A stretch of 64,000 nt of DNA, from contig JBEQAR010000002.1 of NCBI GenBank assembly GCA_041640295.1, positions 38,101 through 102,100 on the forward strand, given 5' to 3'. The notes beneath the pieces are model-generated. The model had not been told where the DNA came from and did no database searches. It saw only the letters and a program-made list of their open reading frames with translations. Origin of the DNA: a bacterium. GTDB lineage: Bacteria; Patescibacteriota; Minisyncoccia; UBA6257; HR35. This document shows, one piece after another, positions 1-64,000 of the stretch; the first letter of the stretch is position 1; every line of letters starts with the position of its first letter. A program made the position numbers and the translations under genes.

Positions 1-1386
1 ATATAAAAGAACATCAACTGGTTGATTAGGCTCAATATTAAAATCGTTTTTTAAATTCAAGTTAGTATCAAAAGCTGCTAAGTATTTTTTACGTACTCCA
101 CCATAAGAATAAAATCGACCGCCTACAAACAGATTTCTATTATTATCTATTTTTAAAACATTGACTCTATCATTTAATGTAAGATTAAAAGATGTTATTC
201 TACCACCAGAAGTAGCATTAACTGACATTAAATAAAACGGCTCCTGATTATTAAATGAACCGCCAACATATAATCTATTATTAGTTTTGTCTAAAGCTAA
301 AGCTAAAACAGAATCAACATCATTATCATCTTTATTAATAGAAGATGAGAAAGAAGAAATAATTGCTCCAGTGTTAGCATTTAAAGCAGTTAAATAAATT
401 GCCGGTGACGCAAACCTTCCTCCAATATAAAGATAATCATCATTTGTTGTTGGGGTATTAAAATCATTATATTCTAAAGCTAAAACAGCATAGTCTAGAT
501 TATTATTAGCTGGATTAAAACCAGATATACTACTTCCATTCGTTGGATTAAGAGCAGCAATATATTTTGTAGGTGTAGTAAAATAACCACCAACATATAA
601 TTTACTATTATCAGGTGATAAAAGCATTGTCCACACAACATCATTAATTGAAGTAGAGAATGTTTCGTTAATAGTAGAAGTGGCTGAAGTTGAATAGTTA
701 ATACTAGCTAAAAATTTTTTATTCGATGTAATATTGGTTATTAAATTTTTAATCCAAACAAATTGACCGCCAACATACAAAGTATTAGTATTGGGATGAA
801 CAACCAAAGAAAAAACATAATCTTCTGGTTCAAAAGAAAAAGTATTTATTAATTGTGGATTATTAAGATCACTAATATCAATTGCTACTAAATACTTCCG
901 ATTAAAATTTAATACTCGTTCAAAAGCACCTCCGATAAATAATATATTATCTTTTAAAGCCATAGCATAAACAGTATCATCAATACCAAGATTAAAATTA
1001 CAATTTACCCTTCCAGAAGAATCAATATATATTAATTTTGCTATTTGGCAATTACCGACTCTATTGAAATCACCACCAATAAACCAACCACCATTACCAT
1101 CTGAAATAGCTGACCAAACTATGCCATCTATTTTATCAACTAAATCACTAGCTGAACCTTGAGAAGAATTAACAATAAAAGCATTTCCTTTATATGGACC
1201 AAGATAAGTAAAATTACCTCCTATATAAACAGTATTAGTAGCAACCGCAATACTATTTACTGAACCATTTGGTACCCAATTAAAATTAAGTCTATTGTTT
1301 ATAGTTATAGCTAAAATATCTTTTGTTCCCACAAAAGAAAACAACAAGACACCTATAATTAAAATAATAATTTTATTTTTATTCAT
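1..1386 (-). CDS. Secreted beta-propeller-type repeat protein (delta-60/YVGG-like repeats). The N-terminus is complete and the C-terminus is cut by the window edge.
   Basis: A reverse-strand ATG (cat at 1384-1386) starts an open frame that runs to position 1. The N-terminal signal peptide reads MNKNKIIILIIGVLLFSFVG. A motif of the form L(Y/F)(V/I)GG-F recurs about every 50-60 aa, for example LYVGGQF, LFIGGAF, IYIGGRF and VYIGGNF, which is typical of propeller blades. Confidence 0.5.
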   Translation of the reverse strand, partial: MNKNKIIILIIGVLLFSFVGTKDILAITINNRLNFNWVPNGSVNSIAVATNTVYIGGNFTYLGPYKGNAFIVNSSQGSASDLVDKIDGIVWSAISDGNGGWFIGGDFNRVGNCQIAKLIYIDSSGRVNCNFNLGIDDTVYAMALKDNILFIGGAFERVLNFNRKYLVAIDISDLNNPQLINTFSFEPEDYVFSLVVHPNTNTLYVGGQFVWIKNLITNITSNKKFLASINYSTSATSTINETFSTSINDVVWTMLLSPDNSKLYVGGYFTTPTKYIAALNPTNGSSISGFNPANNNLDYAVLALEYNDFNTPTTNDDYLYIGGRFASPAIYLTALNANTGAIISSFSSSINKDDNDVDSVLALALDKTNNRLYVGGSFNNQEPFYLMSVNATSGGRITSFNLTLNDRVNVLKIDNNRNLFVGGRFYSYGGVRKKYLAAFDTNLNLKNDFNIEPNQPVDVLLY

Positions 1387-1387
1387 T

Positions 1388-2392
1388 TTATTTAAAATAA
1401 GATTTACGAATTTCATTCCAAATCTCATTACTTATTTTTACTTCTTTTTTTAAAAACTCTCTAGCGCTTTGAAAACTACTACCCAATTTTAAATCATTAA
1501 AAAATAAACTTGTTCCTGTTTTTTTAATTACACCCAATTTCTCTCCTAAATTTAATAAATCAGCTTCGTAGGAAATACCATCACCGTAATAAATTTCAAT
1601 TTCCGCTGTTTTAAATGGTGGAGCAACTTTATTTTTTACTACCCTAGCTTTAACTTTAATACCAATAATTTCATCGCCCCTTTTTATTTGACCAATTTTT
1701 TTAAGTTCTATTCTTACTGAAGCATAAAATTTTAATGCTTTTCCACCTGGAGTTGTTTCTTGGGCGCCAATCATTGCTCCTATTTGCGCTCTTGTTTGGT
1801 TTAAAAAAATTAATATCGTTTTTGTTTTTGAAATCAAAGCTGTTAATTTCCTTAAAGCTTGTGATATTAGCCTTGCTTGAAGTCCGATAAAATGATCACC
1901 AATCTCGCCCTCTAATTCAGCCTTAGGTGCTAAAGCAGCTACTGAATCAACAACAATTACATCAAATAAGCCAGACTTGACTAATCTTTCAACTAAATTT
2001 AAAGCATCTTCGCCAGAATCTGGTTGAGAAATAATTATTTTTTTAATATCAACGCCAATTCTTTTAGCGTATTCAGGATCAAGCGCATGTTCAGCATCGA
2101 TAAATGCCACATTTCCTCCCCTTTTTTGAGCTTCAGCAATTGTTTCTAAAGCTAAAGTAGATTTACCACTTGATTCTGGACCAAAAATTTCTATTATTCT
2201 TCCTCTGGGTAAACCACCAACTCCTAAAGCTAAGTCTAATGATGGTGAACCAGTTGAAATTACTTCAACATTAACTTTAGGAACAGACTCTAATGTCATT
2301 ACAGTTCCTTCACCAAATTCTTTTTGTAATTCTTGGAGTAAACTTTCTAAATTTTCTTTTCTATTTTCTTTTTCTGCTTTCTTTTTGTTCAT
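1388..2392 (-). CDS. recA: Recombinase RecA
   Basis: The protein is 334 aa. It has the Walker A sequence GPESSGKST and the RecA core motifs AFIDAEHALD and VVDSVAAL. It is colinear with RecA over its full length. Confidence 0.95.
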   Translation of the reverse strand: MNKKKAEKENRKENLESLLQELQKEFGEGTVMTLESVPKVNVEVISTGSPSLDLALGVGGLPRGRIIEIFGPESSGKSTLALETIAEAQKRGGNVAFIDAEHALDPEYAKRIGVDIKKIIISQPDSGEDALNLVERLVKSGLFDVIVVDSVAALAPKAELEGEIGDHFIGLQARLISQALRKLTALISKTKTILIFLNQTRAQIGAMIGAQETTPGGKALKFYASVRIELKKIGQIKRGDEIIGIKVKARVVKNKVAPPFKTAEIEIYYGDGISYEADLLNLGEKLGVIKKTGTSLFFNDLKLGSSFQSAREFLKKEVKISNEIWNEIRKSYFK

Positions 2393-2425
2393 ATTTAAAA
2401 ATTTTAAGTTAAATTATTTATAAAA

Positions 2426-2842
2426 TTAAAATTGAATATCCCAAATATTTCCTTCCTGATCAATATTGGTTTCAAAATCTTTAAATTCCTCTGTAGTTTC
2501 TTCTTCTATTGTTTTCGGACCAAAAGTTACATTTTCAGCAATAATTTCAGTGATAAATTTTTTTTGCCCATCAGGAGTAAGCCAATTACGATAATGAATT
2601 CTACCTTCAACAAAAATTAACCTCCCCTTGGTTAAATAATTTTTACATATCTCAGCTAATTTTCCCCAAGCGATTACTCGATGAAATTCTGTTTCATTGA
2701 CTTCCTGGTTATTTCTATCGCGGTAGTTGCGATTAGTCGCAATATTTAAAACTGCTATTTGATTTCCTGTTGGAGCAATTCGAAAATCAACTTCTTTAAC
2801 TAATCTACCTATTAAAAATACTTTATTTAGATTCATGAGCAA
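2426..2842 (-). CDS. ssb: Single-stranded DNA-binding protein
   Basis: The protein is 138 aa with an OB-fold N-terminus (VFLIGRLVKEVDFR...) and an acidic C-terminal tail ending DIQF. It lies directly downstream of rpsF, as in the conserved rpsF-ssb arrangement. Confidence 0.85.
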   Translation of the reverse strand: MLMNLNKVFLIGRLVKEVDFRIAPTGNQIAVLNIATNRNYRDRNNQEVNETEFHRVIAWGKLAEICKNYLTKGRLIFVEGRIHYRNWLTPDGQKKFITEIIAENVTFGPKTIEEETTEEFKDFETNIDQEGNIWDIQF

Positions 2843-3146
2843 TTGGTTGTTCTTTGGGAATAAATGCCTTTCTTTTGATTATAATAAATCTTAAAATATT
2901 AGCAATCTTTAGTAATTCTTGATTAATAATAGCTAAATTTTCTTTTTGTTCAATTTTAAAAATAATATACCCAAAATAACCAATCCTTTGTTTATTAATT
3001 GGATAGGCTAAATTCCGTTTTTTGGGTGATTCTTCAAAAATAATTTCAGCATTGTTGCTTGACAAAACTTTTTTGATTCTTTCTAAATCTTCATTAGTTT
3101 GACTTTCAATTTTTAACCAATAGCCTAATTCATAAATGTTTTTCAT
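2823..3146 (-). CDS. rpsF: 30S ribosomal protein S6. The track ORF extends to 3206, but the internal Met at 3146 fits the S6 N-terminus better.
   Basis: It carries the S6 signature RNLAYPI and the N-terminus MKNIYELGYWL. It lies directly upstream of ssb. Confidence 0.7.
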   Translation of the reverse strand: MKNIYELGYWLKIESQTNEDLERIKKVLSSNNAEIIFEESPKKRNLAYPINKQRIGYFGYIIFKIEQKENLAIINQELLKIANILRFIIIKRKAFIPKEQPIAHESK

Positions 3147-3209
3147 TTCTAGAAGATCTAAATTTTTTTTAAAATTAAATTTTTTAAAATTAAATTTAAA
3201 ATTCAAAAA

Positions 3210-3324
3210 GCTTTGCGGTACCTACTCTCGCGCCTTATCGGCACTACCATCGGCGCTAAGCCGTTTCACCTGCTTGTTCGGAATGGGTAAGGGTGTTTCC
3301 AGCTTAGCTATGCAACCACAAAGC
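3210..3324 (-). rRNA. rrf: 5S ribosomal RNA. It is an orphan, with no 23S gene adjacent.
   Basis: A GC-rich island sits in AT-rich DNA. Its reverse complement reads GCUUUGUGGUUGCAUAGCUAAGCUGGAAACACCCUUACCCAUUCCGAACAAGCAGGUGAAACGGCUUAGCGCCGAUGGUAGUGCCGAUAAGGCGCGAGAGUAGGUACCGCAAAGC. This contains the conserved 5S blocks CCGAAC, GUGAAAC, AGCGCCGAUGGUAGUG and GCGAGAGUAGG. The 5' and 3' ends pair over 10 bp to form helix I. Confidence 0.85.
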
Positions 3325-3339
3325 AATTTAATTATAAAA

Positions 3340-3765
3340 TTAAAATAATTTTTTTTCAAATATAATACTTTTTACTAATTTATCAGCTAATTTATTTTCT
3401 TCCCGAGGAATAATTTTTATTTCTAATAAAGGAAAATCAATTTTTAAATTCCAAAACTTAATAAATAATTTTTGTAATCTTTCCTCTTTTATTTTATATT
3501 TACCTAATAACTGATTACCAACCAATTCACTATCTAAATGAATAATTATTTTATTTGTTTTTATTTCCTTTTTCCCAAGAAGTTGTTTTAATTTTTTAAG
3601 AGCAAAGATAACCGCCAAATACTCCGCTTCATTATTGGTGATATTTTCTACCCTAACTTTATATAATTTATTTTTATTATTAATCATAATCACTACTCCC
3701 AACGCACCAATTCCATTTTCATTAATTACACCACCATCGGTCCAAACTTTTATTTCTTTTACCAT
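3340..3765 (-). CDS. rnhA: Ribonuclease HI
   Basis: The protein is 141 aa and has the RNase H motifs WTDGG, NNEAEYLA, HLDSELV and REENKLAD. Confidence 0.8.
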   Translation of the reverse strand: MVKEIKVWTDGGVINENGIGALGVVIMINNKNKLYKVRVENITNNEAEYLAVIFALKKLKQLLGKKEIKTNKIIIHLDSELVGNQLLGKYKIKEERLQKLFIKFWNLKIDFPLLEIKIIPREENKLADKLVKSIIFEKKLF

Positions 3766-4406
3766 TATTTCTTTTTGTTAATAAATTCCCTTAAGGGACA
3801 ATTTTTATGAGAGCAACGAGCCGGGCAATATTTTCTGCCATAATCAATTAATTTATATGGTAAATCACCCCATCTATTTTTAGGAATAATTTTCATTAAA
3901 TCTTGTTCGATTTTATCTGGATTAGAATGCTGACTTAAGCCGAAAAGCCTGCTTAATCTTCTGATATGAGTATCAACAGGAAAACCCTCAGCTTTTCTAT
4001 AAGCCTGCCACAAAATAATATTAGCAGTTTTTCTTCCTACCCCTGGTAATTTGATTAATTCATCAATTGTTTTAGGAAGTTTACCTTGATATTTTTCTTG
4101 AATAATTTTTGCTGCGGTTAAAATATATTTTGCTTTTTGTTTATATAAACCTAAACGACTAATATCTCGCGCAAATTCCTCTTCGTTTGCTTTCAGATAG
4201 TCTTTTAATGTTTTGTATTTTTGAAATAACTTTTCAGTAACTTGATTAACTACTTCATCTCGATTGCGAGCCGAAAGAACAACAGCTACAAATAATTCCC
4301 AAGGATTAGAAAATTTAAGAGCGATTTTGCTTGATGGAAAAAGTTTATCTAACTTTTGAATAATTTTTTTTGCTTTAATCTTTAAATTATTTAAAGAGGT
4401 ATTCAT
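3765..4406 (-). CDS. nth: Endonuclease III (HhH-GPD DNA glycosylase with an Fe-S cluster loop)
   Basis: The protein is 213 aa. It has the HhH motif LPGVGRKTANI and a conserved Asp in VDTHI. A C-terminal Cys cluster reads CPARCSHKNCP. Confidence 0.85.
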   Translation of the reverse strand: MNTSLNNLKIKAKKIIQKLDKLFPSSKIALKFSNPWELFVAVVLSARNRDEVVNQVTEKLFQKYKTLKDYLKANEEEFARDISRLGLYKQKAKYILTAAKIIQEKYQGKLPKTIDELIKLPGVGRKTANIILWQAYRKAEGFPVDTHIRRLSRLFGLSQHSNPDKIEQDLMKIIPKNRWGDLPYKLIDYGRKYCPARCSHKNCPLREFINKKK

Positions 4407-4417
4407 TGTAATCTAAC

Positions 4418-4612
4418 TTAAATTTTGTGAGTTTTTAGAACTTCTAAGATATTTTTTATTTGCTCTTCTTTTTGTTGATGTAATTTTCGCCACAACTCTT
4501 TACACTTTTTACAATTACCAGCATCTTTTAAATAATATTTCTTTATTCGCCACAAACTTCGATGTTCTTGGGTAAGCTGAGAAATAAGATTATAGATGTG
4601 ATTATTGTGCAT
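4418..4612 (-). CDS. Hypothetical small protein (64 aa)
   Basis: This is only an ORF that fills the gap between nth and thyX on the same strand. I recognised no motif in it. Confidence 0.25.
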   Translation of the reverse strand: MHNNHIYNLISQLTQEHRSLWRIKKYYLKDAGNCKKCKELWRKLHQQKEEQIKNILEVLKTHKI

Positions 4613-4651
4613 AGAAATAATAATAAAATTAATTACGACCTAAATTTAATT

Positions 4652-5587
4652 TTAAACTTTTTTCCAAGAAGTTGTTACTCCCCAAATTCCATCTTCGTAT
4701 TGAACTATTTGATAATCTTGAAACAAAATTGGTTCAACTAATGCTAAACAAAGAAAAATTCTAAAAAATAATTCCCTTATTTCTGTTTCTGCATAATTAT
4801 TAGCCCTCATTTCAATAGTATGTCGCCAGGCACGAATATTGGCAGTTACTACAATTGGTGCTTCGGTTTCGTTAGTAAATAAACTGCGCGCCGTTTGATT
4901 AATTTTTTTTCTTAATTCTGTTTGTAAATGTTTATCATCATCTTTTGTCGAAGGATTTAAAATTTTCAACTCCTCTCTTTTTTCTTGTAAAAGATCATAA
5001 AGTTTTTGGTATTCGTTTTTAATCCGATCAATTCTTTCTTCAAATAATCGGTGTAAATTTTCATCTTTTTGAAATTCAGGTCTTTCAACAAATCTAATTA
5101 ATTTACCAGAAACATATCTTTGACTTTGCTGAGAATAAGCAAAGCCAGCGCGATGCCTAACTAATTCATGCGTTAAACTTCTTGAAACTCCATAAAGCAA
5201 AAAAGTATAATAACTATGCTCTAAAACTGAGCCATGACCAGAAGACATAATGTTTTCAAAATATTTATCAGCATCTTTATTCCAAGTTCTTTTAGGGCCA
5301 AAAGACATATAACAAAGTTGTGCGGAAAATTTAATTAATTGCGTGCCATTAGTTAATTGATCAGGATCATTTAAATAATTTTCAAATTCATTTTGATAAC
5401 CAGCTAAAAATTCTTTAACATTTTCTAATTTGATTTCAGGCTTAGCAATCATTATTACTCCAGGTTGCTTTAAGTAAGGAGTACCATTTTGAGTAAAATA
5501 AACTTTTGAATTAATAACTGGAAAACCATCAATCAATTTTCCACCCAATGATTCAAATAAATTTTTAATTTGCGTTTTCGTGTTCAT
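4652..5587 (-). CDS. thyX: FAD-dependent thymidylate synthase ThyX, with an N-terminal extension
   Basis: It has the ThyX signature HELVRHRAGFAYSQQSQRY (the RHR...S and SQRY motifs). At 311 aa it is longer than typical ThyX proteins. Confidence 0.8.
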   Translation of the reverse strand: MNTKTQIKNLFESLGGKLIDGFPVINSKVYFTQNGTPYLKQPGVIMIAKPEIKLENVKEFLAGYQNEFENYLNDPDQLTNGTQLIKFSAQLCYMSFGPKRTWNKDADKYFENIMSSGHGSVLEHSYYTFLLYGVSRSLTHELVRHRAGFAYSQQSQRYVSGKLIRFVERPEFQKDENLHRLFEERIDRIKNEYQKLYDLLQEKREELKILNPSTKDDDKHLQTELRKKINQTARSLFTNETEAPIVVTANIRAWRHTIEMRANNYAETEIRELFFRIFLCLALVEPILFQDYQIVQYEDGIWGVTTSWKKV

Positions 5588-5693
5588 TTTATTAACTTCT
5601 TTTCAATTATAATCTTATTGCTTATAATTTAAATCTTAAAATAGAAAATTAAAATATACAAATTTTAAAATTTTAATATTCAAATTTTAAACA

Positions 5694-6254
5694 ATGAATA
5701 ATTTTAGAGAAAAAGCTTTACAACTTATTGATCAATATATCAATAACGAAAATTTAAAAAAACATCTTTTAGCAACTGAAGCCTTGATGAAAGCTTTAGC
5801 AAAAAAATTTAATCAGGATGAAATACTTTGGGGTTTAGCTGGTTTACTTCATGATTTAGATTGGGAAATAACCAAAGAAACCCCAGAAAAACATCCATTT
5901 GTAGCTGTTGAAATTTTGGAAAGAGAGAAATTTCCTGAAGAAATTATTTCTGCTATTAAAAAACATAATCATATTCACAATTTAGTACCAGAAACATTAC
6001 TTGAAAAAGCTCTTTATTGTTGCGAAGAAATAACAGGTTTAATTGTTGCTGTTGCTTTGGTAATGCCCAATAAAAAATTATCTGAAGTAACTGTTGATAA
6101 AATAATGTCAAAATTTAAAGAGAATTCCTTTGCTCGAGGGGTTAATCGTGAAATAATAAAACAATGTCAACCTATGTTAGGAATTACTGTTGAAGAATTA
6201 AGCCAAATAGCCCTATCTGCAATGCAATCAATAAGCGATCAATTAGGCTTATAA
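5694..6254 (+). CDS. HD-domain phosphohydrolase
   Basis: The protein is 186 aa. It has a His/Asp metal-binding pattern with H...LHDLDWE and a later KHNHIHN. Confidence 0.6.
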   Translation: MNNFREKALQLIDQYINNENLKKHLLATEALMKALAKKFNQDEILWGLAGLLHDLDWEITKETPEKHPFVAVEILEREKFPEEIISAIKKHNHIHNLVPETLLEKALYCCEEITGLIVAVALVMPNKKLSEVTVDKIMSKFKENSFARGVNREIIKQCQPMLGITVEELSQIALSAMQSISDQLGL

Positions 6255-6341
6255 GTTATCCACAAATTTTTATGTTGACTAAAATTAAATTTATTATTAA
6301 AATTTTACTAATTAAATCAAAACCAAATTAATTAAGCAAAT

Positions 6342-8129
6342 ATGAGCAAAATAAGAATATCTACAATTTATCCGGTTTTATTATTATTTACTTTTTTAAT
6401 ATTATCTAATTCCCTACAAGCTCAAACTATTCCTATGTGCTCTGCTCCCCAAAATTTACTTATTTGGCCTAATATGGCAACAAACACTATACCAGTGGCA
6501 TTAAGTTCTGGTGTTTTAACTAATTCACCAATTACTTATGCGTCTACAACTATTTTTTATGCGGGACAAAGAAGAGATACGGCCGAATTGATTAGAATTG
6601 GAAATTCTGTAAATATATGGAGTAGTAAAGCTACATCGAGAGGAAATAATTGGAGTAATTGGTTAAGGGTAAACTGGGGAGGGATAACTGTGAATGGTCC
6701 CAGAAGAAACTATCATAGTGGTGGTTCAATAACTTTTTTAGATGATTCAACTAGTACTGATAAGTTATTCTTAAATTATTTTACTATTGCTAATCATCCA
6801 TCGTATATGTATTGGCAAACAGAACTTGGAAATCAAAATGTTCCAATAGATGAACCATTATTCCATAATCCAATGAGTTCCGAATATGGTAACTTAAGAT
6901 TCTTCTACTCTGAATACAATCCTACAAATGAATCTATCAGGGGAAGGTTAGGAAGAGATATCCCGCCAGGAAATTATATATATAAAAATTTAATGACACT
7001 AACTTGGGATGGAAGGTTGCTTATTGGAACAACAACCAGAATTGGTTCTACAGGTAGTAATTTGGGAGTTAAAATAGAAGCAGATGATACAAGCAGATTT
7101 GCTGATCATATTAAAATTAACGCAGATATACCTTCTAATGCCACTAATCCCTGGTTTGGTTTTTCTGGTTCAGGATTGGGTCATCATCGAGGAGGTATAG
7201 CATTTAAAAATACAGGTGGTCGCAATGATCCAAGGGGAGATGTAGTTATTTGGGCAAGAAAGGGTGGCAATATAATATTAAATCCAGGAAATTCAATAGG
7301 TTCACAATTAACAACAGAATCAAATGGTAATGTGGGCATAGGAACAGATAATCCAACTGAAAAATTAGAAGTAGTTGGAAATATCAAAGCTAGTGGTTTT
7401 TGTCTTGGTAATGATTGTCGAACTACTTGGTCAGGTGCAGGTACATCTTATTGGATATTATCATTATCAGGAATAAATCTATATGCTACTCCAACTAATG
7501 TTAGAGTAGGTATTGGAACAACTAATCCAACAGAAAGATTGCATGTTATAGGAAATATTAAAGCAACAGGGACAATTTCAGCTGATACAATGCTATCTAG
7601 CGGCGGAAGCCTTAGAGTAAATTATGGTGCTAACCTAGCAATAAATGGAGGCAATGTGGGTATCGGTACCACTAACCCCCAAGCTAAATTACATGTTATA
7701 GGAGATATTAAATCTTCAGCAACAATCACTGCTCCGGTATTTTGTATAGGAAATAGCTGTCGTTCATCTTGGCCAGTTGGTGGCGGAGGAAGTATTAATG
7801 GTACAGCAAATTATATTGCTAAGTTTGCTAATAACAGTACTGTTATTAACTCTCAAATATTTGATAATGGAACCAATGTCGGCATCGGAACAACTAATCC
7901 AAGTGCTAAATTAGATGTTAATGGAGCAATAGCTGTTAAGAATGGTATTTATTTTTATGATAGTGGAATTAAAACTATTAATAGTGGATATGAAAATAGC
8001 AATATTTCTATTCAGGTCTCAAGCATAGAAAAAATTAACATTTCAAGAAATTATTTAGATTTAAAAGGAGAAACTAGAATTTATTCTTCTGATGGTTCAA
8101 GATTAATTTTAGGTATTAGCGAAGAATAA
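6342..8129 (+). CDS. Secreted protein with four tandem repeats resembling tail-fibre or collar repeats
   Basis: The signal peptide is MSKIRISTIYPVLLLFTFLILSNSLQAQ. Four repeats of about 45 aa share the consensus NVGIGT(T/D)NP-x-x-KL-x-V-x-G-x-IKA. They begin near nt 7323, 7497, 7650 and 7869. Two of them are followed by a disulfide-like C-x-G-N-x-C motif. Confidence 0.6.
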   Translation: MSKIRISTIYPVLLLFTFLILSNSLQAQTIPMCSAPQNLLIWPNMATNTIPVALSSGVLTNSPITYASTTIFYAGQRRDTAELIRIGNSVNIWSSKATSRGNNWSNWLRVNWGGITVNGPRRNYHSGGSITFLDDSTSTDKLFLNYFTIANHPSYMYWQTELGNQNVPIDEPLFHNPMSSEYGNLRFFYSEYNPTNESIRGRLGRDIPPGNYIYKNLMTLTWDGRLLIGTTTRIGSTGSNLGVKIEADDTSRFADHIKINADIPSNATNPWFGFSGSGLGHHRGGIAFKNTGGRNDPRGDVVIWARKGGNIILNPGNSIGSQLTTESNGNVGIGTDNPTEKLEVVGNIKASGFCLGNDCRTTWSGAGTSYWILSLSGINLYATPTNVRVGIGTTNPTERLHVIGNIKATGTISADTMLSSGGSLRVNYGANLAINGGNVGIGTTNPQAKLHVIGDIKSSATITAPVFCIGNSCRSSWPVGGGGSINGTANYIAKFANNSTVINSQIFDNGTNVGIGTTNPSAKLDVNGAIAVKNGIYFYDSGIKTINSGYENSNISIQVSSIEKINISRNYLDLKGETRIYSSDGSRLILGISEE

Positions 8130-8830
8130 TGTTTAAAAAAATTAGTGATATTATTTTTGAAAAAAGATTAGTAATTTTAGTGTTATGCTTAATGATTTCT
8201 TTATTATTATTCTTTTCTGCTTATAGCCAAGGACAAACGAGATTTACTGTTTTTAAGACAGATAATCGAGGGTTTAAGTTTATATTTAAAAACAACACAG
8301 TTTATACTCCAGCCTTATATGTAGCTGATATTGGATTAGGAACCTTTTTTAAGGTGCCAGGTTATTTATATATTCAAGAAATAGGCATAAACAACAGAAA
8401 CTCAAGCCAGGTAAGATGCGAATGTGATATAACCGATACAAATGTTGATTGCCCGGCTTATTATTATACTATTAATAACATGGGGCCAGTATGTTATGAT
8501 TGGTATAGAAGAGAAATAGCACAAGATCCGGTAGCCGCTAAATTTAATAAATATAACCAAAATGAGGGATTCTATGGAAGTTTTTTAAGGGTAGGTTGGG
8601 ATGGGAAGGTTGGTATATTGGGTGATTTGATAGTTGAAAAGAATGAAAACAATGATTGCGTTTGGATCCCAGGACCTGAAGAAAACAATTATAGAGATAT
8701 AGATGTAGTAAGCGGTGTAGCAGAAACAATATGTCCGTCAGGTTATTTTATGAAGGGAATTAGATTTAGGGGTTCATCGCGAGATGTTAACTCATTGGAT
8801 ATGTGGAGTATTCAGTGTTGTAAATTGTAA
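8129..8830 (+). CDS. Cys-rich secreted or membrane-anchored protein, translationally coupled to the upstream repeat protein
   Basis: The upstream stop and this start overlap as TAATG at 8127-8131. There is an N-terminal hydrophobic anchor, and 11 Cys residues include CECD, a DCPAYYY motif and a C-terminal QCCKL. Confidence 0.5.
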   Translation: MFKKISDIIFEKRLVILVLCLMISLLLFFSAYSQGQTRFTVFKTDNRGFKFIFKNNTVYTPALYVADIGLGTFFKVPGYLYIQEIGINNRNSSQVRCECDITDTNVDCPAYYYTINNMGPVCYDWYRREIAQDPVAAKFNKYNQNEGFYGSFLRVGWDGKVGILGDLIVEKNENNDCVWIPGPEENNYRDIDVVSGVAETICPSGYFMKGIRFRGSSRDVNSLDMWSIQCCKL

Positions 8831-8891
8831 ATTATTCTAAAAATAATTTAAAATTTTTTTAACTATAATTAACTCTAAATATAAATAAAAC

Positions 8892-9380
8892 CTGTTCGAT
8901 CCTAAATTAAATAAGTTAAAATTAAACAAAGTTAGGTTAATTGATGAAAGTGGAAAACAAATAGGTATTTTAGATTTTAGTGAAGCAAAAAAAATTGCTG
9001 AAGAAAAAAATACCGGACTTATTTTAGTTTCAGAAAAAGCTGATCCACCTGTTTTGAAATTAGGCGATTATTTTAAATATATTTATAATTTAAAAAAAAG
9101 ACAAAAAGATAAAGATATTTCCGAAATTAAAGAAATCAGAATTAGTTTTCAGGAGGCTGAGGGTGATTTAAGAAGAAAAGCAAAACAAGCTGAAGAGTTT
9201 TTACAAGAAGGCGATCAAGTAAGAATTAGAATGATGTTAAAAGGTAGGCAAATGTTACACCTTAATTTAGCTGAAGAAAAAATGAATCAATTTATTAGTT
9301 TTATCGAAATACCGATTAAAATTATTTCTACGATTAAAAAAACTGGCAATAATTTATTCGTTATTATTAGTAAAAAATGA
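8892..9380 (+). CDS. infC: Translation initiation factor IF-3. It must use a non-AUG start. The CTG at 8892 is the best in-frame candidate, and the TTG at 9054 used by the ORF track lies inside the gene.
   Basis: The frame is open from the stop at 8886 and encodes ...KVRLIDESGKQIGILDFSEAKKIAEEKNTGLILVSEKADPPVLKLGDY.... This is colinear with the IF3 N-terminal domain and linker, and the C-terminal domain follows. No ATG, GTG or TTG occurs in frame between 8889 and 8940. Confidence 0.8.
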   Translation: MFDPKLNKLKLNKVRLIDESGKQIGILDFSEAKKIAEEKNTGLILVSEKADPPVLKLGDYFKYIYNLKKRQKDKDISEIKEIRISFQEAEGDLRRKAKQAEEFLQEGDQVRIRMMLKGRQMLHLNLAEEKMNQFISFIEIPIKIISTIKKTGNNLFVIISKK

Positions 9381-9556
9381 AAAAGAGAGATGCGCTTTTA
9401 AAAAGAATAAAAATAACTAAGAAAGGAAAGATCTTAAGAAGAGTTAGTGGACTTTCTCATTTTTTAGCTAAAAAATCATCAAAAAAAATTAGAAAGAAAA
9501 GAAAATTAAAAGAAACTAAAGATTTATATTTAAGATATCTTGAATATACAAATTAA
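9377..9556 (+). CDS. rpmI: 50S ribosomal protein L35
   Basis: The 59-aa basic protein MKKRDALLKRIKITKKGKILRRVSGLSHFLAKKSSKKIRKKRKL is L35-like. Its ATG overlaps the infC stop, which matches the canonical infC-rpmI order. It is missing from the ORF track because it is below the length cut-off. Confidence 0.75.
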   Translation: MKKRDALLKRIKITKKGKILRRVSGLSHFLAKKSSKKIRKKRKLKETKDLYLRYLEYTN

Positions 9557-9568
9557 AATAACCCTAAA

Positions 9569-10126
9569 ATGGAAAAAAAATTAAAAATAGTAATTTCCGG
9601 AGCAGCTGAAACCTCTCATTGCTCTGAAAAAGTTAATGAATTTGCTTATGAAATCGGTAAATATTTGGCAATGAACGATGTGATTACTATTACTGGGGCA
9701 ACAACTGGATCACCTTTTTGGGCAGCTAAGGGAGCATTTGAAAATGGCGGATATGTAATTGGTGTCTCTCCAGCAATAGATGAAAAAGAACATATAGAAG
9801 TCTATAATTTGCCAACAGATTATCATCATTTAATTTTTTATACTGGTTTTGGCCATTCTCTAAGAAATTTAATTTTGGTTAGATCTGGTGATGGAGTAAT
9901 ATTTGTTTGTGGTAGAACCGGAACACTGAATGAGTTTGTTATTTCTTATGAAGAAAAAAAACCAATGGGTATTTTATTAAATTCTGGTGGAGAGGAAAAA
10001 TATATGGCAGAGATTGTTAAAGAATCTCATAAAGAGCATAACAAAATAATTTGGGAATCAGATCCTCAAAAATTAGTTGAGAAAATTATTAATTTAATTA
10101 AAAATGAGCGATATTCCAATAATTGA
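9569..10126 (+). CDS. LOG/TIGR00725-family Rossmann-fold protein (lysine-decarboxylase-like)
   Basis: The protein is 185 aa. Its motifs VISGAAE, ITGATTGSPFWAAKGA and CGRTGTLNEF match the LOG-family GGxGxM and PGGxGTxEE patterns. It sits where rplT would normally be. Confidence 0.6.
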   Translation: MEKKLKIVISGAAETSHCSEKVNEFAYEIGKYLAMNDVITITGATTGSPFWAAKGAFENGGYVIGVSPAIDEKEHIEVYNLPTDYHHLIFYTGFGHSLRNLILVRSGDGVIFVCGRTGTLNEFVISYEEKKPMGILLNSGGEEKYMAEIVKESHKEHNKIIWESDPQKLVEKIINLIKNERYSNN

Positions 10127-10523
10127 AATTATTTATCGATTAATTTTAGGAGCAACCATTGGTGCGATTATCGGCGCTGAAAGAAGTTTTTTTCATAAAC
10201 AAGCAGGCTTAAGAACTTTTTCTTTAGTTTGTTTAGGAGCAACCTTGTTTTCGTTAATTGCTCTTAAATTTTCACCAGATGCCAGTTCAAGAATTTTAGC
10301 TAATATTGTTATTGGTATTGGTTTTTTGGGGGGTGGTTTAATTTATTTCTATCAAGAAAAACTTCAAGGAGCAACAACGGCTGCTGCTTTGTGGGTAACA
10401 GCTTCTTTAGGTAGTGCTATTGGTTTAGGATTATATCTTGAAACTTTTTTAGTCGCCTTCTTGGTTGTTCTGATTCTTGCTTTTTTGCCTTATTTAGAAA
10501 AGAAAATTTCTAATGAGAAATAA
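10104..10523 (+). CDS. MgtC/SapB-family membrane protein
   Basis: The protein is 139 aa. It has the MgtC N-terminal domain signature GAERSFFHKQAGLRTFSLV and is predicted to have four TM helices. Confidence 0.65.
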   Translation: MSDIPIIEIIYRLILGATIGAIIGAERSFFHKQAGLRTFSLVCLGATLFSLIALKFSPDASSRILANIVIGIGFLGGGLIYFYQEKLQGATTAAALWVTASLGSAIGLGLYLETFLVAFLVVLILAFLPYLEKKISNEK

Positions 10524-11607
10524 TTTGATTTATGGTTCTTTAATATTGATTAGCACAATTGTTGGTTTAGGAATTTTTACCCTACCTTATATTGCTAAAG
10601 AATCAGGTATATTTTTTTATTTTTGGTTAATTTTTATTCCATTTTTGATTTTTATTTTACATTTAATTTATGGTGAAATAATTTTTCAGGTTGAAGAAAA
10701 ACACAATTTACCAACTTTGGTGGCTAAAATAATTAATCCGAAATTTAAAACCCCGGTTTGGTTTTTTGATTTTGTTGGACTAACGATGGTTTTTATTGTT
10801 TATTTAATAGCAATTAACCAAATTTTAAAAGAAGTTTTTATTATTAATCTTAATTTTAAATTGCTTTGCTCCATTATTATTAGTTTTTTGATTATTTTTA
10901 GAAATAATATATTTGCTAAAGTCGATTCAATTTTGTCGTTTTTATTAATCTTCTTTTTTCTTTTTTTCTTTTTTTATAGTTTTCCGAAAATCAATATTAG
11001 CAATCTTTTACCTCAAGAAAATAATTTCTGGTTAAGTTACGGAGTAATACTTTTTTCATTTGCCGGTTATCAATCTTTGCAGATTATTTATGATCTAATA
11101 GGAAAAAATAAAAAATCTTTTTTAAAAGTAAATTTAATAAGTTTAATTATAGTTTTTTTAATCTATTTACTTTATGTCATTTCAACCCTCGGTTTAGCAG
11201 GAGAGAATATCCCTCCGCTCAGTATAATTTTTTTATTAAACTATTTGGAGAATCTTTATCTTGATTACTTTATTTTAGTTCTCTTCCTTTTAAGTATTTT
11301 AACAACCTTTGTTTCCTTAGCTTATTATCTTAAAAGAGGATTAATTGCTGATTTTAATTTAAATGAAAAATTATCTTGGTTGATTATTAGCCTTTTAATT
11401 GTATTACTTAGTTTCTATAATTTAGATAATTTGATAAGAATAATTAGATTAATAGGTAGTTTATTTATTGGTATCAATTTAATTCTTATTATGGTTTGTT
11501 ATCTTAAATTAAAAAATTTATACTATTTTAAATTTTCTAAAATAATTATTTATTTGTTGATTGTAATTTTTGGTTTAGGTTGGTTGTTCAACTTATTAGT
11601 TGAGTAA
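10513..11607 (+). CDS. Polytopic integral membrane protein, possibly a permease, of unknown function
   Basis: The protein is 364 aa and has about 10 hydrophobic segments. I recognised no catalytic motif. Confidence 0.5.
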   Translation: MRNNLIYGSLILISTIVGLGIFTLPYIAKESGIFFYFWLIFIPFLIFILHLIYGEIIFQVEEKHNLPTLVAKIINPKFKTPVWFFDFVGLTMVFIVYLIAINQILKEVFIINLNFKLLCSIIISFLIIFRNNIFAKVDSILSFLLIFFFLFFFFYSFPKINISNLLPQENNFWLSYGVILFSFAGYQSLQIIYDLIGKNKKSFLKVNLISLIIVFLIYLLYVISTLGLAGENIPPLSIIFLLNYLENLYLDYFILVLFLLSILTTFVSLAYYLKRGLIADFNLNEKLSWLIISLLIVLLSFYNLDNLIRIIRLIGSLFIGINLILIMVCYLKLKNLYYFKFSKIIIYLLIVIFGLGWLFNLLVE

Positions 11608-11630
11608 GCTGTGATATAATTAATATTTAA

Positions 11631-11703
11631 GGGCTCGTAGCTCAGTTGGTAGAGCACTGCTATGGCATGGCAGGGGTCGCGGGTTCGAGTCCCGCCGAGT
11701 CCA
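11631..11703 (+). tRNA. tRNA-Ala (anticodon GGC)
   Basis: It folds as a cloverleaf. The anticodon loop AUGGCAU has U33 and A37. The acceptor stem carries the Ala identity pair G3:U70. The T-loop is UUCGAGU, and no CCA is encoded. Confidence 0.85.
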
Positions 11704-11744
11704 CAAAATTTTAATTTATTTTAAATAAAATAATAATCAATAAG

Positions 11745-11818
11745 CGGGGTGTGGCCTAACGGATTAAGGCGCTTGGTTTGGGACCAAGAGATTGTGGGTT
11801 CGAATCCCACCACCCCGA
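11745..11818 (+). tRNA. tRNA-Pro (anticodon UGG)
   Basis: The acceptor stem is CGGGGUG/CACCCCG. The anticodon loop is UUUGGGA, with G37. The T-loop is UUCGAAU. Confidence 0.85.
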
Positions 11819-11964
11819 GTTTTATTTTGTCTCTTTATTTTTAAATATTTTTTTGATATAATTTAATATATATTAAAAATAAACTAATAAGTTATTCAAT
11901 CATAATATTTAATTAGCAATAAACAAAAATTGCGAAGGTTTATTTTATTTTACCAAAATAAATA

Positions 11965-12171
11965 ATGAAAAAAGAAGTTGTTGAAGGTATAGTTATTGAA
12001 AATCTTCCCGATACTACTTTTAGAGTTAGATTAGAAAATGGTAATGAAGTGTTGGCTTATTTGTCGGGAAAGATGAGAGTTAACTATATTAAAATTGTGC
12101 CAGGAGATGAAGTAGTTGTTGAACTATCTCCTTATGATAAAACGCGAGGAAGAATAATTAAAAGAAAATAA
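11965..12171 (+). CDS. infA: Translation initiation factor IF-1
   Basis: The 68-aa S1-like OB protein reads [32 protein letters not shown]. Confidence 0.9.
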
Positions 12172-12177
12172 TCAAAA

Positions 12178-12291
12178 ATGAAAGTAACAACTTCAGTTAA
12201 AAAAAGGTGTAATAAATGTAAGGTCGTTAGAAGAAATAAGAGAATTTATATTATTTGTGAAAATCCAAAACACAAACAAAGACAAGGATAA
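12178..12291 (+). CDS. rpmJ: 50S ribosomal protein L36
   Basis: The 37-aa protein is [37 protein letters not shown]. It has the CxxC...C...H zinc ribbon and lies between infA and rpsM. It is below the ORF-track size cut-off. Confidence 0.85.
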
Positions 12292-12674
12292 TGGTTAGAA
12301 TAGCTGGTTCAGAAATTCCTAATGAGAAAAGATTAAAATTTTCTTTACCATATATTTATGGGATTGGTGTTAGTTTGGCAGAAAAAATTTGCCAAGAATT
12401 AAACATTGATCCAATGAAAAAAACTGCAGATTTGACTCCAGAAGAAATTGGTAAGATAGAAAAGTACATTGATGATAATCTAAAAATTGGTAATGAACTT
12501 AAAAGAGAAATTCAAACAAATATTAAAAGATTAATTGAAATAAATTGCTATCGTGGCTTAAGACATAAAAGAAAATTACCAGTCAGAGGACAAAGAACTA
12601 GAACTAATGCTCGTACCAGAAAGGGTCCAAGAAAAACAGTCGGATCAGGAAGAGTAAAAATCACTAAAAAATAA
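12291..12674 (+). CDS. rpsM: 30S ribosomal protein S13
   Basis: The N-terminus [15 protein letters not shown] and the basic tail GLRHKRKLPVRGQRTRTNARTRKG match S13. Confidence 0.9.
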   Translation: MVRIAGSEIPNEKRLKFSLPYIYGIGVSLAEKICQELNIDPMKKTADLTPEEIGKIEKYIDDNLKIGNELKREIQTNIKRLIEINCYRGLRHKRKLPVRGQRTRTNARTRKGPRKTVGSGRVKITKK

Positions 12675-13108
12675 TGGGTAAAACAAGGACAAAATTAGTT
12701 GAAGGAGGAGAAGTAAAAGAAGTTAAGAAAGAAAAAACCAAAAAAAGCAAGAAAAAATATTTAGATTTAGGTATTTTTTATATTAATGCTAATTTAAATA
12801 ATACATTAATAACTTTTACTGATGCTCAAGGAAATGTTTTAAAATGGTCATCTGCTGGTCATATCGGTTTTAAAAATACAAAAAAATCAACACCTTATGC
12901 TGGAGCAAAAGCTGCTGAGGGGTTAATTAATAAAATTAAAGAATTTTTTGATGTTAATGAAGTTAAGGTAATCGTTAAGGGTATTGGACCGGGTCGAGAA
13001 TCGGCTTTAAGAATTATTTTTAATTCTGATTTTAATATAACCGCTGTCGAAGATCGGACACCCATTCCTTTTGGTGGTCCGACACCACCCAAACCAAGAA
13101 GTGTTTAA
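12674..13108 (+). CDS. rpsK: 30S ribosomal protein S11
   Basis: The S11 core includes ...GIFYINANLNNTLITFTDAQGNVLKWSSAG.... It has a Lys-rich N-terminal extension. Confidence 0.9.
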   Translation: MGKTRTKLVEGGEVKEVKKEKTKKSKKKYLDLGIFYINANLNNTLITFTDAQGNVLKWSSAGHIGFKNTKKSTPYAGAKAAEGLINKIKEFFDVNEVKVIVKGIGPGRESALRIIFNSDFNITAVEDRTPIPFGGPTPPKPRSV

Positions 13109-13110
13109 AA

Positions 13111-13728
13111 ATGAAAATCGAAGCTAAGTGTAAAATTTGCCGAAGATTAGGACAAAAACTTTTATGGAATGAACGATGTGCTTCTGGTAAATGTGCTTTA
13201 AGTCGAAGAAGAGTTAGACCAGGAATGCATGGTTATAAACCAAGAACTCTTTCAGATTACGCTCGACAATTAATTGAAAAGCAAAAATTAAGATATTTTT
13301 ATATTTTGAAAGAAAATCAATTAAAAAATATTTTTGAAAAGGCAAAAAAACTTAAAGAACCACTTCCTTCAGCAATAATTAAAATTTTAGAAAGCAAATT
13401 GGATATTGTTATTTGGAGATTAGGTTATACAAGCTCTAAACTTCAAGCCAGACAATTAGTTAATCATGGTCATTTTTTAGTTAATGGTGAAAAAGTTAAC
13501 ATCCCCACTTATTTTTTAAAACCAGGTGATATTATTGAGATTAAACCGAAAAGTAAAAATTTGGCTATCTTTAAAGACTTAAATAAAAAATTAAAATCTT
13601 ATCAAATACCTTCTTGGTTAAAAATAAATTTCGATAATTTAACTGGAGAATTTAATCGCTATCCTGAATTAGAAGAGGTAAATTTACCTTTTGATATTCA
13701 ATTAGCTTTACAACTTTATGGTAAATAG
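13111..13728 (+). CDS. rpsD: 30S ribosomal protein S4
   Basis: It has an N-terminal Cys4 zinc ribbon (CKICRR...CASGKC). The S4 domain includes GYTSSKLQARQLVNHGHFLVNG. Confidence 0.9.
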   Translation: MKIEAKCKICRRLGQKLLWNERCASGKCALSRRRVRPGMHGYKPRTLSDYARQLIEKQKLRYFYILKENQLKNIFEKAKKLKEPLPSAIIKILESKLDIVIWRLGYTSSKLQARQLVNHGHFLVNGEKVNIPTYFLKPGDIIEIKPKSKNLAIFKDLNKKLKSYQIPSWLKINFDNLTGEFNRYPELEEVNLPFDIQLALQLYGK

Positions 13729-13755
13729 TCGAACTTAAAAATTAAAATTTTAACA

Positions 13756-14454
13756 ATGATAAAAGAAATTATTATCCCAGACAATTTTAAAATAGTCTCA
13801 CTGGAAAAAAATAAAGGTATATTTGAGATTTACCCTCTTTATCCTGGATATGGAATAACTATTGGTAATTCTTTAAGAAGAGTTTTGCTTTCTTCGATCA
13901 AAGGATCAGCAATTACTACTGTTCATATCGATGGGGTATTGCATGAATTTTCTACGCTGCCAGGAGTATTAGAAGATGTTTTAGATATTATTTTGAGAAT
14001 AAAGCATATTAGGGTAAAATATTTAGGCGATGATAGTGTTGAATTGGAATTAAATAAAAAAGGCGAAGGTGAAGTTTTTGCTTCTGATATTAAATGCCCT
14101 GTTGGTGTTGAAATTGTTAATAAAGACCATCTAATTGCTACTTTAACTTCAAAAGATGCCGAATTAAAAATGAAACTAATTGTAGAAAGAGGTTGTGGTT
14201 ATTCACCTGCTGAGGAAAGAGAAAAAGAAAGAGTTGAACCGGGCACTTTAGTTTTAGATGCAATTTTTTCACCGATTACTAATGTTACTTATGAAGTAGA
14301 AAATATTGTTTATAAAGAGCGAGCTGATTACAATTTATTAAGATTAGTAATTGAAACTGATGGAAGTATTGATCCTGTTGATGCTCTTAAAGAAGCTACG
14401 GGCGTTTTAATTAAACATTTTTCTGTTATCAATGAGGCATTTGGTCAAAACTAA
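13756..14454 (+). CDS. rpoA: DNA-directed RNA polymerase alpha subunit, N-terminal domain only (232 aa)
   Basis: It is colinear with the RpoA N-terminal domain (GYGITIGNSLRRVLLSSIKG...). It ends right after the dimerisation/assembly domain, and no alpha C-terminal domain is encoded. Confidence 0.85.
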   Translation: MIKEIIIPDNFKIVSLEKNKGIFEIYPLYPGYGITIGNSLRRVLLSSIKGSAITTVHIDGVLHEFSTLPGVLEDVLDIILRIKHIRVKYLGDDSVELELNKKGEGEVFASDIKCPVGVEIVNKDHLIATLTSKDAELKMKLIVERGCGYSPAEEREKERVEPGTLVLDAIFSPITNVTYEVENIVYKERADYNLLRLVIETDGSIDPVDALKEATGVLIKHFSVINEAFGQN

Positions 14455-14782
14455 AAAATTCCATAGAAAGAGAGACCAAAGAAAAGCTTTGTTTAAAATT
14501 TTAGCTCACCATTTGATTATGAAAGAAAAAATAAAAACGACAACAGCTAAAGCTAAATATTTAAAAAGAAAAGTAGAAAAATTAATAACCAAAGCAAAAA
14601 AACAAGATTTAAGTACTTTAAGATTATTGTTAAGTCGATTGCCTAAAAAATCTGCTTATAAATTATTTTATGAAATTGCCCCTCGTTATCAAGAAAGAAA
14701 CGGTGGGTATTTAAGAGTAGTTAAATTACCATTAAAAAGATTAAAAGACGGAGCGGAATTAAGTATTATTGAATTTGTTTAA
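14432..14782 (+). CDS. rplQ: 50S ribosomal protein L17
   Basis: The N-terminus MRHLVKTKKFHRKRDQRKALF and the motif GGYLRVVKL match L17. It overlaps the rpoA 3' end by 23 nt. Confidence 0.85.
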   Translation: MRHLVKTKKFHRKRDQRKALFKILAHHLIMKEKIKTTTAKAKYLKRKVEKLITKAKKQDLSTLRLLLSRLPKKSAYKLFYEIAPRYQERNGGYLRVVKLPLKRLKDGAELSIIEFV

Positions 14783-15072
14783 TGTTAGTTATTAGATTTC
14801 AACCAGTAGGAAAAAAACATCAAAAAATTTTTAGAATTGTTTTACAAGAAAAAAGAAGTAAATTGTCTGGAAAAGTGATTAAAAAATTAGGTTGGTGGGA
14901 TCCAAGAATAAAAAAAGGAGAATTTAATTCTGATTTAATAAGATTTTATATTCAAAATGGTGCTCAAGTTTCTGATAGTGTTTGGAATTTATTAATTAAG
15001 AAAAAGGTTATTGAGGGTAAAAAAAGAAAAATAACTATTAAAAGCAAGAAAAATAAAGATGAAAACTCCTAA
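14782..15072 (+). CDS. rpsP: 30S ribosomal protein S16
   Basis: The N-terminus MLVIRFQPVGKKHQKIFRIVLQEKRSKLSGKVIKKLGWWDP is S16-like. Confidence 0.8.
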   Translation: MLVIRFQPVGKKHQKIFRIVLQEKRSKLSGKVIKKLGWWDPRIKKGEFNSDLIRFYIQNGAQVSDSVWNLLIKKKVIEGKKRKITIKSKKNKDENS

Positions 15073-16348
15073 AATTTTAAAATCAGAATCAGGTTTAACT
15101 TATTTGCTTTATTCATCTAATGAGCTGAATACAGCCACTGTTTTAGTTTTAGTTAAAACTGGCACTGATTATGAAACAAAAAATTTAAATGGCATTTCCC
15201 ATTTCATTGAACATTTGTTTTTTAAAGGAACAACAACTTACCCTTCACCCAAAATTTTGGGTTTAGAATTAGATAAAATTGGAGCTGAATATAATGCTTT
15301 TACTTCTTATGAATATACCGGTTATTATATAAAAACCTTACCCGAATATTTAGAAAGAGCAATTTACTTAATCTCTGATATTCTTAATAATCCCCTTTTC
15401 GACCAGTCAGAATTAGAAAAAGAAAGGGGAGTTATTTTAGAAGAAATTAATTTTCACTATGATACACCAACTAGTTTTGTTTTTGATGAAACTCTTAAGT
15501 TAGCTTATGGTGATCAACCAGCTGGTTGGCCAATATTAGGTAATAAGCAAACTCTTACGAGAATTAATCAAAAGGAAATAAAAAATTATTTTCGCTCTAA
15601 CTATACTACTAAGAATACTTTAATAGTTATTGTTGGGAATTTTAATATTAAAAAAATTAATAAAAAATTTTTAGATCAAGCTTTTAAAAATTATTCTAAA
15701 ACTAAACCACCAACTAAATATAAATTTCAAGAAAAACTTTCTGGTCCTAAAATGAAAACGATTAAAAGAAATGATATTAAGCAAAGTCATTTAATCTTAC
15801 TTTTTAAAACTAACGGTTTACAAAAATTAAAAAAAAGAAGATTTTCTTTAAGTTTATTAACCAGTATTTTGGGTTACGGTTTTAGTTCAAGAATGTTTGT
15901 TATATTACGAGAAGAATTAGGTATTACTTATTATGTTAGAGTGAATAATGATTTTTACACTGATCGTGGATATCTTTATATTCAAACTGGATCAACTATT
16001 GAAAAAACTAATTTAACTTTTGAAAAAATTATCAATGAATTAGTTAAATTAAAAAAAGAAAAATTATCTGCCGAAGAGATAGAAAAAGCTAAAGCTTTAT
16101 TAGAATCATCAATTCTTTTTACTGCTGAATCATCGCTTCCTATTGCTTTGTTTTATGGATTAGAGTATTTATTAAATAATAGGATTATTTTACCTCAAGA
16201 TTACCTTAAACAAATTAAAGCTATTAAGGAAAATGAAGTAAAAAGAGAAATTTATGATTGGTTACATAAGAAAAATTTAATATCCGTTATTTTGAGTTCT
16301 CAAGATTTTCAACCACAGCCTTTTTTAAAAACAATTAATAAATTATAA
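15059..16348 (+). CDS. M16-family (pitrilysin/insulinase-like) zinc peptidase
   Basis: It has the inverted zincin motif HFIEHLFFKGT (HxxEH) with a downstream Glu. At 429 aa it has the typical M16 length. Confidence 0.75.
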   Translation: MKTPKILKSESGLTYLLYSSNELNTATVLVLVKTGTDYETKNLNGISHFIEHLFFKGTTTYPSPKILGLELDKIGAEYNAFTSYEYTGYYIKTLPEYLERAIYLISDILNNPLFDQSELEKERGVILEEINFHYDTPTSFVFDETLKLAYGDQPAGWPILGNKQTLTRINQKEIKNYFRSNYTTKNTLIVIVGNFNIKKINKKFLDQAFKNYSKTKPPTKYKFQEKLSGPKMKTIKRNDIKQSHLILLFKTNGLQKLKKRRFSLSLLTSILGYGFSSRMFVILREELGITYYVRVNNDFYTDRGYLYIQTGSTIEKTNLTFEKIINELVKLKKEKLSAEEIEKAKALLESSILFTAESSLPIALFYGLEYLLNNRIILPQDYLKQIKAIKENEVKREIYDWLHKKNLISVILSSQDFQPQPFLKTINKL

Positions 16349-16361
16349 TTATTTCTGAACA

Positions 16362-16628
16362 ATGCCTATAACCAAATCAGCAAAAAAAGAATTAAGAAAA
16401 AATTTAAAGAGAAGACTGAGAAATTTAGAAAAAAGAAGATTAATCAAAAAAACAATTAAGAATTTTTATCAAGCTTTGATGAATAAAAATAAAGAAGAGG
16501 CAGAAAAACTGTTGACTTTATGTTATAAATATCTTGATAAAGCAAGCAAAACTTTTCTTCATAAAAATAAAGCCTCGCGCTTAAAATCTAAATTAGCAAA
16601 AAAATTTAATCTAACTTTTAATAAATAA
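16362..16628 (+). CDS. rpsT: 30S ribosomal protein S20
   Basis: The 88-aa basic helical protein begins MPITKSAKKELRKNLKRRLRNLEKRR. Confidence 0.8.
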   Translation: MPITKSAKKELRKNLKRRLRNLEKRRLIKKTIKNFYQALMNKNKEEAEKLLTLCYKYLDKASKTFLHKNKASRLKSKLAKKFNLTFNK

Positions 16629-17832
16629 CTTTTTTATTAACCAATAAACCCCTTTGATCATAAATTTTTATTTCATCATATTTGTTCTGGGTAAAAGTAG
16701 TAATATCAGGAATAAAGATAAACCAGTCTTTTAAGTAAAAATTTGAATCATTTTTTCTATTTTGATAACAGCCTTGATAAGTGTAATTATTTTCGAAAAA
16801 TCTATAACAACTTGAATCAAAATCAATTTTTAGCCAGTCTTGAGGTTTAGGTCCAGAACAGGGAATTTTTTCTAAAATATTTAAACAATTATTAGATAGC
16901 CGATATTTATATTTAATCTCAAGTAATTGTTGTTTAGTTAATCTTTCACAAGGAAAAACAAAATTTTTTAAATATGGTTTTAATTCCCCTCTCGATTCGG
17001 CTAAATATTTAAAACATTTGTTTAATTTAAAGTTATATCCTAAGGGCGAATTATAAAGATTAGAATAAATAATTGCGCGTTCTCCTGGATTAAGAAGAAT
17101 ATTTTCTAATTTAATATTTAAATCAGGAGGAATATCTTTTACTGCCTGAGGAATAAAAAAATTAGCTCTAGAAGAAATAATACGCCAACCAGTTAGATTA
17201 ATTTGATTTTTACTTTTATTTTTAAGAATTATTTGGTCTTTTTTAAAATTGATATCAATGCTAATATCTTGATAAAAAGGAGAAATATTGGTATAAAGAT
17301 AAGCAACAGCTGGTGTTGGATCAATTTCATAATTTTTATTAATTGCTCGAACATAGATAGTGTAGAAATTTGTTCCTTTGGGCAAGGAAAATCTTCTTTG
17401 TTGACCATATAATTTTTGCCACTCAGTATGAATTGGCTCTATTTTATATTCGAAATATATTCTTTCTAAGGGATTCTTTTTATTTTGTCCAGAAACAACT
17501 AAATCAAAAATATTATTTTCTAATATTGTTAAAGGTAGGGGGTTAATTATGGAGGTTTCTAAATTTTTATTTGGTTTATATTTTGCTTTTGATTGAGCAT
17601 AAACTTTATTTAAAAATAAATAAGGTAATTTCTCTTTTGGTTTATTTTTTTCAAAATCAAAAAAAGTTCCCCTTGGTAAAACCCCTCGCTCTGCTGGTTC
17701 AATATTTTTTTTAGTTTTAAAAACAGGCACCGAGCCAGTTTTAAATTGGAAATAATAAATAACTAAAGATAAAAATAGGAGAATATAGACTATGCTGATA
17801 ATCAAGCTTTCTAATTGTCCCTTATTTTTCAT
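16618..17832 (-). CDS. Membrane-anchored protein with a lamin-tail-domain (LTD)-like region
   Basis: It has an N-terminal TM helix. The LTD-like segment reads NQINLTGWRIISSRANFFIP...LLNPGERAIIYSN. Confidence 0.5.
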   Translation of the reverse strand: MKNKGQLESLIISIVYILLFLSLVIYYFQFKTGSVPVFKTKKNIEPAERGVLPRGTFFDFEKNKPKEKLPYLFLNKVYAQSKAKYKPNKNLETSIINPLPLTILENNIFDLVVSGQNKKNPLERIYFEYKIEPIHTEWQKLYGQQRRFSLPKGTNFYTIYVRAINKNYEIDPTPAVAYLYTNISPFYQDISIDINFKKDQIILKNKSKNQINLTGWRIISSRANFFIPQAVKDIPPDLNIKLENILLNPGERAIIYSNLYNSPLGYNFKLNKCFKYLAESRGELKPYLKNFVFPCERLTKQQLLEIKYKYRLSNNCLNILEKIPCSGPKPQDWLKIDFDSSCYRFFENNYTYQGCYQNRKNDSNFYLKDWFIFIPDITTFTQNKYDEIKIYDQRGLLVNKKVIY

Positions 17833-17957
17833 TAGAATTTTAAATTAAAATCTATTATAATTATTATCTATTGTCATTTTTCTTATTATTTAAATTATAA
17901 GCTTAAATTTTAATTGAATGAATTTTTGAATTAAGTATTTTAAAGCACAATTAAAAA

Positions 17958-19166
17958 ATGATTAATATTAAACAATTCCAAAATTTAATTGAAGAAATTA
18001 GTGAAGATAAGGATTTGAATGAAATAGAAGTTAAAGAAGCAATTTTAAGTGCGTTAGCTGCTGCCTATAAGAAAGATTTTCGTCATAAAGAAGAAAGAGT
18101 TGAGGGTAAATTAGATCCAAGTGGTCGATGGGTGGAATTTTATTTAGTAAAAACAGTTGTTGATGATAATGACCAAGAAATTAGATTTAATCCTTATCGA
18201 CATATTAGACTTTCTGAAGCAATGAAAATCAATCCAGGAATTAAGGTAGGTGATGAAATTAAATTACCACTGGAACCAAAAGATAATTTCAGTCGAGTAG
18301 CTACTCAGACAGCTAAACAAGTTATTTTACAGAAAATAAAAGAAATAAGTAAAAATAAAATTTACGAAGAATTTAAAGCAAAAGAAGGTAAGATTGTTTT
18401 AGGGGTTATTCAGAAAGTAGATAATAAAATGGTTTATGTTGATTTAGGAAAAACAATTGGTTATATGTTTCGCAGTGAGGCTATTCCTGGTGAATTTTAT
18501 CGAATCGGTAATCGAATGAGATTTTATGTTTATGCCGTAGAAAAAACTTCAAGAGGTGTAGAAGTTTATCTTTCGCGTTTTCATCCTTTATTTATTAGTT
18601 CAATCTTTGCTTTTGAAATTCCCGAAATAGCAGAAAATCAAATAGAAATTAAAAATATAGTTAGAATTCCTGGCGTAAGAACAAAAATTGCTGTAAAGTC
18701 TAATGTTGAAAACCTCGACCCTGTTGGTGCGTGTATCGGTCCAAAAGGAGTAAGGGTTTTAAGTATTTCTAACGAACTTAATGGAGAAAAAATTGATATT
18801 ATTTTATACTCTGATGATCCTGTTCAGTATGTGATTAATGCTCTTTCTCCAGCTAAAGTAATTAGCGCTGAGGTTTTACCAAAGAGAACAATTAAAGTTT
18901 ATGTTAGCGAAGATCAACTACCTATTGCTTTAGGAAAAAATGGTCAGAATATTAAATTAGCAGCAAAATTGACTGGTTGGCGAATTGATGTAAGATTAGC
19001 CGAAGAACCAGAAAAAGAAATTGAAGGAGGTGTTGCTGAGGTAGAAGAAAGCCAGCCAGAAAACAACACTCAACAATCCGAAGAAAGCATTCAAAAAGAT
19101 ATTTTAGAAACAACCGAAGAACCTAAAACTAATTCGGAGATTGATCAACAAGAGTCGATTAATTAA
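17958..19166 (+). CDS. nusA: Transcription termination/antitermination factor NusA
   Basis: The protein is 402 aa with an N-terminal domain, an S1 domain and two KH domains (GVRTKIAV...GACIGPKGVRV, ALGKNGQNIKLAAKLTGW). It has an acidic tail. Confidence 0.9.
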   Translation: MINIKQFQNLIEEISEDKDLNEIEVKEAILSALAAAYKKDFRHKEERVEGKLDPSGRWVEFYLVKTVVDDNDQEIRFNPYRHIRLSEAMKINPGIKVGDEIKLPLEPKDNFSRVATQTAKQVILQKIKEISKNKIYEEFKAKEGKIVLGVIQKVDNKMVYVDLGKTIGYMFRSEAIPGEFYRIGNRMRFYVYAVEKTSRGVEVYLSRFHPLFISSIFAFEIPEIAENQIEIKNIVRIPGVRTKIAVKSNVENLDPVGACIGPKGVRVLSISNELNGEKIDIILYSDDPVQYVINALSPAKVISAEVLPKRTIKVYVSEDQLPIALGKNGQNIKLAAKLTGWRIDVRLAEEPEKEIEGGVAEVEESQPENNTQQSEESIQKDILETTEEPKTNSEIDQQESIN

Positions 19167-19183
19167 CTTTTTTAATTTTAAAA

Positions 19184-19660
19184 ATGGAGATCGATGTTTT
19201 TATTGAAATTTCTCAAAATAGTTCAATTAAATATGAATTAGATAAAGAAAAAAATATTTTAAGAGTTGATCGATTTTTATACACCGCTATGTTTTATCCT
19301 TTTAATTACGGTTTTATTCCAAATACTCAAGCAGAAGACAACGATCCCATCGATGTATTAGTTTTATCCTCTTTCCCTGTTTTGCCTGGAAGTTTAATAA
19401 AATGTCAACCAATTGGTGGTTTAGAAATGGAAGATGAGGCTGGTAAGGATGAAAAAATAATTGCTATCCCTTTAGCAAAAATCGATCCTTTTTGGCAAGA
19501 ATATCAAGAAATTTCTTTACTTCCAGAAAGTTATAAAAATCAAATTAAACACTTTTTTGAAAATTACAAAACATTAGAACCAGGGAAATGGGTAAAAATT
19601 AATAACTGGTTTAGTAAAGATAAAGCTATTGATTTAATCAATAAATATTCTAAAAAATAG
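19184..19660 (+). CDS. ppa: Inorganic pyrophosphatase (family I)
   Basis: The protein is 158 aa with the motifs YPFNYGFIPNT and DNDPIDVLVL. Confidence 0.9.
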   Translation: MEIDVFIEISQNSSIKYELDKEKNILRVDRFLYTAMFYPFNYGFIPNTQAEDNDPIDVLVLSSFPVLPGSLIKCQPIGGLEMEDEAGKDEKIIAIPLAKIDPFWQEYQEISLLPESYKNQIKHFFENYKTLEPGKWVKINNWFSKDKAIDLINKYSKK

Positions 19661-19675
19661 AATCTAAAAATAAAA

Positions 19676-22600
19676 ATGGAGAACTTCAATCGGATAGAAG
19701 AAAAAATAATCAAATTTTGGCAAGCTCATAATATTTTTCAGCTAAGCGTAGAAAAAAATAAAAATAATAAACCATTTGTTTTTGTTGAAGGACCACCCTT
19801 TGCAAACGATAAACCTCATATCGGTCATTTTTTAACTCGAATCTACAAAGATGTTATTTTAAGATTTAAAAATATGTTAGGTTATTATGTAGAAAGAGTA
19901 GCCGGGTGGGATACTCATGGTTTACCTATTGAGGTGGCAACAGAAAAATTTTTAAACTTATCAAATAAAAAAGAAGTAATTAATTATGGAATAGATAGGT
20001 TTAATAATATATGCCGAGAATTAGTGATGAAATATAAAAAGGACTGGGAAGATTTTGATAAAAGAATTGGTTTTTGGATAGATCATCAGAGATCATATAT
20101 TACTTATGAACCTCATTATATGGAAAGTTGTTGGTGGTTAATAAAAAAAATTTATGATCAAGGCTTTTTAAAAGAAGAATATCGAGTTTTTCCTTACTGT
20201 CCAAGGTGTGAAACAGTATTATCTCAAGCAGAAGTAGGTCAAGTAGATGCTTATAAAAAGGTTTTAGATCCAGATTTATATGTTAAATTCCCTATTAAGA
20301 ATAAGGAAAATGAATATTTTTTGGTTTGGACAACTACTCCTTGGACATTAATTTCTAACTTAGCTTTAGCTATCAATCCTAATTTTAACTATAGCCTTTA
20401 TCAATTGGCTGATGAAAAATATTGGGCAGTTGAAAATTTAGCTGATAAGTTATCAAAATTGACTAATAAAGAAATTAAAGTTATTGAAACTATATCAGGC
20501 GAAAAATTAATTGGACAAGAATATCAACCATTATTTTCATTAACTAAATTAGAAAATTTTGATAATTGTTATAAAATCTATCCGGCAGATTTTGTTAGCC
20601 AAGAAGAAGGAACTGGAATTGTTCATATTGCTCCGGCTTTCGGTGAAGAAGATTTTGAATTAGCAAAAAAATTTAATTTACCTATTTTTAATCCTATTAA
20701 TGTTAATGGTAAATTTAATTCTGATGAACCCGAGCCAATTATAGATAAAATTAATAATCTTTTCTTTAAAGAAGCTAATCCAATTATCGTTGATGAACTC
20801 AAACAAAGGAATTTAGTTTTTTATATTAAGCTTAATGGTTATGAACATGATTACCCACATTGTTGGCGATGTAAAAATCCTTTAATTTATTATGCTACTC
20901 AAAATTGGGTTATTAGGGTAAGTCGCTTTAATCAAAAATTAATCCAGCTAAATAAAAAAATAAGATGGTTTCCTCCGGAAGTTGGTAGCGGTAGATTCTA
21001 TGAATGGTTAAAAGAAGGTAAAGATTGGAACTTATCACGAACTAGATTTTGGGGAATTCCTTTGCCAATTTGGAGATGTGATCGTTGTGGTTCTACCGAA
21101 ATAATTTCTAATTTACAAGAATTAGCTAATAAATTTAAATCGCAAAATAGATATTATTTAATGAGACACGGCGAAGCAGTAAGTAATGTTAAAAAAATTT
21201 TGTCCTCATATCCAGAATTATTTTTTAATCCCTTGACTAATAGAGGTGTTAAACAAGTTAAAGATAATTTAAAGAAAATAAAAAAATTAAATTTAGATTT
21301 AATCGTTACTTCACCGCTTTTAAGAGCTAAACAAACTGCTGAAATTATTGCTCAAGAATTACATTTACCCATTGTTATCGATTTTGATTTAAGAGAAATT
21401 GATTTTGGTGAATTTAATGGTAAAAAAGAAGAAACATATAATCAACTGATTAAAGATCAATATAATCAATATTTTACTAAACCCACTGGAGGAGAAAATT
21501 TAACTGAAGTTAAAAGACGAATGATTAAGGTTATTTTAGAATTAGAGAAAAAATATGAAAAACGGAATATTTTGATTATTTCACACCAAGATCCTCTTTG
21601 GGCATTATTGGGAGAAATGCATGGATTATCAATTAATCAAACAATTAGCAGAAAAGATTTTATTTTAAATCCAGGCGAGATTAAAGAAGGAAAATTTTTA
21701 GTCTTACCTCGTGATGCTGATGGTGAGATAAATATCCATCGCCCATATATTGATCAGTTTCAGTGGCAATGTAAATGCGGTGGTCTTAAAAGCCGAGTAG
21801 AAGAAATTATTGATATTTGGTTTGATTCAGGCGCTGCACCTTTTGCTTCCAGACATTATCCCTTCGAAAATAGAAAAGAAATTGATGAAAATAAAATTTA
21901 TCCAGTTGATTTCATTGTCGAAGGAATTGATCAAACAAGAGGTTGGTTCTATACCTTATTGGTTTTAGGTTATTTAATTAAAAAAGATATCTCATATAAA
22001 AATGTTGTTTCGTTAGGTTTAGTTTTAGATCAAGAAGGCAAAAAAATGTCTAAATCTTTAGGGAATGTAGTCAATCCCTTAGAAGCTATTGAAAAATGGA
22101 GTAGTGATTTGCTTAGATTTTATTTTTATTATGTTAATAGTTCTGCCGATAATAAAAAATACGACGAAAAATCAATCAATGCTTTGAAAGCAAATTATTT
22201 TAATCTGGTTTTTAATATTTTAAATTTTTATCGGATATATTATGATCCAGAAAAAAATAAATTGAAGAATATAAAAAGTGATAATATTTTAGATCAATGG
22301 TTCGATATTAGACTTCGTTCAGCTTATTATAATGTTTTTTATTATTTAGAAAATTACAATCCAAATAAAGCTAGTCGCGAGCTTTATGATTTGATTAATG
22401 ATTTTTCTCACTGGTGGTTAAGAAGAAGTAGAAAAAGATTTCAAAAGCCTCAAAATAAAAAAGAAAAACTAATTGCCTTATTAAAACTTGAAGATTATCT
22501 TTTAGATTTTTCTATTATCTCTGCTCCGCTTCATCCAATTTTTAGTGAATATTTATACCAAGAATTAAGAAATGAAGTTAGAAACAGAAGGAAAACTCAT

Positions 22601-23188
22601 TTAAGTGTTCATTTAGAAAAACTCTCCCCACCATCCAAAATTAAAACTAAAGAAGAAATTATTTTAAAAACAATGAGTCATATTAGAGAAATAGTTTCCT
22701 CGATAATGATGTTAAGAAAAACTAATAATATCAAGACTCGTCAGCCTTTATTAGATTGTTATTTAGCAGAAAAAATCCCAATGGAGTATTTAGAACTTAT
22801 TAAAGATGAGACAAATATTAAAAATATTTATATAGGTGAACCTAAAAATAAAGAAAATTATTTAGAAGCCCAAGAACCAATTTTAATTTGGTTAAACAAA
22901 AATATCACTAATGAACTCAAGGAAGAGGGTATTGTTAATGATTTTATTAGGTATATACAGGATGGAAGACAAGATTTAAAACTAACTCCTTCGCGTCAAA
23001 TTAATATTTATCTAAAATTACCTGATAATCTTAAAAAAATCATAAAAGAACATCAAAAACGACTTAAATACGAAACAAATGCTAAAAAGATAGAATTTAT
23101 TAAACCTAAGAAATTTCATTTGGAAAAAGAATTTACCTATGAAACTTTTGGTAAAGTGATAATCTGGTTAGATTTAAATTTAAGTTAA
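19676..23188 (+). CDS. ileS: Isoleucyl-tRNA synthetase carrying an inserted histidine-phosphatase-like domain of about 185 aa
   Basis: It has the HIGH motif PHIGH, the IleRS signature WDTHGLPIE, the editing-domain motif WTTTPWTL and the KMSKS motif. The insert lies between the WRCDRCG and HRPYID...CKCGG zinc-knuckle halves. The insert begins YYLMRHGEAV and contains SPLLRAKQTAE and ISHQDPLWAL, which are the RHG and second-His motifs of the phosphoglycerate mutase / histidine phosphatase superfamily. Confidence 0.9.
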   Translation: MENFNRIEEKIIKFWQAHNIFQLSVEKNKNNKPFVFVEGPPFANDKPHIGHFLTRIYKDVILRFKNMLGYYVERVAGWDTHGLPIEVATEKFLNLSNKKEVINYGIDRFNNICRELVMKYKKDWEDFDKRIGFWIDHQRSYITYEPHYMESCWWLIKKIYDQGFLKEEYRVFPYCPRCETVLSQAEVGQVDAYKKVLDPDLYVKFPIKNKENEYFLVWTTTPWTLISNLALAINPNFNYSLYQLADEKYWAVENLADKLSKLTNKEIKVIETISGEKLIGQEYQPLFSLTKLENFDNCYKIYPADFVSQEEGTGIVHIAPAFGEEDFELAKKFNLPIFNPINVNGKFNSDEPEPIIDKINNLFFKEANPIIVDELKQRNLVFYIKLNGYEHDYPHCWRCKNPLIYYATQNWVIRVSRFNQKLIQLNKKIRWFPPEVGSGRFYEWLKEGKDWNLSRTRFWGIPLPIWRCDRCGSTEIISNLQELANKFKSQNRYYLMRHGEAVSNVKKILSSYPELFFNPLTNRGVKQVKDNLKKIKKLNLDLIVTSPLLRAKQTAEIIAQELHLPIVIDFDLREIDFGEFNGKKEETYNQLIKDQYNQYFTKPTGGENLTEVKRRMIKVILELEKKYEKRNILIISHQDPLWALLGEMHGLSINQTISRKDFILNPGEIKEGKFLVLPRDADGEINIHRPYIDQFQWQCKCGGLKSRVEEIIDIWFDSGAAPFASRHYPFENRKEIDENKIYPVDFIVEGIDQTRGWFYTLLVLGYLIKKDISYKNVVSLGLVLDQEGKKMSKSLGNVVNPLEAIEKWSSDLLRFYFYYVNSSADNKKYDEKSINALKANYFNLVFNILNFYRIYYDPEKNKLKNIKSDNILDQWFDIRLRSAYYNVFYYLENYNPNKASRELYDLINDFSHWWLRRSRKRFQKPQNKKEKLIALLKLEDYLLDFSIISAPLHPIFSEYLYQELRNEVRNRRKTHLSVHLEKLSPPSKIKTKEEIILKTMSHIREIVSSIMMLRKTNNIKTRQPLLDCYLAEKIPMEYLELIKDETNIKNIYIGEPKNKENYLEAQEPILIWLNKNITNELKEEGIVNDFIRYIQDGRQDLKLTPSRQINIYLKLPDNLKKIIKEHQKRLKYETNAKKIEFIKPKKFHLEKEFTYETFGKVIIWLDLNLS

Positions 23189-24211
23189 GTAAAATTTTCC
23201 CTCGCGATTTTTGATAATTCCTTTAATTTCCATATAACTTAAAATAACTAAAAGCTCTTGAATAGCTATTTTTGTTTCTTTATTTAATTCCTCAATTGTT
23301 TTTTCCTTGATTTTTAAGCTATCATAAATTAATTCTTCTTGTGGAGCCAGCTTTAAATTTTTTAACTTTCTATTAACTTGATAGTCAAAGTTAAATTCAG
23401 TTAAAATATCTTCTATGTTAGTTATTAGTTTAGCTCCCTGCTTGATTAAATTATGGCTACCTTCAAAATTTTTATTAGTAATTTCTCCTGGAATAACAAA
23501 AATATCTTTCCCATACTTTAAACCATAATTAGCCGTTATCAGAGCGCCGGATTGAATTGGCGCTTCAATAATAATCACCCCATCACTAAGACCAGCGATA
23601 ATTCTATTTCTTAATGGGAAATGATATGGCAAAGGTGGAGTAGTGGGAGAAAATTCTGAAATAATTAAACCATCATTTTCAATTATTTTTTCGATAATTT
23701 TTCTTTTAGTTGTTTGAAGAGCAAAAACAATACCTTCACCCAAGATAGCAATTGTTTTGCCAGGATTTTTCAGTGTTGCTTTATGGGCAGCAAGATCGAT
23801 ACCATAAGCTAAACCACTAATAATACTTATACCTAATTCTGATAATTGTTGACTAAATCGCGAAGCGATCCTTAAACCGTACTCTGAAGCTTTTCTCGTA
23901 CCCACAATCGCTAAAGTTAGTTGACTATTTTTAATTATTTCTTTATTACCCAATAAATAAATTCCCAATGGTGGTGTATCAATATTTTTCAATTTTTCTG
24001 GATAATCAATATTGCTTAAAGTTAAAATTTCTATTCCAAATTGTTTTAATAATTTTTCTTCTTCTTCAAAGTTGAATTCCTCAAATTTATTTTCATTTTT
24101 TAAATAATTATAAAGAGTTTCAAAATTGCCAAATTTATGATATAATTTAATTATCTTAGGTTGATAAGGTTTAAAAATTTTATTGATAACATTAAAATAA
24201 ACCTCCTCCAT
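23180..24211 (-). CDS. dprA: DNA processing protein DprA (Smf)
   Basis: The DprA Rossmann core includes LAIVGTRKASEYG, SGLAYGIDLAAH and GALITANYGLKYGKDIFV. A C-terminal wHTH domain follows. Confidence 0.85.
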   Translation of the reverse strand: MEEVYFNVINKIFKPYQPKIIKLYHKFGNFETLYNYLKNENKFEEFNFEEEEKLLKQFGIEILTLSNIDYPEKLKNIDTPPLGIYLLGNKEIIKNSQLTLAIVGTRKASEYGLRIASRFSQQLSELGISIISGLAYGIDLAAHKATLKNPGKTIAILGEGIVFALQTTKRKIIEKIIENDGLIISEFSPTTPPLPYHFPLRNRIIAGLSDGVIIIEAPIQSGALITANYGLKYGKDIFVIPGEITNKNFEGSHNLIKQGAKLITNIEDILTEFNFDYQVNRKLKNLKLAPQEELIYDSLKIKEKTIEELNKETKIAIQELLVILSYMEIKGIIKNREGKFYLT

Positions 24212-24236
24212 TTTTTATTTTTGATTAAATTATAAA

Positions 24237-24566
24237 ATGATTCAATTATTTTGGGCAATTGATTTTGTTGGTATATTTTTATCAAGATTAATTATTGCTT
24301 TTATATTTTTTGATTTTTTTGTTAAGTATCTTAAGATAGATAAAATTCTTGCTTTTATTTATCTAATTTCCGCTCTTCTTATTTTTTTAGGCTTATATAG
24401 TTCAATTGTTGCTATTAGTTGGATAATTATATTTATTTTGAAATTGTTTAACGAAAAACAAATTAATAGTCTATACTTAAGTTTAATTTCTTATTTAATT
24501 CTTCTTCTTTCAGTTGGTCCAGGTAAATTAAGTTTAGACAGATTTTTTGATATTAGATATTTTTAA
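24237..24566 (+). CDS. Small hydrophobic membrane protein (DoxX-like)
   Basis: The protein is 109 aa with three or four hydrophobic helices. The call rests on the ORF alone. Confidence 0.35.
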   Translation: MIQLFWAIDFVGIFLSRLIIAFIFFDFFVKYLKIDKILAFIYLISALLIFLGLYSSIVAISWIIIFILKLFNEKQINSLYLSLISYLILLLSVGPGKLSLDRFFDIRYF

Positions 24567-24567
24567 A

Positions 24568-26475
24568 ATGAGCTATAAAGCAGAGGACATTCAAGTTTTA
24601 GAAGGTATTGAGGCAGTTCGAAAAAGACCAGGAATGTATATTGGAGGTACGGGCAAAGATGGTCTTCACCATTTAGTTTATGAAATTGTTTCTAATGCTA
24701 TTGATGAAAGTTTAGCAGGTTATGCTAAAAATATAGAAGTAAAAATTCTTAAAAATAATAAAATTTCAGTTTCTGATGATGGTCGTGGAATTCCGGTTGA
24801 TATTCATCCAAAAACAAAGAAATCAGCTTTAGAGACAGTGTTAACTTACCTTCATGCTGGAGGTAAATTTTCTCAAAAACTTTATAAAGTTTCTGGTGGT
24901 CTTCATGGAGTAGGTCTTTCTGTTGTGAATGCTTTAAGTAAATATTTAAAAGCAGTTGTTCATCGTGATGGTTTCGAATGGGTACAAGAATATGAACGGG
25001 GTATACCTAAGTTTCCATTAAAAAAGATTAGACCATCAAAAAGAACAGGTACCACAATTATTTTTGAACCAGATAATAAAATTTTTTCTGAAATTAATTT
25101 TGATCGTAATATAATTTTGGATTATTTAAGACATCAAAGTTATTTAACTCCCGGTTTAAGAATTAATTTTTATGACGAACGCGATGAATTTGCTTATGGT
25201 TTTTATTTTGATGGTGGTTTAGTGAGTTTTTTGAATCATCTAACTAAATTTAAAAAAGTTGTTAATCCCCATCATATATTTGGAAAAATTGTTGATGAAG
25301 ATAAAGAATTTGAGTTTTGTTTTAATTATTTAGAAACTCCAGAAATAAAAGAGTTAGCTTTTACTAATAATATTCTTAATCCCGAAGGTGGTACTCATCT
25401 TATTGGTTTTAGAAATGCTTTAGTTAGAATTTTTAATGATTTAGGAAAAGAATTCAATGTTTTAAAAAATAATAAAAGTTTAATTACTGAAGATATTCGA
25501 GGGGGATTAGTGTTAATTATTTCTTTAAAAATTCCTGAACCACAATTTGAAGGTCAAACCAAGGCTAAATTAGGTAATCCGGAGATAAAAAATTTTGTTG
25601 AAGGTAGAGTGGTTAATTATTTAAGAGAGTATTTTGGTAAATTTCCCGAAGAAGCTAAAAATATTCTTAATAGATTAACAATCAATTTAGAAGTTAGAGA
25701 AGCTGAAAAATCTAGTAGAGAGTCAGTGTTTAAAAAAAGAATTTCGGTTTCTTTAATGCTTTCTGGAAAATTAGCCGACTGCTCTTCTAAAGATTTTTCT
25801 AAAAGAGAATTATTTATTGTTGAAGGTGATAGTGCGGGTGGAAGTGCAAAACAAGCTAGAGATAGAAATATTCAAGCTGTTTTACCCCTAAAGGGAAAAA
25901 TTTTAAATGTTGAAAAATCTAATTTAATTAAAATTTTAAAATCAAAAGAGGTTAAAGATTTAATCACCGCCCTTGGTACTGGCATTGGTAAAGATTTTAA
26001 TTTAAATAATTTAAGGTATTCTAAAATAATTATTGCTACTGATGCAGATTCTGATGGTAATCATATTAGAACTCTTCTTTTAACTCTTTTTTATAGGTTT
26101 TTCAAGCCATTAATTGAAGAAGGCTATATTTATATTGCCCAACCACCGCTTTATAAAATTCAAATTGGTAAAGAAATTTATTATGCTTATAGTGATGAAG
26201 ATAAAGAGAAAATTATTAATGATTATCAAAAGAAGAAAGGTAAAAAAATTTTAGATAATTTAAATGTTCAAAGATATAAAGGATTAGGCGAAATGAATCC
26301 AGAAGAATTATGGGAAACAACTCTTGATCCTAGCCGAAGGCTGTTAAAAAAAATTACCCTAAAAGATGCTGAAAAAGCTGATGAATTGTTTTCAATTTTA
26401 ATGGGTAGCGAAGTCGAACCAAGAAAAAAATTTATTGAAGTATATGCTCAAGAAGTCAAAGACCTTGATATCTGA
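24568..26475 (+). CDS. gyrB: DNA gyrase subunit B. Its start is taken at MSYKAEDIQVL.
   Basis: The GHKL ATPase domain has YEIVSNAIDE and GLHGVGLSVVNALS. The TOPRIM domain has EGDSAGGSAK, and a C-terminal tail follows. The protein is 636 aa with no intein. Confidence 0.9.
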   Translation: MSYKAEDIQVLEGIEAVRKRPGMYIGGTGKDGLHHLVYEIVSNAIDESLAGYAKNIEVKILKNNKISVSDDGRGIPVDIHPKTKKSALETVLTYLHAGGKFSQKLYKVSGGLHGVGLSVVNALSKYLKAVVHRDGFEWVQEYERGIPKFPLKKIRPSKRTGTTIIFEPDNKIFSEINFDRNIILDYLRHQSYLTPGLRINFYDERDEFAYGFYFDGGLVSFLNHLTKFKKVVNPHHIFGKIVDEDKEFEFCFNYLETPEIKELAFTNNILNPEGGTHLIGFRNALVRIFNDLGKEFNVLKNNKSLITEDIRGGLVLIISLKIPEPQFEGQTKAKLGNPEIKNFVEGRVVNYLREYFGKFPEEAKNILNRLTINLEVREAEKSSRESVFKKRISVSLMLSGKLADCSSKDFSKRELFIVEGDSAGGSAKQARDRNIQAVLPLKGKILNVEKSNLIKILKSKEVKDLITALGTGIGKDFNLNNLRYSKIIIATDADSDGNHIRTLLLTLFYRFFKPLIEEGYIYIAQPPLYKIQIGKEIYYAYSDEDKEKIINDYQKKKGKKILDNLNVQRYKGLGEMNPEELWETTLDPSRRLLKKITLKDAEKADELFSILMGSEVEPRKKFIEVYAQEVKDLDI

Positions 26476-27025
26476 AAATTTTTTATTATTTTTGGCTTTA
26501 GTCTTTACAAGTATTTTCTTTTATTTAACTTTTTTAAATTATAATTTTTTAATTATTTTATTTATTTTGTTATTATTTTTTAATTTTTATTATCTCAGAG
26601 GTTTAAATGTTATTTTCTTCTCTTTAATTAGCCCTCTACCTTTTTATTTTTTAGCCATTTTAGTGAAAATTAACCCCTTGATCATTATTCCGCTTTGGGT
26701 TATTTATTATTTTCTTCTTTTAAAAAATAATTATTTAGCTATTATTGGTCTTTTCTTTTTTATTATGATTAATGTTTTTTTCTTGTTTGATCACTTAAGC
26801 TTATTTTTTGTTTTTTTGATCTTTTTTATTTTAGTATGGTTAATTTTCTACTTGCCACTTAAAAATAACTATTTCCAAAGTTTAATTAAAACTTCACTTT
26901 TGGGCCAATTTTTATGGTTAAGTTATTTTTTACCAGCCAATTTTTATGTTAGTCTTTTAATTATGTTTATAGCTTTTATTTATTTTGCTAAAGTAAATTT
27001 CTTAATAGCTAAAGAAACAATTTGA
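26435..27025 (+). CDS. Polytopic membrane protein of unknown function
   Basis: The protein is 196 aa and very hydrophobic. The true start is probably downstream of the overlap with gyrB. Confidence 0.4.
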   Translation: MKYMLKKSKTLISENFLLFLALVFTSIFFYLTFLNYNFLIILFILLLFFNFYYLRGLNVIFFSLISPLPFYFLAILVKINPLIIIPLWVIYYFLLLKNNYLAIIGLFFFIMINVFFLFDHLSLFFVFLIFFILVWLIFYLPLKNNYFQSLIKTSLLGQFLWLSYFLPANFYVSLLIMFIAFIYFAKVNFLIAKETI

Positions 27026-27062
27026 TAAATTTAATTAAAATCTTTATGTTATAATAATATTA

Positions 27063-27389
27063 ATGCTTAATATTGAAGAAATAAAAAATAAACTTTTAAA
27101 AGAAAAGGAAGAAATTAAATTAATCTTGGAAGAATTGAACAAAGAAATGATGGTAATTAAAGAAAGTCAAGAATATGAGTATTCCGGAGTTTCTGAAATA
27201 TTCGAAGAAAAACAAGATATCCATGTTAAGAAAGAATTTTTAAGTTCACGACTAGAGGCGATAGAAAAAGCATTAAATAAAATTAATAATAATACTTTCG
27301 GTTTATGTTTAGAATGCGGAAAGCCAATTGAAGAACAAAGAATTCATCTCGATCCTACTATTGAATATTGTCGAAAACATTCTCGTTAG
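27063..27389 (+). CDS. DksA/TraR-family zinc-finger protein
   Basis: It has a coiled-coil N-terminus. The C-terminal region GLCLECGKPIEEQRIHLDPTIEYC resembles the DksA C4 zinc finger but is partly degenerate. Confidence 0.5.
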   Translation: MLNIEEIKNKLLKEKEEIKLILEELNKEMMVIKESQEYEYSGVSEIFEEKQDIHVKKEFLSSRLEAIEKALNKINNNTFGLCLECGKPIEEQRIHLDPTIEYCRKHSR

Positions 27390-27399
27390 TAAGAGCAAA

Positions 27400-27831
27400 T
27401 TATTTTCTATAATAAATAATTATTTTATCTACCTGAGGGGAGCTTAAGTCTTCACAACTACCTAAAAAAACCCGATATTTGAAATAACGGATACTTTTAT
27501 GTGGATGGTCCTGATTAAACAAGAAAAATGTAAATGGTTGAATATCGATGTAATTATTAGAAAAATTTTCTCCATAAAAAATCCATGGTCCAGATGTCGA
27601 ATTAGCACTAGCTATTTGGAAGCCAACAAAATGTTTTTCTGTTTTTTCTCCTTGCCAACTTATTTTAGTTAAATTATAACTACTTCCCAAATCAAAAATT
27701 GGTGATTCAAGATAGCCTGAAATAACAGCATTATCTAAATTGCATACTTCTTCAGAAAAAACACTATTAAAGAATAACAAAACACTAAGGACGAAAACTA
27801 AAAAAATTTTTAATTTTTTGGAACCAGCCAT
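27400..27831 (-). CDS. Secreted hypothetical protein
   Basis: It has a signal peptide (MAGSKKLKIFLVFVLSVLLFFNSVFS). I recognised no other motif. Confidence 0.4.
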   Translation of the reverse strand: MAGSKKLKIFLVFVLSVLLFFNSVFSEEVCNLDNAVISGYLESPIFDLGSSYNLTKISWQGEKTEKHFVGFQIASANSTSGPWIFYGENFSNNYIDIQPFTFFLFNQDHPHKSIRYFKYRVFLGSCEDLSSPQVDKIIIYYRK

Positions 27832-28924
27832 ATTCTTTGTTAATTACTTCTTTATTTAAAAGCGCACATCCTACCGAGGCTGAATATTTTAAAATATCGT
27901 CATCTTTTTCAAAAATATCATAAATATTTTTTGGTAATTTAATTTGAATATCAAATATATTTTTTAGTAAATTATCAAAATTTAAAATTTTAGCAAAGCT
28001 CCCTACAGCAATTATTCCTCCAGGAAGACGAAAAGAAGATTTTATTTCTTTTAAATAACTTTTCAAGCCACTTTTTTCTACATATTCTTTAATTTTCTTT
28101 TCAATGAATTTTTTCACCTTAGACTTTTTTTTACTATCTTTATCTAAGTAGTTGTTAAAAAAATCTAATTTTAATTTTTCCGCCTCTTCTAAATCTATTT
28201 TTAAATAAAGGGCTAAATCTTCTGTTAATTTTTCACCACCAAAATCAAATGAATGATAATTAATTAATTTCCCGCGCTGAAAAACTGCTAAGGTAGTATT
28301 TTCTGCACCTAAATCTAAAAGAATTGTTCCAATTTCTTTATCTCTTTTAGTTAAACATACTTTACTGGCTGCATAAAAAGCAGGGTAAAAAACTACTTTA
28401 TTAATCTTTAATTCATTCAAAATATTGCTAAACTTATTGATAATTGATTTATGGCAAGTAATAAAAAAAACTTCAACATCTAATCTTCTACCACTAAAAC
28501 CAAGCGGATCTCTGATTTCTTGATGTCCATCTAAAAAAAATTTTATTGGTTCTTCTACTAATATTTCTTGGTTATTGATAAGTAAAGAAGTTCTAGCTGT
28601 TTTTATAGCTCTTTCAATGTCTTCTTCTTTAATATTTCCTTCAAAGATAGAATGTCCCTTCTGAAGATAACTTTGGAAATAAGAAAAATTAAAACACACT
28701 CCAAGGTTGTTGATTTTGGAAATATTAAAACTTGATAGAGTATTATCAAAAAGATTAGCCAAACTATTAATTAAATCATCTGTTTCTAAAATTTCTCCCT
28801 TTTTTAAATATTCATTCTTAATACTGTGATTATAACTAATTAATTTACCAGAAATATCTTCTTCAAGAATACTTAATTTAATTTCATAATGACCTAAATC
28901 TAAGCCAAAATATAACTCCTTCAT
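27785..28924 (-). CDS. Actin-fold ATPase of the FtsA/PilM family
   Basis: The N-terminal phosphate-1 motif is GLDLGHYEIKLSI, and the adenosine motif is GGEKLTEDLALYLKIDLEEAEKLK. The 379-aa length fits PilM better than FtsA. Confidence 0.6.
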   Translation of the reverse strand: MKELYFGLDLGHYEIKLSILEEDISGKLISYNHSIKNEYLKKGEILETDDLINSLANLFDNTLSSFNISKINNLGVCFNFSYFQSYLQKGHSIFEGNIKEEDIERAIKTARTSLLINNQEILVEEPIKFFLDGHQEIRDPLGFSGRRLDVEVFFITCHKSIINKFSNILNELKINKVVFYPAFYAASKVCLTKRDKEIGTILLDLGAENTTLAVFQRGKLINYHSFDFGGEKLTEDLALYLKIDLEEAEKLKLDFFNNYLDKDSKKKSKVKKFIEKKIKEYVEKSGLKSYLKEIKSSFRLPGGIIAVGSFAKILNFDNLLKNIFDIQIKLPKNIYDIFEKDDDILKYSASVGCALLNKEVINKEYGWFQKIKNFFSFRP

Positions 28925-29193
28925 CCTTCATATTTGATTTCGTTAATATATCGTTTAGCCATATCTAAAGCTTTTTCTAAACTCCAACCTTCTTTTAATT
29001 TCTGTTCAATAAAAGCTTTAATTTTTAGTCTATATAATCGATACTCAAACTTCCTTCTCTCATTCCATTTTCTTGTTTTATACATTCGTTTTTTTACTTC
29101 ATTAGCAATTCCACTTTTTTGATAACGACTACTAAATCTTTTTAATAACTGCAAATTGCTTTCCCCTTTATGTTTTTTTGCCTTAATTCTCAT
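28921..29193 (-). CDS. rpsU: 30S ribosomal protein S21-like
   Basis: The segment LLKRFSSRYQKSGIANEVKKRMYKTRKWNERRK aligns with the S21 core [33 protein letters not shown]. There is a C-terminal extension. Confidence 0.55.
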   Translation of the reverse strand: MRIKAKKHKGESNLQLLKRFSSRYQKSGIANEVKKRMYKTRKWNERRKFEYRLYRLKIKAFIEQKLKEGWSLEKALDMAKRYINEIKYEG

Positions 29194-29593
29194 TTTTTAA
29201 TAATTGATAAATTTCCTCAACAGATTGTGAGGGAGGATTATAGACTACTGAATGAATTGATCCGCCTTTATCATTAATAAATCGAGGAATAATATGAAAA
29301 TGAAGATGATCAATTAATCGACCAGCTAATTTACCTTCATTAATTCCAATAGTAAAATCTTTTGTTTTTAATTTTTCTGATATTCTTAAAATTGTCTTTT
29401 TTAAAATGGAAATAAGCTTTTCCGCTGATGCTTCTGGTAAATCAACAAAATTAGGGATATGTTTTTTTGGAATCACTAAAGAGTGTCCTGGAGCATGAGG
29501 TTTAATATCTAAAAAACATATAAAGTCTTCATTTTCTTCAATAATAAAAGCTGGTAAATTTTTATTCGCTATTTTACAAAAAATACAATCCAT
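29183..29593 (-). CDS. HIT-family (histidine triad) nucleotide hydrolase
   Basis: It has the HIT motif HLHFHIIPR and an N-terminal CxxC motif. Confidence 0.8.
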   Translation of the reverse strand: MDCIFCKIANKNLPAFIIEENEDFICFLDIKPHAPGHSLVIPKKHIPNFVDLPEASAEKLISILKKTILRISEKLKTKDFTIGINEGKLAGRLIDHLHFHIIPRFINDKGGSIHSVVYNPPSQSVEEIYQLLKNEN

Positions 29594-29599
29594 TATATA

Positions 29600-30871
29600 T
29601 TATTTTAATCTCTTTTTAATTTCTTCGACTAAATTAGATAAGAAAATAACTTCTTGAGATCTTTTTTCCATATCTTTCAAAATAACAGTTTTATTTCCTA
29701 TTTCCTGATGACCAACAATTAAACAATATTTAATTCCTAATTTATTAGCTAATTCAAGTTGATTAGAAAGACTGGTTTTTTCAAAATTTTCAGCTATTTT
29801 AATATTATGTCGAATTAATTCGTCATAAATTTTGATAGCGTACTCTTTAGTCTTTTCAGTTGTTTGGGCAATAAAAATATCAGCTTTTTTTGCTGTTTTT
29901 AATTTTATATTATGGATTTTAAAAACCTCTATTAATCTTTCTAAACCTAAAGCTCCACCCGTTGCAGGAGTAGGTTTTCCTCCTAAATATTGAATTAAAT
30001 TATCATATCTACCACCTCCGCCAATAGCTAAATTGCTTTCAGTAAAAAATACTTCAAAAACTAATTGTTGATAATAATCAAAACCTCTTACTAATAATTG
30101 ATCAATTTCATATTTTATTTCTAATATATCTAAATATTCTAAAACTTTACTAATATGATCTTCACAATCTTTACAAAGATAATTAATAATTGAGGGGGCA
30201 TTAGTTTTATATTCTTGATCTTTAGGATGTTTACAATCTAATAATCGTAAGGGATTTAAATGATATCTTCTTTGACAATCTTTACATAAATTTTTTAAAT
30301 TTTTTTTATAATAATTTTTTAGATCTTTGATATATTTTTTTCTATCCTTTTTACATCCTAAGCTGTTAATTTTAAAAACATAATCACTTAATTTAAATTT
30401 TCTAAAAAACCTATCAAATACTTGGATTATTTGAGCATCATATATTGGATCTTTAGCTCCAATAATTTCTAATCCCCACTGATGATGTTCTCTGAACCTG
30501 TTAGCTTGAGGTTTTTCCCTTCGATACATTCGATCAATATAAAAAAGTTTAACTGGCTGAGGTAGGGAGTGCATTCCATTTTGGAGATAAGCTCGAGCTA
30601 CTGAAGCTGTTCCTTCGGGTTTGAGAACATATTTAGTTGCTCCTTCTTTTTCTTTGATATAAAACATTTCTTTTTCAATTACATCAGTTGATTGACCTAA
30701 TGAGCTAGTAAAAACTTTTTCGTCTTCTAAAGCTGGTGTTTGGATATAAGAAAAAGAATAAAGTTGAGTATGTTTAATAATTTCGTTTTTTAAAGAAATC
30801 AAAAAATCAGCTTCCTCAAATAAAAAATCATTCATTCCACGCGGTCTTTGAATAACGATTTTAAATTTCAT
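29600..30871 (-). CDS. hisS: Histidyl-tRNA synthetase
   Basis: It has class II motifs including YIDRMYRREKPQANRFREHHQWGLE, the HisRS motifs GGGRYD and a C-terminal anticodon-binding domain. Confidence 0.9.
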   Translation of the reverse strand: MKFKIVIQRPRGMNDFLFEEADFLISLKNEIIKHTQLYSFSYIQTPALEDEKVFTSSLGQSTDVIEKEMFYIKEKEGATKYVLKPEGTASVARAYLQNGMHSLPQPVKLFYIDRMYRREKPQANRFREHHQWGLEIIGAKDPIYDAQIIQVFDRFFRKFKLSDYVFKINSLGCKKDRKKYIKDLKNYYKKNLKNLCKDCQRRYHLNPLRLLDCKHPKDQEYKTNAPSIINYLCKDCEDHISKVLEYLDILEIKYEIDQLLVRGFDYYQQLVFEVFFTESNLAIGGGGRYDNLIQYLGGKPTPATGGALGLERLIEVFKIHNIKLKTAKKADIFIAQTTEKTKEYAIKIYDELIRHNIKIAENFEKTSLSNQLELANKLGIKYCLIVGHQEIGNKTVILKDMEKRSQEVIFLSNLVEEIKKRLK

Positions 30872-30872
30872 T

Positions 30873-31421
30873 TTAAATATTATTTGGTCTTAAAATATTA
30901 ATAAGTTTTTTAAATAAACCTACTTTAAAAATTACTTTACCAACAATATCTTTTTCTTTAAGCGGTTTATTCCATTTTCGAGAATCAAAACTTTCATCTC
31001 GATTATCACCTAAAACAAAATATTCATCTGATCCTAAACTAAATTCCGTATCTTCCATATAAAACCTTTCACCCTTTAAATAAGGTTCAGAAATTTTAAT
31101 TGGTTGAGATGAATTAGGCTTTAAGATAAAGATATTATTATCTTTTATAATTACTTTTTCGTTAGGTAAGCCGATAATTCTTTTAATATAATATTTTTTT
31201 TTATCAACTGGCGGAATGAAAACAATTACTTCAAATCTTTCTGGTTTCTTTAATTTAGTACATATTTTACAAACAATTAAATAATCAGATTCATCAAAAT
31301 TAGGTTTCATACTTTCTCCAATAACAATAAATGGCTCAAAAATGAATAATCTTATCGGAATAAAAACAAAGACGAAAATTAAAAATAATTCTATTAAAGT
31401 AGATAAAATTTCTTTAAACAT
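30873..31421 (-). CDS. lepB: Signal peptidase I
   Basis: It has an N-terminal TM helix, a catalytic Ser in GESMKPN, a catalytic Lys in YIKRIIGLP, and GDNRDESFDSR. Confidence 0.8.
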   Translation of the reverse strand: MFKEILSTLIELFLIFVFVFIPIRLFIFEPFIVIGESMKPNFDESDYLIVCKICTKLKKPERFEVIVFIPPVDKKKYYIKRIIGLPNEKVIIKDNNIFILKPNSSQPIKISEPYLKGERFYMEDTEFSLGSDEYFVLGDNRDESFDSRKWNKPLKEKDIVGKVIFKVGLFKKLINILRPNNI

Positions 31422-31527
31422 TTTTAGAAAACTTTATTTACTTCTTAATTCAAAAAATAATAAATTAAAATAATATTAACCGAAAAATTAAAAACAATTA
31501 TCAAAAATAATCTAATATAATAATTAT

Positions 31528-32088
31528 ATGAAAAAAACTAATAAAATCAAATTAATATTCGGCTTAGGGAATCCAGGTGATAAATTTATTAATACCCCAC
31601 ATAATTTTGGTAGAGATTTATTAGTTGCTGTTTCTGAAAAAAAGTTGATTTATCAAAATAATAACTTCCAATTAGATCGCTATGGTGATATTTATTTAGC
31701 AATCTCAAAAAAATATATGAACGAATCAGGAATAGTTCTTAAAGAAATATTAACTAAGTTCAATTTAAAAACCGAAGAAACATTGATAATACATGATGAA
31801 GCTGATTTACCCTTTTTATGGGTTAAGTTGACTTTTAATAAGCAAGCTTCAATGCATAAAGGCGTTGAGTCAATTTATCAAAAATGCGGTAAAAATATTT
31901 GGAGATTAAGAATTGGTATTCAGGGAGTTAAACGAAAAAAAGCTGATAAAATAATTTTGACAAAATTAAAAGGTAATTCTTTAATATCTTGGTTAAAAGC
32001 GAAAAAAAAATTTAAAATATTTTTAGATTTGATTAACGATAAAGATATTCAAAAAATAAGTTTACCTAAATTATTTTTTTTGGATTAG
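31528..32088 (+). CDS. pth: Peptidyl-tRNA hydrolase
   Basis: It has the motifs LIFGLGNPG and TPHNFG. Confidence 0.85.
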   Translation: MKKTNKIKLIFGLGNPGDKFINTPHNFGRDLLVAVSEKKLIYQNNNFQLDRYGDIYLAISKKYMNESGIVLKEILTKFNLKTEETLIIHDEADLPFLWVKLTFNKQASMHKGVESIYQKCGKNIWRLRIGIQGVKRKKADKIILTKLKGNSLISWLKAKKKFKIFLDLINDKDIQKISLPKLFFLD

Positions 32089-32930
32089 AGATAACCGAGA
32101 GCCTTTAGTTGATCTCGATATTCCCATTCCCAAAGTTCTTTACAGGCTAAAAATCCCTTAAAATCCTCTTCTGGATTATCAAATTCTTTAAATTCCCATT
32201 CATCCTGAATTTCACCAAATTTATGCTGACAGTTAACTTCTCCTCCTTTTATTTTATCTCCCATTCTTCTTAAAATTTTTTTAGCACCACATAATTCACA
32301 TATTTGAATTTGATTAATTCTCAAAATATATCTTTTTTCAATATTCTTTGGTAAGATAATTTTTTTATTTTTATCTAATAAAATTGGTTCATCATTTAAA
32401 GCAAAAAAATAAGCTGAAGTTTGCAAACGATAATCATCATAAATTTCTGTTGCTGTTTTAATATCAATTAAAGAAAAAACCCCATCAACTTCAGCTAAGA
32501 TATCAAATGTTCCACTATAACGATAATTGCTATGCTTTATTCTTTTTTCAATCCATTCCGCTTTAGTAAATAAACTATAATTTTTCAGAAAATTTTCAAA
32601 CCCCTTTTTGAAGCCGATATATTCAGGAGGAACAATAATTTCACGATCTCGAACAATTGATTCTAATATTTCATGAACTATTGTTCCTTCATAGGCTGCC
32701 TCTCTTTTTTTATTTTGGGCTTCAGTAAAATTTTCCGCTGCTGCATAAAAATAATATAATGCCGGTTTACTTTTAATATCAACAATTGAAGTTACTCGTG
32801 GGTACCAAACGCCATCAATTACATATCCATGCCTTTTTTTGAACTCGTCTAAAGATAAATTTTTATTATTAAGCATTTTTAACCTCTTTAAATTTAAATT
32901 AATTTTACTAAAATTGTATATTATAATCAA
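32085..32930 (-). CDS. RecB-family PD-(D/E)XK nuclease-domain protein with a C-terminal Cys cluster
   Basis: The motif order is D(ILAEV)D ... LIDIKT (ExK-like) ... QTSAY (QxxxY). A C-terminal CxxC...C...C cluster follows. Confidence 0.55.
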   Translation of the reverse strand: MIIIYNFSKINLNLKRLKMLNNKNLSLDEFKKRHGYVIDGVWYPRVTSIVDIKSKPALYYFYAAAENFTEAQNKKREAAYEGTIVHEILESIVRDREIIVPPEYIGFKKGFENFLKNYSLFTKAEWIEKRIKHSNYRYSGTFDILAEVDGVFSLIDIKTATEIYDDYRLQTSAYFFALNDEPILLDKNKKIILPKNIEKRYILRINQIQICELCGAKKILRRMGDKIKGGEVNCQHKFGEIQDEWEFKEFDNPEEDFKGFLACKELWEWEYRDQLKALGYL

Positions 32931-32987
32931 AAATAATTTAAATTATATTAATAATAATAATATTAAACAATCTTAAAAACAAAAGCA

Positions 32988-33452
32988 ATGGACTATAATA
33001 TTTTGATTTACCCTAATAATTTTTTAAGAAGAAAAACTAAACCAGTAGAAATATTTGATAGTCAATTAATTAAAATCGTTGATCAAATGAAAAAAATTAT
33101 GTTAGCTAATAAAGGTGTTGGTTTAGCAGCTAATCAAATAGGATTAAATATTTCCCTTTTTGTAGCTCGACCAAAAGAAAAGTTTTATATTTTTATTAAT
33201 CCGGAAATTATTGATCAGAAAGAAGAAGAACTAAAAGAAGAAGGTTGTTTAAGTTTACCCAATAAATGGGGATTAGTAAAAAGATTTAAAGAAGTTAAAA
33301 TTAGTTATCAAGATTTAAGAGGTAAAAGAAGAAAATTGAAAACCAGTGGTTTATTAGCTCATATTATTCAGCACGAAATTGATCATTTAAATGGAAAATT
33401 ATTTATTGACCAAGCTTTGGAAGTTTATGATTTAACCGAAAAAAATGACTAA
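32988..33452 (+). CDS. def: Peptide deformylase
   Basis: It has GVGLAANQIG, EGCLSLP and HEIDHLNG. Confidence 0.9.
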   Translation: MDYNILIYPNNFLRRKTKPVEIFDSQLIKIVDQMKKIMLANKGVGLAANQIGLNISLFVARPKEKFYIFINPEIIDQKEEELKEEGCLSLPNKWGLVKRFKEVKISYQDLRGKRRKLKTSGLLAHIIQHEIDHLNGKLFIDQALEVYDLTEKND

Positions 33453-34386
33453 AAAATTAGATTTTTGTTTTTTTGGTTCAAGTAGTTTTTCTTTGTATTG
33501 CTTAAAAGAAATAATAAAAAAATTTATACCATCATTAGTTATTACTTTACCTGCTAAACCAAAAGGAAGAGGTTTGAAATTGCAACCTAATGATGTTTAT
33601 GTTTTTTGTTTAAAAAATAAATTAGCAGTTATTGAATTAAAAAATTGGTCAGAATTTAATTTATCTTTTGAATTTGGTTTAATAGCCGGTTTTGGTAAAA
33701 TAATTCCCTTTGAGGTATTTAAAAATTTTAAAAAAGGGATACTAAATATTCATCCATCTTTATTACCTAAATATCGAGGTGCTAATCCTATTCGGGAAAC
33801 CATTCTTAATGGAGATCAATTAACTGGAGTGACTATAATTTTAACCGATGAATTGGTTGATCATGGTCCTATCATTGCTCAAAAGGAAATTACATTAACC
33901 CAACAAGAGTATTATTTAGAATTAGAAGAAAAGCTTGGAAAATTGGGTGGACAAACTTTTAATGAAATTATCGATGATTATTTGCAAAATAAAATTAAAC
34001 CTATAGAACAAAATCATTCTTTAGCTACTTTTACTAAAAAAATTACCAAAGAAGATGGATTACTGAGCATCAAAGATAAATTTTTTATTTGGGATAGAAA
34101 AATTAGAGCTTTTAATCCTTGGCCCGGAACTTTCATTAAAATTTTGATTAAAAATGAAGAAAAAATTCTTAAAATTTTTAGAATTGAAAAATTAGAACCA
34201 ACCGATAAGCATTTAACCAACTTAGAAATCGGAAGTTTTTTTCGATATCAAAATGAATTAGGCTTAAGAATAATTGATAGTTTTATTCTTATTAAAGAAC
34301 TTCAACTTCAAGATAGAAAGAAAATGTCCTCTAAAGAATTTCTTAATGGTTATAAGTTAGAATATTTAAAAATACTAGAAAAATAA
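33445..34386 (+). CDS. fmt: Methionyl-tRNA formyltransferase
   Basis: The formyltransferase core includes NIHPSLLPKYRGANPI, and a C-terminal domain follows. It pairs with def in a def-fmt unit. Confidence 0.9.
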   Translation: MTKKLDFCFFGSSSFSLYCLKEIIKKFIPSLVITLPAKPKGRGLKLQPNDVYVFCLKNKLAVIELKNWSEFNLSFEFGLIAGFGKIIPFEVFKNFKKGILNIHPSLLPKYRGANPIRETILNGDQLTGVTIILTDELVDHGPIIAQKEITLTQQEYYLELEEKLGKLGGQTFNEIIDDYLQNKIKPIEQNHSLATFTKKITKEDGLLSIKDKFFIWDRKIRAFNPWPGTFIKILIKNEEKILKIFRIEKLEPTDKHLTNLEIGSFFRYQNELGLRIIDSFILIKELQLQDRKKMSSKEFLNGYKLEYLKILEK

Positions 34387-34425
34387 TCCTTGAGATAAAT
34401 TTAAACTAAATTAAGATTTATAAAA

Positions 34426-35115
34426 CTAAAGATTAGGATAAAAATAAGTGCTTGTTGAAGAAGGTAGAATAGTTTTATCAGGTCCAATCTCATAAATGTA
34501 TGGATTATTCCCACCATCATTATTTTCATCAGTATTATTTGGATTCTCTAAATTAGCATTTAATTCATATGTAAGATCAGTTCTACAAGCAAAAGTATAA
34601 TAGAAAGAAGGATTAGAATTAGCTGCTGAATTACTATTTCTTGGATCTAAGGGTAAGCTTGGTAGATTAACAACAGTAGAAGTTCCTAATGGTACAGGCA
34701 ACCAACCAGGAGGATCGCTAGTTGTAGAAGTAGCAACTGTTCTTGAATTTGTTGCCCGAGCACCCGTGAAACCACTTCCAACAACTCCCTCTACACTTGC
34801 TGCAGAATAAAAAATTGTCGGTGTTGCTCCACCTAAACACCCATCATTGGTTTTTGTTAAGGTAACCCCCGATGGTTGGTTTAATTTTGTACTACTTGGA
34901 GTTAAAACCGCCTCTCTGCCGCTATTTGTCATATCAGTTAAATATATATCTATGGCACTACTTAAACTTTTTAAATCAGATTTTCTTTGAGTATCTCTCA
35001 TATTCATAAAAATTTGTTGAGGCTTAACAATAGTAATTAAAATTGCTGCTAAAGTAGCTATAATAGCTAAAACTACTATTAATTCAATGAGGGTGAACCC
35101 AACGCTTTTTTTCAT
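34426..35115 (-). CDS. Type IV pilin / pseudopilin-like protein
   Basis: It has the class III signal and N-methylation motif KKSVGFTLIELIVVLAIIATLAAI (G|FTLIE). The C-terminal region is rich in Thr, Ser and Asn. Confidence 0.7.
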   Translation of the reverse strand: MKKSVGFTLIELIVVLAIIATLAAILITIVKPQQIFMNMRDTQRKSDLKSLSSAIDIYLTDMTNSGREAVLTPSSTKLNQPSGVTLTKTNDGCLGGATPTIFYSAASVEGVVGSGFTGARATNSRTVATSTTSDPPGWLPVPLGTSTVVNLPSLPLDPRNSNSAANSNPSFYYTFACRTDLTYELNANLENPNNTDENNDGGNNPYIYEIGPDKTILPSSTSTYFYPNL

Positions 35116-35245
35116 ATTGTTTTTATTGATTAAATTTAATTAATCGACTTTTGATATTATGATTAAAAAATTTTTTATTATAGTAATTATATTAAAAAAA
35201 TAAAATAAAAATAAAGTAAATTGTGGATAACTTAAGGAATATTAA

Positions 35246-35620
35246 TTAGCTGATTGGAATACCGGCGAACTCTTTTATTTTTAAAACTAATTCGTCTAAA
35301 GAAAGACCTGCTTTTACAAAATAAGCTTTTACACCCAAGCTTTTTCCTCTTTGAATATCTTCTGGCTGGCCCAAATTAGAAATAATAAAAACTGGTATAT
35401 TTTTTAAATTAACATCTTTATTCATTTCCTCTAAAACATAAAAACCACTTTTTTTAGGCAAAATAATATCCAATAAAACTAAATCTGGTTTTTCGATAAC
35501 TATTTTATCAAGAGCTTCTTCGCCATCACTTGCAGTGGCTATTTCAAAATTTTCATTTTTAAATTTTTTTTCTAGCAAAGTTCTTAAAAATTTATCGTCT
35601 TCTACTATTAAAATTTTCAT
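35246..35620 (-). CDS. Single-domain response regulator (CheY-like receiver)
   Basis: The 124-aa protein has the acidic pocket DD, a phospho-acceptor Asp in LVLLDIILP and a conserved Lys near the C-terminus. Confidence 0.8.
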   Translation of the reverse strand: MKILIVEDDKFLRTLLEKKFKNENFEIATASDGEEALDKIVIEKPDLVLLDIILPKKSGFYVLEEMNKDVNLKNIPVFIISNLGQPEDIQRGKSLGVKAYFVKAGLSLDELVLKIKEFAGIPIS

Positions 35621-35739
35621 TAAAAATTAAATAAGCTAATTTAATAGACAAATATAAAAATTAGTATTCCCTATCATTTTGAGGTTTTTAATTATCCTGG
35701 TTAGGTTCGGCTAAATTAGATAATTAAAATTTGATTTTA

Positions 35740-37256
<1,517 letters not shown>

Positions 37257-37393
37257 AAACCTAACCAGGATAATTAAAAACCTTTTTAATATAAATTTTA
37301 GTGTACAATAAAATCATCAAATCAAAAACAATCTTAATAATTTACTCAACCAACATTTATAATTCAATTCCACAATTTAGAAAGATAAGTATT

Positions 37394-37420
37394 ATTATAA
37401 ATTAAAATTTAAATAAATCA
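37394..37420 (-). promoter_or_regulatory. Candidate sigma70-like promoter for the 16S gene
   Basis: On the minus strand TTGATT is followed by a 15-nt spacer and TATAAT, about 135 nt upstream of the 16S 5' end. In DNA this AT-rich such hexamers also arise by chance. Confidence 0.25.
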
Positions 37421-37560
37421 AGAATTTGAAAATATTTAAATCAATCAAAATCTATTAAATTTTTAAAGTCTAAATTATTAATTTTTATTGTTTGCTTTTA
37501 GTTTTGTTTTTATTAATACTTTCAACAGGTGATTAGATTAATTTTAAATTTTTATTTTTG

Positions 37561-37632
37561 TGCCGTGGGAGGGAATCGAACCCCCGACGCCATGCTCTTC
37601 AGGCATGCGCTCTACCACTGAGCTACCACGGC
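37561..37632 (-). tRNA. tRNA-Phe (anticodon GAA)
   Basis: The reverse complement reads GCCGUGGUAGCUCAGUGGUAGAGCGCAUGCCUGAAGAGCAUGGCGUCGGGGGUUCGAUUCCCUCCCACGGCA. The anticodon loop is CUGAAGA. It lies upstream of the 16S gene on the same strand. Confidence 0.9.
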
Positions 37633-37972
37633 TTAAGTTTTTGTCTAATTAAGAAAATTTTATCTTAATCTAATTTATGATTTTTGTGAAATCGGTAAGG
37701 TTTTATAATTGTTTATTTCTAATTTTTAAATTTGTTCTGGTTATAATCTTAAAAGGTTTATTAAAATTAATTATAACAAAATTTTTATTTTAAGACTATA
37801 TTTTAACTATATTTTAACAGAATTTAAGCAATTTTGACTTTTTTATAAATTCTGTTATAATTTAAAATGTAAAGTAATATTTAATAAATTTCAAATTTTA
37901 TATTTTTAATTTATAATTTAAACATAAAAAATTTAAAACTTTAATTAATTATCTCAAAACCAAAATATAAAA

Positions 37973-38590
37973 ATGGAATATTCACAGTTAATACCTTATG
38001 TTATTGAAAAAACCCAACAAGGCGAGAGAGCTTATGATATTTATTCTCGACTTTTAAAAGATAGAATAATAATCTTGGGTACACCAATTAATGATCAAGT
38101 TGCTAATATTATTATTGCTCAGTTGTTGTTTTTAGACCACGAAGATCCAGAAAAGACAATCTATCTTTACATTAATTCTCCGGGTGGTGTCGTTACTTCA
38201 GCATTAGCAATTTATGATACTATGCAATTTATTAAAGCAGATGTTTCAACTATTGGTTTAGGTATGGTTGCTTCAGCTGCTTCACTTTTATTAGCTGCTG
38301 GAACAAAGGGTAAAAGAATGGTTTTGCCAAATACAGAAATTTTACTCCACCAAGTTATGGGACAAGCTGAAGGTCAAGCAGTAGATATTGAAATTACAGC
38401 TAAACAAATATTAAAAATAAAATCTAAGGTTAATAAAATTTTATCTTTACATACTGGTCAGCCATTAGAAAAAATAGAAAAGGATACTGATCGAGACTTT
38501 TATTTAACAGCCGAAGAAGCCAAAGAATATGGATTAGTAGATAAAATAATTGAGTATTCAAAAATAAAAAATGATTTTAAAAAAGGCTAA
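37973..38590 (+). CDS. clpP: ATP-dependent Clp protease proteolytic subunit
   Basis: It has the catalytic Ser in GMVASAAS and a His in LHQVMGQ. At 205 aa it has the typical ClpP length. Confidence 0.9.
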
Positions 38591-40145
38591 TATTTTACCA
38601 ATTATTTTAGCTTTAATCACGGGCGGTGTTATTAGTTCTATAGCAGTTTTGAGCTATTTCAAATATATACAATCTAATAACTTATCTGCTTTTAATAAAA
38701 CTCCCCAATTCAATTTAGAATCTTCTACCTTAAAAGAAAATTTAAATTCTGAAGAAGTTAATAATCTAACTTCTAATTTAACCAATGTTCAAAATAGTAG
38801 TTTTCAAGAAATTTCTTATCAAGAAATTAACAGAAATACCAACTCATTAAAGACTCAATCAACTAAAAATAAATTAGAAAATCAGAATAAAAACAAGACA
38901 AAAACTTTAAGTAATTCTTCCCAAATAAATGATAATAATCAAAATTTATTAGCTAATTTTTTGGTTTTTTTATCTAAAATTAATCAATCCAACAATCAAA
39001 ATTTAACTTCCAACAATTATTCAACATCCACCTCAAATTATAATACTTCTTCCAATAATCAAAATAACCAAAGTCAAAATAACCAAAATCAGAATCGAAA
39101 TAATTCAAACAACAATCAAAACAATTCCAATAATCAATCTAATAATCAAAACAATAATCAAAATAACAACTCTCAAAATAATAACAACAATAACAATAAT
39201 AACAATGAAAATGATGATAATGAAAATATAAATTTAGGTAATCAATCTTCAGGAACAAAAATTTTAATTTCTGAAATTTTAATTGACGGAGGAAGCGCTA
39301 ACGATGAATTTGTTGAATTATATAATCCAAATAATTTTTCAGTCAATCTGACTGGTTGGAAATTAGTTAAATTTAATAAAAATAATAATCAACAAACTCT
39401 TATTGGACAAAGAACAAGAAATACTTTTAGCAATAAAATAATTCCTCCCTATTCTTATTTATTAATTGCTAATGAAACTGGAAGTTATGCTCAACAAGCA
39501 GATTTAGTTTATTCTGAAAGCTATAATTTAGCTAAAGATAATTCTCTTGTTTTAATTAATAATAATAACGAAGTAGTTGATTTAGTTGGATGGGGATCGG
39601 CACCAAGATATGAAAGTAATGCCTTTAGCCAAAATCCAGGTCAAGGAGTTTCTTTGGTTAGAAAAGCTGGTTTTGAATCAACTCAGGAAAGTATGGTTTC
39701 TAATGAAATTAATTTTGGTAACTCTTTAGATACAGATAATAACAATTTTGATTTTGTCCTGCTTAATCCAGAACCACAAAATAGCCGAAGTCAAGCAGAA
39801 CAACCTCCTCAAGAAATTAGGTTAATTAATTTTGATAATACCGAGAACAATTTAATTTTTGAGATTATTTCCCCATATCGAATTTCCAATAATAGCCGAT
39901 ATGTTTTATTAACTTTTAATATAGAAGACAATCAAGATATAGATAACTATCTTAGAACTAATTGGCAAAATCTTAGTTTGAATTATACTTTACCAGCAGT
40001 AGAAAGAAATGGTAAAAGACAAACAATTCAGGTAACTATTAATAATCAAGAAAATAATGAAAGTGATGAAAATGAACAAATATATCTTTTAGGCTTAGTT
40101 GTTGATAATCAATTGATAAATTGGGTTCCAGACTTGAATGATTAA
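38571..40145 (+). CDS. Membrane-anchored lamin-tail-domain (LTD) protein with a long Asn/Gln/Ser-rich low-complexity linker
   Basis: It has an N-terminal TM helix. A poly-N/Q/S region follows (...[35 protein letters not shown]). The LTD then reads [23 protein letters not shown]...LTGWKLV...[17 protein letters not shown]. Confidence 0.6.
39040..39230 (+). repeat. Low-complexity AAT/CAA-rich coding repeat encoding poly-Asn/Gln
   Basis: The nucleotide sequence is dominated by aat, caa and aac codons, and the protein is low-complexity. Confidence 0.6.
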
Positions 40146-40291
40146 ATTAATTAATTTATAATCTTTACTAACGATAGTCTTTAAATGATTAAAAAGGATT
40201 TTTTATTAATTCTAATATTAGTATTGTATTTAAAGTCAACTCCAATTTTATTTTATTACCATTCATTTACATTTCACAGATCATCTAATAG

Positions 40292-40363
40292 GGGCCGGTA
40301 GTTCAATGGTAGAACATCGGTTTTGCACACCGAAGGTTGTGGGTTCGATTCCCACCCGGTCCA
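40292..40363 (+). tRNA. tRNA-Ala (anticodon UGC)
   Basis: The acceptor stem GGGCCGG/CCGGUCC has the G3:U70 pair. The anticodon loop is UUUGCAC and the T-loop is UUCGAUU. Confidence 0.85.
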
Positions 40364-40371
40364 ATTTTATA

Positions 40372-40444
40372 CTCCCGGTAGCTCAATAGGAAGAGCAGGT
40401 GCGTTCTAAGCACAAGGTTGGGGGTTCGAGTCCCTCCCGGGAGG
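40372..40444 (+). tRNA. tRNA-Arg (anticodon UCU). The anticodon stem contains one G.A mismatch.
   Basis: The acceptor stem is CUCCCGG/CCGGGAG. The D-arm is GCUC...GAGC. The anticodon loop is GUUCUAA and the T-loop is UUCGAGU. Confidence 0.7.
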
Positions 40445-40524
40445 CAATTTGTTAAGTAAGCAAATTCAAAATTAAACATTTTAATTTCTTATAAAGAAAA
40501 TTCATAAAATATTAAAAAATAAAA

Positions 40525-40556
40525 AGAAAAGAGCCTTATGAGGCTCTTTTCTTTTG
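40525..40556 (+). terminator. Rho-independent terminator hairpin, palindromic and possibly bidirectional
   Basis: The sequence aaaagaaaaGAGCCuuauGAGGCUCuuuucuuuu sits downstream of the tRNA-Ala/tRNA-Arg pair. Confidence 0.6.
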
Positions 40557-40917
40557 GAAAAATATCAGAAAAGAAAAGGAGGAGCCGCTAATAAATAACC
40601 TGCTCCAATCCTTTGCAATAAAAATTATATTATAATATTTTCAGTAATGAAAGATGTAGTAAAAACAAATTATAAATATATTTTAGTTTTTTTATTAGTA
40701 TTTTTATTATCTTTTTTATTTTTTCAAATAGGAATAATTTATGGTTCAAAATTCTATCAACCTTGCGAAATAAAAATTTTTAAAAATGGAAATAATTGAA
40801 AAAATTATAGATTTTTTAGGAAGATTAATTCTATTATTTGTTTTAATTTGGATTATTGTTAATGAAATATTTAATAGAATTTTTTCAAAACTAACTTCTT
40901 ATGGTTTTGGTAAATAA

Positions 40918-42180
40918 ATGAAATCCTACTATAAAAATTTAAAACTATTTTTAATATTCTTAGATATTTTGCTTTTTTATCTATCTCTTTTTATTTTCCT
41001 TTATTTAAGATATGGTTTAGAAAAAAATTTTGTTCGCGATCACTTGTTTGGTTTTAGTATTATTTTACCATTCTGGTTAATTGCCTTTTATTCACAAAAT
41101 TTTTATTCCTTTAATATTTTTAAAAATAAATTCTCTTTAAGAATAATTAAAGCCTTTAGCATTGGTTTTATTATTTCTATTGTTTTTTTCTATTTTTTAC
41201 CTCAACTTAAAATATCACCAAAAACAAATTTGATTATTTTCTCAATTATTTATTTAGCTAATTTTATTATTTTCAGAAACTTGATAGAAAATAATTTAGC
41301 CAGAAAGAAAAAATTTAAAATTTTAGTAATAATTCCTAAAAATTTTGTTGATAAATTTATTAATGATTTTAAAGATTTTAGTTTTTATCAATTTACTATT
41401 GCCGAGGAGAATTTGCTCTATAATTACAATGAATTCGATGCTATTGTGATTAGCCAAAAAATTAAAAACGAAGAGCTGATTAATTACATTATAAAAAAAA
41501 TCAACTATCAAGTGCCAATTATTGAATTAATTGAGTTTTACGAAAAAAATCTAAACCGCATTCCCTTAGAAGAAATTAATGAATATTGGATTTTGAAAGA
41601 AATTATTAATCCCGAATTGGGCTTTCAATTATTAATAAAAAGAGCTTTCGATATCTTGTTAAGCTTATTAATAGGATTAGTCAGTTTACCTTTCTTACCA
41701 TTAATTGCTTTGGGGATTTATCTTAATTCTCCTGGACCGATAATTTTTAAACAAAAAAGAATCGGTAAAAATAATAAAGAATTTATTATTTATAAATTCA
41801 GAACTATGAAAAACTTAACTGATCCCGGAATTTGGGAAAAAGAAAAAGATGAAAGAATATTTTTCTTTGGCAAAATTTTAAGAAAGTTACATTTAGATGA
41901 AATACCTCAGATAATTAATGTTTTGAAGGGCGATTTATCTTTTATTGGACCTCGTCCTGAACAAGTAAATATAGTTAAAGAATTAGAGAAACAAATACCA
42001 TTTTATAATATTAGACATATAGTTTTGCCAGGTATTACTGGCTGGACACAGGTTAATTATAAAAAACCATACAATTTAGAAGAAACCAAAATTAAACTTG
42101 AATATGATTTTTATTATTTAAAGAATAGAAATTTCTTTTTAGATTTAATAATATTTTTTAAAACTATATTTAATATTTAA
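40918..42180 (+). CDS. Polyprenyl-phosphate glycosyl-1-phosphate transferase (bacterial sugar transferase, WbaP/EpsL-like)
   Basis: It has four N-terminal TM helices. The C-terminal sugar-transferase domain reads KRAFDILLSLLIGLVSLPFLPLIALGIYLNSPGPIIFKQKRIGKNNKEFIIYKFRTM...GPRPE. Confidence 0.8.
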   Translation: MKSYYKNLKLFLIFLDILLFYLSLFIFLYLRYGLEKNFVRDHLFGFSIILPFWLIAFYSQNFYSFNIFKNKFSLRIIKAFSIGFIISIVFFYFLPQLKISPKTNLIIFSIIYLANFIIFRNLIENNLARKKKFKILVIIPKNFVDKFINDFKDFSFYQFTIAEENLLYNYNEFDAIVISQKIKNEELINYIIKKINYQVPIIELIEFYEKNLNRIPLEEINEYWILKEIINPELGFQLLIKRAFDILLSLLIGLVSLPFLPLIALGIYLNSPGPIIFKQKRIGKNNKEFIIYKFRTMKNLTDPGIWEKEKDERIFFFGKILRKLHLDEIPQIINVLKGDLSFIGPRPEQVNIVKELEKQIPFYNIRHIVLPGITGWTQVNYKKPYNLEETKIKLEYDFYYLKNRNFFLDLIIFFKTIFNI

Positions 42181-43895
42181 AAGTCATAATCATCAAACTT
42201 TATCTCCTCAAAATATTTCAAATTCTCTAATAATTTTTTTAAATTAAGATAATTTTTCGATTTGATTAAAAGATACATTTGATATCTTTTCTTAATTTTA
42301 AAAATCCTTTCTAAAAAAGGCCCGGTGATTTCTATTTCTTCTTTTTCAAAAAGAATTCTTTTTTTAAGCTCTTCTTTCAAATTAATCAATCTTCTATTTA
42401 ATTCTTGTAAATTACTAAGACGAGAAACTATTTTTATTTGATAATAAAATGGTGGCAGTTTGTTTATTGCTCTTTCCTCAATAATATCTTTAATAATTAA
42501 ACCAGCTCTAATTTTTTCTAATAATTGAGTGTTCAATCGGCTATGAAAGAAAAGATTTTTTGATGTTTCTTTCAAACAATGGGCTAATCTGATATACTTT
42601 TCTTTAAGAAAAATATTTTCTGAAAAAAAACCGATATCAAAATTAATAAAAAAAGAATTAGCTGTAGGTAAATGAAGAATATGCCAATCTCCCAGGATTA
42701 TACACCCATTTTCTATTTTTTTATTTATTTTCTTTAGATCTCTTTTTTGATTAATTTCATAAACCTGAAACCCTTTATTGATTAAGAAATTTCTTAACCA
42801 TTGTTTACCTATGCTTTTAATTGACAAATCATTTTTCTGACAATTAGGGCAAATATTAATCAATGGGTAGTCTTTATGACATTGATAACAAAATAGTTTA
42901 TCTTCAAAAATTGTTAAATAAGATCCGCAATGAGAACACTCAAATTGATAATAACAATTTAAACAAATTAATTTTCTACCTAAACTTTTTTGAAGAATAA
43001 ATATTTTATTAGTAGTCTTGGGGTTGATTAATCTAATTAGAGATGAAAAATCTTTAAAGGTGGAAAAATCTAATTGAGGTAAACTAATATTTTTTTGATT
43101 AAGATAGATATTTAAACTATAAAAGTTATCAACATAAACTAACTTACATTTAAATAATTTAGCATAATCTTCAATAATTTCTAAATAGTTTATTTTCGGA
43201 ATTTTAAAAAACTCTCGATAAAAAAGACTTCCTTCTTTAATAACTACAATGACCTCAATATTCACCCAAGGTAAAAAAATTATTTTTTTATTTCCTATAA
43301 AAACATTTTTTTCGTTAGAAAGAATATCATTTAAATAACGAGGAATATTTTTCAAGTCTTTTAAGTAAATTAAATTTTCTATATTATTTTTTAGTTTTGA
43401 ATACCAAATCTCCGAATCTGCTAATGTGGGGCAAACAATTAATGTTTTTTTATTCTTAATTAACTCAAAAGGAAATTCATTTTTAACTATTAAAGAAAAA
43501 TTTTCTTTTTTGTTAATAATTTTATCAGGAAGAGAAAAATTAAAATTAAAATTTTTGTAAAAATTTAAAAAAAGATAAAAAGCGTGAGAAAGAGATAAAT
43601 AATACCTCCGGCTTAACTTAAAGGCTAATTTTTTTTGATATTCTGTTAGGGGTGTATTTTCAGTTAATACTTTCTTAATCGGTTTTATTTGATAATCTAA
43701 ATTCTTTATAAAATATTTTAAGTCTCTTACTTGTTCTAAATCTAAAACATAGCCAATTTGTTCTTTTTTTTGAAAATCAATTTTTACCAAACTACCAACC
43801 TTAATTTTTTCATTATAAAAATATAGAAAATAATCAGGAGAATTTGGTGGTAATGGTTGAATCGGGATAACTTTTATAATATAATTTCTTTCCAT
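42177..43895 (-). CDS. PriA-like primosomal protein N' homolog with degenerate helicase motifs
   Basis: The N-terminal 3'-DNA-binding-like domain reads IIKVIPIQPLP...VGSLVKIDFQKKEQIGYV. A Cys4+Cys4 zinc-binding region matches the PriA insertion. Where PriA has its Walker A box GSGKT, this protein has SLIVKNEFPF. Where PriA has DEEH, it has IKEGS. Confidence 0.6.
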   Translation of the reverse strand: MERNYIIKVIPIQPLPPNSPDYFLYFYNEKIKVGSLVKIDFQKKEQIGYVLDLEQVRDLKYFIKNLDYQIKPIKKVLTENTPLTEYQKKLAFKLSRRYYLSLSHAFYLFLNFYKNFNFNFSLPDKIINKKENFSLIVKNEFPFELIKNKKTLIVCPTLADSEIWYSKLKNNIENLIYLKDLKNIPRYLNDILSNEKNVFIGNKKIIFLPWVNIEVIVVIKEGSLFYREFFKIPKINYLEIIEDYAKLFKCKLVYVDNFYSLNIYLNQKNISLPQLDFSTFKDFSSLIRLINPKTTNKIFILQKSLGRKLICLNCYYQFECSHCGSYLTIFEDKLFCYQCHKDYPLINICPNCQKNDLSIKSIGKQWLRNFLINKGFQVYEINQKRDLKKINKKIENGCIILGDWHILHLPTANSFFINFDIGFFSENIFLKEKYIRLAHCLKETSKNLFFHSRLNTQLLEKIRAGLIIKDIIEERAINKLPPFYYQIKIVSRLSNLQELNRRLINLKEELKKRILFEKEEIEITGPFLERIFKIKKRYQMYLLIKSKNYLNLKKLLENLKYFEEIKFDDYDF

Positions 43896-43920
43896 TATTT
43901 GTTAAAATTTTAAATGAGAA

Positions 43921-44925
43921 ATGCTTATTAAGATAGGAATAGATTTAGGTACAGCTAATACTACCGTTTATTTACCAAATAAAGGTATTGTTTTAACTGA
44001 ACCCACAGTAGTAGCGGTTGATGAATTGACTAAAAAAATTTTAGCTGTTGGGCAAGAAGCCAAAGAAATGATTGGCAAAACCCCTGGCGACATTAAAATC
44101 TACCGGCCATTAAGAGAAGGGGTCATTGCTGATTATAAATCAACCTTAGCTATTTTGAGGTATTTTTTAAATAAAGCTAAAATCCCTAAATTATTTAAAC
44201 CATTATTAATAATTTCTGTTCCTGCTGGTATTTCTTCTACTGAAAAAAAGGCAGTTATTGATGCAGCAATAGAAGCTGGAGCCAAAGAAGTTTATCCAAT
44301 TCGAGAACCACTTTTAGCAGCCTTAGGAGCTGATTTGCCAATAAATTCCTCTTCAGGCCATATGATTGTCAATATCGGTGGAGGAACTACGGAAATTGCA
44401 GTTATTTCTTTAGGAGGAATAGTTAGTTGGGATTCAATTAGAATTGCTGGCGATAAATTTGATGAATCAATAAGAGATTATTTAAGAAGAAAGTTTAATT
44501 TAGCGGTTGGTGAAAAAACAGCCGAATTAGTTAAAATCCAAGTTGGAGCAGCAGTAGTTAATAAAAATAATAATTTAGAAATGAATGTTAATGGTATTAA
44601 TATATTAACTGGTTTACCAGAAACCATTAAAATTTCTTCTGCCCATATTGTTGAAGCCCTTCAGAGAGATTTAAGAGAGATTATTATCGGTATAAAAAAA
44701 GTTTTAGCCAATACTCAACCAGAATTGGTGGCTGATATTATGGAAAAAGGAATTATTCTTTCCGGTGGTGGTGCACTTTTAAGAAATTTAGATCAATTAA
44801 TTTATGAGCAGACTGGAGTAGCGACTTTTGTTGCCGAAGATCCTCTTTATTGTGTTGCGCGCGGTACAGGTAAAATAATTGAAAAATTGGATACTTATCG
44901 AAGAATATTAATTGCTCATAAATGA
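43921..44925 (+). CDS. mreB: Rod shape-determining protein MreB
   Basis: It has GIDLGTANT, the adenosine motif GGGTTEIAVISLGG and ILSGGGALLRNLD. Confidence 0.9.
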   Translation: MLIKIGIDLGTANTTVYLPNKGIVLTEPTVVAVDELTKKILAVGQEAKEMIGKTPGDIKIYRPLREGVIADYKSTLAILRYFLNKAKIPKLFKPLLIISVPAGISSTEKKAVIDAAIEAGAKEVYPIREPLLAALGADLPINSSSGHMIVNIGGGTTEIAVISLGGIVSWDSIRIAGDKFDESIRDYLRRKFNLAVGEKTAELVKIQVGAAVVNKNNNLEMNVNGINILTGLPETIKISSAHIVEALQRDLREIIIGIKKVLANTQPELVADIMEKGIILSGGGALLRNLDQLIYEQTGVATFVAEDPLYCVARGTGKIIEKLDTYRRILIAHK

Positions 44926-45710
44926 TTATTGGCCATCAATTACAAAAAGAAATTATCAATAAGATTTTACAAAACTATAATCAGGGATTATTTTTGCTTT
45001 TTGGTCCCGAAGCGGTTGGTAAGTTTTATCTTTTAAAAAGTTTGACAGAAAAATTTAAACCACTGATTTTTAATTCTGACGAAACTATCTTAAAAATTAA
45101 AACTTCAGAATTAATTCAAAAAATATTATTATTAAAAAGTAAAGAAAAGCAAATTATTATTGTTAATGATTGTCATAAATTTAATAAAGAAGCTCAAAAT
45201 AAATTATTAAAAATTTTAGAAGAAATACCATCACAATCTTTAGTTTTTTTAATTTCTCATAAGCTATTTAAAATTTTGCCAACTATTCGTTCTCGAGCAC
45301 AAAAAATAAGATTCTCTTTAGTTGATAATGACGAAATTAGAAATTTTCTTATTAAAAATTACCCCAGCGCTGATGTTAATTTCCTTTTAAAAATTTTTCC
45401 GGGTCAAATTGGTAAAATAGTTTATTTTCTTAACAATAAAGAAAAATTTAAGACTATCCAAAAAATTATTATCAGCAATGATTTATTTGAAAAATTTCAA
45501 TTATTTTATAAAATTGAAAAAGAAATTACTTTAGAAGAATTAATTTACTATTTTATAATTTACGAGCGGGATAATTTAATCAAAAAGAATAAAGAATCAT
45601 TAAAAAAATTAAGATATTTGTTGTCTTTACACGAAGATAGTAGTTATTTTTTAAACAAAGAAATGCAGTTTGCTAATATTGTCTTAAATATTTATGGGGC
45701 GGGCATTTAA
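44922..45710 (+). CDS. holB: DNA polymerase III delta-prime-like clamp-loader subunit
   Basis: It has a degenerate P-loop (FGPEAVGKF), IIIVNDCHKFNKEAQNKLLKILEE (the box after Walker B) and the sensor-1 motif TIRSRAQ. Confidence 0.6.
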   Translation: MIIGHQLQKEIINKILQNYNQGLFLLFGPEAVGKFYLLKSLTEKFKPLIFNSDETILKIKTSELIQKILLLKSKEKQIIIVNDCHKFNKEAQNKLLKILEEIPSQSLVFLISHKLFKILPTIRSRAQKIRFSLVDNDEIRNFLIKNYPSADVNFLLKIFPGQIGKIVYFLNNKEKFKTIQKIIISNDLFEKFQLFYKIEKEITLEELIYYFIIYERDNLIKKNKESLKKLRYLLSLHEDSSYFLNKEMQFANIVLNIYGAGI

Positions 45711-45848
45711 TTTTATCAAAATTATATTTTTTTTTATTGCTTTTGTTTATTTAATAGGTTTTGCTATTACTGATGAATTTTTAAGAAAATTTATTAATGA
45801 AGCAGGTTCGAAATTAGCTCCTTACGGTATCGAAATTTTACACTTAAG

Positions 45849-46391
45849 ATGATTGACAATTTTTTAAAAAATTTAAATAGCTTATTAAGAGAATTTGAAG
45901 AGAAATTAAAAAGCATCCGTAGTTATAAATTTGCTCTTCATTGGTTAGAAAATGTCGAAATTAATGCTTATGGTAAAAAATACGAATTAAAATCTTTAGC
46001 AAGTATTAGCCAGTTAGATTATGCAAAATTCAAATTAGTTTTATGGGATGCTAATATTATTAATGATGTTGAAAGAGATTTAAGAAAAACAAATTTCGGT
46101 GGTAGCATTAATCGAGAAAAAGATAGTTTGATAGTAACCTTTCCCCCAATTACTGAAGAAACTAAAAAAAATTTATTAAAAACCTTAGGACAACTTAAAG
46201 AAGAATTTAGAATTAAAATTAGGGTTTTAAGAGACGAAGCATTAAAGGAGTTAAAAAAAAATAAAGAAGAGAAAAAAATTAGCGAGGATATGTTTTATAA
46301 AAATAAAGAAAAAATAGATCAAGAGGTCGAAAAAGCTAATAAAAAAATTGAAGAATTATTTAAAAATAAAGAAAAAGAAATTTTATCTTAA
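45849..46391 (+). CDS. frr: Ribosome recycling factor
   Basis: The 180-aa protein has an RRF-like domain layout and a Lys/Glu-rich helical C-terminus. It sits upstream of rseP, which preserves the frr...rseP...proS linkage. Confidence 0.8.
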   Translation: MIDNFLKNLNSLLREFEEKLKSIRSYKFALHWLENVEINAYGKKYELKSLASISQLDYAKFKLVLWDANIINDVERDLRKTNFGGSINREKDSLIVTFPPITEETKKNLLKTLGQLKEEFRIKIRVLRDEALKELKKNKEEKKISEDMFYKNKEKIDQEVEKANKKIEELFKNKEKEILS

Positions 46392-46393
46392 AA

Positions 46394-47458
46394 ATGATCA
46401 TTATTAATATTCTTCTTTTTTTAATTGTTTTAGGTGTTTTAATTTTTATTCACGAACTTGGTCATTTTTTGGTAGCTAAGAAATTAAAAGTTCCTGTTGA
46501 AGAATTTGCTATAGGGTTTCCACCAAGATTATTTAGAAGAAAAATTGGTGAAACAGTTTATAGCCTAAATTTATTTTTTTTTGGTGGTTATGTTAAATTA
46601 AGAGGGGAGTTAGATGCTAATGATCCTGAAGGTTTTTTAAACAAACCAAGCTGGATCAAAATTTTAGTTGTTTTAGCTGGTGTATTTTTTAATTTAATTT
46701 TAGCTTATTTTCTATTTTCTTTTGGTTATTTAATTGGTTTACCCGAATATTCAGCTAATTCCTCTAAGGTTTCTATTATTCAAGTTGTGAACAACAGCGT
46801 TGCCGAAAAAGCAGGATTAAAAATGTTAGACAAATTAATTTATCTTAAAGATCAAAATAATAATGTTATTTACCTGAAAAATGCTCAAGAGGTAAGAAAT
46901 ATTATTGAAAACTATCGAGGTCAAGAAATTATTTTAGGTATAGAAAGGGGTAAAGAAAGTTTTGAAATAAAATTAATTCCTGAAAGCAATAAAAATCTTC
47001 CACCCCTAGGAGTTCAGTTAAGCCATTTAGAGTTAGTTAAATATTCATTTCCGGCAAATTTCTATTTTGGTTTTATTAAGATTAAAGATTCACTTTTAGC
47101 AATATCAGAAGGTTTAAAAGATTTTTTTATTAAAATATTTAAAGGAGAAAAAGAAGTTATTAATCAAGTTGTTGGTCCTTTAGGAATTTTTGATATTTAT
47201 AATCAATTTTTGGCTCTTGGTTTTAATTATTTATTATATTTTCTTGCTTTCATTTCGTTAAATTTAGCTGTTTTAAATATCTTACCTATTCCTGCTCTTG
47301 ATGGCGGAAGATTTATTTTTTATTTTTATGAGTTTATTACCAGAAAGAGAGTACCAGCTTCTCTCGATAATTTGATCAATATTATTGGTTTTCTATTTCT
47401 TTTGTTATTGACCATTGTTATTACTATTAAAGATATTCTTGTAAAGTTGAATAGATAA
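46394..47458 (+). CDS. rseP: RseP-type site-2 zinc metalloprotease
   Basis: It has the HExxH motif HELGHFLVAKK in its first TM helix, a PDZ domain, and a C-terminal LDGG motif. Confidence 0.85.
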   Translation: MIIINILLFLIVLGVLIFIHELGHFLVAKKLKVPVEEFAIGFPPRLFRRKIGETVYSLNLFFFGGYVKLRGELDANDPEGFLNKPSWIKILVVLAGVFFNLILAYFLFSFGYLIGLPEYSANSSKVSIIQVVNNSVAEKAGLKMLDKLIYLKDQNNNVIYLKNAQEVRNIIENYRGQEIILGIERGKESFEIKLIPESNKNLPPLGVQLSHLELVKYSFPANFYFGFIKIKDSLLAISEGLKDFFIKIFKGEKEVINQVVGPLGIFDIYNQFLALGFNYLLYFLAFISLNLAVLNILPIPALDGGRFIFYFYEFITRKRVPASLDNLINIIGFLFLLLLTIVITIKDILVKLNR

Positions 47459-48702
47459 TGAGACAATCGCAACTTTTTTATAAAACTTATAAAAATTTAA
47501 CTCAAGAAGAAGAAGCTAAAAATGCTCAATTGCTAATAAGGGCTGGTTATATTGAAAAAATAAGTGCTGGTATTTATAATTTTTTACCCTTAGGATTTTT
47601 AGTTTTAGAAAAAATCAAAAAAATTATTAGGGAAGAATTAAATAAATTAAACTGCCAAGAATTATTATTAGCCAATCTTCATCCTAAAGAATATTGGCAG
47701 ATAACAGGTCGCTGGTCAAAATTTGATGTTTTGTTTAAAATAAAAAGCCAATTAGGTCAGGAATATAGTTTAGCGCCAACTCATGAAGAAGTTATTTTTC
47801 CGTTAGTAAAAAAAATTATTCATTCTTATAGAGACTTACCTATCGCTCTTTATCAAATTCATTCTAAATATCGAGATGAATTAAGAGCAAAATCGGGTTT
47901 ATTAAGAAACAAAGAATTTATTATGAAGGATTTATATAGTTTCCATATTAATCATAGCGATTTAGAAAATTTTAAAAAAGAAGTAGAAAAAACCTATCTT
48001 AAAATTTTTAAAAGATGTGGCTTAAAAGCTATTCCAACCTTAGCCAGCGGTGGAAGTTTTTCTAAGTTTTCTTTAGAATTTCAAGTTATTACTCCAGCTG
48101 GGGAAGATACGATTTTCTATTGTTATCAATGTCAACAAGCTTGGAATAAAGAAATTTTAAATCAAAAAAAATGTCCTCAATGTCAAAATGATTTAGAAGT
48201 TTTTAAAAGTATTGAAGTAGGTAACACTTTTAATTTGGGTACTAAGTTTTCTAAATCATTTAATGTTTATTTTCTTGATAAGAATAATAATAAGAATTAT
48301 GTTTGGGCTGGTTGTTATGGAATTGGTATTACCAGGCTTTTGGGGGCGATCGTTGAAATTAATAATGATGATTTTGGCATAATTTGGCCTAAAGAAGTTA
48401 GTCCTTTTGATGTTCATTTAATTCTTTTCCAATACAACAAAAATGAAACTGATAAAAAATTAAAAAAATTATCTGAAAATGTATATCAATTTTTAATGGA
48501 TAACAAAATTGAGGTGCTTTTTGACGATCGCTTAAATATCTCAAATGGTCAGAAATTAATCGAAAGTGATTTAATTGGTATTCCACATCAAATTATTATT
48601 GGCGAAAATAGTTTAAAGAATAATTTATTAGAAGTAAAGATTAGAAAAAAGAGAAAATCATTTAAAATAAGTAAAAATAATTTATTAAAATGGTTAAAAT
48701 AA
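47458..48702 (+). CDS. proS: Prolyl-tRNA synthetase, short form with no INS editing domain and a CxxC-x13-CxxC insert
   Basis: The class II motifs include LIRAGYIEKISAGIYNFLPLGFLV, SLAPTHEEVIFPL and IEVGNTFNLGTKFSKSF. The zinc-ribbon-like insert reads CYQCQQAWNKEILNQKKCPQCQ. Confidence 0.85.
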   Translation: MRQSQLFYKTYKNLTQEEEAKNAQLLIRAGYIEKISAGIYNFLPLGFLVLEKIKKIIREELNKLNCQELLLANLHPKEYWQITGRWSKFDVLFKIKSQLGQEYSLAPTHEEVIFPLVKKIIHSYRDLPIALYQIHSKYRDELRAKSGLLRNKEFIMKDLYSFHINHSDLENFKKEVEKTYLKIFKRCGLKAIPTLASGGSFSKFSLEFQVITPAGEDTIFYCYQCQQAWNKEILNQKKCPQCQNDLEVFKSIEVGNTFNLGTKFSKSFNVYFLDKNNNKNYVWAGCYGIGITRLLGAIVEINNDDFGIIWPKEVSPFDVHLILFQYNKNETDKKLKKLSENVYQFLMDNKIEVLFDDRLNISNGQKLIESDLIGIPHQIIIGENSLKNNLLEVKIRKKRKSFKISKNNLLKWLK

Positions 48703-49703
48703 TAAAACAACTTGAATTAGGTATTGATTTAGGAACATCAAATACTTTAGTTTATTTGAAGAATAAAGGAATAATTTTTGATGAACCATCTTATATTGTT
48801 TTTGATAAGAGAAATTTAAGTATTGTTGCCATTGGCCATGAAGCAAAAAAAATGTTGGGTAGAGTGCCTAATTATTTGAATGTTGTTAAGCCAATTAATT
48901 TTGGTGTGGTAACTGATTTTGAAGCTACCGCCAGTTATTTAAGTAAAATTTTTGAAATGTTAAATAAAGAATATTTCTCTCTTTTTAAACCTAAAGCTAT
49001 TATCGGCGTGCCTTTAAATTTGACTGAAGTTCAAATAAGGGGAGTTGTTGATGCTGGCTTGTCGGCTGGTTTTAAGGAAGTTTATACTATTGAACAACCA
49101 ATTGCAGCTGCTTTGGGTGGAAATCTAAATATTGACGAGGCTAAGGGACTAATGATTATTGATATTGGTGGTGGAACTACCGAAATTTCAGTCATCTCAT
49201 TAGGTGGAGTAGTGGTAGGTAAAAGTATAAAAATTGCTGGCGATAGATTTAATTCTAATTTTCTTAATTATATTAGGCTTAAATATAATCTTATAGTCGG
49301 TGAAAGTCAAATTGAGGAAGCAAAAATTAAAATCGGCTCAATTATTGGTAAAAATAATTTAATATCTCTTAAGGGGCGCGATGCATTAACCACCCTACCT
49401 AAAGAAATAACTGTTTCCAGTTTAGATTTAAGAGAATCATTAACTTCCATTTTAAATGATTTAGTTTACGAGATAAAAGATATTCTTAACATTACGCCAG
49501 CAGAATTGATAGGAGATATTGTTGCTAATGGTATTTATTTAACGGGTGGAGGAAGTTTAATTGATGGCTTAGCAGAGTTTTTAGAAAAAGAATTAAATGT
49601 CAAAATTAATAAACTTGACAATCCGCTCCATTCAGTTGTTTTGGGCTTAGGAAAAATTATCGAGAACTTTAATTACTATAAAAAGTTTTGCTATACTTAT
49701 TAA
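48690..49703 (+). CDS. MreB paralog (actin-like rod-shape protein)
   Basis: It has GIDLGTSNT, DIGGGTTEISVISLGG and LTGGGSLIDGL. Confidence 0.85.
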   Translation: MVKIIKQLELGIDLGTSNTLVYLKNKGIIFDEPSYIVFDKRNLSIVAIGHEAKKMLGRVPNYLNVVKPINFGVVTDFEATASYLSKIFEMLNKEYFSLFKPKAIIGVPLNLTEVQIRGVVDAGLSAGFKEVYTIEQPIAAALGGNLNIDEAKGLMIIDIGGGTTEISVISLGGVVVGKSIKIAGDRFNSNFLNYIRLKYNLIVGESQIEEAKIKIGSIIGKNNLISLKGRDALTTLPKEITVSSLDLRESLTSILNDLVYEIKDILNITPAELIGDIVANGIYLTGGGSLIDGLAEFLEKELNVKINKLDNPLHSVVLGLGKIIENFNYYKKFCYTY

Positions 49704-49767
49704 AATTTGATTTGCTCAAAAAATTTTTTATAATAATTTAAGCTAATTAAGCAGAATTTTTTAAATT

Positions 49768-50493
49768 ATGAGATTAGATAAATTTTTTATAATTTTTATC
49801 ATTTTCAGTTTATTATACTTTTCTAATCTCAATTCAGTTTTAGCTAATAATTATGAAAACATTTATATCGCCTCTTTTAATCTACAATTATTTATTAATC
49901 ACTTAAAAAATAAAGTTAAAAACCTATTTTTTTCTGATGATGAAGAGTATAAAGAAAAATACTATCAATTACTAAGAAATTTAGCTCAACTTAAATTAGC
50001 TGAACAAGAAGAAATCTTTAATAAATCATTTGAATTATTAAAGAAAAGATTTCCTAATGCAAAAGAAGCTAAAGTTTTTGCTAATGATTTAGGAATAATT
50101 TATCTTCAAAAGATCGATCAGGTAACTAATAGTGCTTTTGTGGTTGACAATAATTGGTTATTAGTTGGTAAAGTGGTTGAGATATCTAATAATTATTTAA
50201 AGGTTAGATCCTTAAATCATGCTGATTTTCAATTTAATGTTAGTAATAGCAAGGGAGAATTTTTAGGTTTAGCTAAATCAACAGGGTTAAATTATTTAAT
50301 TGTTGATAAAATAGATGCAAATATAAAATTAGAAAAAGGAGATTTGATATTAACAGCTGGTAATGACAATATCTTTCCGCCTGGTTTTTTGGTAGGCGAA
50401 ATAGTTAATATCGAAAATTCTGGTTATTTTAAAAAGATTCAAATATCTCCTTTAGCTAATTTTGGTAGCGAGCGGTTAATCATTCTTCAATGA
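49768..50493 (+). CDS. mreC: Rod shape-determining protein MreC
   Basis: It has an N-terminal TM anchor and a coiled coil. The C-terminal beta domain reads GDLILTAGNDNIFPPGFLVGEIVNI. Confidence 0.65.
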   Translation: MRLDKFFIIFIIFSLLYFSNLNSVLANNYENIYIASFNLQLFINHLKNKVKNLFFSDDEEYKEKYYQLLRNLAQLKLAEQEEIFNKSFELLKKRFPNAKEAKVFANDLGIIYLQKIDQVTNSAFVVDNNWLLVGKVVEISNNYLKVRSLNHADFQFNVSNSKGEFLGLAKSTGLNYLIVDKIDANIKLEKGDLILTAGNDNIFPPGFLVGEIVNIENSGYFKKIQISPLANFGSERLIILQ

Positions 50494-50900
50494 TTTATTT
50501 TTTTGTTTTTGTTATTGATTTACTTATTAAATTAATTTTTACTAAACTAATTTTTATTTCTTTAATAGTTGCTTTAATTTTTTTTCTCCATAATAAGTCT
50601 CAGTTTTTACCTATTTATTTTTTTGGATCATTAATTAATGATTGGTTATTAATTTTACCATTTGGTTTTACTGGTTTTTATTTTGGATTAATTTTAATTT
50701 TGATTAAGATCATCAATAAATATTTATCGTTTGAAAAAGAACTAATTATTTATTTAATTTCATTTTTAGCTTTAATTTTATTTTTTTTAGTTTTGTGGTA
50801 TTTGTTTTTTAAGATAAGTTTAAATTTATCATTTTTTATTTTGCTTATAATTAATTATGCTATTTTTTTGATTATTAATCTTCTGTACAAAAATATCTAA
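50490..50900 (+). CDS. mreD: Probable MreD
   Basis: The 136-aa protein has four or five TM helices and sits between mreC and the PBP2 gene. Confidence 0.45.
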   Translation: MIYFFVFVIDLLIKLIFTKLIFISLIVALIFFLHNKSQFLPIYFFGSLINDWLLILPFGFTGFYFGLILILIKIINKYLSFEKELIIYLISFLALILFFLVLWYLFFKISLNLSFFILLIINYAIFLIINLLYKNI

Positions 50901-50911
50901 AATATAAAACA

Positions 50912-52750
50912 ATGCGCTGGATTGAAGAAGAAATCCTTTTACCCAATTCATCCCAGTTATTTAAAAAAATTCATTTTCCTTATTATCTAAAAATTTTGTT
51001 TATTATAGCTTACTTAGTATTATTTTTCTTCGCTTTTAAAATTTTTATTATTAACAAGAATCAATGGTTAATTTTAGCCCAAGCAAATAATAGACTTAAT
51101 ATTATTACTCCAGCTCCGCGCGGTTTAATTTTAGATAGAAATAATAAAACTTTAGCTGCTAACGAGGTTTCCTTTGATTTAATTATTAATCTTAATTTAA
51201 TTACAGACCAGGAAAGATTATTTTTTGAAAAATTAATTGCAGAAAATCAATTAGATTCAACCATTAATTTTAATCAATTGATTATCAAAAATATTCCAAA
51301 ACAATTAGCTTCATCAATAGTCGTTCAATATAATAATTTTTTAAAAGTTAGGTTAATTGATTCTTATAAAAGGGTTTATCCCTTAGGTTTAGGGTTTGGT
51401 AATTTGATTGGTTATTTAGGTTTTCCTTCTGCAGATGAAATTGAAAAATATAATTATGAGCCTAATATTTATATAGGTAAATTAGGTATCGAAGCTTATT
51501 ATCAAAATTATTTATCTGGTAAAAATGGTGAAATTATTCTTGAGAAAGACAATAAATTAAATATTATTAAAACCATTAGAGACAAAGAACCACAAATAGG
51601 TTATTCACTTAAATTAACTATTGATAGTAATTTTCAAAAAAAAGCTTATGAGATAATTGATAACTATATGAAAGAAAATGGTTATCATAAGGGTGGTTTA
51701 ATTGTCATAAATCCTTACTCGGGAGAGATTCTAAGTTTAATTTCTTATCCTGATTTTGATAATAATTTATTTATTAATAAATCCGAGAAAGTAAAAGAAA
51801 TTTTAATTGATCCTAAGCAACCATTGTTTAATAGAATAGTTTCAGGTTTATATGCACCAGGATCAGTAGTTAAACCTATTGTTGCCTTAGCTGCCTTGGA
51901 AGAAAAAATTATTAATCCCGAAAAAAAAATTTATTCAAGCGGAGAACTAAAAATACCTAATCCTTATTTTCCTGAAAGATATTCAATATTCAAAGACTGG
52001 AAGGTTCATGGTTGGGTTAATATGAAAGAAGCAATTGCTAACTCTGTTAATGTTTATTTTTATACGATTGGTGGTGGTTATAATGAACAAAAGGGTTTAG
52101 GGGTTTATAAAATTAAAAAATATTTCGAACTTTATGGTTTGGGGCAAAAAACTGGTATTGATTTTCCTGGAGAGAAAGATGGCTTTATTCCAGATCCAGA
52201 AACAAAGAAAAATAATTTGGTAGATAAAATTTGGCGATTAGGAGATACTTATAATTTAAGTATTGGTCAGGGGGATTTAACAGTTACTCCTCTTCAAATT
52301 GCTATTTTCACTTCGGCTTTAGTAACAAATAGATTAATTAAACCCTATTTAGTTAAAGAAATTTTAGATGAAAAACAAAAAATAATTTTTAAAAATCAAC
52401 CCCAAGTAATTAAAGAAAATTTAGCATCACCTGAAAATTTAAAAATTATCCAGGAAGGAATGAGAATGACTGTTACCCAAGGGACTGCTAAACAATTAAA
52501 TTATGCTATAGTGTCGATTGCTGGAAAAAGTGGTACCCCTGAAATTTTAGGTAAAAAAAAGCTTAATGCTTTTTTTACCGGCTATGCTCCTTATGAAAAT
52601 CCTGAAATTGTTATGACGTTGTTTATTGAAGAAGTTCCTATTGGTTCAATTGCTACCCTTCCTCTTTATCGTGATCTAATAAACCTTTATTTTGAAAATA
52701 AATATAAAAAAAATAATAATGACGAAAATTTAAATTCGTTAGAAGAATAG
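50912..52750 (+). CDS. mrdA: Penicillin-binding protein 2 (elongation transpeptidase)
   Basis: It has an N-terminal TM helix. The motifs are SxxK (PGSVVKP), SxN (NSVN) and KSGT. Confidence 0.85.
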   Translation: MRWIEEEILLPNSSQLFKKIHFPYYLKILFIIAYLVLFFFAFKIFIINKNQWLILAQANNRLNIITPAPRGLILDRNNKTLAANEVSFDLIINLNLITDQERLFFEKLIAENQLDSTINFNQLIIKNIPKQLASSIVVQYNNFLKVRLIDSYKRVYPLGLGFGNLIGYLGFPSADEIEKYNYEPNIYIGKLGIEAYYQNYLSGKNGEIILEKDNKLNIIKTIRDKEPQIGYSLKLTIDSNFQKKAYEIIDNYMKENGYHKGGLIVINPYSGEILSLISYPDFDNNLFINKSEKVKEILIDPKQPLFNRIVSGLYAPGSVVKPIVALAALEEKIINPEKKIYSSGELKIPNPYFPERYSIFKDWKVHGWVNMKEAIANSVNVYFYTIGGGYNEQKGLGVYKIKKYFELYGLGQKTGIDFPGEKDGFIPDPETKKNNLVDKIWRLGDTYNLSIGQGDLTVTPLQIAIFTSALVTNRLIKPYLVKEILDEKQKIIFKNQPQVIKENLASPENLKIIQEGMRMTVTQGTAKQLNYAIVSIAGKSGTPEILGKKKLNAFFTGYAPYENPEIVMTLFIEEVPIGSIATLPLYRDLINLYFENKYKKNNNDENLNSLEE

Positions 52751-52761
52751 AAAATTTTTTA

Positions 52762-53274
52762 TTAAATTTTATAAATATAAAAATTTCCAATATTTTTAAT
52801 CATATTTAAATTTTTAAATTGAAAGGCGAAATTTATTATTAAAGCCCCCCTTTTTGCTTCTTTTATAATTTTTTTCTCTAATAAATTATTAGCTAATTGA
52901 TATTGAAAAAGAAAAATCACATCGAAATCAGATAAATTAATTTTCCACATATTTCCCCAGATAATTCTTGCTCTTTTTTCTTTTTTTAATTTTATCTTAA
53001 GCCAACTGATTAAAGCCAAAATTGGATTTATTTCAATACCATAAGATTCATATCCATTTTTAGCAAATTCAATAACTACTTTTCCATCTCCAGAACCTAA
53101 ATCAATAAATTTATTATTTTTATATCCAGATTTTTTAAGAAAATTAAAAACTTCTTGCAAATCATTTAAATCTTTAGATTTCATTAAAGAAGGTAAAAAC
53201 GGAGCACCGAAAAAAATAAGAGGTATAACTAAAAAAATAAAACCTAAAATTATTAAAAATTTAATAAAAACCAT
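52762..53274 (-). CDS. Class I SAM-dependent methyltransferase with an N-terminal TM helix
   Basis: Motif I is FIDLGSGDG, and an acidic post-I residue follows in YGIEIN. Confidence 0.55.
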   Translation of the reverse strand: MVFIKFLIILGFIFLVIPLIFFGAPFLPSLMKSKDLNDLQEVFNFLKKSGYKNNKFIDLGSGDGKVVIEFAKNGYESYGIEINPILALISWLKIKLKKEKRARIIWGNMWKINLSDFDVIFLFQYQLANNLLEKKIIKEAKRGALIINFAFQFKNLNMIKNIGNFYIYKI

Positions 53275-53404
53275 TACTGTTTTTCATATTAGGTCAATAT
53301 AAATAAATTTATACGGAAAGTTGAAAAACCCTTAACATCTTATTATAATAATATTTAATAATATTATTAATATTAATTACTTTATTTTATTATAACGAAA
53401 AATT

Positions 53405-54700
53405 TTGACCATAATGAAAAGATTATTAAACTTTATAGTTTTCTTCTATCTATTTATTTTGTTATTAACCGTAAATATTAGTTTAGCGAATAATAATTTC
53501 AGATTAGGTGATATTTTTAATTATTTTAAAAATTTGGTTTCCTCCCCCAACTCTAATAATTTAATTATTCCTGAAAGTACAGAAAATTTATTTCAAAATA
53601 TTCCCGAATATAAACCAGTTGTTGATTATGAAAATTTGATTACCCAAACAATTGAAAAAGTTTCACCAGCAGTTGTAAGTATTGTGATTAGTAAAGATGT
53701 GCCTGTTTTTGAAAAATATTATTATAGTCCTTTTGATGAGGATGAAGATTTCATTCCCCCAGAATTTAGAGAATTTTTTAAATTTGAAATTCCTCAATAT
53801 CGACAAAAAGGTACAGAAAAAAAGCAAGTTGGTGCGGGAACAGGTTTTATTATTTCAGCTGATGGTTTAATTGCTACCAATAAGCATGTTGTTGGAGATG
53901 AAAAAGCTGAATATACAATATTTTTAAATGATGGTAGAAAATTTAATGGTAAAGTAATTGCTGTTCACCCCCGAGACGATTTAGCTTTAGTTAAAATTAA
54001 TGCTAAAAATTTACCATCAATTAAATTAGGCGACTCTGATAAGATTAAATTAGGACAAACAGTAATTGCTATTGGCAATGCTTTAGGTGAATTTCAAAAT
54101 ACTGTTAGTGTTGGTGTTGTTTCTGGCCTAAGGCGAGCAATTACTGCAAGTGATGAAAGGGGAAATATTGAAAGATTAGAAAATCTTATCCAAACAGACG
54201 CTGCCATTAATCCTGGCAATTCCGGTGGACCATTAATTAATTTAAGGGGCGAAGTTATTGGCATAAATACTGCTATTGTAAGCGGAGCTCAAAATATCGG
54301 TTTCGCTATACCGATTAATAGATTAAAAAAGATGATTAATGAAGTTTTAACTAGAGGAAAAATTGAAATCCCATATTTGGGAATTAGATATATTTTAATT
54401 ACCGAAGAAGTGAAAAATAAATTTAATTTACCATTCGATTATGGAGCTTATATTTATTCTGACAATCCCAAACAGCCAGCAGTTATTCCTAATTCACCAG
54501 CTGAAAAATCAGGCTTAAAAGAAAAAGATATTGTCTTAGAATTAGATGGCCAAAAAATTACCCCTCAAAATAGTTTAGCTTATATGATTACTAATAAGAG
54601 AGTGGGAGAAAAGGTGAATTTAAAAATTTGGCGCAACGGTGAAATAATTAATCTTCAGGTAGTTTTAGAAAAGTTGCCCACTGAGCTTGAGAATCAATAA
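53405..54700 (+). CDS. htrA: HtrA/DegP-family serine protease (trypsin-like domain plus PDZ)
   Basis: It has a signal peptide. The catalytic His is in GLIATNKHVV, the Asp in RDDLALVK and the Ser in GNSGGPLIN. A C-terminal PDZ domain follows. Confidence 0.85.
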   Translation: MTIMKRLLNFIVFFYLFILLLTVNISLANNNFRLGDIFNYFKNLVSSPNSNNLIIPESTENLFQNIPEYKPVVDYENLITQTIEKVSPAVVSIVISKDVPVFEKYYYSPFDEDEDFIPPEFREFFKFEIPQYRQKGTEKKQVGAGTGFIISADGLIATNKHVVGDEKAEYTIFLNDGRKFNGKVIAVHPRDDLALVKINAKNLPSIKLGDSDKIKLGQTVIAIGNALGEFQNTVSVGVVSGLRRAITASDERGNIERLENLIQTDAAINPGNSGGPLINLRGEVIGINTAIVSGAQNIGFAIPINRLKKMINEVLTRGKIEIPYLGIRYILITEEVKNKFNLPFDYGAYIYSDNPKQPAVIPNSPAEKSGLKEKDIVLELDGQKITPQNSLAYMITNKRVGEKVNLKIWRNGEIINLQVVLEKLPTELENQ

Positions 54701-55226
54701 TCATCAATTCTAACAGCCCTTTTTCTATTACTCGAATAATAGCCAAACCTTCTTCTCGAGAAATTTCTAATTTTTCTTTTTTGCTTTTTATTACTTCTAA
54801 AACCTTAATTGCTTTTAAAAAATCTTTTTTATTATTAAAAACTGACTCGGGAAATTGATTATATTTTTCAAATAAATCATTGCCAGGATATTCATAGAGA
54901 TTAATAATTTCATTAAGATACTTATAAACTTTATTTAAAGCTGATAGGTGATCAACTAAAAATATATCTTTAATTTTTAACCATTCCTGATTAAAATTTT
55001 CCTGTTTTAAAAAAGCTTCTAAAAAATTTTTAATATTAGTTATTAAAATTGAAGTACCAATTTTGTATTTTCTTTCTAAATAAAAAAAATAATATAAAGC
55101 TAAAATAGAAAAAGTAAGAGAAATAATCATTAAGATTATCTTTAATTTTTTAAATTCAGGGGTGCCAAAAATTAAACCAGCGAAACTCCCAATAATTTCT
55201 AAAATCCTTTGAGCTAACTCGATCAT
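54648..55226 (-). CDS. Hypothetical membrane protein
   Basis: The protein is 192 aa with two TM segments and a helical region. Confidence 0.35.
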   Translation of the reverse strand: MIELAQRILEIIGSFAGLIFGTPEFKKLKIILMIISLTFSILALYYFFYLERKYKIGTSILITNIKNFLEAFLKQENFNQEWLKIKDIFLVDHLSALNKVYKYLNEIINLYEYPGNDLFEKYNQFPESVFNNKKDFLKAIKVLEVIKSKKEKLEISREEGLAIIRVIEKGLLELMIIDSQAQWATFLKLPED

Positions 55227-56605
55227 AGCGGTTCAATTAATTTAGCTAATTCAAAAATTTTATATTCATCAAAAATATTCCCAATAACCTGAAGACCAAC
55301 AGGCAAATTATCTAAAAAACCAATAGGTATATTTAAGGCAGGTAAACCAGCTAAATTCGCCGGAATAGTGAAAATGTCTGATAAATACATTTCTAATGGA
55401 TTAGTAATTTTTTCTCCTAACTTAAAGGGTAAGGTAGGTGAAGTTGGTGCAATAATTAAGTCAACCTTTTTAAATGCATTCTGAAAATCTTCATAAATTG
55501 CCTTTCTTAATTTTTGAGCTTGAAGATAATAAGCTTCATAATAACCATGAGAAAGAACAAAAGTTCCAAGAATAATTCTTCTTTTTACTTCTTTGCCTAA
55601 AAATTTATCTCGGCTTAATTTATATATTTTCCAAAAATCGTTATTAACTACTCTCTGTCCATATCTAATGCCATCATATCTAGCTAAATTTGCACTGACT
55701 TCAGATGGCATCAAGATATAATAACAATGAATAGCATATTTAACATATTCTAAAGAAATTTCTTCAATATCGAAAGGTAATTTTTCTATTTTTTTTAAAA
55801 TTAAATTTTTAATCTTAACATCAAGGTTATCAAAGAATTCTTTCGGTAAGCCTATTTTTTCTATTTTGGTATCATTTATTTTCTCTTCAGGAAAACTAAC
55901 GCTTGTTGAATCTTTATTATCCTTTCCCCTTATTATATTAAAAAGCAAAATTAAATCATCTAAATTTCGAGCCATCGGACCTATTTGATCCAAAGAAGAA
56001 GCCATAGCAATTAAACCATATCGAGAAACAACTCCGTAAGTTGGTTTAAGTCCATAAATTCCGCAAAATCCAGCTGGTTGACGAATAGAACCACCAGTAT
56101 CAGATCCTAAAGCGACGGGTATTAACCCAGCACCAACCACAGCTGCTGATCCTCCCGATGAACCACCCGGAGTTCTTTGATTATCAAATGGGTTATAAGT
56201 TAATTGATAGGCAGAGTTTTCAGTTGAAGAGCCCATTGCAAATTCATCTAAATTAGTTTTACCAACAATCACTCCACCAGCTTGAATTATTTTTTCAACA
56301 ACTGTTGCATTATAAGGAGCAATATAATTTTCTAAAATTTTTGAACCAGCAGTACATTTTTCTCCCTTAACCAAGATATTATCTTTAATAGCAATTGGAA
56401 CACCATAAAGCGGTAATTCATCTGCGTTTTTATTTTTTAATTTATGAATTAATTCAAAAGCTAAATTTTCAGTAAAAAAAAGAAAGGCATTTAAATTTTC
56501 CTCTTTTTTCAACCACTCAAAATAATTTTTATAAAAATTTTCCAAACCTATTTTCCCTATAATTTTTTTTATATCAGAAATAGCCAAATTTCTAAAATTT
56601 TCCAT
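55223..56605 (-). CDS. gatA: Glu-tRNA(Gln) amidotransferase subunit A (amidase signature family)
   Basis: The amidase signature GGSSGGSAAVVGAGLIPVALGSDTGGSIRQPAGFCGIYGLKPTYG is nearly identical to GatA. No gatB or gatC is adjacent. Confidence 0.8.
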   Translation of the reverse strand: MENFRNLAISDIKKIIGKIGLENFYKNYFEWLKKEENLNAFLFFTENLAFELIHKLKNKNADELPLYGVPIAIKDNILVKGEKCTAGSKILENYIAPYNATVVEKIIQAGGVIVGKTNLDEFAMGSSTENSAYQLTYNPFDNQRTPGGSSGGSAAVVGAGLIPVALGSDTGGSIRQPAGFCGIYGLKPTYGVVSRYGLIAMASSLDQIGPMARNLDDLILLFNIIRGKDNKDSTSVSFPEEKINDTKIEKIGLPKEFFDNLDVKIKNLILKKIEKLPFDIEEISLEYVKYAIHCYYILMPSEVSANLARYDGIRYGQRVVNNDFWKIYKLSRDKFLGKEVKRRIILGTFVLSHGYYEAYYLQAQKLRKAIYEDFQNAFKKVDLIIAPTSPTLPFKLGEKITNPLEMYLSDIFTIPANLAGLPALNIPIGFLDNLPVGLQVIGNIFDEYKIFELAKLIEPL

Positions 56606-56640
56606 AAATATTTTTATTTTGAAATTTTTTATCTAATTTG

Positions 56641-56712
56641 AGCGGCGGACGGGATTTGAACCCGCGGCCTCCTGCATGGCAAGCAGGCGTTCTACCACTG
56701 AACTACCGCCGC
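56641..56712 (-). tRNA. tRNA-Gly (anticodon GCC)
   Basis: The reverse complement reads GCGGCGGUAGUUCAGUGGUAGAACGCCUGCUUGCCAUGCAGGAGGCCGCGGGUUCAAAUCCCGUCCGCCGCU. The anticodon loop is UUGCCAU. Confidence 0.9.
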
Positions 56713-56823
56713 TTTTTAGATGTATTATTTTAATTTAATTTTATAATAATTATATCATCATACCTTAAAAATTATTATAATTTATAAATTAAAAAATTTA
56801 GAAATAGAGAAAACACAAAACAA

Positions 56824-57687
56824 ATGATCGAAGAACTTCATGACGAAAAAGTAAAGTTTTTAGAAGAGAAGGCGAATGAAATAAGGCAGTTAATAATTGA
56901 GATGCTTTTAGAAGCTGGCTCAGGCCACTCTGCTGGACCACTTGGTATGGCTGATATTTTTTCTGCTTTTTATTTTCATATTTTGCGTCACGATCCTAAA
57001 AACCCCGACTGGGAAGATAGAGATAGATTAGTTTTATCAAATGGTCATATTTGCCCGGTTCGTTATGCAGCAATGGCACTTACTGGTTATTTTCCTGTTG
57101 AAGAATTAAAGACACTAAGAAAAATTAATACGCGGCTTCAAGGTCATCCTCACCGGACCGCTCTTCCTGGAGTTGAAACAACATCTGGTCCACTTGGTGA
57201 AGGAATCTCTCAAGCTATTGGTATGGCTATTGCTGGAAAACTTGATAAAAAAGATTACCATGTCTATTGTATAACTTCTGACGGTGAGCATCAAGAAGGA
57301 AATACCTGGGAAGCTTATATGTTCTTGGGCAAAAATCAACTTGATAATTTAACAATAATCATTGATAGAAACTATATTCAAATTGATGGAGTAACTGAAG
57401 ATGTTATGCCACTTGAACCATTAAAGCAGAAATTAGAAAGTTTCGGACTTCATGTTTTAGAAGTTGATGGTCATAATATTCGAGCTTTTGTTGATGCTAT
57501 AAGAGAAGCAAGATCAGAATGGCGAAGAACTTCGGTAATTATTGCTTATACAATTCCGGGCAAAGGAGTTGATTTTATGGAAAAGAAATTTGAATGGCAC
57601 GGTAAACCACCCAACAAAGAAGAAGCCAAAAAAGCCTTAGATGAACTAAGAACCTTAGGAGGCAAAATTCAAAGTGAACATCAATAA
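56824..57687 (+). CDS. Transketolase, N-terminal (TPP-binding) subunit
   Basis: It has GSGHSAGPLGMADI and the TPP motif SDGEHQEGNTWEA. At 287 aa it has the typical size for a split transketolase. Confidence 0.85.
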   Translation: MIEELHDEKVKFLEEKANEIRQLIIEMLLEAGSGHSAGPLGMADIFSAFYFHILRHDPKNPDWEDRDRLVLSNGHICPVRYAAMALTGYFPVEELKTLRKINTRLQGHPHRTALPGVETTSGPLGEGISQAIGMAIAGKLDKKDYHVYCITSDGEHQEGNTWEAYMFLGKNQLDNLTIIIDRNYIQIDGVTEDVMPLEPLKQKLESFGLHVLEVDGHNIRAFVDAIREARSEWRRTSVIIAYTIPGKGVDFMEKKFEWHGKPPNKEEAKKALDELRTLGGKIQSEHQ

Positions 57688-57755
57688 ACGCGAATGCTTG
57701 TGAATAAGATAATGTTCAATTTGTTTTATATGATAATCTGGTATAATTAAATAAA

Positions 57756-57926
57756 ATGTTAAAAACAGAAAATAAAAAAATATTAAGAACTAGATACCCA
57801 AAAGCTACGACGAAAGAATATACTGCAAAATGGGATAAATTTTTAGAATTAGGTAAAAAATTAAATAAATTTTGGAAAACAGATAAAACATTTCTAGAAA
57901 TTTTAAAAGAAGAAAGAATAAAATAA
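57756..57926 (+). CDS. Putative antitoxin partner of the downstream PIN toxin (56 aa)
   Basis: This small ORF ends 1 nt before the PIN gene start. It has no recognisable fold, so the call rests on its position only. Confidence 0.35.
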   Translation: MLKTENKKILRTRYPKATTKEYTAKWDKFLELGKKLNKFWKTDKTFLEILKEERIK

Positions 57927-57927
57927 A

Positions 57928-58332
57928 ATGTACTGTCTCGATGCTAGTGTAATTGTAAGTAGTCAATTAAAAAAAGAAGTATTCTATTTTCAAAGTAAAA
58001 GATTTTTAGAGCGAGTCAAAAGAGAAAAGATTAAAATTTTTTTACCTGAAATTGTCATTCCTGAAATAATTTCAGGAGTTTTTAGAGGTACGCAAAATAA
58101 GAAATTAACTTTAGAATTTGTATCTCTATTAAGAGAATTACCTAATTTTTTATTTATTCCGGTAGATGCTAAATTATCTAATCTTGCTGGATCTATAATT
58201 ACAGAAACAGGCTTAAAAGCCAATGATGCTATTTATGTAGCTTTAGCCTATGATTATGATTTAGAATTAATTACTCTTGATAAGGACCAATTAGAAAAAG
58301 GTAAAAAATTTGTAAAAACTAGAATGCCTTAA
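57928..58332 (+). CDS. PIN-domain (VapC-like) toxin
   Basis: The protein is 134 aa. The four acidic PIN residues are in register (LDASVIV, LPEIVIPE, NDAIYVALA, LITLDKD). Confidence 0.7.
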   Translation: MYCLDASVIVSSQLKKEVFYFQSKRFLERVKREKIKIFLPEIVIPEIISGVFRGTQNKKLTLEFVSLLRELPNFLFIPVDAKLSNLAGSIITETGLKANDAIYVALAYDYDLELITLDKDQLEKGKKFVKTRMP

Positions 58333-58333
58333 A

Positions 58334-58444
58334 ATGCTAAATCCAGAACTTAAATTAAATCCAAAAATTTTTTAAGAAGCGGAGCAAAAGTCGATAAGAG
58401 ATGGTTATGGTGATGCTTTAGTTGAATTCGGTGAGAAAAATTAA
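58334..58444 (+). pseudogene. Decayed duplicate of the 5' end of the transketolase C-terminal subunit gene
   Basis: Positions 58334-58371 are identical to 59092-59129 (atgctaaatccagaacttaaattaaatccaaaaatttt). Then comes an indel and a premature TAA, and then the identical block agatggttatggtgatgctttagttgaa. Confidence 0.6.
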
Positions 58445-58565
58445 TAAAGGTCTTTGTTATTAAAAAGTATAAGAGAATTACTAAAAGATAAAACTTTAGT
58501 ACTTGAAAATTTTAACCAGAAAGTGATCCTTGGGTCTGTCTTAATTAATGTTATAATTTAATATC

Positions 58566-58799
58566 ATGAAGAAAAAAATTTACAATTATACAGCCATTTT
58601 TGAAAAAAATGAATTAGGCGGATATACTGTTATTGTTCCTGCATTGCCCGGTTTGGTTACTGAAGGAAATGATTTAATAGAAGCAAAGAAAAATGCTGAA
58701 GAAGCTATTAGATGCTATCTAGAAGGTTTATTAAAAGATAAGAAAAAGATTCCTGAAGAAAAAGAAATTGCTCAGATGAGGCTTGAAATCAAAATTTAA
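58566..58799 (+). CDS. hicB: HicB-family antitoxin
   Basis: The sequence YTAIFEKNELGGYTVIVPALPGLVTEGNDLIEAKKNAEEAIRCYLE matches the HicB N-terminal domain pattern Y.A.FE...GGY.V.VPDLPGC.T.G.T.EEA...A.EAI. Confidence 0.75.
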   Translation: MKKKIYNYTAIFEKNELGGYTVIVPALPGLVTEGNDLIEAKKNAEEAIRCYLEGLLKDKKKIPEEKEIAQMRLEIKI

Positions 58800-59042
58800 A
58801 TGCCTAAATTACCGAGAATTTCTTCACAAAAATTAATAAAAGCTTTATTAAAATTAGGATTTTATATACATCATCAAGTAGGCAGTCATATTCATTTAAA
58901 ACATTTCTCTAAGACTCATTTAAGAGTAGTTATTCCAGCTAAAAGAGAATCATTATCTCCCAAAACTTTAAAATCAATATTAGTTCAGGCAGAGATTACA
59001 ATAGAAGATTTAAAGAAAGTTATTATAATTAATAGAAAATAA
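58800..59042 (+). CDS. hicA: HicA-family mRNA interferase toxin
   Basis: It has the HicA motif (L)LKLGF...QVGSHIHLKH and a C-terminal ...TLKSILVQAEI. It starts immediately after hicB. Confidence 0.75.
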   Translation: MPKLPRISSQKLIKALLKLGFYIHHQVGSHIHLKHFSKTHLRVVIPAKRESLSPKTLKSILVQAEITIEDLKKVIIINRK

Positions 59043-59091
59043 AGATTAATAGAAAATAAATATTTTTTTAATTAGAATTTTTTTAACACAA

Positions 59092-60546
59092 ATGCTAAAT
59101 CCAGAACTTAAATTAAATCCAAAAATTTTTGATCAAGATGTTGAGCAAAAGCCGATAAGAGATGGTTATGGTGATGCTTTAGTTGAACTTGGAGAAAAAA
59201 ATCCTAATGTTGTTGTTTTAACGGCTGATTTGGCTGAATCAACAAGAGCTCATAAGTTTGCCGAGAAATGGCCAGAAAGATTTATTGAGTGCGGAGTTGC
59301 TGAACAAAATATGGCGGGAATTGCTGCTGGCCTTGCTGTTTCTGGAAAAATTCCTTTTATTTCTTCTTATGCAACTTTTTCTCCTGGTAAAAACTGGGAA
59401 ACAATAAGAACAACAATAATATATAATGATGCAAATGTAAAAATTGCAGGCCATCATTCTGGAATTGTTACTGGTCCTGATGGGGCTACGCACCAGGCAA
59501 CAGAGGATATTGCTATTACAAGATGTTTGCCAAATATAAAAGTTATTTCTCCGTGTGATTACTTCGAAGCAAAAAAAGCAACTTTATATTCAGCTGAAAC
59601 TTATGGACCATTTTATATAAGATATGTAAGAGATAAAACGCCAGTAATTACTACTGAAGAAACACCGTTTAGATTTGGAAAGATTGAATGTTTTTGGTTA
59701 CCGCGGATTAACACGGATAAGACACGGATTGACGCGGATGATGCACGAATAGATGCGGATAAAAATTTATTATATGAGGATTTGACTTATCAATTGAGAA
59801 ATATATTTTTTACAGTATATAACAAAGTAGGAGGTGGTCATAAGGAAATAATTTATAAAAATAGTGTAGAAAATGAGTTAAAAGGTAGAGGGATCAGTTA
59901 TTCAAGGGAACCGGCAATAGAAATAAAGTATAAAGATCAAGCAGCAGGAGTATATAGACCAGATTTTATTATAGATGGAAAAATAATAATTGAAATTAAA
60001 GCTGATAGAAAATTAATCAAAGAGCACATACGTCAAGCCTTTTCTTATCTAAAAGCATCTCCGTATAAATTACTCTTGCTTGTAAATTTTGGATATACAA
60101 AGCTAGAAATAAAAAGGTTTATAGATATGAAAAAATCTAATCCGCGTGAATCCGTGTTCATAGATCCGCGTAGATCCGCGGTAGCTATTTTTTCGACGGG
60201 GCATTTGGTTTATCAAGCGCTGCTTGCAGCTAAAGAATTAGAAGAAGAGGGAATCGATATTTGCGTTTTAAATGTTCATACAATAAAGCCCTTAGATGAA
60301 GAAAAAATTTTAGACGTTGCCAGTAAAGTTAAAGGGATTGTTACCTTGGAGGATCATCAGGTACACGGTGGATTAGGAAGTGCCATTGCTGAAGTCATTG
60401 TTCAAAAAAGTGAGTCTAAACCAAAAATGCTCTTTCTTGGTCTTCAAGATACTTTTGGTGAATCAGGAAAACCTGATGAATTAATCAAAAAATACGGAAT
60501 GGATAAGGAAGCTGTTAAAAATGCTGTTAAAAAATTATTATCTTAA
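59092..60546 (+). CDS. Transketolase C-terminal (Pyr plus C-terminal domain) subunit carrying an in-frame insertion of about 160 aa
   Basis: The N-terminal part (GVAEQNMAGIAAGLAVSGKIPF, HHSGIVTGPDGATHQ) and the C-terminal part (AVAIFSTGHLV...NVHTIKPLDEE) are colinear with transketolase C subunits. The segment between FRFGKIE and AVAIFSTG is foreign. It carries GGGHKEIIY (GxxExxY) and DFIIDGKIIIEIKA (D...ExK). Confidence 0.8.
   Translation: MLNPELKLNPKIFDQDVEQKPIRDGYGDALVELGEKNPNVVVLTADLAESTRAHKFAEKWPERFIECGVAEQNMAGIAAGLAVSGKIPFISSYATFSPGKNWETIRTTIIYNDANVKIAGHHSGIVTGPDGATHQATEDIAITRCLPNIKVISPCDYFEAKKATLYSAETYGPFYIRYVRDKTPVITTEETPFRFGKIECFWLPRINTDKTRIDADDARIDADKNLLYEDLTYQLRNIFFTVYNKVGGGHKEIIYKNSVENELKGRGISYSREPAIEIKYKDQAAGVYRPDFIIDGKIIIEIKADRKLIKEHIRQAFSYLKASPYKLLLLVNFGYTKLEIKRFIDMKKSNPRESVFIDPRRSAVAIFSTGHLVYQALLAAKELEEEGIDICVLNVHTIKPLDEEKILDVASKVKGIVTLEDHQVHGGLGSAIAEVIVQKSESKPKMLFLGLQDTFGESGKPDELIKKYGMDKEAVKNAVKKLLS
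59701..60181 (+). mobile_element. In-frame insertion element inside the transketolase C-terminal gene, bounded by GC-rich imperfect terminal inverted repeats
   Basis: The left arm is ccgcggattaacacggataagacacggattgacgcggat.... The right arm is ...atccgcgtgaatccgtgttcatagatccgcgtagatccgcgg. The reverse complement of the right arm shares ccgcggat and acacggatt(g/c)acgcggat with the left arm. GC content is locally high in an AT-rich gene. The element encodes the GxxExxY/PD-(D/E)XK-like module. Confidence 0.45.
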
Positions 60547-60589
60547 ATATTATGTTCTCATTAGTCCATAGGAAAAAAATTTAAAAAAA

Positions 60590-60770
60590 GATTATTAAAC
60601 TATACAATAATTTTAGAACCAGCCGAAGAAAGTGGTTATGTTGTTATTTACCAGCTTTGCCAGGCTGTGTTACACAAGGAGGTACATTTTAAGAAGCTTT
60701 AGAAATTGCTAAAGATGCTATTTGGGGATATTTAGAATTTTTAAAACTATTAAAAGAATAATTATATTAT
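60590..60770 (+). pseudogene. HicB antitoxin pseudogene, disrupted by a frameshift and a nonsense codon
   Basis: Two frames together read NYTIILEPAEESGYVVIY / PALPGCVTQGGTF*EALEIAKDAIWGYLEFLK. This is colinear with the HicB at 58566 and with the HicB consensus. It has no start codon and no hicA partner. Confidence 0.55.
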
Positions 60771-61040
60771 TAATATAAAAATATAGAATGCCTATTCTAA
60801 AAATTTACACGCTTCAGTATAATTAATATCATTTATTTTTATAATACCAGGCTTTTTACTAATTTAGTTTTATTATCTTAATAAATAAAATTTAAAATCT
60901 CCTTATTCATTAATGTTTATCATAATTAAAATTTTAAAAACGTGGATTTTTATTTGAATTTTAAAATTAAGCGAAAATAGGGTAAAATTAATTTGAAATA
61001 GTTAAAAATAAAGGTCGTTAATTAAATTTATTTTATAAAA

Positions 61041-61322
61041 ATGGTTATTTCGGTAATAAAAAGCGATGGTAATGTAGAAGATTTCAATATCGCTAAACTA
61101 AAAAAATCAATTGAAAATGCAGCTTTGGATGCTGGTTATGAAGAAGATAAAGTATTTCAAATTGTTGAGGATGTTAGCCAATATGTTTTAGAATCAATTA
61201 ATGATTTAGAAAGAGTTGATACAAAATCTATCAGAGATTTGATTTTAAATAAACTTGATCAAGATTATCCTAATATTGCTAAAGCTTGGCGTGATTATGA
61301 CTCTCAAGTAAAAAATCAATGA
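61041..61322 (+). CDS. Stand-alone ATP-cone domain protein
   Basis: The 93-aa sequence VIKSDGNVEDFNIAKLKKSIENA... fits the ATP-cone pattern (V.KR.G..E.F...KI...I). It overlaps the start of the downstream oxidase gene. Confidence 0.5.
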   Translation: MVISVIKSDGNVEDFNIAKLKKSIENAALDAGYEEDKVFQIVEDVSQYVLESINDLERVDTKSIRDLILNKLDQDYPNIAKAWRDYDSQVKNQ

Positions 61323-62950
61323 GTGATGATTTAAAAAATAAGGTTAAGAATTTAATTGAAGGTGATTTATTAGAAACAAGTTATGAAGAATTTAGTTATG
61401 ACAAAAGTCTCTTTAAAATAACTCCGCAGTTTGTTATTTTTCCCAAAAACGAAGAGGATATTAAAAAATTAGTCAATTTCGCTCGAGTAAATAATCTTTA
61501 TCTTACTGCTAGATCAGCTGGGACTGATATGTCTGGTGGTGCGCTTTCTGATTCAATTTTACTTGTTTTTACTAAATACTTTAATAAGATATTTGAAATT
61601 AACGAAACTGAAAAATATGTTATTCTCCAGCCAGGAGTATATTTCCGCGATTTAGAAAAAGAATTGACCAAATATAATTTGCTTATGCCCGCTTATCCTG
61701 CTTCAAAAGAATTATGTGCTATTGGTGGAATGGTTGCGAATAATTCTGGGGGAGAAAAAACAATTAAATATGGAAAGATAGAAAAATATGTTTTAGGTTT
61801 AAATGTTATTTTAGCTGATGGTAATGAATATTACTTTGAAAAAGTAACAGGTGAGAGATTAAAAGAAAAATTATCACTCAAAAATTTTGAAGGTGAAATT
61901 TACCGTCAAATTTATCAGCTAATTAAAAATAATTTAGAATTGATAAGAAACTCCAAACCAAAAGTTTCTAAAAATTCAGCCGGTTATAATATTTGGGATG
62001 TTTACGGTCAAGAAAATAATGAGGAATATTTAGACTTAACTAAAATTTTCGTCGGCGCTCAAGGAACATTAGGAATTATTACTAAAATTAAATTAGCCTT
62101 AATAGAAAAACCTCAAATTAATAAATTAGTAGTTATTTTTCTAAAAAATATTAATCAAATCAATCAAATATTAGACGAATTGCTTAAATTGCAACCTGAT
62201 AGTTTAGAAATTACCGATGATCATACTTTTAAAATATTTATGAAATATTTTAGAGAGATGGCTGAAATATTAGGTTTTAAGGGTATTTTTTCAAACTTAA
62301 AGTTATTTTTGCCAGAGATTAAACTTATTATTACTAAAGGTATTCCTAAATTAATTATTCTTGTTGAATTTGAAAGCAATAGCGAGGAAGAAATTAATAA
62401 AAAAATTAACCAATTGATTTCCTTTAACAAAATAAATAAAATCAATACTATTGTTTGTCAAAATGAAATTGAAAAACAAAAGTATTGGAAGATTAGAAGA
62501 GACACTTATAAATTATTGAGAGAAAAAATTAAAGATAGAATCGCTGCTCCTTTTATTGATGATTTAATAGTTGATCCCCATTATTTTTCTGAATATTTAC
62601 CTCAGCTAATTTCTCTTTTAGATAAATATAATTTCCTTTATACTATTTCAGGACATTTGGGTGACGGTAATCTACATATCATCCCGCTTTTAAATATTAA
62701 AAATGAAAAAGACAAAATTTTTCCAGCAATGGAAGAAATTTATAATTTGACTTTGAAATACAACGGTTCAATTACTGCGGAACATAATGATGGTTTAATT
62801 CGTGGTTGGTATTTGGAAAAAATGTTTGGTACAGAAGTGTTTAATATTTTTTGTGAAATCAAGAAAATTTTTGATCCGTATAATATTTTCAATCGTTACA
62901 AAAAAATTCAAGCAACAAAAGAATATTCTTTTTCTCACTTAATTTCTTAA
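61319..62950 (+). CDS. FAD-binding oxidoreductase (FAD-linked oxidase, GlcD/D-lactate dehydrogenase family)
   Basis: The FAD_binding_4 region reads ARSAGTDMSGGAL and GGMVANNSGGEKTIKYG. A C-terminal oxidase domain follows. Confidence 0.7.
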   Translation: MSDDLKNKVKNLIEGDLLETSYEEFSYDKSLFKITPQFVIFPKNEEDIKKLVNFARVNNLYLTARSAGTDMSGGALSDSILLVFTKYFNKIFEINETEKYVILQPGVYFRDLEKELTKYNLLMPAYPASKELCAIGGMVANNSGGEKTIKYGKIEKYVLGLNVILADGNEYYFEKVTGERLKEKLSLKNFEGEIYRQIYQLIKNNLELIRNSKPKVSKNSAGYNIWDVYGQENNEEYLDLTKIFVGAQGTLGIITKIKLALIEKPQINKLVVIFLKNINQINQILDELLKLQPDSLEITDDHTFKIFMKYFREMAEILGFKGIFSNLKLFLPEIKLIITKGIPKLIILVEFESNSEEEINKKINQLISFNKINKINTIVCQNEIEKQKYWKIRRDTYKLLREKIKDRIAAPFIDDLIVDPHYFSEYLPQLISLLDKYNFLYTISGHLGDGNLHIIPLLNIKNEKDKIFPAMEEIYNLTLKYNGSITAEHNDGLIRGWYLEKMFGTEVFNIFCEIKKIFDPYNIFNRYKKIQATKEYSFSHLIS

Positions 62951-62982
62951 CTTATCTTTGATATAATTTAATTGTTAATTTT

Positions 62983-63053
62983 TGCCGGGTCGTCTAATGG
63001 TAGGACACGAGGCTCTGGACCTCGGAATCTAGGTTCGAATCCTAGCCCGGCAG
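62983..63053 (+). tRNA. tRNA-Gln (anticodon CUG)
   Basis: It has a U1:A72 acceptor pair (UGCCGGG/CCCGGCA), which is characteristic of bacterial tRNA-Gln. The anticodon loop is CUCUGGA and the T-loop is UUCGAAU. Confidence 0.8.
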
Positions 63054-63064
63054 AAAAACAATAT

Positions 63065-63135
63065 TGCGGGGTGGTGTAACGGTAGCACAGCGGCCTTTGG
63101 AGCCGTTAGTCTTGGTTCGAATCCAAGCCCCGCAG
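63065..63135 (+). tRNA. tRNA-Gln (anticodon UUG)
   Basis: It has U1:A72 (UGCGGGG/CCCCGCA). The anticodon loop is CUUUGGA and the T-loop is UUCGAAU. It sits in tandem with the preceding tRNA-Gln. Confidence 0.8.
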
Positions 63136-63144
63136 CAATTAATT

Positions 63145-63597
63145 ATGAGAAAAAACAATAAAGTAGCAATTTATTGTGCTTTTAAAGAAAAAGGAGAAAT
63201 TTTTTATATCCTCGTCCAAAGAAGTAAAAAGCGAGGTGGGTTTTGGCAAGGAATTACAGGTGGAGAAGAGGACTTTGATAATAATGATTTAAATAAAACA
63301 GTTATTAGGGAAATAAAAGAAGAACTAGGTATAAATATTTCAAAAAAACAAATTTTCCCAATACCCTATTCTTTTAAATTTATAAACAGAAAAGGCGTTA
63401 AAGAAACAGAATATTGTTTTGGAGTAATTTTATCTTTAAAGCAGAAGAAAAATATTAGCCTTTCAGATGAACACACTGCTATTATTTATTCAAAAGATCC
63501 AAAATACTTAATATCTCTTTTGAAATTTAAAGAAAATAAAATTGGATTCAAAAAATTCACTAAATTGTTGAAAGAGAGGCTTGAATATTTAAATTAA
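63145..63597 (+). CDS. NUDIX hydrolase
   Basis: The Nudix box is GGEEDFDNNDLNKTVIREIKEELGI (Gx5Ex7REUxEExGU). The start is taken at the ATG at 63145, downstream of the tRNA. The upstream part of the track ORF overlaps tRNA-Gln. Confidence 0.75.
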   Translation: MRKNNKVAIYCAFKEKGEIFYILVQRSKKRGGFWQGITGGEEDFDNNDLNKTVIREIKEELGINISKKQIFPIPYSFKFINRKGVKETEYCFGVILSLKQKKNISLSDEHTAIIYSKDPKYLISLLKFKENKIGFKKFTKLLKERLEYLN

Positions 63598-63628
63598 AAA
63601 TTATCAAATTACCTAATAAATATTTTCT

Positions 63629-64000
63629 ATGAAAACAATTGGTTTTTGTGGATTGCCTAATTCTGGTAAATCAACATTTTTAAAGCTTATAACTCAAACA
63701 GAAACTTTAATTGCTAATTATCCATTTACAACAATATCACCCAAATTAGCTAAAGGTTATTTTAAATCCGATAATTTATTAAAACTTCATTCTTTAACCA
63801 AAACACCACAATTAATTCCTGCTCATCTTAATTTTTTAGATGTTCCCGGTTTAATTCGTGGTTCTCACAAGGGTTTAGGTTTAGGAAATGAATTTTTAAG
63901 CTATTTAAGACAAGCTGATGTTGTTTTAGAGATTGTAAGAAATTTTAAAAGAGAAGATGTTATTCATAGTGAAGGAAAAATTGATCCCGAAAGAGATATT
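63629..64000 (+). CDS. ychF: Ribosome-binding ATPase YchF (Obg-family GTPase/ATPase), 3' end cut by the window
   Basis: The sequence MKTIGFCGLPNSGKSTFLKLIT...NYPFTTISP...FLDVPGLIRGSHKGLGLGNEFLSYLRQADV is colinear with the YchF G1-G3 motifs. Confidence 0.85.
   Translation, partial: MKTIGFCGLPNSGKSTFLKLITQTETLIANYPFTTISPKLAKGYFKSDNLLKLHSLTKTPQLIPAHLNFLDVPGLIRGSHKGLGLGNEFLSYLRQADVVLEIVRNFKREDVIHSEGKIDPERDI

Follow-up and report, generated by a model that had tools for sequence, protein, structure and literature searches.

A likely non-splicing selfish nuclease cassette carried in frame by a bacterial transketolase gene

Rickettsia palindromic elements (RPEs) are found in frame in many unrelated and often essential ORFs, where these palindromic sequences are read through and are tolerated at the protein surface (PMC10969869). 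They are approximately 150 bp in length, are restricted to Rickettsia and contain no enzyme gene. In the case of inteins and homing endonuclease genes, an in-frame nuclease ORF is placed at one defined site adjoining highly conserved motifs of essential genes, accompanied by empty-site alleles, patchy spread, incongruent phylogenies and decay to remnants. An insertion in the DNA methylase of phage ShiLan is neither an intein nor an intron, is free of stop codons in the host frame, is predicted to loop out, and evolves in a homing-like manner (PMC11855218). REP/BIME sequences with RAYT genes consist of a small enzyme gene flanked by short palindromic repeats in inverted orientation, which also recur many times in that genome without the gene; RAYTs are HUH/Y1 transposases and not PD-(D/E)XK enzymes, and REPs are extragenic and are not translated in frame. 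ORF-containing intervening sequences of 23S rRNA genes (Leptospira type) enclose a short ORF between long, stem-forming inverted repeats in an essential gene (general background in PMC11270868).

The locus described herein lies in a 64-kb stretch of DNA (the window) from a tiny uncultured bacterium, and it resembles each of these systems in part. As with RPEs, an in-frame palindromic element resides in several unrelated ORFs, and gene-less hairpins in transketolase, LepA and RecG genes behave alike; this likeness is one of shared behaviour, and sequence homology is not claimed. Unlike RPEs, the cassette includes a nuclease domain under selection, has arms with a 10-11-nt periodicity, and is distributed over many phyla. 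The features given above for inteins and homing genes are shared by the cassette. However, it lacks a Hint domain, junction nucleophiles and HN, and thus the insert is apparently kept in the protein. Moreover, its nuclease is a GxxExxY protein of the PD-(D/E)XK type rather than LAGLIDADG or HNH, and inverted repeats bound the cassette. The non-splicing, stop-free, looped-out and homing-like features of the ShiLan-type insertion also apply, although the latter is a phage element that lacks periodic inverted-repeat arms and encodes an endonuclease of another family (HNH) in a different frame from its host, whereas the cassette nuclease is in the host frame and resides in cellular housekeeping genes. 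An enzyme gene flanked by inverted repeats, together with gene-less repeat copies, is reminiscent of REP/BIME-RAYT systems. The Leptospira-type sequences likewise present a short ORF in a long inverted-repeat stem within a conserved essential gene, but they differ in their rRNA location, their excision by RNase III without ligation, and their four-helix-bundle protein. Given that none of 20 free-standing GxxExxY loci was located in an rRNA gene, we retain the rRNA intervening sequences as an analogy only.

The host gene (positions 59092-60546, + strand) was recognized from the ORF list and by domain search as that of the transketolase C-terminal subunit, an essential enzyme of sugar metabolism. 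Its 484-aa product, for which an exact-match look-up returned no identical record, includes Transket_pyr (aa 22-183), PDDEXK_3 (PF13366, aa 230-343; E = 4e-29, 101.7 bits against a curated cutoff of 22 bits) and Transketolase_C (aa 359-475) according to Pfam. Alignment to homologs assigns 59092-59697 (+) to the Pyr domain and 60181-60546 (+) to the C-terminal domain of the host. Between them is an inserted element of 161 codons (LPRIN...RRSA, 59698-60180, +), whose boundaries were established by alignment to both insert-less and insert-bearing homologs. The junctions FW/LPRIN and RRSA/VAIF are evident in the sequence at 59697/59698 and 60180/60181 (+), and read-through translation would be expected to yield the junction peptides ...IECFWLPRINTDK and ...DPRRSAVAIFSTGH on this strand. 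The nearest insert-less homolog (P0054, which with L126 represents the empty-site alleles) is 94.5% identical over the host parts and has an 8-residue loop at the insertion point; comparison with the empty site reveals replacement of a 24-nt loop, as opposed to a simple insertion. No consistent target-site duplication or common target motif was found when the transketolase copies and the empty site were compared, and a TA flanking the window's copy is absent from the other transketolase copies.

The inverted-repeat termini TACCGCGGAT and ATCCGCGGTA have their outer limits at 59699 and 60183 (+) in the same homolog alignments. A repeat search resolved a left arm (59699-59766, +) composed of a tandem array of five to six YRCGGAT units, which translates to PRINTDKTRIDADDARIDADKN, and a right arm (60136-60183, +) composed of four inverted ATCCGYR units, which translates to SNPRESVFIDPRRSA. 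Both arm peptides are predicted to be disordered (pLDDT <50 in structure prediction). Units of the left arm are spaced by 10 or 11 nt, with a 21-nt super-period across 59704-59745. The inverted repeat formed by 59699-59739 and 60140-60183 has a z-score of 11.6 relative to shuffled sequences, and the two-unit pattern occurs three times in the window versus 0.16 expected, with all three occurrences at the insert locus. GC content at this locus peaks at 0.50-0.52, compared with a window mean of 0.276. In a computed RNA fold, the arms pair into a long closing stem (z = -4.2). Among the transketolase copies the cores of the arm units match, whereas the spacers are only partly complementary, and therefore we do not claim that a hairpin has been selected in preference to inverted arrays of binding sites. 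Such arrays would fit the partial complementarity equally well. A motif search and tblastn revealed no further copies of the arm motif and no other GxxExxY homologs in the 64-kb window, and consequently the copy described here may be an immobile relic.

Located between the arms is the nuclease core (59767-60135, +; defined by HMMs and fold), which has neither an in-frame ATG of its own nor a stop codon. The NCBIfam model TIGR04256 (GxxExxY) matched over its entire length (1-116 of 116; E = 1.8e-30, 102.9-105.7 bits, where the cutoff is 35 bits), and the core has a PD-(D/E)XK (restriction-endonuclease-like) fold. Two motifs can be read from the sequence. The GxxExxY motif is GHKEIIY (59836-59856, +), in which E50 is invariant in an alignment of 24 sequences, and the PD-(D/E)XK catalytic stretch (59962-60000, +) includes D (59962-59964), E (59992-59994) and K (59998-60000). 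Residues D89, E99 and K101 are invariant in both this alignment and one of seven sequences. Among relatives, dN/dS ranges from 0.05 to 0.16 for the insert core and likewise from 0.05 to 0.16 for the host, purifying selection on the two being of equal strength. That the core has nuclease activity is inferred. A sequence search of the PDB with the insert gave no match, and no GxxExxY member with a solved structure was reached by this route. Clustering at 50% identity divides PF13366 into about 21,000 groups, and no function has been described in the searchable literature for GxxExxY, PF13366 or TIGR04256 proteins. There was no match to a PADLOC defence system, and PHROGs returned only weak endonuclease-like matches. 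The JGI annotation of insert-bearing CPR transketolases is 'GxxExxY protein'.

A preliminary description, made from sequence alone, had proposed an in-frame insert bounded by terminal inverted repeats in this transketolase subunit, and this is upheld by the ORF, its domains and the arms. The proposed insertion point is confirmed by the empty-site allele, but the proposed span of 59697-60185 (about 160 aa) is corrected to the boundaries and length given above, the residues CFW being part of the host. GC-rich, CGGAT-type inverted repeats in a gene of about 28% GC, an exact GxxExxY motif with a D...ExK pair, and a PD-(D/E)XK fold with a tentative assignment to TIGR04256 were also proposed, and all of these held. 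A long mRNA hairpin agrees with the computed fold, while any role for it in the mRNA is inferred.

PF13366 is present at the same site in about 28 related Parcubacteria transketolases and was located there in 12 further DNA loci. The boundaries are identical in 14 transketolase loci, and in every relative the insert keeps the frame and has no stop codons. Other relatives exhibit gene-less hairpin copies or deletion remnants at this site, among them L127, in which an internal part of the cassette has been deleted. The repeat motif is also represented in relatives by gene-less hairpins at two sites within the transketolase gene and in intergenic DNA, and in P0069 members of one hairpin family lie at two sites of a single gene. 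Gene-less hairpin copies outnumber those that bear the gene. The cassette architecture recurs in independent NCBI, JGI, ENA and Logan assemblies, and identical sequences (L082-L084) were recovered from three separate samples.

The histories of insert and host are decoupled. The hosts L082 and L085 share 90-100% nucleotide identity, yet their inserts share only 67-74%; between L082 and L092, identity is 80-90% for the inserts and only 73-79% for the hosts. Identity of the insert in the window to the others is 58-67%, compared with 82-91% for the host. Mosaic breakpoints revealed by sliding-window identities coincide with the ends of the element, and these identities together with a four-point test on dN indicate that the element phylogeny is incongruent with that of the host. 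On the host tree, the window's host nests among empty-site alleles and has a sister without the insert, and the insert has a patchy occurrence among the CPR transketolases of one group. On the insert tree, the transketolase inserts are monophyletic. It is possible that homologous recombination between the conserved arms, without a dedicated nuclease, could give the mosaic pattern.

The cassette also resides in at least 15 other, unrelated host families that have no common function. In-frame copies were found in LepA, LeuRS, RecG, SecA, a glycosyltransferase and RecJ, and additionally in GT2, DHFR, GatB, RtcB, AsnB, Wzy_C, an alpha/beta hydrolase, GT1/4 and a P-type ATPase. An exhaustive representative search identified host domains in 28 of the 30 long proteins tested; the top matches in a Pfam-architecture profile listing were all free-standing proteins, with no host fusions. 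LepA, LeuRS and RecG each have one recurrent insertion site, the arm peptides are alike across hosts, and gene-less hairpin copies are present in frame in related LepA and RecG genes as well. Among the top genome matches, all 12 internal insertions are in frame on both sides, although the in-frame set is biased to ORFs visible to gene callers and to the ORF walk, such that frame-breaking insertions are missed. Of the two-unit spacings, 93% are divisible by three in in-frame copies versus 41% in free-standing copies (these counts are not independent, as many of the transketolase loci are related), and the frame-preserving 21-nt arm period is observed only in in-frame copies. Flanking inverted repeats with z ≥ 5 accompany 57 of 80 GxxExxY loci from many phyla. 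The arm units vary with lineage and the protein is conserved; one MAG contains a pair of copies with arm units in common but with cores that cannot be aligned at the DNA level. The element is widespread and apparently mobile, and we consider it likely to reside unspliced inside many housekeeping proteins.

With these observations in mind, we judge the insert to be, probably, one copy of a selfish nuclease cassette that is translated without splicing and has a life cycle resembling that of homing elements. Its family, fold, arms, insertion point, selection, mosaicism and spread across host genes and phyla are shown, whereas translation, cleavage and the mechanism of mobility are inferred, with no biochemical or expression data to support the mechanism. 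In this model, the cassette consists of a GxxExxY PD-(D/E)XK nuclease gene between two inverted arrays of units of about 10-11 nt, and the CPR-specific variant lacks its own start and stop codons and keeps the frame with an arm period of 21 nt. These attributes would permit it to sit in frame in a beta-hairpin turn or a variable loop of the host. There would be no splicing at either the RNA or the protein level, and transketolase would most likely be made with the nuclease domain retained, folded on a surface loop and tethered by two disordered, arm-encoded linkers. The putative cycle would involve occupation of a single defined site in an essential, conserved gene, vertical inheritance under purifying selection, decay through internal deletions that leave a hairpin alone or a short remnant (or else loss), and lateral replacement or regain at exactly the same boundaries. 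We infer that the nuclease, rather than another enzyme or plain arm recombination, would make the mobilising DNA break, and that it may do so by recognising either the periodic arms themselves or else a hairpin or a cruciform built from them.

Several candidate identities can be set aside. An intein is rejected on the basis that Pfam detects no Hint or intein domain and the junctions have neither splicing nucleophiles nor HN, as the preliminary description had maintained. A group I or II intron or other known structured RNA is rejected given that there is no relevant Rfam match, either in the whole window at the gathering threshold or at the locus at E ≤ 1. Despite its terminal inverted repeats, the element is not a MITE in the strict sense, since a conserved gene lies within this copy, the sole one in 64 kb; the earlier comparison with MITEs is a loose analogy, no consistent target-site duplication having been found. 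Gene-less, multi-copy relatives of the element exist in other genomes. The alternative proposal of a homing-type selfish element is supported by the mosaic histories and the many unrelated hosts, and the proposal that the insert is translated within the host enzyme is consistent with the frame, although translation is inferred. The same description had allowed that the segment could be a normal transketolase subdomain, which is not borne out by its patchy presence in one CPR group and its absence from the sister, or that the repeat motif could be absent elsewhere, which is not the case in relatives even though the window has no extra copy.

Other explanations deserve consideration. Under the domesticated-fusion hypothesis, which we regard as unlikely, an old insertion became fixed and immobile, the domain serves the host in nucleic-acid binding, regulation or assembly, and the repeats are leftovers. 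Purifying selection on the core that equals that on the host, monophyly of the transketolase inserts, the single copy in the window and the degenerate arm spacers would be compatible with this possibility. However, it is difficult to reconcile with the insert-less sister allele and patchy distribution, the mosaicism with breakpoints at the element ends, the same cassette in at least 15 host families without a common function, the invariant catalytic residues, and the deletion remnants, which indicate that the insert is dispensable. Also unlikely is the notion that the hairpin is the mobile unit, moved by an unlinked enzyme or by replication slippage, and that the nuclease is cargo that resides in or targets loops, perhaps as an addiction, defence or repair module, rather than the driver of mobility. 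The greater number of gene-less hairpins, the occurrence of one family at two sites of a single gene, the MAG with shared arm units and unalignable cores, and the variation of arm units by lineage around a conserved protein all favour this idea. Against it, arms at 57 of 80 GxxExxY loci across phyla imply a tight and ancient association, at least one gene-less form (L127) is a deletion derivative of a gene-bearing form, a PADLOC match is absent, and no other candidate enzyme has been identified.

We consider it very unlikely that the insert is removed at the RNA level, with the arm stem serving as a processing site (for RNase III, as in 23S rRNA intervening sequences, or for the encoded nuclease with rejoining by RtcB) to leave a mature mRNA and protein without the insert. 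The stable stem in the RNA fold and the presence of RtcB in CPR genomes speak for such a process. Nevertheless, every internal insertion is free of stop codons and preserves the frame at both ends, which would have a chance of about (1/3)^12 if the downstream frame were unconstrained, and the frame-preserving 21-nt period is restricted to in-frame copies. Furthermore, the mRNA would not survive RNase III cleavage without ligation, there is no match to an intron or any other Rfam model, and no rRNA gene hosted any of the 20 free-standing loci. Finally, codon-level coincidence of the repeats or a chimeric assembly can be all but excluded; only the single copy in the window is in its favour, and it is contradicted by the motif statistics (three occurrences versus 0.16 expected; z = 11.6), by recurrence of the architecture in independent assemblies from four sources (NCBI, JGI, ENA and Logan), and by the identical sequences from three separate samples.

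Returning to the selfish-cassette interpretation, a bolder reading is that GxxExxY proteins are the mobility nucleases of an unrecognised class of bacterial selfish elements with periodic inverted-repeat arrays. The CPR branch would then represent a stop-less, frame-adapted 'non-splicing intein analogue' that homes into essential enzymes at their beta-hairpin turns and is made as an internal domain of its host. We put this forward tentatively, and on balance lean slightly against it. An extreme version, in which mRNA is cut by the nuclease at the arm stem and its exons are then joined again (RtcB being one candidate), would amount to protein-catalysed mRNA splicing in bacteria and seems very improbable. 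No description of GxxExxY element biology or of in-frame palindromic insertions in CPR was found in the searchable literature.

If the proposed explanation is correct, it would provide a functional hypothesis for a very large orphan nuclease family as well as for its accompanying periodic palindromic repeats. It may also account for long proteins that have lacked an explanation, and for misannotation, in CPR genomes. The sites occupied in transketolase, LepA, LeuRS, RecG, SecA, GatB, RtcB, DHFR and other hosts would constitute a natural map of insertion-tolerant positions that may be useful for protein engineering, and a nuclease that recognised a defined structure or site in DNA could prove to be a new enzyme with practical uses. 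Most broadly, the cassette would represent a third way, besides introns and inteins, for selfish nuclease genes to reside inside essential genes, wherein they stay in the protein by means of repeat-encoded linkers and a 21-nt period that preserves the frame.

The gene for the transketolase C subunit (59092-60546, plus strand, 484 amino acids) is split by an in-frame insert; in its product, Pfam places Transket_pyr at residues 22-183, PDDEXK_3 (PF13366; E = 4e-29) at residues 230-343 and Transketolase_C at residues 359-475. The NCBIfam model TIGR04256, named 'GxxExxY protein', matches end to end (positions 1-116 of 116, 103-106 bits against a cutoff of 35), and therefore the family identifier named in the preliminary description is correct. 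That description's central observation, an inverted-repeat-bounded, in-frame GxxExxY module in this subunit, likewise held. Its inverted repeats (59699-59739 and 60140-60183) bracket the insert with z = 11.6 relative to shuffled sequences, and are composed of tandem YRCGGAT units spaced 10-11 nucleotides apart, with a direct-repeat period of 21 nucleotides. The GC content of these arms is 0.50-0.52 versus 0.276 for the window, and within the 64 kb the two-unit arm pattern has three occurrences, all of them at the transketolase locus, versus 0.16 expected. The RNA of the locus is predicted to fold into a long stem closed by the arms (z = -4.2). A BLASTN search for other copies of the arms had also been proposed; no further copy of the arm motif or of the GxxExxY gene is present elsewhere in the 64-kb window, and gene-less arm pairs are found in relatives.

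The closest insert-less homolog (P0054) is 94.5% identical over host columns and reads FRFGKIECFW-KPQKENAE-IAIMATG at the site where the window protein reads ECFW-LPRIN...(161 aa)...RRSA-VAIFSTG. At the DNA level, this empty-site allele (L126) carries 24 nucleotides in place of the 483 in the window, and no clean target duplication is evident on comparing the two. Structure modelling predicts that the insertion site is a turn between strands E198-202 and E364-368, and that the arm-encoded residues are disordered (pLDDT <50). The nuclease core folds confidently in the models, with pLDDT >90 when predicted alone and lower values in the full-length protein.

The surroundings of the gene offered several separate observations. 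The transketolase N subunit (56824-57687) lies upstream, and between a PIN-domain gene (57928-58332) and the C-subunit gene are found a HicB-like antitoxin (58566-58799) and a HicA toxin (58800-59042). Because the PIN gene directly abuts transketolase C in the syntenic empty-site locus, without this pair between them, we consider the pair a second lineage-specific insertion. A HicB-like pseudogene with frameshifts and a stop is located downstream (approximately 60615-60770); when its pieces are stitched together (EPAEESGYVVI / LPALPGCVTQGGTF / EALEIAKDAIWGYLEFLKLLKE), they match HicB_lk_antitox with 35 bits against a cutoff of 27. Farther away, a 177-aa ORF (63064-63597) starts within a tRNA gene (63065-63135, adjoined by another at 62983-63053), and thus its N-terminal part is probably spurious; the remainder appears NUDIX-like by eye. 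The minus strand carries a complete, insertion-free 16S rRNA gene (35740-37258) and, approximately 32 kb from it, a 5S rRNA gene (3210-3323); no 23S rRNA was detected anywhere in the 64-kb window, which indicates that the rRNA genes are unlinked.

PF13366 occupies the same site in approximately 28 transketolase C subunits (484-571 aa) from Parcubacteria, Minisyncoccia and Paceibacterota MAGs, and scans of genomes and metagenomes yielded 13 DNA loci with identical insert boundaries. Other homologs carry gene-less hairpin inserts of 36-55 aa or short remnants of 13-22 aa at this position. One locus (L127) is a cassette with an internal deletion that spares the left arm with the first core-proximal codons, as well as the last right-arm unit. 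The C-terminal domain of transketolase contains a second hot spot, where many homologs have hairpin-only inserts; in one protein (P0069) a single hairpin family (YFGPNTDISDKNNK...SEQSVLSPKKS) is present at both sites, and locus L001 has four arm pairs in 1.1 kb, within and downstream of the gene. Readers should note that the JGI annotation of insert-bearing transketolases as 'GxxExxY protein' is misleading, as is the UniRef name of one free-standing member (beginning 'NADH:ubiquin...'), which was probably propagated from a fusion.

Among unsaturated pairs, the dN/dS of the insert core is 0.05-0.16, equal to that of the host parts, and the alignment columns of the catalytic residues (E, D, E and K) show no variation, which argues that the GxxExxY domain is maintained as a protein. 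Its history is nevertheless not that of its host. Two loci (L082 and L085) are 90-100% identical in host nucleotides and drop to 67-74% exactly across the element, whereas L082 and L092 are 80-90% identical in the element and only 73-79% in the host. The window insert shares 58-67% identity with the other transketolase inserts, compared with 82-91% for the host. A host-only tree places the window gene among empty-site alleles, with inserts distributed patchily, and all transketolase inserts form a single clade among GxxExxY sequences. These differing histories fit a site-specific element passing through loss and reacquisition, as in a homing cycle, or cassette exchange through the conserved arms.

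The nearest relatives of the insert in GTDB genomes reside in frame within other housekeeping genes, including LepA/EF4 (five loci that share one site immediately ahead of the DTPGH motif), LeuRS (three loci, one common site), RecG (four loci, one common site after the DEQH motif), SecA and RecJ (at the C terminus). An exhaustive profile search returned 21,432 clusters at 50% identity (E<=1e-3), and proteins of at least 300 aa account for about 58 of the top 150. Pfam identified host domains, often split by the insert, in 28 of 30 long proteins tested: GT2, EF-Tu-type GTPase/LepA, DHFR, RecG, alpha/beta hydrolase, GatB, Wzy_C, RtcB, LeuRS, asparagine synthase, GT1/GT4 and P-type ATPase. Almost all long hosts share arm-encoded peptides, in which (T/N)xxDA(D/E) is repeated on the N side and (R/Q)xSA on the C side. 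Among the best genome hits there are 12 internal insertions, and every one is open on both sides.

Some hosts are more complex. A membrane glycosyltransferase-like ORF (L010:1909-4497) contains two GxxExxY inserts of different subfamilies plus repeat-coded segments (YSDNSDSFGYSDY...), and we regard it as a multiply invaded gene. Many clusters, and also L045:1072-1851, have two tandem GxxExxY domains per ORF (~260-275 aa, two matched stretches), which might reflect adjacent or nested cassette insertion, or a functional dimer made as a single chain. Two LeuRS proteins from related MAGs carry whole-domain insertions in addition to the GxxExxY insert, a NUDIX domain in one (P0273, L013; Pfam) and an alpha/beta-hydrolase-like stretch in the other (L008; by eye), and possibly CPR housekeeping proteins accept other inserted domains as well. 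Four proteins of ~440-600 aa (P0288, P0303, P0350 and P0310) begin with GxxExxY and a right-arm peptide, followed by a signal anchor and a secreted or membrane protein; here the cassette seemingly lies at the extreme 5' end of a gene, or the gene caller has continued across a cassette that lacks a stop.

In a survey that included Omnitrophota, Nitrospirota, Chloroflexota, Planctomycetota, Bacteroidota, Verrucomicrobiota and other phyla, 57 of 80 GxxExxY loci are flanked by inverted repeats with z>=5. The units are always ~10 nucleotides (e.g. CGCGGAT, CACAGAT, CACGAAT, CGCTGAT) and vary by lineage, yet agree between both arms of one locus. Gene-less arm pairs with loops of 20-130 nucleotides, including tandem arrays, occur nearby. 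In a Verrucomicrobiota MAG (L055:2560-3960), the gene sits within a tandem array of ~190-nucleotide repeats, each with a TTCCGCG x3 / CGCGGAA x3-4 hairpin, and its immediate flanks are direct rather than inverted. Outside CPR the gene is usually free-standing, with its ATG close to where the left arm ends and its stop immediately ahead of the right arm, whereas in-frame CPR copies have neither. In these copies, successive units are alternately 10 and 11 nucleotides apart, which gives 21 (seven codons) in 48 of 58 cases, and two-unit spacings are multiples of three in 93%, versus 41% in free-standing copies. Many loci are related and the counts are not independent; with this caveat, we infer that the spacing is a signature of arms selected for translation.

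A conserved PD-(D/E)XK nuclease-fold domain whose catalytic residues are intact is flanked by periodic inverted-repeat arrays. It occupies, in the host's reading frame, a loop of an essential enzyme which is itself under purifying selection, and it has a history of the mobile-element type. That the insert is translated is inferred from the constraints on frame and stop codons at either side and from the 21-nucleotide period. A translated, non-splicing selfish cassette is the likely overall reading. In the proposed mechanism, a putatively active nuclease would make a break, and the cassette would be copied into empty sites or moved with its arms. The periodic units, approximately one per DNA turn, may be recognized on one helix face, or the target may instead be a hairpin or cruciform. 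We remain hesitant to name the GxxExxY nuclease itself as the mobility enzyme, for which the case currently falls a little short. The selfish, MITE-like or homing-type interpretation in the preliminary description is supported, although the MITE definition fits only partly and the mechanism is untested.

Alternatively, the hairpin might be the mobile entity and the nuclease its cargo, a possibility favoured by one MAG in which shared arms surround divergent cores. Patchy distribution, mosaic histories and the many unrelated hosts weigh against a domesticated fusion, and the constraints on reading frame and the absence of an intron model match weigh against RNA-level excision. Chance or an assembly artefact is all but excluded as the source of the arrangement.

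Like Rickettsia palindromic elements (RPEs), the cassette is a palindromic element inserted in frame (PMC10969869), and its life cycle resembles that of homing endonucleases and inteins; it fails the tests for membership among inteins and introns. Among published elements, the ShiLan non-splicing homing insertion comes closest, but it differs in nuclease family and reading frame and lacks arms (PMC11855218). PF13366 was given as 'function unknown' in a 2012 superfamily survey (PMC3424549), and the literature we searched contained no description of GxxExxY biology, the repeat arms or the in-frame insertions; our coverage was incomplete, and an earlier description may exist elsewhere. The wider pattern is one of periodic arms throughout the family, a stop-less, frame-adapted CPR variant residing in numerous essential proteins, and mosaicism as evidence for mobility.
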